Assembly (NCBI GenBank): GCA_000503915.1
Contig: CP006915.1
Coordinates: 210,001-242,000, forward strand
Direction: 5' to 3'
Source of the DNA: Candidatus Saccharimonadota bacterium
GTDB lineage: Bacteria > Patescibacteriota > Saccharimonadia > Saccharimonadales > Saccharimonadaceae
Length of the DNA stretch: 32,000 bases
Shown here: positions 1-32,000 of the stretch, one piece after another
Numbering within the stretch: the stretch's first letter is position 1
How the letters are laid out: every line of letters starts with the position of its first letter
Made by a program: the position numbers and the translations under genes
The notes under the pieces: model-generated
The model's database searches: none
Told to the model about the DNA's origin: nothing
What the model saw: only the letters and a program-made list of their open reading frames with translations

Positions 1-1
1 C

Positions 2-67
2 CATTGGTTAATACCTCCTATTAGTTCTTACAACTGTAAGAGTACCCCTTGCGTCCCTCCCTGTCAA
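2..67 (-). promoter_or_regulatory. Promoter, RBS and start codon of a minus-strand gene that leaves the left window edge
   Basis: Minus strand reads TTGACA (67..62), 17 nt, TACTCT (44..39), then TAGGAGGT (20..13) 8 nt before ATG (4..2). The ORF body lies outside the window. Confidence 0.35.
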
Positions 68-71
68 CACT

Positions 72-695
72 TTAAATACTTTGGTAGTGTTTCTGGAGCA
101 TCATCCGTAGTAGCGCTAGGCCAAGCAAACGGAGAAAAATCAGCAAGCCTAAAAAGGCACTGATAAGGAGTGAGAAGCCGGCAAAATCAGGCGACCACAG
201 GGGACTGGCAAACTCATGGCGATAGAGGCTAGGGTCGGGCAACTGGGCTTTTTTCGAACCATAATAGCCGGCCGGATACTTGGCAAGCTCGCTCGCAAAA
301 CACTGAACATAGGCCTGCGAATAACCACTGTATTGCTGTTTGCACGTTGCATCCGCCTTTGCATTGATATTATCTTTGCTGCTGGCGCTTGCCATCTGAA
401 TAGCTTTTTGGGTATCGCGCCTATACTGCCCTTCCAGATAGACCACACCGCTGTCCGCATTCATATGTGTGCCCGAATGGCGCTGCAAATCATAAAGGCG
501 TTGCTGGATCGCCGTCGCGTCGCCTTGTTCATCGGCATTGAGTACAGCGGTGCGACGCTCGATCATACCGATATTATTCAGTCGTAGGAAGGTCGCCGAG
601 ATCAAGCCAAACAAGATCACCAAGAGGACAAGCTGCCACGTCTTAATACGCTGCAACTCCTTGATGCTTCGCCTTACTGTTCGTTTATTCTCCAC
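72..695 (-). CDS. Hypothetical membrane protein (N- and C-terminal TM helices, 207 aa, GTG start)
   Basis: Long ORF. Hydrophobic helix WQLVLLVILFGLISATFL near the N-terminus and FAGFSLLISAFLGLLIFLRLLGLALL at the C-terminus. No family recognised. Confidence 0.6.
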   Translation of the reverse strand: MENKRTVRRSIKELQRIKTWQLVLLVILFGLISATFLRLNNIGMIERRTAVLNADEQGDATAIQQRLYDLQRHSGTHMNADSGVVYLEGQYRRDTQKAIQMASASSKDNINAKADATCKQQYSGYSQAYVQCFASELAKYPAGYYGSKKAQLPDPSLYRHEFASPLWSPDFAGFSLLISAFLGLLIFLRLLGLALLRMMLQKHYQSI

Positions 696-748
696 CTACA
701 AGCTACCCAGCCTCACCTCTTTTACTGTTTTCCAGTATAGCACGCCTG

Positions 749-1963
749 TCAGCGCCGATAGAGCATGAAACGCGGTGTCATGATAAGGAGCGTCAGCCCG
801 GCTGTAACCACGAAGAATACTCGGAGCCCCAGCTCGCCCGAATACAAGGCAAAGATCGCCGCAAGGATGAGTGCAGCGAAGCTCGCGCCAAAGTTTACCA
901 TTATTTCAATAATATACAAGTAGGCAAGCCGTTTCCCCGATGAATCCGCCGCGTCAAACAGACCACGCGTGAACGCCATCGAATAGCCAGTGGTGCCGGC
1001 TTCATTCATAATATTGGCGAGGACGACGCTCGTCGGTGTCGAGATAAATGCTCGCATGAGGTGGATGAATGAATTAAAGATGGTGCTGAATTTTAGTAAC
1101 ACACCGCCCTTACGGCGATCGATCAGTTTTCCAAAGCTATACGACGCTGCCAAGGCAGCCACCAGCGAAACAGCGCTCAGTAGACCGACTTTGGCGTAAA
1201 TTTCGTCTCCGTCACCAGCGAAAACAATCACCGCCATAAATAGCGTCCAGCCTGTTCCGGTCGCAAAGACGTCGATCCCCACTCCCACTTCCGCGACGAA
1301 GCTTCGCCAGGTCGTTCGCCACGGAAACCCTTGAAAATCAAGTGTTTGATGCGTCTTTACGGGTTCACCTGTCCTAAAAAGCGGTACTGCGGCGAGCAAA
1401 AAGAGTACGGCTGCGATAATCATGACGATTTCTGGCCCCGCTACGAACGCCAAAAAGCCTCCCAGGATCGGGCTGACGCCGGAAGCGACTTTTTCCAATA
1501 TATTCATATAGGCGATTTCTTTGCCGGCATGCTCTACATTCTTCACTTTCGAGAAATCTACCATGTAGCTAAGGTCATAGAGACAGGTCGATGAAGCCTG
1601 GAATATCCACCACAGACCCAGCGCCCATAGGTGATACTCGGGTAACAGTGGCAAGAAGACCATACTGATTCCCGCTAAAATATTGCTCACTAGCGTGCTA
1701 TGTTTTGGACCAATTCTGGCAATAATGAGTGCCGCGGGCCAGGCGAAGAGAGTTTTATAGCCATAAAACGCTGCCCAGAAAAGAGCTAAGAATACGAGGC
1801 TATAGTGTTCCTGCAACAGATAGATAGAGGTAAAAACCGTCACCATACGCAGAGCAAACAAACGCATTGTACGCGAAGCATAGAGCTCAGCAACTTCATC
1901 AAAGGTAGCATAGCGCCAGAAATGACGCCGCAGTAGCAGACGATGGATGAATGATTTTAGCAT
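749..1963 (-). CDS. MFS-type transporter (404 aa, about 12 TM)
   Basis: Polytopic hydrophobic ORF with MFS motif-A-like loops in both halves (ALIIARIGPKHSTLV; FGKLIDRRKGGVLL). Confidence 0.65.
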   Translation of the reverse strand: MLKSFIHRLLLRRHFWRYATFDEVAELYASRTMRLFALRMVTVFTSIYLLQEHYSLVFLALFWAAFYGYKTLFAWPAALIIARIGPKHSTLVSNILAGISMVFLPLLPEYHLWALGLWWIFQASSTCLYDLSYMVDFSKVKNVEHAGKEIAYMNILEKVASGVSPILGGFLAFVAGPEIVMIIAAVLFLLAAVPLFRTGEPVKTHQTLDFQGFPWRTTWRSFVAEVGVGIDVFATGTGWTLFMAVIVFAGDGDEIYAKVGLLSAVSLVAALAASYSFGKLIDRRKGGVLLKFSTIFNSFIHLMRAFISTPTSVVLANIMNEAGTTGYSMAFTRGLFDAADSSGKRLAYLYIIEIMVNFGASFAALILAAIFALYSGELGLRVFFVVTAGLTLLIMTPRFMLYRR

Positions 1964-2015
1964 GTTTGTCTATGAATAAGTGGTTAATCCGCTTATGTTC
2001 GATTATACTACAGAT

Positions 2016-3365
2016 ATGAGAATTTATTTCGCTGGTATCGGTGGCGTCGGCCTCGGGCCGTTAGCCGAAATTGCGGCTGACGCCGGCTACGAAGTTAGCG
2101 GCAGCGACCCTACGAGCAGCTTGATGACGAGCCAGCTACAAAAACGAGGTGTTGTTGTTGAACCTTCCCAGGATGGCGCTTTCTTGGCTCAAACTCACGC
2201 GCTTACCCCCATCCAATGGTTCGTCTACAGTGCTTCTCTACCGAGCGATCACCCGGAGCTTCAGATGGCTAGAAAGCTCGGCTTACGCATGACTAAACGC
2301 GACGAATTTCTGGCATATATTATCAAAGAAAAGAACCTGAAGCTTATCGCCATCGCCGGCACACACGGCAAGACCACCACCACTGGCATGATGGTCTGGG
2401 TACTCAAGCAGCTTGGTATCCCGGTGAGTTACGCCGTCGGCACCACGCTCAGCTTTGGACCAAGCGGAAAGTATGATAAAGATAGCCAGTATTTCGTCTA
2501 CGAATGCGATGAGTTCGACCGCAACATGCTTGCGTTTCATCCAGATCTTTCGCTTATTACGTCGCTTGGCTACGACCACAGTGACACCTACCCATTTGAG
2601 CAAGATTACCAAGCGGCGTTTGCTCAGTTTATCGAACAGTCCGGCCATACGATCGGCTGGTTCCATGACCTTTCAAAACTGCCGTTTATATCTGCCGAGA
2701 AAGCCTGGCAGCTACATGATGAAGAGGTACTGGACTTCTCGCTTACTGGCATTCACAACCGTCAAAATGCAACACTGGTAGCAAAAGCGTGCGAGTATTT
2801 ATCCTCACAAGGCAACTTATTTCCTGAAGCATCTGCAGCCCAAGCTTCAGCTGATGCGGTCTCAACAGAAGCTTGGCGCGAAGCTGCTGAAGAAAATAAC
2901 GTTGCTGAAGTGAGTATGCGTGTCATCAACACGTTTCCCGGCACCAATCGTCGCTTCGAGAAACTGGCCGACAATCTATACAGCGATTACGGCCACCACC
3001 CGGAAGAGATTGCTGCTACACTGCAGATGGCTCGCGAATTATCCGACCATGTCGTACTCGTCTACCAACCACACCAAAACGTCCGCCAGCACGAAGTTGT
3101 CGACCAATACACTGACTGCTTTTCTGAAGCCGAAAAGGTTTATTGGCTACCAACTTATCTCAGTCGCGAAGATCCGAGTCTCACTGTACTGACGCCGAAA
3201 GAACTATCAGCTAATGTGACAAACCGTGAGGTGGTTGAAATTGCCGATCTCAACGATGCATTGTGGCAAGCCATCCAAGCTGCCCGTGACGCTGGCAAAC
3301 TCGTCCTCTGCATGGGCGCTGGATCGATCGACGAGTGGCTCCGTCATCAATTAGCCATTCATTAG
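2016..3365 (+). CDS. murC: UDP-N-acetylmuramate--L-alanine ligase (Mur ligase family)
   Basis: N-terminus MRIYFAGIGGVGLGPLAEIAADAGYEVSGSD (MurC Rossmann motif), ATP site IAIAGTHGKTTTTGM, FPGTNRRFE near the C-terminal domain. The track ORF starts at GTG 1980. ATG 2016 gives the canonical N-terminus and lies 6 nt after a TATACT box (2004-2009). Confidence 0.8.
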   Translation: MRIYFAGIGGVGLGPLAEIAADAGYEVSGSDPTSSLMTSQLQKRGVVVEPSQDGAFLAQTHALTPIQWFVYSASLPSDHPELQMARKLGLRMTKRDEFLAYIIKEKNLKLIAIAGTHGKTTTTGMMVWVLKQLGIPVSYAVGTTLSFGPSGKYDKDSQYFVYECDEFDRNMLAFHPDLSLITSLGYDHSDTYPFEQDYQAAFAQFIEQSGHTIGWFHDLSKLPFISAEKAWQLHDEEVLDFSLTGIHNRQNATLVAKACEYLSSQGNLFPEASAAQASADAVSTEAWREAAEENNVAEVSMRVINTFPGTNRRFEKLADNLYSDYGHHPEEIAATLQMARELSDHVVLVYQPHQNVRQHEVVDQYTDCFSEAEKVYWLPTYLSREDPSLTVLTPKELSANVTNREVVEIADLNDALWQAIQAARDAGKLVLCMGAGSIDEWLRHQLAIH

Positions 3366-3703
3366 CGATTGTCGCCGCTGCCTTTGGTGACGCCGCGGGC
3401 TTTTCGTGACAAGACTTTATCGAGGTTCATCTGGGCGATTTCTTCGAGTGAGTAGCCCAGGTAGATACCAACGGAGTTGACGTACCACAAGATATCACCG
3501 AGTTCTTTAGCGAGTTCTTTTTTGTGTTCGTCGGTTGCCTTGCCGTCGTTGTCGCGAATGATTTTCTTGATTTTTTCAGCGAACTCCCCCGTCTCACCGC
3601 ACAGACCAAACATCTTTTCGAGCATGGCGTGACTATCGATCTCGTGCTTGCCTTTGTATAAATCGGTACTGATGGCTTGAGTAGAGTAATCGTTTATTTG
3701 CAT
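3362..3703 (-). CDS. MazG-like nucleotide pyrophosphohydrolase (113 aa)
   Basis: All-alpha NTP-PPase signature: GLCGETGEFAEKIKK ... ELGDILWYV. The stop overlaps the murC stop by 4 nt (convergent). Confidence 0.75.
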   Translation of the reverse strand: MQINDYSTQAISTDLYKGKHEIDSHAMLEKMFGLCGETGEFAEKIKKIIRDNDGKATDEHKKELAKELGDILWYVNSVGIYLGYSLEEIAQMNLDKVLSRKARGVTKGSGDNR

Positions 3704-3707
3704 AGTT

Positions 3708-4394
3708 CTATTGTACCGTAGCTTTCACAAAATTTGTTTTCATCCCCTGGCTCGTCCAGCGGGTCTCGTATGTCGTCATGGTTTTATAATCATCCGGTAG
3801 TTCTGATTCATGCAAGTCAAAGCTGAGCTCGGCGATGTGCCACTTTTCTCTCACCAGCTGCTCTAGGCTCCAATGAAAGAAATCGAGGTTATCGTGTTTG
3901 AGATACAATCCCTGAAATGCAGATTCGGACTTTTTGACCCTGTTAAGGGTGGGGCCCTGACGAAGGAGAGCGGCGTATCTGGCGAGGTATATCGGATGGG
4001 TCATCCGTCTACGTGCTGAACGCACCTTGGGAAACGGGTCAGGAAAGGTCAGCCACAGTGCACTTGTTTTGCCCGCTTCAAAACAGTCGAGCAGCTGATC
4101 GGCTCGCGCCCGTAAAAAACGAATATTCGTGAGTTCTCGCTCCGCTGCTTCGTACGCACCTTTCTGTAGTCGATCGGCTTTTACATCGACTGCCACAAAG
4201 GATTTCTTGGGATACTTACTGGCAAGCTCGACTAAAAATAAGGCGGTACCGGCACCGAGCTCGATGACGTCGGCGGGCTGCTTCTTCCATTCCTCGAACT
4301 CAAAACACAGCGGTGAATTGGAGAATTTGGCAAATTTATATTTCTTGCGCTTACGCGTGATAATGAAGTCATCCGGATTGATTTGCCCGCTCAT
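3708..4394 (-). CDS. trmB: tRNA (guanine46-N7)-methyltransferase
   Basis: SAM motif VIELGAGTALFLVELA and the TrmB block LWLTFPDPFPKVRSARRR. The start ATG overlaps the upstream tsaC stop (ATGA at 4391-4394). Confidence 0.85.
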   Translation of the reverse strand: MSGQINPDDFIITRKRKKYKFAKFSNSPLCFEFEEWKKQPADVIELGAGTALFLVELASKYPKKSFVAVDVKADRLQKGAYEAAERELTNIRFLRARADQLLDCFEAGKTSALWLTFPDPFPKVRSARRRMTHPIYLARYAALLRQGPTLNRVKKSESAFQGLYLKHDNLDFFHWSLEQLVREKWHIAELSFDLHESELPDDYKTMTTYETRWTSQGMKTNFVKATVQ

Positions 4395-4944
4395 CGCAGG
4401 AATTCCGTGTGGCCATCGTCACTCATCTTGATAAGTCGTGATGGTGTAGGATTTTCAACCGCTCCCCCATCGACATAAAAGTCGACCGCATCACCGAAAT
4501 AATCACGGGCTTTTGCGATTGTCATAGCCGGTGGTTGCCCTTCCGGGTTAGCGCTTGGTGCGATGAGCGAACCAGTATCTCTTATCAGTCGCTGTAGTTG
4601 TCTATGAGCTGGTAGTCGGTATGCTACCGAAGCGTTGTCGCGCCGAATCCAGAACGGCGCCCGAGAAGACGGTAAAATAATGCTGACCGGACCCGGCCAA
4701 GCCTCGAGCAGTAGTGCTTCCGCAGCCTGAGGTGGCGTGTCCCACAATTGATCACGTGAGGCAATTAACACGATGGGCGACTTCTTATAGTCACGCTTCT
4801 TAGCTCATACACGCGATTGACAGCCGTTTCATCGTCGGCACATGCGACGACACCGTAGAGCGTATCGGTTCTAAGTATGCCGATACCGCCACGCTTGAGT
4901 ATGGCAATAAGCTCTGGTGATTGGAGGTCGTGGAATAATCGCAT
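4391..4944 (-). pseudogene. tsaC: L-threonylcarbamoyladenylate synthase (TsaC/YrdC/Sua5 family) interrupted by a -1 frameshift
   Basis: N-terminal 59-aa frame 4944..4765 (MRLFHDLQSPELIAILKRGGIGILRTDTLYGVVACADDETAVNRVYEL...). The C-terminal frame is open from 4804 to stop 4393..4391 (AKKRDYKKSPIVLIASRDQLWD...PGPVSIILP...). Total span is 554 nt (3n+2). Restoring one base near 4800-4804 gives the family-typical ELKKR...PIVLIAS. Confidence 0.75.
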
Positions 4945-4946
4945 AG

Positions 4947-5306
4947 TTAGTTGGTGGTGAGTCGTAATGCCTGGTCGCTCAACGCATCACCCGAGTAGGC
5001 ATTGACCGACGTGGCATCAGTGGCTTTATCAGTGTACATAGCCTCGAATTCATCGAGTGCTTTGGCATCGATCTTCCCATCTGGCGAGAATCCGGTAAAT
5101 GGCTGGTTATCTTTAATAGCTTCTTCCCTTGCCGCAGCATAGCCCGGCCGACTCAAATCAAGCTGGATTGTACCACTGGTCTGGTACAAACTAAGTGCAA
5201 CAAATACCAGAAAAAGCGAAATACTGATTGCCCCGGCAATGAGGCTAACGAACTGATGCCGCTTTATGTGACTTACAGCAACTGACTCATGATGAATCTC
5301 GTCCAT
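4947..5306 (-). CDS. Hypothetical membrane-anchored protein (119 aa, one N-terminal TM)
   Basis: ORF with TM helix FVSLIAGAISISLFLVFVALSLY. The start ATG overlaps the stop of the extended upstream frame (TAATG at 5304-5308). Confidence 0.55.
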   Translation of the reverse strand: MDEIHHESVAVSHIKRHQFVSLIAGAISISLFLVFVALSLYQTSGTIQLDLSRPGYAAAREEAIKDNQPFTGFSPDGKIDAKALDEFEAMYTDKATDATSVNAYSGDALSDQALRLTTN

Positions 5307-5438
5307 TATAGTGAGCTCTCCTTTAGAAACGACGCTTTAAACGTAGTAAAGGTTGCTTGGTATTCCTTGATGAGGCCGGTTATCACTTGGTTAACACTAC
5401 TGAGTGCGACACGCTTGGCACGTGCCTCAAGTAGTGCA

Positions 5439-5837
5439 TTATAAAAGGAGACCGGCTGCTTGACGCAGTCCACCGCAAGCAGCCTTCACCATCGCATTAT
5501 CATATTCGATATAGGCATCGTAGAATTTGGTATATGCCTTGTTATAGTCCGCTGTGATAGTGAGGAACTTGCTACCGTCGAGTTGATTGGATGCCAGGCG
5601 ACGATTAAACGGTACCATCAATTTGTCGCTGATCGTACGGTACAGATTTCCCCGATCGTTACGAAGAAAGGCATCGGTTTGGTGCAGGCGATTGAGGGTC
5701 GCTTGGTTCTCGATGCAGGTGTTTCGTATGCGCTCCATTTGTGCCTCAGTAATCACAATTTCAGCATGTGCCGGTTGGCTCACAAGAGCAATACCGACAA
5801 TTGAAGCAACGAGCAACAGTCCAAGCATATATTTCAC
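5439..5837 (-). CDS. Hypothetical secreted protein (signal peptide), apparently frameshifted near its 3' end; coding probably continues to 5306
   Basis: Signal peptide MKYMLGLLLVASIVGIALVSQPAHA-E. A second frame is open 5485..5309 and encodes the protein-like VDCVKQPVSFYNALLEARAKRVALSSVNQVITGLIKEYQATFTTFKASFLKESSL, ending in a TAATG overlap with the next gene. Confidence 0.55.
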   Translation of the reverse strand: MKYMLGLLLVASIVGIALVSQPAHAEIVITEAQMERIRNTCIENQATLNRLHQTDAFLRNDRGNLYRTISDKLMVPFNRRLASNQLDGSKFLTITADYNKAYTKFYDAYIEYDNAMVKAACGGLRQAAGLLL

Positions 5838-5900
5838 TCTTTTACAGTATGAAAGTTGGAAGCTATTTGGTCAAATGAATTTTAATGATTCTTTTGGATA

Positions 5901-6039
5901 GAACCAAGCAGATCTACTTTGACTTGCCAAAGTAGTAAATAAACCTTCCCTTCAGCTTGACCAGAAACGAAGCAAAAAGGGTCAAGTTGGTTCTTGGTTG
6001 CTTGAGAAAGTCATGTCAAGGTTGAACCTTGACATGACT
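5901..6039. other. Highly structured intergenic segment (nested inverted repeats plus a 31-nt perfect palindrome)
   Basis: Outer pairing GAACCAA (5901-5907)/TTGGTTC (5987-5993) encloses hairpins CTACTTTG-ACTTGC-CAAAGTAG (5914-5935) and CTTGACC-17 nt-GGTCAAG (5956-5986). This is followed by the palindrome AGTCATGTCAAGGTT-G-AACCTTGACATGACT (6009-6039). Confidence 0.3.
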
Positions 6040-6149
6040 GCCCAGCACATAGTACAGCCGTGATCATCACGCTACGGCATGTCGCGGTAGAGCTCGCGTC
6101 CTTGCTGCACGACTAGATCACAGAGTTTGGTTCTAAGCATAAATCTAAA

Positions 6150-6710
6150 TTAGAATGACACCGGCACATTGTATTTTATACAGTACCATGGATCTGCGCA
6201 GCCGTTATCACCCGCAGCGCGGTAATCCCCGTCAGCATCGTTCGTTAATGCTGCATCGCTTGATGACTCAAGCCGCCCGCGAAGAATATAACGATCGGAG
6301 CCAGCGCTACCACTACCGTATCCAAAATAATAAGTTGGGTCGCTATCACTTGATGTGCTTGGGTTATCCTGTGGGTCATTCGGCACACTCGATGCAACTG
6401 CTTTATAATTGCTTGTTGTAAAACCGCAATTCGTACCAGCCTTTATACATTCTTGCAGATACCCCCAGTGGTCATCCCAGGTAGGACCACCGGGGGTTGC
6501 AGGATAGCGACCCTGGTCTACATTGAACAACTCGAGCGCCTTTTGGACGCCTTTTAAATCTGAGACCCGGATGGCATCTCGCGACCGCTGCTGAATCCCG
6601 TTATATGCCACGATGGTGATGGCGGCCAGAATAGCAATCACGACGATCACAACGAGGAGCTCAACGATAGTGAAGCCGACTTGTTTACGCATATGCTTAT
6701 AGTGTAGCAT
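6150..6710 (-). CDS. Type IV pilin / pseudopilin with prepilin N-terminal cleavage-methylation motif
   Basis: Leader then G-FTIVELLVVIVVIAILAAITIVAYNGIQQRSRD (class III signal, Glu+5). An alternative start is ATG 6692 (MRKQVGFTIVE). Confidence 0.8.
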   Translation of the reverse strand: MLHYKHMRKQVGFTIVELLVVIVVIAILAAITIVAYNGIQQRSRDAIRVSDLKGVQKALELFNVDQGRYPATPGGPTWDDHWGYLQECIKAGTNCGFTTSNYKAVASSVPNDPQDNPSTSSDSDPTYYFGYGSGSAGSDRYILRGRLESSSDAALTNDADGDYRAAGDNGCADPWYCIKYNVPVSF

Positions 6711-6735
6711 GACCCCTCTGGACTATAATAGATAT

Positions 6736-7266
6736 ATGACAACATATACGTTAGCTGGTGGATGCTTTTGGTGCCTAGATGCCGTATTCAGGCGACTTAA
6801 AGGTGTAGAGAGATCAATCTGCGGCTATGCTGGTGGCGCGGAAGAAGGTGCTGATTATTACCGTGTTGCCTCAGGTAAAACCGACCACGCTGAGTCGGTG
6901 CAGATTATCTTTGATGAGGCTGTTATTCCGAAAGAAACGATCCTCGACATCTTCTTTTTAATCCACGACCCGACCTCGCTCAATAAGCAAGGCGCTGATG
7001 AAGGTCCACAGTATCGCTCGGCAATGTTTTATGAAAACGATGCGCAAAAAAATGAATTTGAAGCGGCCGCGAAACGAGCTCAGAGAAATTGGGACAAGCC
7101 AATCGTGACAGAAATCGTAGAGCTGCCAGCCTTCTATGAGGCCGAGCCTGAGCACCAAGATTATTTCTCGAAAAATCCAGCTAATGGGTACTGTTCGGTT
7201 GTCATTGCGCCGAAAATCAGCAAGGCCAGAAAAGAATTTGAAAAGTATTTCAACAGTAGTGCCTAA
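6736..7266 (+). CDS. msrA: Peptide-methionine (S)-S-oxide reductase
   Basis: Active-site GGCFWCLDAVF and GYAGG motifs. The track ORF starts at 6709. ATG 6736 lies 6 nt after TATAAT (6724-6729) and gives a typical short N-terminus. Confidence 0.9.
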   Translation: MTTYTLAGGCFWCLDAVFRRLKGVERSICGYAGGAEEGADYYRVASGKTDHAESVQIIFDEAVIPKETILDIFFLIHDPTSLNKQGADEGPQYRSAMFYENDAQKNEFEAAAKRAQRNWDKPIVTEIVELPAFYEAEPEHQDYFSKNPANGYCSVVIAPKISKARKEFEKYFNSSA

Positions 7267-7268
7267 AC

Positions 7269-7772
7269 TCAAATAGACTTAAGTTGCTGAACGATCAAGT
7301 TGGCGGCCTCTTCACTTGAATGCTTTGAGGTATCAATTAATAAATCATCAGGATACGGTTGAGTTTCTTCATATAACCGCCGTATTTCTGACTCTGGTAC
7401 GTTTTTCTCTTGCCGACTACTACTTCGCTGTAATACGTCTTCAAGAGGCGCTGATAAAAAAACTTTTATGTAACGCATGTCATTCTCCCTAAGGAATCGT
7501 ACGATTCGGTCGTTATGATCTTTTCGATACATTTCTTCAAGAATTACGTTATAGCCTTTATCATACATAGCCTTGGTGAAGTACTGAGCAACATCATGCG
7601 CAATCTCAGTCCGTTCAGCTCTGTTTGTTTTACCTTCTTTGAGCGGCATGTAGTGTTTGAGCTTATCAACATCAATTACCGTCCAATTCGGCCCACACTT
7701 CTCTTGTATAATCTGCGAGATGGTTGATTTTCCGACACCCGATGGACCACGTAAAATAACGACAGTATTCAT
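7269..7772 (-). CDS. P-loop NTPase / small-molecule kinase-like protein (AAA_33 or zeta-toxin-like fold)
   Basis: Walker A ILRGPSGVGKST at residues 6-17 when started at ATG 7772. TATACT (7785..7780) lies 7 nt upstream. The track start at 7799 adds 9 aa. Confidence 0.65.
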   Translation of the reverse strand: MNTVVILRGPSGVGKSTISQIIQEKCGPNWTVIDVDKLKHYMPLKEGKTNRAERTEIAHDVAQYFTKAMYDKGYNVILEEMYRKDHNDRIVRFLRENDMRYIKVFLSAPLEDVLQRSSSRQEKNVPESEIRRLYEETQPYPDDLLIDTSKHSSEEAANLIVQQLKSI

Positions 7773-7872
7773 GGTCATAAGTATAGCAAACATTGACATA
7801 TAAATTTTTGAATGTTATAATATAAATATGCGGCTTGATTGGCCGTATCGAACTTCTAGCGGAAGGAAAGAG

Positions 7873-8139
7873 ATGAAGAGTCTCTTAGATAGAGCCGAGA
7901 GATGGCTTTGTACACGCCCTGGAAAAACAGCAGTGTTACTGCTGTGGACAGCGATTACCGTCCAATTTATCGCACAGCCGGCACTCTTCTTGGATGGTCT
8001 AGGTTTCGCTGCAATTGGATGTCTGCTGTATGGCGTCTACTGGGCGATCAAGACGCTTTTTACTGAGAGCGCCTGGCTTCTCAGGAGCTATATTCGCACA
8101 ATCGTGCTAGAAGAACTGCAAAGCTCCCGGGTTCGATAA
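7873..8139 (+). CDS. Small membrane protein (88 aa, 2 TM)
   Basis: ATG 7873 is preceded by GGAAGGAAAGAG. TM helices AVLLLWTAITVQFIAQPALFL and LGFAAIGCLLYGVYWAI. The track start is 7828. Confidence 0.45.
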   Translation: MKSLLDRAERWLCTRPGKTAVLLLWTAITVQFIAQPALFLDGLGFAAIGCLLYGVYWAIKTLFTESAWLLRSYIRTIVLEELQSSRVR

Positions 8140-8140
8140 G

Positions 8141-8221
8141 GGCCCACTGATGCATGGAAACGGATTCGCTGTTGACACTAAGTCAGCCGAGTTAGTCCCA
8201 TCAGTGGGTCCGTTTTCATTT
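8141..8221 (+). terminator. Extended imperfect hairpin followed by a T-rich tract (terminator-like)
   Basis: 12-bp outer stem GGCCCACTGATG (8141-8152)/CATCAGTGGGTC (8199-8210) encloses further pairings GGATT/AGTCC and GCTG/CAGC. It is followed by CGTTTTCATTT. Confidence 0.4.
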
Positions 8222-8250
8222 GAAGCGTATAATTATAAGAGGAGGTAATT

Positions 8251-8883
8251 ATGATACTCACCAAGTACGAACACGCCTGTTTCACCCTAGAAAAATATGG
8301 TAAGTTATTGGTTATTGACCCTGGCGTATGGACAACCAATCTCGGTGCACCAGAAAATGTGGTCGCTATCGTGGTGACGCATGAACACCCCGACCATTTT
8401 GATCCGAACGCACTAGGCGCACTAATCGCGCACAATCCGGAAGCAAAGATTTACGCTCATGAATCGATTACGCAACAATTGGGCGACACTCTACCTACGC
8501 AAGCCGTCATGACTGGCAGCGGCATTAGCGCTGGGCCATTCCACCTCGAATTCTTTGGCGGTGAACACGCCACTATACACCCTGACCTCCCTGTTGTTGC
8601 CAATCTCGGCGTCATGATTGATGACACCGTTTATTACCCTGGCGATTCATTCACGAACCCCGGCAGGCCAGTCAAAGTGCTGGCACTTCCTGTCAGCGCG
8701 CCATGGTTAAAAGCCAGCGAAACGCTCGACTTTCTTACCACTATCAAGCCAGTAATTGCCTTTCCAACCCACGATGCCATATTGAGCGAAGTCGGCAAAA
8801 GCGTACCCGACCGCTATGCATCAATGTACGCCGAAAAAGTTGGCGCTCATTATGAGCGTTTAGTGAAACCTCTAGAAATTTAA
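8251..8883 (+). CDS. MBL-fold metallo-hydrolase
   Basis: Metal-binding motif VVTHEHPDHFD. Strong RBS AGGAGG (8240-8245) and TATAAT at 8228-8233. Confidence 0.8.
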   Translation: MILTKYEHACFTLEKYGKLLVIDPGVWTTNLGAPENVVAIVVTHEHPDHFDPNALGALIAHNPEAKIYAHESITQQLGDTLPTQAVMTGSGISAGPFHLEFFGGEHATIHPDLPVVANLGVMIDDTVYYPGDSFTNPGRPVKVLALPVSAPWLKASETLDFLTTIKPVIAFPTHDAILSEVGKSVPDRYASMYAEKVGAHYERLVKPLEI

Positions 8884-8906
8884 CTTTCTATTTTTGCAAA
8901 CTATAC

Positions 8907-8958
8907 TAGTTCTTTCAGCTGAAAGAGCTAGAGGCTTTCTTTTGACTAACAAAGAAAG
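8907..8958. terminator. Two adjacent hairpins between convergent genes (candidate bidirectional terminator)
   Basis: Palindrome TAGTTCTTTCAG/CTGAAAGAGCTA (8907-8930), then CTTTCTTT-8 nt-AAAGAAAG (8935-8958). T-rich CTTTCTTTT follows the first hairpin on the plus strand. Confidence 0.35.
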
Positions 8959-8964
8959 GGGAAG

Positions 8965-9342
8965 CTATTTAACGTTCCGTTTGAAACTGCCACGCACTTC
9001 ATCGGCCGTCTCTTTGGCGTCTTCAGCCACGCGGCCAGCTCGAACTTTGGCTTCTTCGCCGAGGCGTCCAGCCTCGTCACGCATAACAACACCAGAGTCG
9101 CGAGCGCTCTTGGCCATCCCTTTTGCTTCTTTTTCGACTTTACTCGCCCCGGACTTGACCGAAGCAGCACCCTCACGGGTCGCTTGTTTTACCTGCGCAG
9201 CCTTTACATCGGCCTTGGCTTTTGCCTCGGCCGCCTTTTTCTTTAAGTCTTCACGAGTTTCTTTGCCGCTCTTTGGCGCTACTAGAACGCCAGCAACAAA
9301 TCCGGCGATGGTTGCGGCGACTACTTTAAAAAATTTTCCCAT
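8965..9342 (-). CDS. YtxH-like general stress protein (125 aa)
   Basis: N-terminal anchor MGKFFKVVAATIAGFVAGVLVAPKSGKETREDLKKKA, then an Ala/Lys/Glu-rich coiled region. AAGGAG RBS sits before ATG 9342. The track start at 9360 is TTG inside the RBS. Confidence 0.7.
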   Translation of the reverse strand: MGKFFKVVAATIAGFVAGVLVAPKSGKETREDLKKKAAEAKAKADVKAAQVKQATREGAASVKSGASKVEKEAKGMAKSARDSGVVMRDEAGRLGEEAKVRAGRVAEDAKETADEVRGSFKRNVK

Positions 9343-9386
9343 TGGTTTATCTCCTTGCAAGTTATATATCTATTGTAGCATTACTT

Positions 9387-9962
9387 TTATAGAGGTAAAA
9401 GATGCTCTTTGTCGCGCACCAGCCGGATAACATACCATGAGAGCACCGTGAGACAGCATAGAATGGTAAATAAATGGCCTGGCACAAGGAGTGTGTGAAC
9501 CGTTGCGGCCGGAGCAACCGAGTATTTTTTGCCGACGACCGGATCATACCAGCTACGAAGGCTATGAATAGAAAGCGACGAGGCAAACGATAGACTATCG
9601 AGCCGCTTGACGGCTTCGGGAAGCGCGGGCGCTCTGTGCTGTAGGTACGGTGATATCGGCGTCGTTGGCTGGGCAACGCCACAAATGGTGATGAGCGTAT
9701 GTACGTTTTTATACTCAGCAGCAGCCAGTAACGCAACGGTAGCACCGGCACTTTCACCAATAATTGCCACCGGACCGTCCATCTTCTCAAGGATTTTTTT
9801 GACTCGTGCCATCTTCTCCTCAAGCGGCTTTCCATCGTACCAATTCATGGGTATGAGCTGTGCTCTCGCTCCAAAGATACGCCAAGACTTTAGGGCTACA
9901 CGACGAAGACCATCATGGCGACCGCCAAGTCCGGGGATATAAAGGATTGAGGTGGTTCTCAT
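9387..9962 (-). CDS. Alpha/beta-fold hydrolase (esterase/lipase-like)
   Basis: Nucleophile elbow G-E-S-A-G in VAIIGESAGATVALLAA. N-terminal ILYIPGLGG oxyanion-type strand. Confidence 0.65.
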   Translation of the reverse strand: MRTTSILYIPGLGGRHDGLRRVALKSWRIFGARAQLIPMNWYDGKPLEEKMARVKKILEKMDGPVAIIGESAGATVALLAAAEYKNVHTLITICGVAQPTTPISPYLQHRAPALPEAVKRLDSLSFASSLSIHSLRSWYDPVVGKKYSVAPAATVHTLLVPGHLFTILCCLTVLSWYVIRLVRDKEHLLPL

Positions 9963-9965
9963 CCG

Positions 9966-11273
9966 CTACGGCGTCAGGCGGTTAAGGTCACGCGGAAAGA
10001 GGGTCGCTTCTTTGACGTTCGCCAGGCCAATGGTTTTTTGAGCCAGTCGGTCGATCCCAAAACCACAGCCGCCGTGTTGCGGCAAGCCATATTTGAAAGC
10101 CTGCAAATAATATTTGAAGCCTTCGTGCGAAACATCGAGACCGGCATTTGTCATCTGCTCAATCATCTTCTCATAGTTGTTTTCGCGCAGTGGCACCGTG
10201 GCGATTTCGAGGCCGCGGAATAATAGGTCAGCCCAAGCCACCGTACCGCCCTCTTTAAACTTGTGGTAAAACTTGCCGGCTTCAGCCGGAAAATCAGTTG
10301 CATACACCAGGTCACTGCCAAGTTCCTTGCGCGCATAGTCGGCGATCCAACGCTCTTCGTCAGGAATCAAGTCCTTCTCGTTTGTCGTGTCGGTGCCGGT
10401 GCTTCGAGAATACATTTCGTGGATCTGGGCAATGGTGAATTTCGGCACTGCATCCGTCAACTTCAACTCGGGTGCATTGAAGCTTTTTAAGTCACCCGCG
10501 TAACTCTCATATATCTTCGTCAGCGCATACTTGGTCATTCCAGCCACCATATCCATAACTTCCTGGTGGCTCTCGACAAAGCCCATCTCAATATCAAGCA
10601 TGGTCAGCTCGGTTAAGTGACGCGTGGTGGCACTCGGTTCGGCGCGATAACTATGCCCGATTTCAAAGACCCGCTCGTAAGCCCCAACCATAATTTGCTT
10701 ATAGAACTGTGGACTTTGAGCAAGCGTCGCCGTCTTGCCAAAATAGTCAAGTTTGAAAACTTCGGCACCGCCCTCGGTCGGTTCGGCGAGAAGTTTTGGC
10801 GTGTCAATTTCCATAAATTCATTTTTGATCAAAAACTCGCGCAGTGCCTGCGTCAGTGCCGCCCGGATCTTGAATATCTTTTGCTCCTGCAGGTTGCGAA
10901 CATTGAGCACGCGGTACTCAAAGAGTGTATCGAGGTTTTCTGACTTATGCGAGATCGGCTTATCGACTTCGATCGGTGGCTCTTCCGTCACCGGACTCAT
11001 CACCTCGACGGTGACGTCGTGTAACTCTGCCCCACCGGGTGCACGCTCGTCGGCGACAACTACCCCGGTGAACTTTAGCACTGTACCAACCTGCATGCCA
11101 CGTAACTTTTCTAGTTCGTCTTTATCTTCGAGCAAGTTCTGGGCGATACCGGTACGGTCGCGTAGCGTCAAAAAGTTGAGGCCGCCGAGCAGGCGCTTTT
11201 TGTGCAGCCAACCTTCGATCGTTACCGTTTGGTCGATATATTGAGGAAGCTCTCTGATTAATGTTCTTTTCAT
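9966..11273 (-). CDS. aspS: Aspartate--tRNA ligase, archaeal/eukaryotic-type class IIb (435 aa)
   Basis: OB-fold N-terminus (VTIEGWLHKKRLLGGLNFLTLRDRTG), class II motifs, and the C-terminal YGLPQHGGCGFGIDRL ... LFPRDLNRLTP typical of short archaeal-type AspRS. Confidence 0.85.
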   Translation of the reverse strand: MKRTLIRELPQYIDQTVTIEGWLHKKRLLGGLNFLTLRDRTGIAQNLLEDKDELEKLRGMQVGTVLKFTGVVVADERAPGGAELHDVTVEVMSPVTEEPPIEVDKPISHKSENLDTLFEYRVLNVRNLQEQKIFKIRAALTQALREFLIKNEFMEIDTPKLLAEPTEGGAEVFKLDYFGKTATLAQSPQFYKQIMVGAYERVFEIGHSYRAEPSATTRHLTELTMLDIEMGFVESHQEVMDMVAGMTKYALTKIYESYAGDLKSFNAPELKLTDAVPKFTIAQIHEMYSRSTGTDTTNEKDLIPDEERWIADYARKELGSDLVYATDFPAEAGKFYHKFKEGGTVAWADLLFRGLEIATVPLRENNYEKMIEQMTNAGLDVSHEGFKYYLQAFKYGLPQHGGCGFGIDRLAQKTIGLANVKEATLFPRDLNRLTP

Positions 11274-11343
11274 ACTCGTTCATTATATCACTACTGAGCC
11301 GCTACCTTCGTGAAGGGATGGGGCTTTGTTATACTATAATCAT

Positions 11344-13926
11344 ATGCTTTTTTACACAAAAACGATCAACCAGTGCCTCACTGAACTCAACTCAGATGTC
11401 GTCCATGGCTTAGCCGCAACGAGCATAAGCGAGCGCCAAGCCGAATACGGCCGTAATGAGATCATCGTCAAGGGCGAACCGCTCTGGCGAAAAATCCTTG
11501 AACCGTTCGCAAACATCTTTATGTTTGTCCTGTTTATTGCCACTGCTGTCAGCTTGTTCCAGCGCTCCTACATAGAGGCTAGTTTGATCGCAGCGATCAT
11601 GATGGTCAGTGCAACCATCTACTACATCCAGCGCATCTCGACCGAACGTATTCTTCGGTCGCTGCAAAAAAAGGACGCGCATATCGTCGACGTGATCCGC
11701 GACGGCACAACGCAGCAAGTTGATGCTTCCGACCTGGTGCCGGGCGACATTCTCCTTATTGAGGAAGGCGAAAAAATCCCTGCCGATAGTCGACTCCTGA
11801 GTGTCAGCTCATTTCGGGTGGACGAATCGCAGCTTACCGGGGAATCATTGCCGATCGAAAAGCAGACAGAGGAACTGCCGGACAATAAAGAAGTATACGA
11901 GCAGTCAAATATGATCTTTCAAGGATCATTCGTGGTTGGCGGTCAAGCAACCGCTTTAGTTATCGCTACTGGTAATGATACCGAGTTTGGCAAACTAGCG
12001 GGGCTAACCGCCGGCGCGAGTGAACAAAGCCCCGTACAGAAAAAGATTGACCGTCTCATCAGCATCATTATCCGTGTTATCGGCGCTATCGCCGTTGTTG
12101 CATTTTCGCTTGCACTCTATCGAGGTATGGAATTTAGTGAAGCTATACGGTACGTCCTCGCCCTGTCGGTCAGTGCAATTCCGGAAAGCCTACCTATCGC
12201 TACCGCGGTAGTGCTAGTGCTTGGGATGCGACGAATGGCACGAAAAAACGCCCTCGTAAAGACGATGCGAGCAATCGAGAGTGTCGGAATCCTTACCGTC
12301 ATTGCAACTGATAAAACCGGCACGTTAACAAAGAATAAGTTGACCGTCCAAGACATATGGAACTTCCACGATAAAACCACTGCGACCGACCAAGCCGTAC
12401 TCCGCACTATCACGCAGTCTAAGTCAAAAACACACGACCCGCTCGATAGTGCGATGTACGAATACGTGGGTGAGCAAAGGACTCCAGAAACACCACTATT
12501 TACGCTACCCTTTGATCAAACGGCAGCAATGAGTGGCAACCTCTACGAAAAAAAGGAGACGTACGAACTTTGGGTTAAAGGAGCGCCTGAAAAGATCTTG
12601 GACGCCTGCGCTCTCAGCGCGGCAGCCCATGCTGAGGCTTATAGCCAGCTTCACCGCTTTGCTTCGAATGGCTTCAGAGTCATCGGCCTTGCCCACACCA
12701 CTCTAGAACAACCGATCGAGTCATTTGAAGATTTACCAAAAAGCGTACGTTTTGAATTCGACGGCTTCATCGCTGTAGCTGACATCCTGAGGCCTGAGGC
12801 AAAGCGAGCTATCAACACAGCAATGCGCGCCGGCATCCAAGTCTACATGATTACCGGCGACCACTTCGATACAGCGCTGCACATCGGAAAAGAGCTCGGC
12901 ATTATAGAACGCCAAGATCAGGTATTCGACAGTCGTAAAATGACGGCAATGAGTGATGATGAATTGAAAGCGGCGATAACAGACATACGAGTATTTTCTC
13001 GAGTGGTGCCGGAAAATAAGTATCGTATCCTCGAGATATTGAAAAAAGATAATATCACCGCCATGACCGGTGATGGCGTCAATGATGTACCGGCTCTTGT
13101 CAGTGCCAACGTCGGTGTTGCTATGGGAAGTGGATCAAGTATCGCCAAGGATGCCGGTGACATTATTCTTCTCGACGATAACTTCAGATCTATTGTTAAT
13201 GCAGTCCATGAGGGGCGAACCGTCTACGCCAATATCAAGCGTATGGTCGCCTACTTACTTTCAACCAATACGGGGGAAGTGCTCGTCGCATTTGGAGCAC
13301 TCCTTCTTGGTGTACCCGTACCGCTCGTCGCCGTACAGATTCTGTGGGTAAATCTTGTCACCGACTCGAGCATGGTAATCCCGCTGGGACTTGAACCCGG
13401 CGAAAGGCACAATATGAACGTGCGGCCACAAGCCGCCAACGCTCCCCTCTTTAGTAAATTTATGTTATCAAGAATTGCGCTGGTTGCCGGCGTGATGGCC
13501 GTTACAACAATACTGATTTACCTCGTAAGCCTTCGTCTATTTGAACAAGAATACGCTCGTACGCTTGCCTTCCACGCTCTGGTGGTGATGCAATGGGCAA
13601 GCGCGCTTAACTACCGTAGTGACTACGAGTCAATCTTTCGTCGCATACGTCGCATAAGCCTGCCTTTTTATATCGGCCTGCTGGCGGCAATTACCCTCCA
13701 GGCGATGGCACTATGGACGCCTCTAGGCAACCTGCTACACGTAGCCCCGGTTTCCCTTGAGCATATTCTGATCGTTACCTTCATCGCGTTCGTATTTCCA
13801 ATCGTAATCATTGAAGCCCATAAATGGACTGGCCGACGATACTTCAATAAAGGCCACGTGAATGCAGAGAAAATACGACGGCGCTGGTATCGTCGTCAGC
13901 GTAAGCTTACCCAGCCCGACAACTAG
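11344..13926 (+). CDS. P2-type cation-transporting ATPase (Ca2+/Mg2+-ATPase-like)
   Basis: TGES (LTGESLP), phosphorylation site DKTGTLT, IPESLP, and hinge TGDGVNDVPAL, with 10 predicted TM. ATG 11344 follows TATACTATAAT (11330-11340). The track start is TTG 11326. Confidence 0.9.
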   Translation: MLFYTKTINQCLTELNSDVVHGLAATSISERQAEYGRNEIIVKGEPLWRKILEPFANIFMFVLFIATAVSLFQRSYIEASLIAAIMMVSATIYYIQRISTERILRSLQKKDAHIVDVIRDGTTQQVDASDLVPGDILLIEEGEKIPADSRLLSVSSFRVDESQLTGESLPIEKQTEELPDNKEVYEQSNMIFQGSFVVGGQATALVIATGNDTEFGKLAGLTAGASEQSPVQKKIDRLISIIIRVIGAIAVVAFSLALYRGMEFSEAIRYVLALSVSAIPESLPIATAVVLVLGMRRMARKNALVKTMRAIESVGILTVIATDKTGTLTKNKLTVQDIWNFHDKTTATDQAVLRTITQSKSKTHDPLDSAMYEYVGEQRTPETPLFTLPFDQTAAMSGNLYEKKETYELWVKGAPEKILDACALSAAAHAEAYSQLHRFASNGFRVIGLAHTTLEQPIESFEDLPKSVRFEFDGFIAVADILRPEAKRAINTAMRAGIQVYMITGDHFDTALHIGKELGIIERQDQVFDSRKMTAMSDDELKAAITDIRVFSRVVPENKYRILEILKKDNITAMTGDGVNDVPALVSANVGVAMGSGSSIAKDAGDIILLDDNFRSIVNAVHEGRTVYANIKRMVAYLLSTNTGEVLVAFGALLLGVPVPLVAVQILWVNLVTDSSMVIPLGLEPGERHNMNVRPQAANAPLFSKFMLSRIALVAGVMAVTTILIYLVSLRLFEQEYARTLAFHALVVMQWASALNYRSDYESIFRRIRRISLPFYIGLLAAITLQAMALWTPLGNLLHVAPVSLEHILIVTFIAFVFPIVIIEAHKWTGRRYFNKGHVNAEKIRRRWYRRQRKLTQPDN

Positions 13927-14903
13927 CGTCGATCGGTCGCAGCGCTTTGGTCGTTAGACTCGTAGTGCTGGTGTGTCAATCGGTAGCCAAACAGCGCCTT
14001 GATGATGTCACCAAGCGTCAACAAACCGGCCGTTTTGCCCTCGTCATCGGCCACAATCAGCACATGACGGTGCGCCTCCAGCAAAATACTGAGCGCTTCA
14101 ACCAGCGATCTATCCTGATGGATATACAGTACACGCTTGTCCATCGCCGTTTCGACGAGCGCGGTGTGCTTGCGTGATGTATCGATCGTCAGTACATCGG
14201 CAAGATACAGCACACCGACGACTTGGTCAATAGTGCCATAGGTAACAGGAAAACAGCTATGGCCAGTCTTATGGAGGCCGTCAAGCACCAGCGGACCTAA
14301 GATTTCGCTTTTTTTGACGGTCTCGATTAGCGGACGAAGCGTCATTGAGTCTTTTACCCGTTTTTCCGTGAAGCGAATACTGTGGAGCAGCGTCGTCTTC
14401 TCCTCCGCCGTAAACGCATCATGCGATGTCTCGACTAGGTGTTCGAGCTCAGCCTTGGAGTGAAGCGGCGGCATTAGTAGTTCGGGTACGGGAAGGCGTA
14501 GCCACCACAGCACTTTCTGATGCCGAGCTATAAAGCCCAATAGGCCTGCTTCCGCCTTACGATACACTTGACGAACGCGTTTTTGTATAAGCGTTGTCCG
14601 AGCGAGGAGTCCAGCAACTGGCAACGTAGCTACTCCTACCAAGACACCAACTATCCAGCCAAATAAAGTAATTGCGATCAGTAATACCGCGATGAGTAGC
14701 AGCGAATCAACAAGACGAGCCAGAGAGATGATGTCTTTCCAAAAGCGTAGCCGGCGGCGGCGACGTTTTGCCCACTCATCGCCTATCTCGGCCAAGCGCT
14801 GAAGCTCAAAGCGACTTTTACTCGGTACCGGCGGCACGATCGCCACCATGGCTACCCGTAAGGCGACAAACAACAAAAGTGTGAGCAGAAGTACCGTATC
14901 CAT
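13923..14903 (-). CDS. CNNM/HlyC-CorC-like membrane protein with CBS-domain pair
   Basis: N-terminal TM region plus a C-terminal tandem CBS-like region (VVGVLYLADVL ... HVLIVADDEGKTAGLLTLGDIIKALFG). ATG 14903 lies 9 nt after TACAAT (14918..14913). The track start is GTG 14912. The stop overlaps the ATPase stop by 4 nt. Confidence 0.65.
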   Translation of the reverse strand: MDTVLLLTLLLFVALRVAMVAIVPPVPSKSRFELQRLAEIGDEWAKRRRRRLRFWKDIISLARLVDSLLLIAVLLIAITLFGWIVGVLVGVATLPVAGLLARTTLIQKRVRQVYRKAEAGLLGFIARHQKVLWWLRLPVPELLMPPLHSKAELEHLVETSHDAFTAEEKTTLLHSIRFTEKRVKDSMTLRPLIETVKKSEILGPLVLDGLHKTGHSCFPVTYGTIDQVVGVLYLADVLTIDTSRKHTALVETAMDKRVLYIHQDRSLVEALSILLEAHRHVLIVADDEGKTAGLLTLGDIIKALFGYRLTHQHYESNDQSAATDRR

Positions 14904-14930
14904 CCTGTCCACATTGTAGCGCAGACTGGC

Positions 14931-14960
14931 TTGTGAAGACAGCCCGTCACGGCGTATACT
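14931..14960 (+). promoter_or_regulatory. Sigma70-like promoter for the DsbA-like gene
   Basis: TTGTGA (14931-14936), 18 nt, TATACT (14955-14960). AAGGAGG RBS at 14977-14983, ATG at 14993. Confidence 0.35.
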
Positions 14961-14992
14961 AGGTAGGAATGAGAATAAGGAGGTACAGATAA

Positions 14993-15700
14993 ATGAGCAC
15001 GAAAGCGTGGATTATTTTCGTGGCAGTTTGCGTCGTGTTATTTGGTGGTTTAGTGGTTTGGTCACAAAAGGATCGGGCTGACGTCTCGAAGATCGATACG
15101 AGCGCCATTCAACCGGCTCGTGACGTCTCGGGCAACATCGGCGACCATATCTTTGGCAATAAAGACGCCAAAGTGGTGATTATCGAATACGGCGACTATC
15201 AGTGCCCTGGCTGTGCTTCCCTGTATCCCAATATGACGACAGCGACTGAAAAGTATAAAGACTACATCGCCTTTATTTTCCGTAATTTTCCCCTGACAAA
15301 CGCACACCCGAATGCTCGTGCTGCTGCAGCTGCTGCCGAAGCCGCCGGTTTCGAGGGTAAATACTGGGAGATGTACAGCCTGCTCTACGAAAACCAGGAT
15401 GAGTGGTCGGGTAGCTCCACCTCAGAGCGCGCTTCGATATTCAAGCGCTATGCACAAACCATTGGTATCGATAGTAGCAAGTTCGAGGAAACACTCACCG
15501 ATAAGAGTAGTGTCATCAACCAAAAGATCAGCTTCGACCAAGCGCTTGGCGCCAAAGATAAGGTAGATGGTACGCCAACTGTCTATATGAACGGCAAGAA
15601 GATGGACAGCAACAACTTCCCGAGCGCCGAAAAGCTGGAAGCTGCCATCAAGGCAGAACTCGATGCCCAAGGAGTCAAGGTAGCCGATAACAACGAGTAG
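14993..15700 (+). CDS. Membrane-anchored DsbA-family thiol:disulfide oxidoreductase
   Basis: N-terminal TM helix and thioredoxin-fold active site YQCPGCASL. Strong RBS. Confidence 0.8.
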   Translation: MSTKAWIIFVAVCVVLFGGLVVWSQKDRADVSKIDTSAIQPARDVSGNIGDHIFGNKDAKVVIIEYGDYQCPGCASLYPNMTTATEKYKDYIAFIFRNFPLTNAHPNARAAAAAAEAAGFEGKYWEMYSLLYENQDEWSGSSTSERASIFKRYAQTIGIDSSKFEETLTDKSSVINQKISFDQALGAKDKVDGTPTVYMNGKKMDSNNFPSAEKLEAAIKAELDAQGVKVADNNE

Positions 15701-15714
15701 CCTTGGCGGTCAAT

Positions 15715-15753
15715 AAAAAATCACCCCGGTGCCTTGGGGTGATTTTCGTTTTT
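15715..15753 (+). terminator. Rho-independent terminator, bidirectional (A-tract / hairpin / T-tract)
   Basis: AAAATCACCCC (15717-15727), loop GGTGCCTT, GGGGTGATTTT (15736-15746), then CGTTTTT. An A-run upstream allows function on the minus strand too. Confidence 0.75.
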
Positions 15754-15797
15754 AGGGGATGTAGGAAGCGGGGGCCTCCTACGAGTCGAGTAGTCTT

Positions 15798-15890
15798 TTA
15801 CTGCTCAATATACTTTTGCCATTCGGCAGGCACCACATCCACTGCGATCTTTTTGCTCCGCGAGGGGGCAAAATCGATTGCGATTGGCAT
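15798..15890 (-). CDS. Candidate small ORF (30 aa: MPIAIDFAPSRSKKIAVDVVPAEWQKYIEQ)
   Basis: ATG 15890 lies 10 nt after AAGGAG (15906..15901), with stop TAA at 15800..15798. Its own promoter is upstream and the bidirectional terminator is downstream. It is below the ORF-track cutoff. Confidence 0.3.
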   Translation of the reverse strand: MPIAIDFAPSRSKKIAVDVVPAEWQKYIEQ

Positions 15891-15971
15891 GTAGTTTATG
15901 CTCCTTGTGTCGGCGCTTTATCATGTAAATGTTCGCATGTTTGTTGGTTGCGCTCGAGAGACACAAAGATT

Positions 15972-16000
15972 ATCTTAGCAAAAATACCCTAGGCAGTCAA
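15972..16000 (-). promoter_or_regulatory. Sigma70-like promoter of the small transcription unit downstream of corA
   Basis: Minus strand: TTGACT (16000..15995), 17 nt, TAAGAT (15977..15972). Confidence 0.35.
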
Positions 16001-16055
16001 GACGCGTCCCATAAGCACTCCCTCTATCAACAGGGGTGATAGCATATTTTCATAG

Positions 16056-16988
16056 TTAAAAGATTTTTAGTCGTTTAGCGATAACATACACCAGTACGGT
16101 CATGACGATCGCTGTTCCAATAATCACCCCATAGCCCCACGATTCATGCGCATACGGCAAGCTAACGTTCATGCCATACATACCAAAGAAAACATTTGGT
16201 AAGGTAATCAATACCGTAATGACCGTCAGGGTTTTCATGCGTTGGTTTAAGGTATTGTTTGCCACCGTACTGTAGGCGTTACGGATACTGGCGACGCTCT
16301 GGGCGTAGCTTTCGATTGAAACGAGTAGCTGCTGGATATGCAGCGCAATATCATCGAGTGCCTCCAGACTACCCGCCACAAAAGTGTCGTGACTGTTTTC
16401 ATGCAACCGACGCGTCACCACTAGGATTGCCTCCAGGTTCATACGACACAGATTTAAGTTAGACTCTACGGTCACGAAGTGGATAAAATCATGGTTGGTA
16501 ATCTCGTGTGTCTTGAGACGGTTGGCGGTATCAGCAATACTGCGCGAGGTATGTTGTAGCATCTCCTCAAACTTTGCAACACTAGCAGCCATCACCCCTA
16601 GCAGCAAGGTCTGGGTATGGCCAGTTGTGATCGGTAGTGTCGAGAGCGCAACCGTTTCTGGCTCCAGGGTCTCACCGATAGAAAGTGTCAAAAAGAAACC
16701 ATCGTGCAGCACACAGAGCAGTGGCAAAGCACTCACCCGCCCTGATTTGGCAAGACGCGGTGTACGAAGAAAGACATAAAGATCAGAGCCGGAAAACTCG
16801 AGTCGCGGTAACTCCCCTTTATCGCGTACGTCATAGACGATATTGGCGTTCAGTTCGTAAGTCGCGATGAGTGAATTTATTTCCTGATCACTCAAATTTG
16901 ACCCGTCGACCCACACCCCGCTTTTTAATGGCGTCGTGATTCGTTCAAAATCCTCACCCGGTGAGCGCTTGGCATAATACGCTAACAT
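16056..16988 (-). CDS. corA: CorA-family magnesium/cobalt transporter
   Basis: C-terminal two-TM region with the signature FGMYGMNV (GMN motif) and a cytoplasmic N-terminal domain of typical length. Confidence 0.85.
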   Translation of the reverse strand: MLAYYAKRSPGEDFERITTPLKSGVWVDGSNLSDQEINSLIATYELNANIVYDVRDKGELPRLEFSGSDLYVFLRTPRLAKSGRVSALPLLCVLHDGFFLTLSIGETLEPETVALSTLPITTGHTQTLLLGVMAASVAKFEEMLQHTSRSIADTANRLKTHEITNHDFIHFVTVESNLNLCRMNLEAILVVTRRLHENSHDTFVAGSLEALDDIALHIQQLLVSIESYAQSVASIRNAYSTVANNTLNQRMKTLTVITVLITLPNVFFGMYGMNVSLPYAHESWGYGVIIGTAIVMTVLVYVIAKRLKIF

Positions 16989-17024
16989 ATCAATCTAGAG
17001 TATAGCGTATTCAACTTATGTTTA

Positions 17025-18713
17025 CTATGCTTCGCCGGGGGTGGCGGTCGGAAGCGCTTTTTTGAGTTCACGTTCCTTCAGCATAAAGACCAGTACAGCG
17101 GCGATGAGCATCAGGATAGCCGATGTCACAAAGATTGAGCGGAGTGACTTACTAAAGGCATGCGTAACCCTACTAGCGTACTCGTCTTGGTTTTTATGAA
17201 AGGCCTTTTCAGCCTGTGTTTTAGCTGGCGCTGGCATGTTGGCAACGCCTTCGTTAAACCCGTCCGTGATTTTATCTTTGACGTCGGGCGTGTTGAGTGT
17301 CAGAAGTGTATTGGCATTACTAAAGTCGCCGATCTCTTTCGCCTCGGAATTCTGAGCAATCATCTTAACGTACGGGTCATTCTGTACGTTCGTTAGATGC
17401 AGCGCGATACCACTAGTCAGCATAGCGCCAAACAGCGCGATACCGATCGTCGAGCCGAGGCCTCTGAAGAGCTGGATTGAGCTGGTCGCGGCACCAAGGT
17501 CCCGCTGCTCAAACTCATTTTGTACCGCCACATTCATGACCGGCATAACAAACCCAAGCCCAAAGCCGACCAGCGCCATCATGATTGCTTCGTGCCAGTA
17601 GGGCGACTCCGGTGTCAGCGTCGCTAGAAGAGCGATCATCGCCGTGGCGATGACGATACCAACCTGCATGAATATCTTGTAGCGGCCAATCCGGGAAATG
17701 ATCTGCCCCGAGCCGATACTAGCCACCATGATACCGCCGACCATCGGTAGCAACATCAGGCCAGAATCAGTCGGCGAGGCGCCAAAAACCTGCTGGTTAA
17801 ACTGCGTCAAATAGATGATCGAACCCATGAAGCCGGCGCCAAACAGTGTAGCAATCGCCATGACAAGTACGAAGTTTTTATTCTCAAAAAAACGAAGCGG
17901 CAGGATCGGCTGGTCGGCCTTTCGCTCAAAGTAGATAAATAGTCCAGCACTGAGTGCTACGATCGCCCCCATGATGACGCGCATACCGGTGAGCGATAGG
18001 CTGAACTGATCCATCAGGCTGCCGAATATCTGCTCGGTGTTATCAACCGCAAGCACCAGTGTGGCCAGCGCGACCGTCAGTAGCGCGGCACCAATATAGT
18101 CGATTTTTGGCTTTGCCTCATGCCTCAGGCTCGGGCTAAAGATGGCGATCAATGCAAAAGCGGCTAGTGCTACTGGTACGTTGATAAAGAACGTCCAGCG
18201 CCAATCAGTCGTCAGACCAAACAGCGGCTGGCCGTCGGTCAACCAGCCGCCCAGTAGTGGCCCGATGACCGATGAGATACCAAAAACTGCTCCGATCAAT
18301 CCCTGCCATTTACCGCGCTCACGCGCTGCAAACAAGTCGCCGACGATCGTAAAGGCATTGGCCGTAATGATACCGCCACCAATACCCTGGACAGCGCGAG
18401 CCAGAATAAGTGCCGTAATATCGGGCGCGGCGCCGCTTAAGAACGAGCCGAGACCAAAGATCGCTACACCAATTAGCAGAATGGTACGACGGCCAAACAA
18501 GTCGGATAATTTACCAGCGATCGGCACCGTCACCGTCGTCGTTAGCAGATACGCTGTGACGATCCAGCTCAGCTGATCAAAAGCGTTAAAATCCTCGACG
18601 ATTTTGCCGAGTGCGGTAGCGACAATGGTCTGGTCGAGCGCCACCAAAAACAGGCTGGCCATGACCGAAAGCATAATAATCAGCTTGCCGCGAAGGCTGA
18701 GGTGGTGATGCAT
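17025..18713 (-). CDS. MFS transporter, DHA2 (EmrB/QacA, 14-TMS) drug:H+ antiporter family
   Basis: N-terminus LVALDQTIVATALGKIVEDF ... GKLSDLFGRR (motif A), 562 aa with about 14 TM, and a long hydrophilic loop before the last helix. Confidence 0.85.
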   Translation of the reverse strand: MHHHLSLRGKLIIMLSVMASLFLVALDQTIVATALGKIVEDFNAFDQLSWIVTAYLLTTTVTVPIAGKLSDLFGRRTILLIGVAIFGLGSFLSGAAPDITALILARAVQGIGGGIITANAFTIVGDLFAARERGKWQGLIGAVFGISSVIGPLLGGWLTDGQPLFGLTTDWRWTFFINVPVALAAFALIAIFSPSLRHEAKPKIDYIGAALLTVALATLVLAVDNTEQIFGSLMDQFSLSLTGMRVIMGAIVALSAGLFIYFERKADQPILPLRFFENKNFVLVMAIATLFGAGFMGSIIYLTQFNQQVFGASPTDSGLMLLPMVGGIMVASIGSGQIISRIGRYKIFMQVGIVIATAMIALLATLTPESPYWHEAIMMALVGFGLGFVMPVMNVAVQNEFEQRDLGAATSSIQLFRGLGSTIGIALFGAMLTSGIALHLTNVQNDPYVKMIAQNSEAKEIGDFSNANTLLTLNTPDVKDKITDGFNEGVANMPAPAKTQAEKAFHKNQDEYASRVTHAFSKSLRSIFVTSAILMLIAAVLVFMLKERELKKALPTATPGEA

Positions 18714-18725
18714 GAAAAGGGTTCC

Positions 18726-18983
18726 TTACTGTTTGTTATCGTTGGTTTGTCGCTGGAGAGAGCGAAAGGCTTCGGCATGAGCGGTGATCTTATCGATCAT
18801 CTCGGCCAGTTTTTCCTCTTTGATAAGCACAAGGCCCGCGCCGTCCATACCGCACACCACATACAACCGGTCGCCCGGCTGGATATTGAGCTCCTCGCGT
18901 GCATCGGAAGGAATAACAATCTGTCCTTTTGTACCAACGGTCGCGGTGCCATAAAGTTTTCTATCGTGGAGCGGATTTCCCAT
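18726..18983 (-). CDS. AbrB/MazE/SpoVT-family DNA-binding protein (85 aa)
   Basis: Swapped-hairpin motif GTATVGTKGQIVIPSDAREELNIQPGDRLYVV. It lies 12 nt upstream of, and co-oriented with, the MFS pump. Confidence 0.8.
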   Translation of the reverse strand: MGNPLHDRKLYGTATVGTKGQIVIPSDAREELNIQPGDRLYVVCGMDGAGLVLIKEEKLAEMIDKITAHAEAFRSLQRQTNDNKQ

Positions 18984-18991
18984 ATGTAGTT

Positions 18992-19021
18992 AGTGTAGCA
19001 AAAGTATGAAAAGTATGTCAA
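18992..19021 (-). promoter_or_regulatory. Promoter of the AbrB-like gene (leaderless-type spacing)
   Basis: Minus strand: TTGACA (19021..19016), 18 nt, TACACT (18997..18992), 8 nt, ATG 18983. There is no SD. Confidence 0.4.
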
Positions 19022-19028
19022 GTATGAA
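19002..19028. repeat. Three tandem 9-bp repeats AAGTATGAA / AAGTATGTC / AAGTATGAA
   Basis: Read directly at 19002-19010, 19011-19019 and 19020-19028. They overlap the -35 and spacer of the AbrB-like gene promoter. Confidence 0.6.
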
Positions 19029-19052
19029 ATGGAGACTGTGTCCGATGCTATA

Positions 19053-19081
19053 TTGACATATGTACAACTTCATTGTAGAAT
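19053..19081 (+). promoter_or_regulatory. Near-consensus sigma70 promoter for the 59-aa membrane ORF
   Basis: TTGACA (19053-19058), 17 nt (ending in TG), TAGAAT (19076-19081). Confidence 0.5.
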
Positions 19082-19117
19082 GTTACGACACACGACGTCG
19101 AGTCCTTAGGGGGGATC

Positions 19118-19297
19118 ATGAACCCGATTGTGTGGACAGAGTTGATCTCTGTCGTTGCCATCCTCTGCATCATCGCACTGACGATCGGCAATATTGTCGC
19201 TAGCTCGGGGTGGCAAAAAGTCGGCTGGCTTGTTGCTGGCCTGCTCAGCGCCACTGTCATCACTATCCTTGCCCTCGGGGCACGGTCGCAGTGGTAG
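19118..19297 (+). CDS. Small membrane protein (59 aa, 2 TM), below the ORF-track cutoff
   Basis: AGGGGGGA RBS (19108-19115), ATG at 19118, TAG at 19295-19297. Peptide MNPIVWTELISVVAILCIIALTIGNIVASSGWQKVGWLVAGLLSATVITILALGARSQW. Confidence 0.5.
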   Translation: MNPIVWTELISVVAILCIIALTIGNIVASSGWQKVGWLVAGLLSATVITILALGARSQW

Positions 19298-19443
19298 CTG
19301 GCGGCGCACCCTGTCTTGGCGGGTGGAGCGCGGATCGAGGTAGTCACTATCTCTCCGCCTCCCCCGTCGAGACTCGCATTCTATAACTAACGAGTTATAC
19401 TGATGAGTCCTATTAATGAGGACGAAAATGCAAATCAATCCAT

Positions 19444-21825
19444 CTAGGTATTGTTGGCTGCAGGCCAGCGCCAGTCGACAACTTCGGGCATGTCTTCGCC
19501 ATGTTCTGTGATGTAGTAGCTGTGCTCGACCAGTTTTTTCTCCATCAGTTCCTTGAGACCCCGAGCCTTATCGTCTTCTAGTCCGAGCCGCTCGATCACG
19601 TCCATCACCAAGTGGAAACGATCGAGGTCGTTACGTACCGTCATGTCAAAAGCCGTCGTGATCGTTCCCTCTTCCTTGTAACCACGCACATGAAGCTTGC
19701 GATTAGTACGGCGGTACGTCAACCGGTGTACGACCCATGGGTAGCCGTGAAAGGCAAAGATAATCTCTTTATCCTTCGTAAACAATGTGTCGTAATCCGG
19801 GTCGCTCAGACCGTGTGGATGTTCGGTGTCGGGCTGTAGACGCATCAGGTCGACGACATTGACGACACGGACTTTTAAGTCAGGTAAATACTGGCGCAGA
19901 ATAGAAGCTGCTGCCAACGTTTCAAGCGTCGGCACGTCACCAGCGCAGGCCATGACAACATCAGGTTCAACTCCTTCGTCATTACTCGCCCACTGCCAGA
20001 CACCAACACCTTCGGTACAATGGTCGATTGCTTCTTCCATACTGAGCCACTGCGGTCCGTCGTGCTTGCCGGTAATCGTCAGATTGATGTAGTTGCGACT
20101 CTTTAGACAATGGTCCATCACCGACAACAGACTATTCGCATCCGGCGGCAGGTAAATACGTGCTACCGAGGCTTTTTTGTTGAGCAAGTGGTCAATGAAG
20201 CCCGGATCCTGGTGGGTAAATCCGTTGTGATCCTGGCGCCAGACATGCGAAGTCAGCAGATAATTGAGCGAGGCAATGTCGTGCCGCCACGGCAGCTCCG
20301 AGCACATCTTCAGCCACTTGGCGTGCTGGTTAACCATTGAGTCAACAATCCGAATGAATGCTTCGTAGCTATGGATAATACCGTGTCGGCCGGTTAGCAG
20401 ATAGCCTTCCAGCCAGCCCTCGGCTTGGTGCTCGCTGAGCATTGCGTCGAGCACTGCACCGCTCGGCGCTAGGAATTCGTCATGTGTTTTTGTGCGCGCG
20501 TCCCACTGGCGATTGGTTGCCTCAAAGACGGCCTCAAGTCGGTTCGATATGGTTTCATCAGGAGCAAAAATCCGGAAATTGTGATGTTCTTGGTTGTAAC
20601 GCACAACATCGCGCAGGTACGGCCCTAGTACGTGCATATTGCCATCACTGCATTCACTGCGCTCTTTCACTTCGATGGCGTACTCTCTGAAATCGGGTAG
20701 ATACAGCTCACGCAGCAGGGTGCCACCATTAGCATACTCACTCGCTCCCATGCGTTTTTTACCGCTCGGCGCCAATGCGGCAAGGGCTGGTAGCAACCGT
20801 CCGTTTTCGTCAAACAGTTCTTCCGGTCGATAACTTTTTAGCCACGCTTCAAGGAGCTCAACGTTTTCCGAATGAGACGCATCAACGAGAAGCGGTACTT
20901 GGTGCGAGCGGAAATTACCTTCGATCTGCTTGCCATCGATCTGTTTTGGCCCCGTCCAGCCCTTCGGCGACCGCAGCACAATCATTGGCCAACGCGGCCG
21001 AGTCAGATCGTCATCCTCACGCGCGCGCTGCTGGATCTGTTTGATTTCGGTAATAGCCGTATCAACTATCTCTGCCATCCGCTGATGCATATATTCGGGT
21101 TCGTCGCCTTCAACGAAATACGGTGTCCAGCCGTAGCCACGCAGTAACTGTTCAAGCTCTTCTGGCTCAATACGAGCCAGCAGCGTCGGGTTACTGATCT
21201 TATAACCATTGAGGTGGAGAATCGGCAGTACCGCTCCATCGGTCTGGGGGTTGAGGAACTTATTGGAGTGCCAGGCAGTCGCAAGTGGACCAGTTTCGGC
21301 TTCGCCGTCACCTACCACACAAGCAGCGATCAGGTCGGGGTGATCAAAGACCGCTCCAAAGGCATGGCTCAAACTGTAGCCGAGTTCACCACCTTCGTGG
21401 ATCGAGCCAGGAACCTGTGGCGAAACATGACTCGATAGCCCGCCTGGATAGGAAAACATCTGAAACAACTTCCTAAGCCCCGCTTCGTTTTGCTCCACCC
21501 GCGGATAATATTCGCTGAACGTCCCCTCTAGATAAACGTTTCCGACCAATGCCGGACCGCCGTGTCCGGGGCCGGACAGGTAGATCATATCGAGATCATA
21601 CTCACGAATGGCACGGTTGAGATGAGCATAGATAAAGTTTTGCCCTGGTGTCGTACCCCAGTGGCCAAGCAACATCTTTTTGATGTGTTCAAGCTGTAGT
21701 GGCTCCTTTAAGAGCGGGTTGTCGCGCAGATAAATCTGGCCGACCGAAATATAGTTTGCTGCCCGCCAATAGGCATCAATTGTGTAGAGTTCGTCACTGT
21801 TTAATGGACCACTGTATGGTTCCAC
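19444..21825 (-). CDS. xfp: Xylulose-5-phosphate/fructose-6-phosphate phosphoketolase
   Basis: 793 aa. N-terminal [15 protein letters not shown] ... [18 protein letters not shown] and the ThDP-binding GPGHGGPA and EGGELGYS blocks are typical of Xfp. GTG start sits behind AAGGTGGG. Confidence 0.92.
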
Positions 21826-21896
21826 ATTCCCACCTTAGTACTGTTAGTATTGCTTGAAGAGTTACCACGCTTCTTATGCTATTATACTACGTGTCG

Positions 21897-21920
21897 AAAA
21901 AAGCAGGCGACACCTCGCCT
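21897..21920 (-). terminator. GC-rich hairpin with a T6 tract on the minus strand (orphan terminator-like element)
   Basis: Plus strand reads AAAAAAGC-AGGCGA-CACC-TCGCCT. On the minus strand the hairpin is followed by GCTTTTTT. Confidence 0.35.
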
Positions 21921-21965
21921 CAGGGTTCCTTTTACTGCGTCGGGGGTGTAAGCTAGAAAGTAGTT

Positions 21966-22235
21966 ATGCTAGATACAACTTCTGTCGATCCAACGCAGAT
22001 TACCGATCAGTTGACGCAGCAATTCGCTGGTATCTTGATGCTCGTAATAATCGTTTCGCTCGTTTTAACCGCCATTATTTTGACCCTTTGGATTGTTAGC
22101 CTGGTGCGCAAATGGCAGATGCAAAAAGCCATCTCGGAGATGCGCGATATCCTGCGCGAAATAAACGAGCGACAAAAGCAGCAAACGCCGCTTCATGATA
22201 AACCGGTGGTCTTAAAAGAAGAGCGCTTGCCCTAG
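21966..22235 (+). CDS. Hypothetical single-pass membrane protein (89 aa)
   Basis: TM helix GILMLVIIVSLVLTAIILTLWIVSLV followed by a charged tail. No family recognised. Confidence 0.5.
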   Translation: MLDTTSVDPTQITDQLTQQFAGILMLVIIVSLVLTAIILTLWIVSLVRKWQMQKAISEMRDILREINERQKQQTPLHDKPVVLKEERLP

Positions 22236-22241
22236 TCGCTG

Positions 22242-22511
22242 CTATAGGTAGCGTGCGTTTACTTGGTCTTTATTGATGCCATTTACCAGATTGGTAAAAC
22301 CCATCTGGCGCAGAAAGTGCATCGAGACATTTGAACGGCTACCAGACTTGCAGTAAAGGATGATTTGGGTATCTTTTGGCACGCTCGTGAGCTCTTTGGC
22401 CCCAGCCATCAGACGTGCTGGGGGGATGTTCAATGCCCCTTTGACGTGCCCGCCGGCATATTCAAACGGCTCGCGAACGTCAATGATAATACGTGAGGAT
22501 AGGCTACTCAT
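22242..22511 (-). CDS. Single-domain rhodanese-like sulfurtransferase (89 aa)
   Basis: IIDVREPFEYAGGHVKGALNIP and catalytic loop YCKSGSRS. AAGGAG RBS. Confidence 0.85.
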   Translation of the reverse strand: MSSLSSRIIIDVREPFEYAGGHVKGALNIPPARLMAGAKELTSVPKDTQIILYCKSGSRSNVSMHFLRQMGFTNLVNGINKDQVNARYL

Positions 22512-22549
22512 AAGCTCCTTATGTCGTTAAGTGATATTCTTATACTATT

Positions 22550-22572
22550 TTAATGTAAATCGTTTACATTAA
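22550..22572. promoter_or_regulatory. 10-3-10 perfect inverted repeat TTAATGTAAA-TCG-TTTACATTAA (candidate Fur-family operator)
   Basis: Read directly. It is centred in the 86-bp divergent rhodanese/fur intergenic region and overlaps the fur -35. Confidence 0.5.
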
Positions 22573-22591
22573 CAAGACATATTGCTATACT
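22563..22591 (+). promoter_or_regulatory. Promoter of the Fur-family gene (leaderless-type spacing)
   Basis: TTTACA (22563-22568), 17 nt, TATACT (22586-22591), 6 nt, ATG 22598. There is no SD. Confidence 0.45.
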
Positions 22592-22597
22592 TTTACT

Positions 22598-22996
22598 ATG
22601 AATACAGTCGCTCCGTCACGTCAGACAAAATACTGCCAAGCGATCGAGACGATCCTCGCTGGGCGTGGCCATGCTACTAATGCTGAATTGCTACGCGAAC
22701 TACGCGAGAGCTTCCCCGGCCTAAGTGCCACAACGGTTCACCGAGCTACCGCGCGACTGGCTGGCCGTGGACAAATTGCTCTTGCGCCACCGGCTCCGGA
22801 CGGGTCACTTCGCTACGACCACGTAACCAAACCTCATGATCATTTTATGTGCTCGGCATGCGGCGCTCTGCGTGACACCGATGTGATGCACGATATCACC
22901 CCATTGCTCGAAGCCCGTATCGGTAATTGCCGAATCTCGGGTCGCCTCACCATCATGGGCACCTGCCAACAATGCATGAAAGGAGAACTTGCATGA
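22598..22996 (+). CDS. Fur-family metalloregulator (Fur/PerR/Zur type undetermined)
   Basis: Winged-helix N-domain (HATNAELLRELRESFPGLSATTVHRATARL), HDHFMCSACG and C-terminal GTCQQC zinc-site cysteines. Confidence 0.85.
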   Translation: MNTVAPSRQTKYCQAIETILAGRGHATNAELLRELRESFPGLSATTVHRATARLAGRGQIALAPPAPDGSLRYDHVTKPHDHFMCSACGALRDTDVMHDITPLLEARIGNCRISGRLTIMGTCQQCMKGELA

Positions 22997-23244
22997 CAAA
23001 AATAACCATTTATACCACCCGAACCTGTCCGTTTTGCGTCCAGCTTGAAAGATGGCTCGACACACAAGGAATCGAGTATACCGACTATAAAGTTGACACT
23101 AATCCAATTGCTGCCCAAAATATGGTTCGCCTGAGCGGCCAGATGGGCGTACCGTTTAGCACCATCGAATTTGACGATGGTCGTATGGAAACCGTGCTCG
23201 GCTTTGACCGCCAGCGATTCAGCACGCTACTCGCAAAGAGCTAA
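22993..23244 (+). CDS. Glutaredoxin-family small redox protein (83 aa, CPFC active site)
   Basis: MTKITIYTTRTCPFCVQLERWL ... GVPFSTI. ATG overlaps the fur stop (ATGA 22993-22996), with AAAGGAG RBS 7 nt upstream. The track start at 22927 is inside fur. Confidence 0.8.
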   Translation: MTKITIYTTRTCPFCVQLERWLDTQGIEYTDYKVDTNPIAAQNMVRLSGQMGVPFSTIEFDDGRMETVLGFDRQRFSTLLAKS

Positions 23245-23444
23245 GCGCCAAGAACTTGCAGTACGTGGTAGAGAACAAATGCCGGCCAGACAATTGCCTG
23301 TAAAAACGCTAGAATGACCTGCCAGAAGCCATCCGCCTGTTCCACGAAGTAGACGAGTGCACCGATAAAAGCGACAAACAGCACGAAGCCGCCCGCGCCG
23401 CCGGAATTGTTGATAACTTTTACTGTTTTGCTTTTTTCTACCAT
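23241..23444 (-). CDS. Small membrane protein (67 aa, 2 TM)
   Basis: AAGGAGGGG RBS lies before ATG 23444. TM helices GGFVLFVAFIGALVYFV and VILAFLQAIVWPAFVLYHVL. Confidence 0.5.
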   Translation of the reverse strand: MVEKSKTVKVINNSGGAGGFVLFVAFIGALVYFVEQADGFWQVILAFLQAIVWPAFVLYHVLQVLGA

Positions 23445-23491
23445 CACAGCCCCTCCTTAGAAGCTACGTATGTGTCTGTGTATAGCCAGTG

Positions 23492-23806
23492 TTATTTTTT
23501 GATCTTTCGAACAGTCGGTCCGGCGACAGCATCGAGCAAGCCGACAAGCAGCAAGGCGACGACACCATACATTACCATGGCAAACAAAGTCGAGAACTCA
23601 AAAACATAGGTGTTTTCAAACACTTTGATTGGGAAAATATTGCGAAACGGCTCGAGCAAAGCGCCACTCATTTCATATACCCAGTTCACGAATCCGTTGC
23701 TGGCATTAGCGCCAAAGAGCTTCAGCAGCAAACGCAACCCTAGGAACACCTCGACCAATACCAGAAAGGCGGTGATTAAATTGTTTGTAAGATAGCGTAC
23801 ATTCAT
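23492..23806 (-). CDS. YggT-family membrane protein
   Basis: 104 aa, 2-3 TM. Central conserved LLEPFRNIFP block and overall YggT/Ycf19 topology. Confidence 0.65.
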   Translation of the reverse strand: MNVRYLTNNLITAFLVLVEVFLGLRLLLKLFGANASNGFVNWVYEMSGALLEPFRNIFPIKVFENTYVFEFSTLFAMVMYGVVALLLVGLLDAVAGPTVRKIKK

Positions 23807-23968
23807 GATCGTACCCCTACTCCCTTTGTTATGTTGTAATTTGCATTATACGCCACCGTCCTCACTCATTCAAATCATCTTCATTGGAGCCAATCACAAC
23901 ACTCGCCCGCAACAAAGGGACCTACTGGCTGTCCATACTGCTGCTTTAAATGCGGTCAGATTTTTGCA

Positions 23969-24634
23969 TTACTCTATTACGAAGCTATCCAGTATCGCCT
24001 TTATCGTTTTATCAGATGAGCCCCCGTAAGGATAAATGGAAAGCTCATAAAGCGTCCCATTTTTAAGTACATAGATATCTTCGTCTGTTTCAGTATAGAT
24101 AGCTTTGGCACTTTTTGCTGCCATGCCATTTACTGTGATTGCTCGTACGTCGGTTGGCTCGTAGGATAGAGCACCGGTACTAACGTTACTATTGCCTAAT
24201 TTATTATAAAATTCAGTCGTGGTAAGACCACCGGTCATATTGCGAAAGTTCACGTCACTTGCATCGTCATTCGCATAAGTATAAATCGCAATATTCTTAT
24301 AACCTTTCGGGTAATTTGTCCCGGCATCTTTTTCTGTATCCGACTTCATAGTAGGATCAAAGTTGCGAACACCCACCACATCACCATCTGGTGGCAGCAC
24401 TACCGACCAAGTCTGTGGGTACTTTAAGCTATACCCATTACCTTCGCTGGCGTATGATCGCCATCCGGCATATAGATCCGTAGCGTTTTCAGACTTTTGT
24501 GTTGTTTCGGCTTTACCAGAGGTTAAGTCTTCACGAATAAAATTCTGCCAGTAGATGAAACCAAGCGCTCCAACCAAAGCAATTACTAGTCCGATAATAA
24601 GTACTACGTGCACAAAACCTTTTTGTGATTTCAT
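23969..24634 (-). CDS. Hypothetical exported/membrane-anchored protein (221 aa)
   Basis: N-terminal anchor FVHVVLIIGLVIALVGALGFIYW followed by a beta-rich soluble domain. Low-GC gene, no family recognised. Confidence 0.55.
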   Translation of the reverse strand: MKSQKGFVHVVLIIGLVIALVGALGFIYWQNFIREDLTSGKAETTQKSENATDLYAGWRSYASEGNGYSLKYPQTWSVVLPPDGDVVGVRNFDPTMKSDTEKDAGTNYPKGYKNIAIYTYANDDASDVNFRNMTGGLTTTEFYNKLGNSNVSTGALSYEPTDVRAITVNGMAAKSAKAIYTETDEDIYVLKNGTLYELSIYPYGGSSDKTIKAILDSFVIE

Positions 24635-24734
24635 ACGATTCCCTTTCTTTACTATATTTAGCTTAATCTAAGCATTACCAATATAGAAGTACAATAGGAA
24701 ATGTATGGTGATTAAGGGCTTAGAAACCTGGCGA

Positions 24735-25496
24735 CTACGGACGCAGTGTGCCGGCAAATACCTGCCAGGCCAATAGAGACTTGGCTACCAAGCTCAGTAG
24801 GATATACATGAATTCACCATATAGGTAATTTTTCCAAGGGCCAACTTTTTTGTATTGCAGCACCATATTGACAGCAAAACAGTTAAAGAAAATGAAGATT
24901 GATACGAATATCCAATATACAAAATCAGGCGCTTTTGCCCCCTGGTCGGCACCGAGCCACATATAAAATGCAATCACCGCCCAAGGAATAATTCCTGCCA
25001 AACAACCTACCCAGAAGCTAAGCCAATTTGTTTTCTTAGTCGTCTGGTTGTGAACTTCCATCACAAGCCCCATGAGGTTCATTATTGCCACGAGGCTAAA
25101 GATCATCACAAGACTCATGAAATCATACACACCAACCAACAGGCTAACGGCAACCATCATGACGCTCGCCGAAATTGCATACTCAATCCAGCGGGCTTTG
25201 TTGATGCCCTGCGCGAGCAATCTGACGTACTGCCGGTTATAGAAGCTGGCGATACTAAAGTGCGCCACTGCCGACAAGAAGAAGAACAAGGCTATGAGCC
25301 AGGGCAACGAGACATCAAAGAGGGTTGTCGTTGTCTGTTCAAGGCTTTGGGAGGTTGGGTTGAATTGAAGAAAGCTACCACTCACCGGCAAAAGGAACTC
25401 TTTACTCAACATAAGCACCGCTATGCCCTGTGCTAAGTGGATAAACCCTGCAAAAATGTTATATCTACGTAATGATGTTTTTATCTGCTTTTTCAT
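24735..25496 (-). CDS. Heliorhodopsin (7-TM retinal protein, inverted topology family)
   Basis: Full-length similarity, recalled from memory, to heliorhodopsin 48C12: FAGFIHLAQGIAVL (His20), AVAHF (His79), RWIEYAISASVMMV (Glu105), FWVGCLAGIIPWAVI, and YILLSLVAKSLLAWQVFAGTL (Lys239, codon 24782..24780). Confidence 0.85.
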   Translation of the reverse strand: MKKQIKTSLRRYNIFAGFIHLAQGIAVLMLSKEFLLPVSGSFLQFNPTSQSLEQTTTTLFDVSLPWLIALFFFLSAVAHFSIASFYNRQYVRLLAQGINKARWIEYAISASVMMVAVSLLVGVYDFMSLVMIFSLVAIMNLMGLVMEVHNQTTKKTNWLSFWVGCLAGIIPWAVIAFYMWLGADQGAKAPDFVYWIFVSIFIFFNCFAVNMVLQYKKVGPWKNYLYGEFMYILLSLVAKSLLAWQVFAGTLRP

Positions 25497-25581
25497 TCTC
25501 TATCTAAAATACGCCCCTTTTACTTGCCATGCAATATGACTAGAGCGATGCCCCTTCCTGACTTAAACCAGTAGATTCCCA

Positions 25582-27144
25582 TCATCTCACCGAAACAATA
25601 ATATGCGGGCGAAGAGCTGATCTACCGATGGCGGTTGCTCGATAAAGCGCTGTTTTTAGCGTACCTGCAGCAGTAGTCAACGTCCGAGTGGTTCCACGAG
25701 TGCCACGGTATGTTATCGGCTCATCAATTTCTTTAAGTATTTCGGATAGGTCAGCGTCGTCCTCAGGTGATAAACCCGCGTATAAGCCTCTCATCGTTGC
25801 GTCGGCAGACTCTATCTCATAGGCAAACTGTATATCATCGGATAGGTCAGTGTATGCTGTCTCGAGCTCCTCTGGTGTTTCTTTATTATCACTTATGCCA
25901 TGCTCTTCATCTATAGCCGCGAACGCTACTTCATCAGGGTTCTCTGAGGGCTCACTGAGGCTGAGCAACAGTTTATTTACTTCTGAAATAGCAAGTTCTG
26001 TTTCTACTAATGAGTCGAGGCGGGTAGCGTCCTCATCAAGCACCGTTTCTAGTTCTTCCACGCCCCAATGGGTCTGCACCACTTCCTGGCAGTCGGCCGA
26101 AGAGTAAAGCTCGTCCTGGTCGAGTATCAACAGCTCATGATCTGGATCGAGCGACTCTGCCATGCTTTCGTCAATGACAGGCTCAATCTCATTATCGTCT
26201 CGTACCATCTCGGAAGCAGTTTGACTGAAGTACTCCAGCGGCTCAAGCACGATTTCATTTTCGAGCGCTTGAACTGCCGGATCTATATCGCTGTTCTCAT
26301 ATAGCAATGACTCATCGTCCTTAGAGTCAGGTAGCGGTTCGCTCTGATTGTCCATCTCCAGATCCAATGTCGTGGCAGGAGTAATCGATTCTGTAACAAG
26401 TTCTTGGTTCTTATCTTGAGTAGCAGTAAGGTTGTCATCCTGTTGGGGTGTTGCCTCTACACTGAGAGCGACTGGTCGATCGACCGTTCTGTGCTCATGC
26501 TCCGGGGCAACATCGTGCACTCCCGAGGTCGATCGTGGCGATTCATGCCTAGCCGGCGAAACATCTGTTTCCTCCACTGGGATTGGTACTACCTGCTTGG
26601 CTTCTTCATGCTCTATGGTGTCTTTTTCCGCACTCTTATCAACTGACGGCTTAGTCTCAGCCTTTGGCTTAATGGCAGTTTCGATCGGCTGCTGCAGAGG
26701 TTTACTCTTATTCGTTACAGATTCCGCTTTCTTAGGTGGTTCATCTGAACGTGTCAGATCATTTTGCGGCGTGTTTTCTTTTTTCACTTCGACAACAACC
26801 GGCTCGCTCTTCTCTTCCCGGGATACTTCGACTGCGGGCTCTTGCAGCACCTCTTTTTCTTCAGAGACCTGGTTCGCGAGAAAGTCATATACGTCGGCTA
26901 TCACCTGGTCGGCATTTTCTTCTGTCATTGGCTGGCAATAGTTATTTAATGCTACCGTGAGTGGCACTTCAGCACCACCCATCCAAGGGCAAGGCGCGAC
27001 TACCTCCGCGTTTGTCACTACGAGAGGAAAAAGTATGCCGTCAAGTTTAGGAAAAGCAAGCTCCTGAGTATTGTACTCATTCTCTACCCTCATTTCCGCT
27101 ACCGTTTCTTGAACGTAGGGAGATTCAACCAAGGCTTCACTCAC
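25582..27144 (-). CDS. Hyper-acidic, largely low-complexity protein (520 aa), function unknown
   Basis: Long ORF with GTG start. It has an N-terminal domain of about 90 aa (..VVAPCPWMGGAEVPLTVALNNYCQP..), then a stretch of about 380 aa rich in E/D/P/T/S/V, and a basic Thr/Arg/Ala-rich C-terminal tail. No TM helix or signal peptide. Confidence 0.6.
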   Translation of the reverse strand: MSEALVESPYVQETVAEMRVENEYNTQELAFPKLDGILFPLVVTNAEVVAPCPWMGGAEVPLTVALNNYCQPMTEENADQVIADVYDFLANQVSEEKEVLQEPAVEVSREEKSEPVVVEVKKENTPQNDLTRSDEPPKKAESVTNKSKPLQQPIETAIKPKAETKPSVDKSAEKDTIEHEEAKQVVPIPVEETDVSPARHESPRSTSGVHDVAPEHEHRTVDRPVALSVEATPQQDDNLTATQDKNQELVTESITPATTLDLEMDNQSEPLPDSKDDESLLYENSDIDPAVQALENEIVLEPLEYFSQTASEMVRDDNEIEPVIDESMAESLDPDHELLILDQDELYSSADCQEVVQTHWGVEELETVLDEDATRLDSLVETELAISEVNKLLLSLSEPSENPDEVAFAAIDEEHGISDNKETPEELETAYTDLSDDIQFAYEIESADATMRGLYAGLSPEDDADLSEILKEIDEPITYRGTRGTTRTLTTAAGTLKTALYRATAIGRSALRPHIIVSVR

Positions 27145-27392
27145 GTTAAATAATCCTACCTTTATAGAGGCTCTTTTTCGAACCGTTTTATTTTTATAGC
27201 GTGCTCTTATAGAGTATAGTCGCGTGCTAAAAATTGCCCTGTGATCTATGTCACTGGTACGTAATGGCTAGCAAGGCTGTGGGTAAATATTGCAAACCAC
27301 TCACTCCTTGGTGGTACATTAAATATCAGAGTCGATGGTATCTTTATTTGGCTCACAACGATTAAGAGAATTATGCCCGCTGTGAAAGCGGA

Positions 27393-28019
27393 TTATTTTG
27401 TGTTTTCGCTATAACTAGCTCTCACAAGATTCTGCCATTCAAGACCATCGTCATCTGAATATGGTGCTCCTAGATTAGTAAAGCCAAGTGATTGCAGCAG
27501 ATTACTTGCGCCGCCATTTTTAGTAAGGTGTCTTGAGTATATGTTCTCGAATCCTAAGCCCTGTAGGTGCTCGATTACTTTACTGCTCGCCGCAAAACCA
27601 ACGCCTTTTCCGCGTACCTCAGGATCACCTATCATTATGTGAATAGCTGGAGCGGGTACATTGCCAACTTGTTCTAAGTCTACCCATACAGAACCCACTA
27701 CCTTGCTTTGATACTCAATCATCCAATTAAATTGATCTCGTCTCTCAATAAAATCTTTGACACGCTTACGTTCTTGCTCCATGGTGGTAGGCTCATTGTC
27801 CTGATCAGCCACACCCATAGAAGTAAGTGTTGCTCGGCCCAACTCGCCTTCAAGCCACTGAACACCAAGGGCAGCGTCTCTTTCAATATTTGGCTCAACA
27901 AGAAAGACGTCGGGATTATCTGTCTGTAAGTTTTCTGTCGTACTCATGCTCATTATTGTACCACTGGAAAGCCCCTGCTCTTTCTTAGTGCTGGTTTCAA
28001 TTCTTTTTCGTGTATACAA
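27393..28019 (-). CDS. GNAT-family N-acetyltransferase
   Basis: Acetyl-CoA motif A region IMIGDPEVRGKGVGFAASSKVIEHL and the beta-bulge region SRHLTKNGGASNLLQSLGF. The start is uncertain (TTG 28019 or ATG 27953). Confidence 0.75.
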   Translation of the reverse strand: MYTRKRIETSTKKEQGLSSGTIMSMSTTENLQTDNPDVFLVEPNIERDAALGVQWLEGELGRATLTSMGVADQDNEPTTMEQERKRVKDFIERRDQFNWMIEYQSKVVGSVWVDLEQVGNVPAPAIHIMIGDPEVRGKGVGFAASSKVIEHLQGLGFENIYSRHLTKNGGASNLLQSLGFTNLGAPYSDDDGLEWQNLVRASYSENTK

Positions 28020-28090
28020 AAAGTCAGAACTGAATTAACAGTTCTGACTTCATCTACTCCTGCTTGGCTCAGCACACCGGTCTTGAATAA

Positions 28091-28888
28091 TTATGTAATT
28101 CTTCGAATGTATATTGTTAGAGCAATAGAACTCATAACTACGACAGCAGCAACCATCACCATCGGCGGGATAGCATTAACCCCATCCACTGTCATCAGAA
28201 TCATAGCAGCTACGATGCTTAGACCCATTAATACCGAAAAAGTCAGCCATGGAGCAAGAAAAAACGGCCCATTAGGTTTATTCTTCAAAGCATAATAGCC
28301 AGTGATTATGAAGCCCGGAAGAACTACTGATAAATCAATTACATGAATAGGATTGACCCACAGGCCAGCTTCGACTACACCTTTAGGAACATTACCAGCA
28401 ATCAACGCTGGAATAATTTCACTAAGCCAAAGTAACCCAAACAGGACACCGATAGACATAATCGTATATGCTGCAAATTTCTTTGCAGATGCCTTCGGAT
28501 ACACACCTTCACGACTTCTAATATCTTTGATAGTCAATAAAACAGCGTACGAACTGAGTCCAAGGATTGCAACATATACCAAAAATAGCATATTAAAATG
28601 AACTGCCATCGCGTAAACTACATATGCATAGATTAAATACAATAAGGTTCCCAGCCACAGAAGTGCCGCTTTGAACGATCCTTTGTAATACATATAGCCG
28701 CAGACTAGTAAAATTGGTACAGCCAATAAATTACCTATATCCTGACCTTTCGCCTGAGTTGCCCAGTTCAATGTCTCTTTACTATAGATACTCGGATCTA
28801 GCAGACCATACAGACTAGCCACAACCACTAACGCTGATATTAATAGAGACCATACGATTATGGATTTTGATAATGTTATTTTTTTCAT
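28091..28888 (-). CDS. Hypothetical polytopic membrane protein (265 aa, about 8 TM)
   Basis: Uninterrupted hydrophobic ORF in an AT-rich segment. No family recognised. Confidence 0.6.
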   Translation of the reverse strand: MKKITLSKSIIVWSLLISALVVVASLYGLLDPSIYSKETLNWATQAKGQDIGNLLAVPILLVCGYMYYKGSFKAALLWLGTLLYLIYAYVVYAMAVHFNMLFLVYVAILGLSSYAVLLTIKDIRSREGVYPKASAKKFAAYTIMSIGVLFGLLWLSEIIPALIAGNVPKGVVEAGLWVNPIHVIDLSVVLPGFIITGYYALKNKPNGPFFLAPWLTFSVLMGLSIVAAMILMTVDGVNAIPPMVMVAAVVVMSSIALTIYIRRIT

Positions 28889-28936
28889 TTTACTAGTTTA
28901 CACCGTAATCAAGTTCAGCTGCAACAAACGTCTCAA

Positions 28937-29623
28937 TCATGCACGTGTCTTGTGAAATAACCTGAATAATAGAAAGCCGTTAATTATTAGCGCAAACCAG
29001 GTTACAGTAATTGCTGCTATTTCAAAAATATACTCTTTATTGAATCCCATTAACCCTACGATAATGATTAACGAAATAATAGTTAGTGCGAAACCTCCAA
29101 CAAACACTCTTTTAATCCACTTCTCGAGTTTTGTCTTGGCTGTCATTGCTAGACCGGCGAATAAGAAAGAAACGCTCATAAGCAAGTAACCTAGCTCTTC
29201 TAAGGCAATGAACATTCCATGTGGGTTAAATTGGCTTATGAGCGAAATTCCATCAGCTTCATTTTTTAGTAAACTTGGCTGCACGGCTGACAGTTGAGTA
29301 AAGTATGCAACCAATAAAATAGCGCCGGAAATCGACGCAAATATTACAGTTAATTGTCCGAATAGCTTTTTCTTTTCTTCTGATCGATTACCTAAAATGG
29401 TCATCAAGATAATATAGGTGACTAGAATAATTATTGCAGGAAATATCCAGTAATAATCTCTTGGAAACCTGGAGGCGACATCAAGATATGGATATTGAAA
29501 ACAAACCACCTCTCTACACATCGGCCCAGATAGAGGGGGTGTATTAAAGGCGATAATAAAAGTAATTAGAGTCAGCATTGACGTGAATAAAGCGACTCCT
29601 GAGTCAAAGTTTATCTTCTTCAC
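28937..29623 (-). CDS. Hypothetical polytopic membrane protein (228 aa, about 6 TM)
   Basis: GTG start behind GGAGGTG. Hydrophobic ORF in an AT-rich segment. No family recognised. Confidence 0.6.
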   Translation of the reverse strand: MKKINFDSGVALFTSMLTLITFIIAFNTPPLSGPMCREVVCFQYPYLDVASRFPRDYYWIFPAIIILVTYIILMTILGNRSEEKKKLFGQLTVIFASISGAILLVAYFTQLSAVQPSLLKNEADGISLISQFNPHGMFIALEELGYLLMSVSFLFAGLAMTAKTKLEKWIKRVFVGGFALTIISLIIIVGLMGFNKEYIFEIAAITVTWFALIINGFLLFRLFHKTRA

Positions 29624-29721
29624 TCCAACACCTCCTTATCATGTAATGGTTACACTTAAACACAGTATATACCGTTTTATCCGAAATGATGAAGCCCGAC
29701 ATTCAATAGCTTACGGCTACT

Positions 29722-29768
29722 AACAAAAACAGACCATCTAGTAGCGTGAATGCTTACTGGATAGTCTG
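29722..29768 (-). terminator. Rho-independent terminator downstream of the tRNA
   Basis: On the minus strand, a 14-bp stem (29768..29755 with 29743..29730, one mismatch) and an 11-nt loop are followed by TTTTTGTT (29729..29722). Confidence 0.55.
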
Positions 29769-29782
29769 TAAAATTATGCTCT

Positions 29783-30092
29783 TGGCTCCGGCGGCTGGAT
29801 TCGAACCAGCGACCTAATCGTTACACGTGATCATCTCTTTCGAGGATGCGTGGACTATCTCATCATCCATCAAAAAGATGGAGCAGGGCGCTTGTGAGGG
29901 AGTATTGTTGGGCTCACACTCTAGTCTCTGAACCTTCCAAGATCCTTTATCCCAATCTTGGCTTGGCTGCGGATTGTCATATCCACCTTAGGTGGACTTA
30001 GATTTCCCGCAATTCACCCTGTGTTTCCGTACTTGGTTACCCAAGAAGGCTGCCTATGACAGCGACCCGCTCTACCACTGAGCTACGCCGGA
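29783..30092 (-). tRNA. Intron-containing tRNA, most likely tRNA-Asn(GUU); the alternative splice junction gives tRNA-Thr(UGU)
   Basis: Exon 1 30092..30059 (TCCGGCG TA GCTC AGTGGTA GAGC G GGTCG CTGT) plus exon 2 29823..29783 (TAA CGATT AGGTC GCTGG TTCGAAT CCAGC CGCCGGA G CCA) fold into a 75-nt cloverleaf with encoded CCA. U1-A72 and G73 fit Asn. Confidence 0.85.
29824..30058 (-). ncRNA. Group I intron (tRNA-type, IC3-like), 235 nt, no ORF
   Basis: Core strings match those of the Azoarcus/Anabaena tRNA introns: GAATTGCGGGAAATCTAAGTCC, TATGACAATCCGCAGCCAAGCC, GGAAGGTTCAGAGACTAGAGTG. There are GNRA-capped helices, the 5' exon ends in U opposite an intron G, and the intron ends in G. Confidence 0.85.
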
Positions 30093-30195
30093 ATACCGTT
30101 AATTAGGTGCGTCTACTTCCGTAGATACAAAGGCTATTTTAACTGATTTCTCCAGAGGTGTAAATACTCTGACGCCGAGTTCTATCTCCCGATGT

Positions 30196-31908
30196 CTATC
30201 GAAGTGATTCAATCTTTCGCGTCAGGTCGGCAATATTTGCCCATGAGGATTTATCGGTCATGACCACCAGTACATAGGTTCCTTTTGGCGAATAGACGAT
30301 AGCGGCGTCATGGAGTAGCGCCCACAAGAATCCGACTTTGTCTGCCACCGTCCCGCTGGCACCGGCTGGGATGCCCTGCCGATAGACTTGTCGTTTCATG
30401 GCATCAAGCAAGCGCGACCGGCTAGCGCTAGAGATCGGTAACGAACCATTTTGTAGCATGATGAGATATGAGCGCAGATCGTTTGGCGTCGTCTCGATAT
30501 TCGTATGCATAAAGCTCGAGCCGGTCAAGCCAAGCGCCTGGATTTCATTCGTCAGCGTCGACAAGCCAATCTTTAAAAGCATCGCCTTGGCGCACTCGTT
30601 GTCAGACTTCACGATCATATCGTCAAAGCAAGTTGCGAGATCTCGGCCGCCGTTAATATTTTTATCCGACCACTTCCACGTACCGGCATCGACCCGTTTC
30701 AAGGTGCCATAAGCGACAAAAAGCTTATAGGTACTGGCTGTCACAAAGACTCGGCTGCCGTTATACTGAGCAATTCTACCCTGGCCTGCCAATTCTTGGA
30801 ACGAGACGCCGAATGTACCCGGGTGATCCGCGACATAGTGAGTTATCAATGCCGAAATGCCGAGGCTAGTGTGCGTATAGGTACGCTGATACACGACTTT
30901 TGGCGAAACGGACATGATTGCTGTCTTGGCAGCTGATGTTTTACTTTCCAGCACCGCCTTGATGCTCGCAAGTGTTTTGGTGAGGTCAAGTGTCTGTCCA
31001 GTCGCACCAAGTTTCTGTGACATGACCGTGAAATCCAGCGTCGTAATAACTGTCTGGCCAGCTGGCTTCGCGACGAGCGGTGTGACATGCTTCGTGAGGT
31101 AGGCATTCGCTTTTGACTGATTGATATCGTAACGTAAGGCATCGTCTTTGGATGTAAATGTCAACCATGACAAGACATCTGCCTGTTTAAGCGTCTGGTC
31201 TTTACCGTTGACGGAGAGTATGACACCATCACGAGTAACTGCCAGAAGCTGCTCTTTTACTTTTGTCGCCTGTTCGTCATTGACGCTCGGTTTGACGGTT
31301 TTTACCGGAATGGTCACGGTACTCGGAGCATCCAGCCGTGGACGGACTGCCGTAAGTGATGCCAGCGCTTCCGACTCGTCGCACTTGCCGCCATTGATAG
31401 CGCTCACAAGCTGTAATGTATCATCCTTATAGGTGAGCGTTGCGTTTTTCGCGGGTATATCGCATGATTTGCCAAGCTTGTTGTTAAGATAGGATTTTGC
31501 CACTTTTTTGTTGGTTTCGTAGCGCGGCTGTCCATCGGGCTGGACGAAACCGTACCAGAGCAGTGAGGTCGGAACAAGCCGCAGATACCATGGGTAGTCA
31601 CGTGTAGCGAGACGGGATGAATTTTCCACTTTCAGGCCGATATCGGAAGGAAGTGCCTTATCATAAGAGGCTTTAGCGTCACCGAGTTTGACAGCAATTC
31701 TTTGGCTAGCCATACCGTGGTCGAGCTGCCACGCTGCATCTTTATTTTTCCACCCGCTCACATCAAGCCCGTCAATAGAAGCAAACAGCGGCAAGCGATC
31801 GGTTGGATAGAACAGCTGCACGACAATAAAGCCACCTAGAATGACCAGTCCAATCACGAAAAGCGCCTTATTACGGCGCCGGTACCACTGCTTAATGCGA
31901 CTCCACAT
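30196..31908 (-). CDS. Membrane-anchored serine hydrolase with a C-terminal class A beta-lactamase-like / penicillin-binding-fold domain
   Basis: N-terminal TM helix ALFVIGLVILGGFIVVQLF and an unknown extracytoplasmic region of about 330 aa. The C-terminal domain carries SxxK (ASTYK), SDN (KSDNE) and a KTG-like KVG (DKVGF). Confidence 0.65.
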   Translation of the reverse strand: MWSRIKQWYRRRNKALFVIGLVILGGFIVVQLFYPTDRLPLFASIDGLDVSGWKNKDAAWQLDHGMASQRIAVKLGDAKASYDKALPSDIGLKVENSSRLATRDYPWYLRLVPTSLLWYGFVQPDGQPRYETNKKVAKSYLNNKLGKSCDIPAKNATLTYKDDTLQLVSAINGGKCDESEALASLTAVRPRLDAPSTVTIPVKTVKPSVNDEQATKVKEQLLAVTRDGVILSVNGKDQTLKQADVLSWLTFTSKDDALRYDINQSKANAYLTKHVTPLVAKPAGQTVITTLDFTVMSQKLGATGQTLDLTKTLASIKAVLESKTSAAKTAIMSVSPKVVYQRTYTHTSLGISALITHYVADHPGTFGVSFQELAGQGRIAQYNGSRVFVTASTYKLFVAYGTLKRVDAGTWKWSDKNINGGRDLATCFDDMIVKSDNECAKAMLLKIGLSTLTNEIQALGLTGSSFMHTNIETTPNDLRSYLIMLQNGSLPISSASRSRLLDAMKRQVYRQGIPAGASGTVADKVGFLWALLHDAAIVYSPKGTYVLVVMTDKSSWANIADLTRKIESLR

Positions 31909-32000
31909 TGGCCGTTACCTCTTCCTCTAATGCCTTTGTGATTTCAGTAAAGCCGAGCTGCTGCATCGCTTCTTTCACTACTGATTTCTGTTCTGGTGTC
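31892..32000 (-). CDS. 3' end of a gene truncated by the right window edge (last 35 aa: TPEQKSVVKEAMQQLGFTEITKALEEEVTANVESH)
   Basis: Open frame from 31999 to stop TAA at 31894..31892. It overlaps the start of the downstream gene by 17 nt. No function can be assigned. Confidence 0.35.
   Translation of the reverse strand, partial: TPEQKSVVKEAMQQLGFTEITKALEEEVTANVESH

Follow-up and report, generated by a model that had tools for sequence, protein, structure and literature searches.

On the evidence of its sequence, the gene described here encodes a genuine, intact and canonical heliorhodopsin (HeR) apoprotein, similar to TaHeR, in the episymbiotic bacterium Candidatus Saccharibacteria RAAC3_TM7_1. 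We consider it reasonably probable that the protein operates as a slow-photocycle light sensor or regulator, which would carry scavenged retinal and act through its cytoplasmic face on some partner. The identification is correct but ordinary; HeRs and the missing retinal pathway are already well documented in Saccharibacteria. A preliminary description had presented the locus as something unusual, a view that does not survive comparison with the literature: many Saccharimonadia carry HeRs (PMC9166423), HeR-only genomes seldom have blh and as a rule lack it (bioRxiv 10.1101/2021.02.16.431466), and retinal scavenging had been proposed both for TaHeR (PMC9385722) and for the type-1 rhodopsins of Saccharibacteria (PMC9296517).

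Family assignment and predicted fold

The HeR open reading frame begins at the first start codon after an in-frame upstream stop (Table 1). The Pfam Heliorhodopsin model PF18761 aligns with its product from end to end of the profile (324.5 bits, E = 4.9e-97, positions 1–242 of 242), far above the cutoff of 26.7 bits, and the NCBIfam HeR equivalog NF038020 likewise (327.8 bits against a cutoff of 100 bits, positions 1–244 of 244). These scores bear out the earlier reading, made from the letters alone, of a 253-aa 7-TM ORF that is a HeR along its whole length. No type-1 rhodopsin family appeared among the Pfam matches, which were considered up to E = 1. Assignment to the type-1 microbial rhodopsins (bacteriorhodopsin-like) was rejected, as the helix-7 motif is SxxxK rather than DxxxK and no type-1 profile matches. 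AHB42135.1, from Candidatus Saccharibacteria bacterium RAAC3_TM7_1, has the same sequence (100% identity), and the genome of this bacterium is closed, at 845 kb; the reduced, CPR-like context that had been surmised is thus correct. The GenBank label of AHB42135.1, 'putative membrane protein', reflects the date of the genome (2013), which precedes the discovery of heliorhodopsins (2018).

AlphaFold2 models seven long helices at moderate confidence (pLDDT 73.6, pTM 0.68), with a further helix in the B–C loop (residues 87–95) and a long extracellular A–B loop predicted to form a β-hairpin, a structural hallmark of HeRs (PMC9385722). The best ten PDB matches of this model by Foldseek are all HeRs (E 5e-17 to 7e-13), and type-1 rhodopsins enter the structural matches only from E = 1.8e-3, at TM 0.4–0.5. 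The cytoplasmic segments, including R10/R11, contain 12 Lys and Arg and no Asp or Glu, and the outer segments contain 3 Lys and Arg and 5 Asp and Glu, a distribution that strongly favours the predicted N-terminus-in topology, the inverted arrangement of HeRs in which the C-terminus lies outside.

Table 1. Coordinates of the HeR gene, its predicted functional sites and its upstream region, numbered along the analysed stretch.
Feature	Position	Strand	Basis
Heliorhodopsin CDS, 253 aa	24735..25496	-	ORF; PF18761 and NF038020 matches; identical to AHB42135.1
Lys239 codon AAG, predicted retinal Schiff-base lysine, S235-L-V-A-K239 of helix G	24780..24782	-	Aligns with TaHeR K238 and 48C12 K241; K in 77/77 clade HeRs
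Glu105 codon GAG, predicted Schiff-base counterion, helix C	25182..25184	-	Aligns with TaHeR E108 and 48C12 E107; E in 77/77
His20 codon CAC, predicted Schiff-base-cavity histidine, helix A, Gln23 near	25437..25439	-	Aligns with TaHeR H23 and 48C12 H23; H in 73/77, Q23 in 76/77
His79 codon CAC, second predicted Schiff-base-cavity histidine, helix B	25260..25262	-	Aligns with TaHeR H82 and 48C12 H80; H in 77/77
Lateral fenestration, helix E side, over the retinal beta-ionone ring: F161, C165, G168	24993..25016	-	Align with 48C12 F162, C166, G169
Fenestration, helix F side: F204, N205, A208	24873..24887	-	Align with 48C12 F206, N207, A210
Long extracellular A–B loop, residues 35–63, predicted two-stranded beta-hairpin	25308..25394	-	AlphaFold2 strands 35–46 and 51–63
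ICL2, cytoplasmic D–E loop, residues 148–160, VHNQTTKKTNWLS; candidate partner-binding surface	25017..25055	-	Mean entropy 0.79 bits, 77 clade HeRs
ICL3, cytoplasmic F–G loop, residues 214–227, QYKKVGPWKNYLYG; candidate partner-binding surface	24816..24857	-	Mean entropy 0.65 bits, 77 clade HeRs
85-bp intergenic region upstream of HeR	25497..25581	-	Holds weak promoter candidate TTGCAT 25534..25529, TATTTT 25511..25506

Retinal pocket and relatives

Alignment places all elements of the HeR photochemical site in the protein: the helix-7 SxxxK motif, a single Glu counterion, two cavity histidines and an Arg–Glu cap. Lys239 (in SLVAKS), Glu105 (RWIEY), His20 (FIHL) and His79 (AVAHF) had been singled out beforehand at the right coordinates, and each aligns with a functional residue of two solved HeRs, TaHeR and 48C12. 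S235 of the motif corresponds to TaHeR S234 and 48C12 S237, and R102, three residues ahead of E105, pairs with E228 in the alignment as R105 does with E227 in TaHeR (roles according to PMC9385722). Among 77 HeRs of the Saccharibacteria clade, K239, E105, H79, R102, E228, S235, G168, F204 and W244 are conserved without exception. A208, a fenestration residue, is kept in 75 of the 77, and position 161 holds F or Y in every case. The fenestration positions follow bioRxiv 10.1101/2025.11.27.691015. We noted that the fenestration/carotenoid-site motif of the Kornilov et al. 2025 preprint (in 48C12 numbering, opposing aromatics at 162 and 206, a glycine at 169, and no bulky residue at 166 or 210) is present as F161, F204, G168, C165 and A208, with N205 in the place of the conserved Asn. 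At each of the 16 functional and fenestration positions that were mapped, the protein agrees with 48C12, and it departs from TaHeR at a single one (Y164, here F161).

The best solved relative is TaHeR, the HeR of Thermoplasmatales archaeon SG8-52-1 (PDB 6IS6, 7U55, 7CLJ; E = 7.4e-77 and 53% identity over 241 aligned residues with 6is6). The two proteins share identical cavity residues (H/Q/S/H/R/E/E/S/K/W), the same fenestration and nearly identical ICL2 (HNQTT..TNW) and ICL3 (LQYKK.G.WKNYL.GE), and the TaHeR host also lacks a retinal pathway (PMC9385722). TaHeR has its absorption band at about 543–555 nm in the acidic conditions of PMC9385722. They differ in host, archaeal rather than a CPR bacterium, in the fenestration aromatic, which is in the 48C12 state here, and in the E–F outer loop, which by sequence is four residues longer in the RAAC3 protein. 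HeR 48C12, the founding actinobacterial HeR (PDB 6SU3, 6SU4, 6UH3), is more distant (E = 2.5e-55, 44% identity) and has EKYTQP-KDGDLLP in the D–E loop where the RAAC3 protein has EVHNQTTKKTNWLS. Chazan et al. place 48C12 in actinobacterial group A and TaHeR in group B.

A genome-collection scan yielded at least 254 contigs with related HeRs, mostly from Saccharibacteria, and 80 HeRs with the SLVAK motif have been published in Saccharimonadia (PMC9166423). The HeRs catalogued from Saccharimonadia and other CPR bacteria (Chiriac et al. 2022, PMC9166423; Bulzu et al. 2021, PMC8612252) share the host class and this helix-7 motif, the commonest in CPR HeRs; the RAAC3 protein comes from aquifer sediment and not from a lake. 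Neither RAAC3 nor its assembly accession was found in those supplementary tables of PMC9166423 that were searched, and a literature search found no paper naming RAAC3 along with rhodopsin. Compared with eight orthologues, the gene shows pS of 0.78–0.90 and pN of 0.12–0.27; saturation at synonymous sites precludes an exact dN/dS, and pN and pS are given instead. These figures, which describe the clade and not selection in the RAAC3 lineage alone, indicate that the HeR clade is under purifying selection and that the gene is functional, not decaying.

Gene neighbourhood, composition and upstream region

Comparison of gene neighbourhoods around HeR orthologues revealed no conserved neighbour. In a tblastn search of 80 orthologous HeR loci, none of the 31 other proteins of the window (the whole 32-kb stretch of DNA that was analysed, out of the 845-kb genome) occurred at more than 3 loci. 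De novo clustering of the ±4 neighbour ORFs gave a best recurrent family at 10 of 79 loci, which is absent from the window, as are the other recurrent neighbour families of HeR loci elsewhere; one such neighbour, of 168 aa, has no Pfam, NCBIfam or PDB sequence match. On these maxima (3/80 and 10/79) a conserved operon partner was rejected. Among the small window genes, glutaredoxin lies near HeR at 2, rhodanese at 2 and orf67 at 4 of the 80 loci. Two relatives of the protein, P0002 (98% identical) and P0003 (96%), were taken as the same species, and P0004, a shorter call of 225 aa, is apparently the same locus in a sediment metagenome; P0006, 85% identical, sits in an entirely different gene neighbourhood. 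An exact-sequence contig look-up of the protein returned no record.

The gene is flanked upstream by a 520-aa acidic ORF with no Pfam or NCBIfam match and on the other side by a 221-aa ORF that is weakly PsbP-like at a sub-threshold score (22.9 bits against a cutoff of 27). None of the operon partners listed by Cho et al. 2024 (GS, NAD synthetase, photolyase, MerR, TerC, ABC transporter, SDR, alpha/beta hydrolase, DUF2177, DUF2238) adjoins HeR co-directionally, and genes for glutamine synthetase, photolyase or an ABC transporter are absent from the window. An alpha/beta hydrolase-like ORF lies at 9387–9962, 15 kb from HeR.

Two claims about the DNA itself fared less well than those about the protein. 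The GC contrast given earlier, about 33–42% for the gene against about 50–60% in much of the window, shrinks to 45.1% in the gene and 48.8% elsewhere in the window, and GC3 (55.9%) is typical of window genes. The small deficit falls on the first two codon positions, which is probably a consequence of coding for a hydrophobic membrane protein. A foreign origin or compositional anomaly was rejected on these values. The truly low-GC genes are the HeR neighbours at 23969–24634 and 27393–29623. As for a promoter of its own, the hexamers TTGCAT and TATTTT exist and their 17-nt and 9-nt spacings are right, but they match the consensus at 3/6 and 4/6 positions; this 7/12 match falls below the 9/12 scan threshold, was unreported by the scan and leaves an own sigma-70 promoter unsupported. 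Promoter-like sites number 3 in the upstream region, where shuffled sequence gives 6.8 ± 3.0. No terminator-like site was found on the minus strand of these 85 bp, nor a convincing Shine–Dalgarno sequence within 10 nt of the ATG. HeR may be co-transcribed with the upstream 520-aa ORF.

Proposed function and competing readings

No ORF in the window matches a carotenoid or retinal family, which agrees with the earlier remark that crt/blh-type genes are missing there, and rhodopsin-bearing Saccharibacteria lack blh (PMC9296517). With the whole-genome absence of the pathway taken from the literature, the chromophore is probably scavenged by the RAAC3 cell, a suggestion of the preliminary description that gains from the proposals made for TaHeR and the Saccharibacteria pumps (SacRs). 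These freshwater type-1 proton pumps of the same phylum need external retinal and take it up fast through an opening in the protein; they belong to another rhodopsin family, carry a DTS motif and have the opposite membrane orientation (PMC9296517). Retinal reconstitution reaches saturation in tens of seconds for both TaHeR and the SacRs (PMC9296517).

In the sensor reading that we prefer, the cell would make no retinal of its own and would obtain all-trans-retinal from its host or surroundings. The chromophore would enter through the lateral fenestration (F161/C165/G168/F204/N205/A208), proposed in TaHeR as the route of entry for exogenous retinal (PMC9385722), and form a protonated Schiff base at K239, balanced by E105. 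Light would start a slow photocycle, which in HeRs has a long-lived O intermediate, without ion pumping; retinal binding, photocycle and lack of transport are carried over from homologues that are 44–53% identical. The resulting conformational change would pass through the Schiff-base cavity (H20, Q23, H79, R102–E228, W244) to the protein surfaces. More tentatively, the output may be light-dependent regulation of a partner by the conserved, positively charged ICL2 and ICL3.

Across the 77 clade HeRs these two loops are conserved to the same degree as the helices and retinal pocket, and the outer loops are variable (mean entropy 1.71 bits for A–B, 1.70 bits for E–F). The contrast between cytoplasmic and outer positions is modest (Mann–Whitney p 0.02–0.05, with positions that are not independent), and ICL1 is not especially conserved (1.50 bits). 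K216, K217, G219, W221, Y224 and G227 of ICL3 are invariant in the close clade. HeRs regulate partners through intracellular loops: ICL2 residues are required for partner binding in OcHeR, and positively charged ICL3 residues are conserved among HeRs and take part in partner binding (PMC11109279). According to the account in PMC11109279 and works cited there, HeRs modulate glutamine synthetase, photolyase or an ABC transporter. These regulatory HeRs (OcHeR with OmrDE, and the GS- and photolyase-binding proteins that PMC11109279 cites) belong to the same family and have the charged and aromatic ICL2/ICL3 residues conserved; they share operons with their partners, whereas no such partner adjoins the RAAC3 gene. 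Conserved ICL2 and ICL3 with variable outer loops would fit a cytoplasmic partner that is itself conserved and whose gene lies in another part of the genome, away from HeR.

A more specific version of the sensor model would make HeR an oxidative-stress light switch that turns on redox defences, as suggested for monoderm and CPR HeRs, through the nearby Fur–glutaredoxin pair and through MsrA and thioredoxin-fold proteins elsewhere in the window. A Fur-family gene (22598–22996, plus strand) overlaps a glutaredoxin gene (22993–23244, plus strand) about 1.5 kb downstream of HeR, with a rhodanese gene next; MsrA (6709–7266) and a DsbA-like thioredoxin (14993–15700) also lie in the window, and PMC8612252 proposed a stress-mitigation role from glutaredoxin genes adjoining HeR (n = 31), which PMC9166423 extended to CPR. 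The Fur–glutaredoxin pair is, however, on the opposite strand and convergent, with three other genes between it and HeR; in the 80 orthologous loci glutaredoxin is near HeR twice, MsrA three times and Fur never, and the window has no histidine kinase or response regulator, all of which makes this version unlikely. The fenestration invites another reading, complementary to the sensor model, in which it binds exogenous xanthophylls, which a cell free of an outer membrane could take up, and the carotenoid passes energy to retinal, an antenna proposed for ~91% of HeRs (10.1101/2025.11.27.691015). The full motif of that preprint is present (opposing aromatics F161/F204, G168, small C165/A208, N205) and kept in the 77 clade HeRs. 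Yet the proposal builds on carotenoid-free structures, docking and sequence statistics and leaves the use of the harvested energy unspecified, the same opening is explained as a retinal entry route (PMC9385722), and the organism comes from aquifer sediment (PMC3812714); we regard such a two-antenna harvester as rather doubtful. Light-driven or light-gated ion transport, as an energy supplement for a fermentative cell, seems to us very improbable. Proton transport is known for some viral HeRs, as cited in PMC11109279 and PMC12873467, and an energy supplement has been loosely suggested for Patescibacteria (PMC11919646), but TaHeR and 48C12, the closest characterised relatives, are described as non-pumping in PMC8612252 and PMC9385722, the RAAC3 protein has their complete Schiff-base cavity, and the fenestration motif found here is reportedly missing from the subfamily that transports (10.1101/2025.11.27.691015).

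The source of the genome sits awkwardly with a light-sensing role. The RAAC3 assembly derives from columns of sediment hung in the wells of a subsurface aquifer, where light was presumably absent (PMC3812714). It would suit a light-independent role, with host retinal or carotenoid as a chemical cue for example, or an idle gene inherited from sunlit ancestors; sediment Patescibacteria also have HeRs, to which only 2 and 4 reads mapped in a pair of metatranscriptomes (PMC11919646). Against this stand the intact frame with every functional residue kept, purifying selection on the clade as a whole, and the sieving and repacking of the sediment, which makes the natural light exposure of the organism uncertain, and we judge either form distinctly unlikely. 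A related and highly improbable possibility is that HeR, here and in the many Saccharibacteria with orthologues, is not mainly a sunlight sensor but a receptor for a chromophore made by the host. Retinal or xanthophyll would come in from the outer leaflet by way of the fenestration, and ICL2/ICL3 would signal whether the site is occupied, be it in light or in darkness. This receptor reading is compatible with the intact gene, purifying selection, a presumably dark habitat, no partner nearby and a strongly conserved cytoplasmic face. If true, a cell without a retinal pathway of its own could in this way register contact with a host that produces retinal or carotenoids.

The question of HeR function is real, but with no conserved partner gene next to HeR the RAAC3 locus is no easier a place to answer it than the hundreds of Saccharibacteria loci like it. 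The main value of the locus is the correction of an annotation, as curated models now name AHB42135.1 unambiguously. Beyond this, an 845-kb genome that is closed and stems from an aquifer presumed to be dark offers a clean case in which to ask whether HeRs are kept without light.

Identity and distribution of the heliorhodopsin

The 253-aa protein is almost certainly a heliorhodopsin (HeR) apoprotein, as the preliminary description had it. The Pfam heliorhodopsin model named there for a search, PF18761, matches it end to end (E 4.9e-97, 324.5 bits, profile positions 1-242 of 242), and it scores 327.8 bits against the NCBI HeR equivalog NF038020, for which the cutoff is 100. No type-1 rhodopsin model is among its Pfam matches; the remaining ones, EMC6_arch (18.4 bits) and DUF5657 (12.5 bits), were set aside as sub-threshold noise. 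An AlphaFold2 model built from 40 homologues, of moderate confidence (pLDDT 73.6, pTM 0.68), has seven long helices; residues 35-46 and 51-63 pair as an A-B hairpin of two strands, and 87-95 form a short helix in the B-C loop, hairpin and loop helix being among the features called peculiar to HeRs (PMC9385722). The ten best Foldseek matches of this model in the PDB are all HeRs (E 5e-17 to 7e-13, TM about 0.67), and the first type-1 rhodopsin in the list is ten orders of magnitude weaker. Predicted cytoplasmic segments hold 12 Lys/Arg and no acidic residues, against 3 Lys/Arg and 5 Asp/Glu in the outer segments, a distribution that fits a predicted N-in orientation.

A protein search with 8,000 scored candidates returned at least 7,572 homologues at E <= 1e-20, the best 120 of which are all 72-100% identical to the query, and scanning one genome per species brought up at least 254 related stretches; Saccharibacteria/Saccharimonadales MAGs account for most of the best 80, and Dojkabacteria, Berkelbacteria and Woykebacteria for some. 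A survey of 1,326 CPR genomes inferred 98 HeRs, 80 of them in Saccharimonadia, with SLVAK as the commonest helix-7 motif (Chiriac et al. 2022, PMC9166423); the query carries the same motif. Sediment Patescibacteria also have HeRs (PMC11919646). Thus this kind of gene, the clade of its host and the proposal of scavenging have all been published, and the query is an ordinary, already known member of a well-catalogued group. A literature search found no paper naming RAAC3 together with rhodopsin.

One Saccharimonadales MAG contig, DASTXH010000031.1, bears two HeR genes (loci L020 and L044) about 54 kb apart, which share 70% and 73% identity with the query; HeR paralogues therefore occur within single CPR genomes. 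In a sediment metagenome, 225-aa HeR calls at apparently the same locus as ours (L081:2168-2845, L082:269-946) begin at Met29 and so lose the greater part of helix A, with the conserved H20 and Q23. In favour of the 253-aa start are the profile match, which opens at residue 9, and the invariant N-terminal residues.

Functional residues and cytoplasmic loops

The closest PDB sequences are the archaeal TaHeR (6is6, E 7.4e-77, 53.1% identity) and the actinobacterial 48C12 (6su3/9ljj, about 2e-55, 43.9%), to which positions were mapped by HMMER alignment. H20, Q23, S75, H79, R102, E105, E228, S235, K239 and W244 correspond to TaHeR H23, Q26, S78, H82, R105, E108, E227, S234, K238 and W243; in 48C12, the equivalents of H20, Q23, S75, H79, R102, E105, S235, K239, S240 and W244 are H23, Q26, S76, H80, R104, E107, S237, K241, S242 and W246. 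The earlier placements of H20, H79, the counterion E105 and the Schiff-base K239 were thus correct in coordinates and in alignment, with neither Lys nor Glu misassigned. By alignment, the query has the whole Schiff-base cavity, together with the putative path of intramolecular signalling, that PMC9385722 describes.

Among 77 full-length clade HeRs, K239, E105, H79, R102, E228, S235, G168, F204 and W244 are invariant, and position 20 is His in 73 and Phe in four. Compared with eight orthologues (62-81% amino-acid identity), the query has pS of 0.78-0.90 (saturated) and pN of 0.12-0.27; saturated synonymous differences together with a low non-synonymous proportion indicate purifying selection on HeR in this clade. 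Across the same 77 proteins, mean entropy is 0.36 bits in helix G, 0.54 in helix F and 0.69 in helix C, all in the membrane. The cytoplasmic F-G loop (ICL3, QYKKVGPWKNYLYG) has 0.65, the D-E loop (ICL2, VHNQTTKKTNWLS) 0.79 and the B-C loop (ICL1) 1.50 bits, and the outer A-B and E-F loops 1.71 and 1.70. The difference between cytoplasmic loops (N-terminal tail left out) and outer segments is modest (Mann-Whitney p = 0.019, positions not being independent). ICL2 and ICL3 of TaHeR are nearly identical to those of the query. In the sole HeR-partner system dissected in detail, OcHeR with the ABC transporter OmrDE, binding needs ICL1 and ICL2 residues, and in other HeRs conserved positive ICL3 residues take part in partner binding (PMC11109279).

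Genomic setting and retinal supply

The query is 100% identical to AHB42135.1, a protein of Candidatus Saccharibacteria bacterium RAAC3_TM7_1. The RAAC3 genome is circular and closed (845,464 bp, GC 0.49) and came from acetate-amended sediment columns hung in Rifle aquifer wells; its authors pointed out a phosphoketolase and mention neither rhodopsin, carotenoid nor isoprenoid in a paper older than the discovery of HeRs (Kantor et al. 2013, PMC3812714). The identical protein, the matching GC (0.487 in the window) and the phosphoketolase bear out the reduced, CPR-like context first described.

Features of the window (residue codons are those of the HeR gene)
Feature	Position	Strand	Remarks
Sua5/YciO/YrdC-family ORF, 126 aa	4391-4771	-	profile positions 57-176 of 178 only; 175-bp gap upstream
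Phosphoketolase	19444-21825		Pfam scan
Rhodanese	22242-22511	-	adjoins Fur-glutaredoxin pair
Fur-family regulator	22598-22996	+	
Glutaredoxin	22993-23244	+	4-bp overlap with Fur-family gene
221-aa protein	23969-24634	-	N-terminal membrane anchor; GC3 0.374; 100 bp downstream of HeR
HeR coding sequence, 253 aa	24735..25496	-	from first possible start codon past upstream in-frame stop
K239 codon, AAG	24782..24780	-	
E105 codon	25184..25182	-	
H79 codon	25262..25260	-	
H20 codon	25439..25437	-	
520-aa ORF	25582-27144	-	very acidic, low-complexity, short basic C-terminus; 85 bp upstream of HeR, same strand
Low-GC patch	27000-29650		GC 0.36-0.45 vs 0.49; GC3 0.34-0.37
GNAT acetyltransferase	27393-28019		inside low-GC patch
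ORFs without Pfam match	28091-28888, 28937-29623		inside low-GC patch
tRNA-Thr(UGU)	29783-30092	-	235-nt group I intron in anticodon loop, about 29831-30074

A Pfam scan of the window ORFs taken as genes (those of at least 100 aa and four smaller) found no carotenoid or retinal enzyme in the 32 kb, in agreement with the earlier reading that crt/blh-type genes are missing from view. Besides the tabulated genes, it recognized two MFS transporters, Mur ligase, MazG-family, methyltransferase, pilin-like, MsrA, P-loop kinase, metallo-beta-lactamase-fold, alpha/beta hydrolase-like, class II aminoacyl-tRNA synthetase, P-type ATPase, CBS-domain, DsbA-like thioredoxin, CorA, YGGT-like and beta-lactamase-fold/PG-binding proteins; several ORFs have no Pfam family match. 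The Sua5/YciO/YrdC-family ORF has either a miscalled start or an N-terminal truncation.

Such an absence is ordinary in light of the literature. Jaffe et al. detected no blh in Saccharibacteria that bear rhodopsins and proposed actinobacterial hosts as the source of their retinal (PMC9296517); blh seldom lies near HeR genes, and complete genomes that have both mostly carry another rhodopsin as well (Chazan et al., 10.1101/2021.02.16.431466). TaHeR, too, comes from a host without the pathway; for that reason its fenestration, a lateral opening over the retinal, was suggested to let exogenous retinal in (PMC9385722). The fenestration residues of 48C12, F162, C166, G169, F206, N207 and A210 (bioRxiv 10.1101/2025.11.27.691015), are all present in the query as F161, C165, G168, F204, N205 and A208. 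A rival reading makes the fenestration an antenna site for exogenous xanthophylls, and the motif of that proposal is present too. We consider scavenged retinal the probable chromophore.

The GC contrast first reported (about 33-42% against 50-60%) did not hold: GC is 45.1% in the HeR gene and 48.8% elsewhere in the window, and the gene's GC3, 55.9%, lies within the values of most window genes. It is the neighbours that are truly GC-poor, namely the 221-aa gene and 27393-29623 (GC3 0.34-0.37). Of the promoter assigned to HeR, the TTGCAT and TATTTT hexamers exist as written, but they match the consensus at only 3/6 and 4/6 positions and were not reported by the scanner, which found three promoter-like sites in the 4-kb region, below the 6.8 +/- 3.0 of shuffled sequence. 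The co-directional genes on either side lie 85 and 100 bp away, close to the 72 bp by which RAAC3 genes are separated on average (PMC3812714), and neither gap holds a minus-strand terminator-like site.

The low-GC patch directly adjoins the tRNA-Thr(UGU) gene and looks like a tRNA-flanked variable island. The tRNA intron matches Rfam RF00028 over the full model (75.4 bits), and ARAGORN detects the gene only with introns allowed; a default scan finds no tRNA in the 32 kb because this one is intron-split. Bacterial intron-split tRNAs of many isotypes are on record; metagenomic assemblies of unnamed phyla have about 0.49 of them per genome (bioRxiv 10.1101/2020.01.27.920355).

Neighbours and possible roles

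The neighbourhood comparison that the preliminary description had called for revealed no conserved neighbour: each of the 31 other window proteins lies within 6 kb of HeR in at most three of 80 orthologous loci. An 85%-identical relative has an entirely different neighbourhood, and the gene order is common only to a sediment-metagenome contig, apparently of the same organism. Neither Pfam nor NCBIfam matches the 520-aa ORF, and none of the 80 loci holds a homologue; the counterpart of this ORF in that metagenome (L081) is called as a 526-aa gene. The 221-aa protein, with sub-threshold PsbP-like matches only (PF18933, 22.9 bits, cutoff 27), stands beside HeR in no other locus. De novo clustering of four ORFs on either side of HeR in 79 loci gave weak recurrences, none of them in the window: an unannotated ~168-aa protein (10/79), ABC-transporter ATPases (9/79), small cupins (9/79) and ABC-2 permeases (6/79).

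The ~168-aa soluble protein, the commonest HeR neighbour in other Saccharibacteria/Dojkabacteria loci (L080:946-1452, L079:6758-7264, L062:3989-4495, L063:5445-5951, L069/L070:5455-5955 and others), lies on the HeR strand 3-49 bp away in six of its ten loci; Pfam, NCBIfam and PDB sequence searches give no match for it. In those lineages it is a candidate partner of HeR.

Fur-family, glutaredoxin and rhodanese genes form a small cluster for redox or metal sensing, convergent with the run of genes that includes HeR. Its Fur-glutaredoxin pair lies 1.5 kb downstream of HeR and recalls the oxidative-stress hypothesis of PMC8612252, in which HeR would be an oxidative-stress switch, one form of the sensor model; however, the pair is convergent, three genes from HeR, and recurs in at most two of 80 loci, with glutaredoxin near HeR in only two. 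Further rival readings are ion transport and, for a dark habitat, a role independent of light or an idle gene.

We favour a TaHeR-like photoreceptor that would be non-pumping, with a slow photocycle. Scavenged all-trans-retinal would load through the fenestration, and output would pass through ICL2/ICL3 to a partner encoded elsewhere; we give regulation through the cytoplasmic loops an even chance.

Follow-up and report, generated by a model that had tools for sequence, protein, structure and literature searches.

Group I introns of bacterial tRNA genes were catalogued by Williams (2020; bioRxiv 10.1101/2020.01.27.920355) in a preprint that, with 5292 calls, raises the number of intron-in-tRNA types from the classical four to 21, 'Asn.4Ug' among them. 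Pam37.Asn.4Ug, one of the seeds of its covariance model, has according to the preprint the same host tRNA and insertion site as the gene described here. This preprint was the only publication returned by a literature search for tRNA-Asn group I introns.

The gene lies on the minus strand of a 32 000-nucleotide stretch of DNA (the window) from Candidatus Saccharibacteria bacterium RAAC3_TM7_1. We are confident that it is a tRNA-Asn(GUU) gene cut between U35 and U36 by an ORF-less group I intron of 235 nt, predicted to be self-splicing. The locus has the host tRNA of the Asn.4Ug class (GUU anticodon), its insertion after loop position 4 (CUGU/...g/UAA), its U(-1) and its omega G. The core strings GGGUGAAUU, AGAGACUA, AGCGCCC and GAUGAGAUAGUCC and a hairpin between P7 and P3' are likewise common to the class and the window intron. 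The Pam37 seed is longer: its P1 loop contains an additional hairpin, its P4 reads UUCAAGG/CCUGA and its P6 is bigger. The window copy is a compact CPR-type variant of 235 nt with a P4 of UUGCGGG/CCGCA. The 5' end of the seed is near-identical to those of the Floridaenema and Phormidium copies, with which the window intron aligns over the whole core.

The Azoarcus tRNA-Ile(CAU) intron (subgroup IC3; Aol6.Ile2.5Ug) is, like the window intron, small, ORF-less and situated in the anticodon loop. The two have in common a GNRA-capped P2, a GAAA L9, similar P5 motifs (CCUAAG...UAUGG in Azoarcus, UCUAAG...UAUGA in the window) and the core strings AAUUNNNNGAAA, GCCAAG, AGAGACUA and AUAGUCC. They differ in host tRNA and in the insertion site, which follows nucleotide 36 in Azoarcus and 35 in the window. 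The Azoarcus intron also lacks the hairpin between P7 and P3', reading directly GA-C-GGCACC, and its J8/7 context is AAGGCAUAGUCC rather than GAUGAGAUAGUCC. The cyanobacterial and plastid tRNA-Leu(UAA) intron (Leu.3Ug, Anabaena type, IC3), the classical and experimentally proven case, has another host, interrupts it at U34/A35 and carries no element at the P7.1 position. The types Phe.2Ug, CAU.5Ug, Tyr.4Ug and Asp.4Ug were met in our genome scan with the same core pattern; the 5' exon target of Tyr.4Ug and Asp.4Ug is CUGU, as in Asn.

Materials and methods

Homologous introns were sought in one genome per species using the core pattern AGAGACTA..AGCGYCC..ATGAKATAGTCC, which gave at least 120 loci. 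The loci were classed with ARAGORN in intron mode combined with an eight-position U(-1)/omega-G test that follows the logic of Williams (2020). The 36 tRNA-Asn introns among the matches listed make up alignment A1, to which RNAalifold was applied. Uninterrupted genes were collected by searching metagenomes for an anticodon arm without an intron, written as CT-KK-TAA so that either junction could match at the two ambiguous bases; this yielded 46 contigs. The gathering score of Rfam family RF00028 is 50 bits. All coordinates are those of the window, in which the coordinate equals 30059 minus the intron position; the features described are on the minus strand.

Results and discussion

The split tRNA-Asn gene

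Exon 1 (30092..30059, minus strand; 34 nt) begins with U1 and ends with U35, directly 3' of which lies the 5' splice site. It contains the acceptor 5' strand, the D arm, the anticodon-stem 5' strand and the loop nucleotides C32, U33, G34 and U35. Exon 2 (29823..29783, minus strand; 41 nt) runs from U36 to the CCA end and consists of U36, A37 and A38, the anticodon-stem 3' strand, the variable loop, the T arm, the acceptor 3' strand, G73 and the encoded CCA. The joined segments 30092..30059 and 29823..29783 were identified by ARAGORN as a tRNA-Asn(gtt) of 75 nt, with stems of 7 bp (acceptor), 4 bp (D) and 5 bp (anticodon, two of its pairs being G-U) and a 5-bp T arm. The predicted ligated exons read ...GGGUCGCUGU|UAACGAUU..., the junction itself being ...GCUGU|UAACG.... 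Every element claimed in an earlier note on this DNA, including the 75-nt cloverleaf and the encoded CCA, was found again at its minus-strand coordinates.

The Asn isotype assigned in that note is upheld by the GUU anticodon of the spliced tRNA and by U1-A72 and G73, both of which are present in it. In bacteria the Asn identity set comprises G73 and the anticodon, and the amidotransferase recognizes tRNA-Asn by U1-A72 (PMC9976931).

In its default mode ARAGORN reported zero tRNAs across the 32-kb window, from which it follows that standard tRNA finders miss the split gene. In intron mode the unspliced gene was called Thr(tgt), because the program puts introns at its default position.

Ribozyme core

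The intron (30058..29824, minus strand; 235 nt) is matched by Rfam RF00028 (Intron_gpI) over 30074..29831 (minus strand) along the full model (1-253 of 253), with a score of 75.4 bits and an E value of 1.2e-17. The match is significant with respect to the gathering score, and RF00028 was the sole Rfam family matched in the window. With the Asn(gtt) cloverleaf found by ARAGORN, it bears out the original proposal of a tRNA gene split in its anticodon by an ORF-less 235-nt group I intron. The intron is ORF-less: ribozyme helices account for all 235 nt, and an endonuclease gene would not fit into that length.

The intron has every feature recognized from the outset, namely the core strings, both helices with GNRA caps, a 5-bp P1 that ends in U·G, and a G as its last nucleotide; all of its core helices pair. 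P1 (30063..30049; intron -5..-1 / 6-10) joins exon GCUGU (30063..30059) to the guide GCAGC (30053..30049) across the loop CAUAG, with U(-1)·G at the 5' splice site. The P1 register of the Rfam alignment, which pairs GCGGGUCGC of the anticodon stem with GCAGCCUUC, was rejected: it contains two non-canonical pairs, and GCUGU/GCAGC is invariant in the 36 listed homologues. P2 (30045..30032; intron 14-18 / 23-27) is CUUGG/CCAAG with GUAA, a GNRA tetraloop, as L2. P3 pairs CAGGGUG (30021..30015) with CGCCCUG (29890..29884; intron 38-44 / 169-175).

P4 (UGCGGG/UCCGCA; intron 48-53 / 86-91, within 30011..29968) encloses P5 (intron 57-58 / 81-82), with the internal loop UAAG/UAU, and P5a (intron 63-67 / 73-77, within the same span). 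P6 (GCC/GGU; intron 92-94 / 125-127) and P6a (CCAAGAU/AUCUUGG; intron 98-104 / 116-122) both lie within 29967..29932. P7 is formed by G(A)GACUA (29928..29922) and UAGUCC (29857..29852; intron 131, 133-137 / 202-207), with six Watson-Crick pairs and a bulged A132; its 5' strand takes in the guanosine-binding G-C pair region. P8 (29882..29866; intron 177-182 / 188-193) reads UCCAUC-UUUUU-GAUGGA and is followed by J8/7 (UGAUGAGA) and the P7 3' strand (29865..29852), a conserved catalytic-core string. As given by Williams (2020), this J8/7-P7 string is common to the seeds Pam37.Asn.4Ug, Dba165.Lys.2Ug and Mba55.Phe.2Ug.

P9.0 pairs ACG (29851..29849) with CGU (29827..29825; intron 208-210 / 232-234) and encloses P9 (CAUCCUC-GAAA-GAGAUG; intron 211-217 / 222-227, within 29851..29825), in which L9 is GAAA. 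The omega G (29824; intron 235), the last nucleotide of the intron, comes directly after P9.0. P10 appears weak or absent: a convincing pairing of the 3' exon with the guide region was not found.

The P5 motif resembles the 11-nt GAAA-tetraloop receptor of the Azoarcus-type Aol6.Ile2.5Ug and could serve as such a receptor, to which L9 would make a tertiary contact. By the Azoarcus paradigm, the L9 GAAA presumably docks on the P5 motif and L2 on P8. Judged by its sequence the intron looks functional, and it would be expected to be catalytic.

Extra hairpin at the P7.1 position

The 28 nt between the P7 5' strand and P3' (29921..29894, minus strand; intron 138-165) form a further hairpin, with the stem GAGUG/CCCUC and the loop UGAGCCCAACAAUACU. 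Its closing stem begins directly after AGAGACUA, and its loop contains a conserved UGAG...AACAAUA motif. We take its position to be equivalent to that of P7.1/P7.2 in subgroup IA introns. The stem covaries strongly in the homologues (GAAGG/CCTTC, GGGAT/ATCCC, CGGAT/GTCCG, GGAGTT/GACTCC, GGTGGT/ACCACC and others); in about nine of the listed Asn introns a pair of short hairpins takes the place of the single one.

A near-identical locus is present in the MAG GCA_003537595.1, a sister strain, and in two SRA assemblies. The intron of the MAG differs from that of the window at a single nucleotide. The window stem contains one U·C mismatch (U141·C160), and the MAG has A at intron nucleotide 160 (window 29899), by which a Watson-Crick pair is regained. 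The register GUGAG/CUCAC, a perfect 5-bp stem, was considered and discarded, since both the family covariation and the C-to-A change of the sister strain support GAGUG/CCCUC.

The mismatch is the one feature that would fit a decayed, splicing-dead relic, with the gene reduced to a tRNA pseudogene and decoding left to another tRNA-Asn gene elsewhere. We consider this very improbable. The mismatch lies in a peripheral hairpin. Within the core nothing is damaged: its helices, both strands of P7, the U·G pair, the J8/7 string and the terminal G all agree with the family consensus. The exons form a perfect cloverleaf only 2 nt away from intron-less orthologues, the single intron nucleotide that changes in the independent assembly of the sister strain betters the pairing, and the 32-kb window holds no other tRNA.

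According to the seeds presented by Williams (2020), an insertion at the P7.1 position occurs in Pam37.Asn.4Ug, Dba165.Lys.2Ug, Mba55.Phe.2Ug, Mga42.Leu.1Ug and tmRNA introns and is absent from the four classical seeds Leu.3Ug, Arg.5Ug, fMet.2Ug and Ile2.5Ug, which read GA-C only. The likeness to the Azoarcus and Anabaena IC3 introns proposed initially therefore holds in part. It stands for P3-P8, L2, L9 and the P5 receptor, and at the sequence level the intron has the compact IC3 architecture (P2 GNRA loop, no P5abc extension, GAAA L9, receptor-like P5 motif). It fails for the covarying P7.1-position hairpin, which is absent from the four classical IC3 introns: the window intron forms a helix after the 5' strand of P7 and before the 3' strand of P3, a point at which those four have none.

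Homologous introns and covariation

At least 94 split tRNAs were classed, at least 38 of them of Asn type with the junction CTGT/TAA. These represent at least 36 distinct introns, the window's own included, so that, across about ten phyla, at least 35 further ones share this insertion point. The Asn host, taken in the earlier note to be undescribed, is thus not new: the class was named in 2020 (Williams, 2020) and is widespread.

By the taxon names of the sequence records, the Asn hosts among the matches listed comprise Patescibacteria (including Saccharimonadales, Peribacteria and Peregrinibacteria), the cyanobacteria Hormoscilla, Floridaenema and Phormidium, and members of the Acidobacteriota, Nitrospirales, Elusimicrobia, Margulisiibacteriota, 'Deltaproteobacteria', Gemmatales, Aminicenantes and Anaerolineales. 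Among these matches the window intron is closest to that of a Saccharimonadales MAG (L040), with 72% identity and a very similar tRNA body. About 118 copies are on viral contigs.

Among the matches listed, introns from the same host tRNA group together: of the 36 listed Asn introns, 35 are closest to another Asn intron, and the mean identity among listed introns is 62% within Asn compared with 56% to Phe or CAU. The exceptions join Asn with Tyr, and the 5' target CUGU is common to both.

RNAalifold recovered P1, P2, P3, P4, P5, P6, P6a, P8, P9.0 and P9 from alignment A1, with compensatory changes in 37 of the 55 pairs. The guide GCAGC pairs with exon (G)CUGU in all 36 listed introns, the P1 pairs C-G, U-A, G-C and U·G being invariant. 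Compensatory changes were found in 11-25 sequences per pair in P2; they number 12-13 at each of the two outer pairs of P3, 9-17 per pair in P6a and up to 19 per pair in P8, and the pairing of P4, P5, P6 and P9 is also backed by covariation. P7 does not vary in A1, its bases having been prescribed by the search pattern. In P9.0, pairs one and two are formed by 36/36 listed homologues, as AC/GU, AA/UU, AU/AU, GC/GC, GA/UC, AG/CU or other combinations, columns 454-481 and 455-480 each showing 10 compensatory changes (RNAalifold, A1). The omega G is present right after P9.0 in every one of these 36.

Choice of the splice junction

On comparison of the sequences, the junction CUGU|UAA, which gives Asn with the intron at 30058..29824, is judged to be correct. 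Splicing two nucleotides upstream at both ends (...GCU / UGUAACG) would produce tRNA-Thr(UGU), an alternative that had been put forward alongside the Asn junction. U(-1) and an intron-end G are both available there. ARAGORN found a good cloverleaf for each of the two spliced versions, as Asn(gtt) and with anticodon TGT respectively, and since these are equally good it offers no choice between the junctions.

The upstream site is also favoured by the Thr(tgt) result on the unspliced gene, but ARAGORN says Thr as well for many homologues in which Asn is the only consistent junction. At least ten of the listed homologues (among them L019, L035, L050, L054, L058, L087, L091, L099, L101 and L121) do not have the Thr junction available, and in the listed loci that do the would-be anticodon is inconsistent, varying between TGT and CGT. 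The upstream splice would moreover cut P1 to 3 bp and place the terminal G within the covarying P9.0, and U1-A72 and G73 are Asn features. All 46 uninterrupted copies read CTGTTAA (anticodon GTT) and none reads CTTGTAA (TGT). The Thr reading is effectively refuted.

The CTGT/TAA junction, by comparison, has U(-1) and omega G in the window and in all listed Asn-type loci. The Asn junction, already preferred when the locus was first noted, is thus favoured by five independent lines of evidence: the listed homologues, P1 (in 36/36), P9.0 ahead of the omega G, the uninterrupted copies and the identity elements.

Intron-less loci and genomic context

The RAAC3_TM7_1 genome is closed and comprises 845 464 bp. 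Window proteins of 570, 265, 228 and 793 residues match AHB42140.1, AHB42138.1, AHB42139.1 and AHB42127.1, respectively, exactly. A tblastn comparison of 15 window proteins with the 120 listed genome loci showed no synteny informative as to taxonomy. A homologue of the 570-residue protein, which is encoded upstream of the tRNA in the window, was present in 32 of the 46 uninterrupted loci, on which account these 32 look like intron-less orthologous sites. Two of 75 positions separate the spliced window tRNA from the closest uninterrupted one. An uninterrupted tRNA-Asn near the split gene was found neither in the 32-kb window nor in the 35 listed genomic Asn loci; in this comparison uninterrupted ones were seen at viral loci only.

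The intron is probably a sporadic acquisition, as the orthologous loci of related Saccharibacteria appear to have the same tRNA without it. The intron-containing locus and the 46 intron-less copies, many with the same gene neighbourhood, offer a presence/absence system for the spread of an endonuclease-free group I intron. A more far-reaching reading, which we advance tentatively and rate as possible rather than probable, is that of a recent endonuclease-free intron in what may be the sole tRNA-Asn gene, belonging to a P7.1-hairpin family with abundant viral-contig relatives that spreads by guide-directed reverse splicing into CUGU-loop tRNAs (Asn, Tyr and Asp). Were this the sole tRNA-Asn gene of the 845-kb genome, ribozyme activity would be essential for reading AAU and AAC codons. 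Were the family to move by reverse splicing and to have viral relatives, intron mobility would be ongoing in CPR bacteria, with phages as a reservoir.

Annotation

Kantor et al. (2013; PMC3812714) reported 43 tRNAs for RAAC3_TM7_1 using tRNAscan-SE, and the text of that genome paper mentions neither an intron nor tRNA-Asn. According to its authors, tRNAscan-SE 2.0 is not designed for group I introns, and such introns made tRNAs appear missing in 36 genomes (PMC8450103). Because tRNA finders miss the gene or mis-call it as Thr, and tRNAscan-SE is not meant for group I introns, the tRNA-Asn of this genome has probably gone unlisted. A tRNA list that lacks it could give the false impression of a gap in decoding in a CPR bacterium with a reduced genome. 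The locus adds one well-documented member to a class catalogued in 2020 and leaves what is known of group I introns and tRNA biology unchanged; its practical value lies mainly in annotation.

Proposed splicing pathway

The following pathway is modelled on established group I chemistry. The intron would fold into P1-P2, P4-P6 and the P3-P7-P8-P9 pseudoknot, with the extra hairpin at the P7.1 position. The GUAA L2 and the GAAA L9 appear to be placed for tertiary contacts, that of L9 with the P5 motif, which is like an 11-nt receptor. The guide GCAGC and exon GCUGU (the last anticodon-stem base and C32-U35) would define the 5' splice site by the U35·G wobble, at which a free guanosine bound in P7 would attack. 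P9.0 would then set the terminal G (29824) in the same site, and ligation of the exons would give the loop CU-GUU-AA. The product is predicted to be a normal tRNA-Asn with U1-A72 and G73.

Flanking signals

A promoter some 44 nt ahead of the first tRNA nucleotide probably drives transcription of the precursor, which would end at a hairpin and U-run just past the encoded CCA. The promoter-like site, TTTACA-17 nt-TAAAAT (30164..30136, minus strand), has 10 of 12 consensus matches, with 1.2 expected in shuffled sequences; it is well placed and no better than chance. The terminator-like hairpin (29769..29725, minus strand) starts 14 nt after the CCA, with a 10-bp stem, ACAGACUAUC/GAUGGUCUGU, followed by the U run. 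It was missed by a simple terminator scan because its loop is long; its MFE is -24.5 kcal/mol, with z = -4.9 relative to shuffled sequences.

Architecture of the P7.1-position element

The split tRNA-Asn gene in the metagenome-assembled genome GCA_003537595.1 (L001) differs from that of the window solely by a C-to-A change at intron nt 160 (window position 29899). With A at this position, the extra hairpin gains a U-A pair in place of its U141·C160 mismatch. Two architectures of this element, which lies at the P7.1 position and is inserted after AGAGACTA, were found among the tRNA-Asn introns, which include those at species-genome loci L019, L054, L069, L087, L091, L099, L101 and L121. The majority, the window's variant among them, have one hairpin whose loop, UGAGGA..AACCAAUAA, is conserved; the minority have two short hairpins, for example GAGCTTCGGCTC together with CCCCGG..CCGGGG.

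Intron-less relatives

Intron-less tRNA-Asn genes differing by 2–5 nt from the spliced window tRNA were identified on large metagenome contigs (L244–L289), the longest of about 1 Mb. Most of these genes are adjoined by a homologue of the 570-aa beta-lactamase-like protein encoded upstream of the split tRNA in the window. The loci appear to be orthologous sites that lack the intron in related Saccharibacteria.

Other host tRNAs

Among the matches listed for the species genomes (L004–L123), the same intron core was found in about 25 tRNA-Phe genes (CU/GAAGA), in about 20 tRNAs with a CAU anticodon and a GGGCC.. acceptor (CUCAU/AA) and, at CUGU/, in a few Tyr and Asp tRNAs. Many of these split tRNAs were mislabelled (as Gln, Thr, Arg and others) under the default intron placement of ARAGORN, an annotation hazard. 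No split tRNA was called by ARAGORN in about 26 of the 120 genome matches listed (such as L014–L016, L024, L025, L027 and L033); these may be tRNAs that the program overlooked or introns in other genes.

Intron core in viral contigs

The pattern AGAGACTA..AGCGYCC..ATGAKATAGTCC was searched against the IMG/VR viral contigs and was present in at least 120 of them (L124–L243), which suggests that the intron family with a P7.1-position hairpin is common to phages and bacterial tRNAs. Since split tRNAs account for only six of the 124 viral matches listed, most of these matches presumably interrupt phage protein genes. One 436-kb contig classified as viral (L178; IMGVR_UViG_3300032782_000001) carries both an intron-split tRNA-Asn of the Asn.4Ug type (intron after anticodon-loop position 4) and an uninterrupted tRNA-Asn(gtt), with approximately 700 nt between them (at ~2083 and 2787–2861). 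A second viral locus, L158, also gave an Asn.4Ug-type call.
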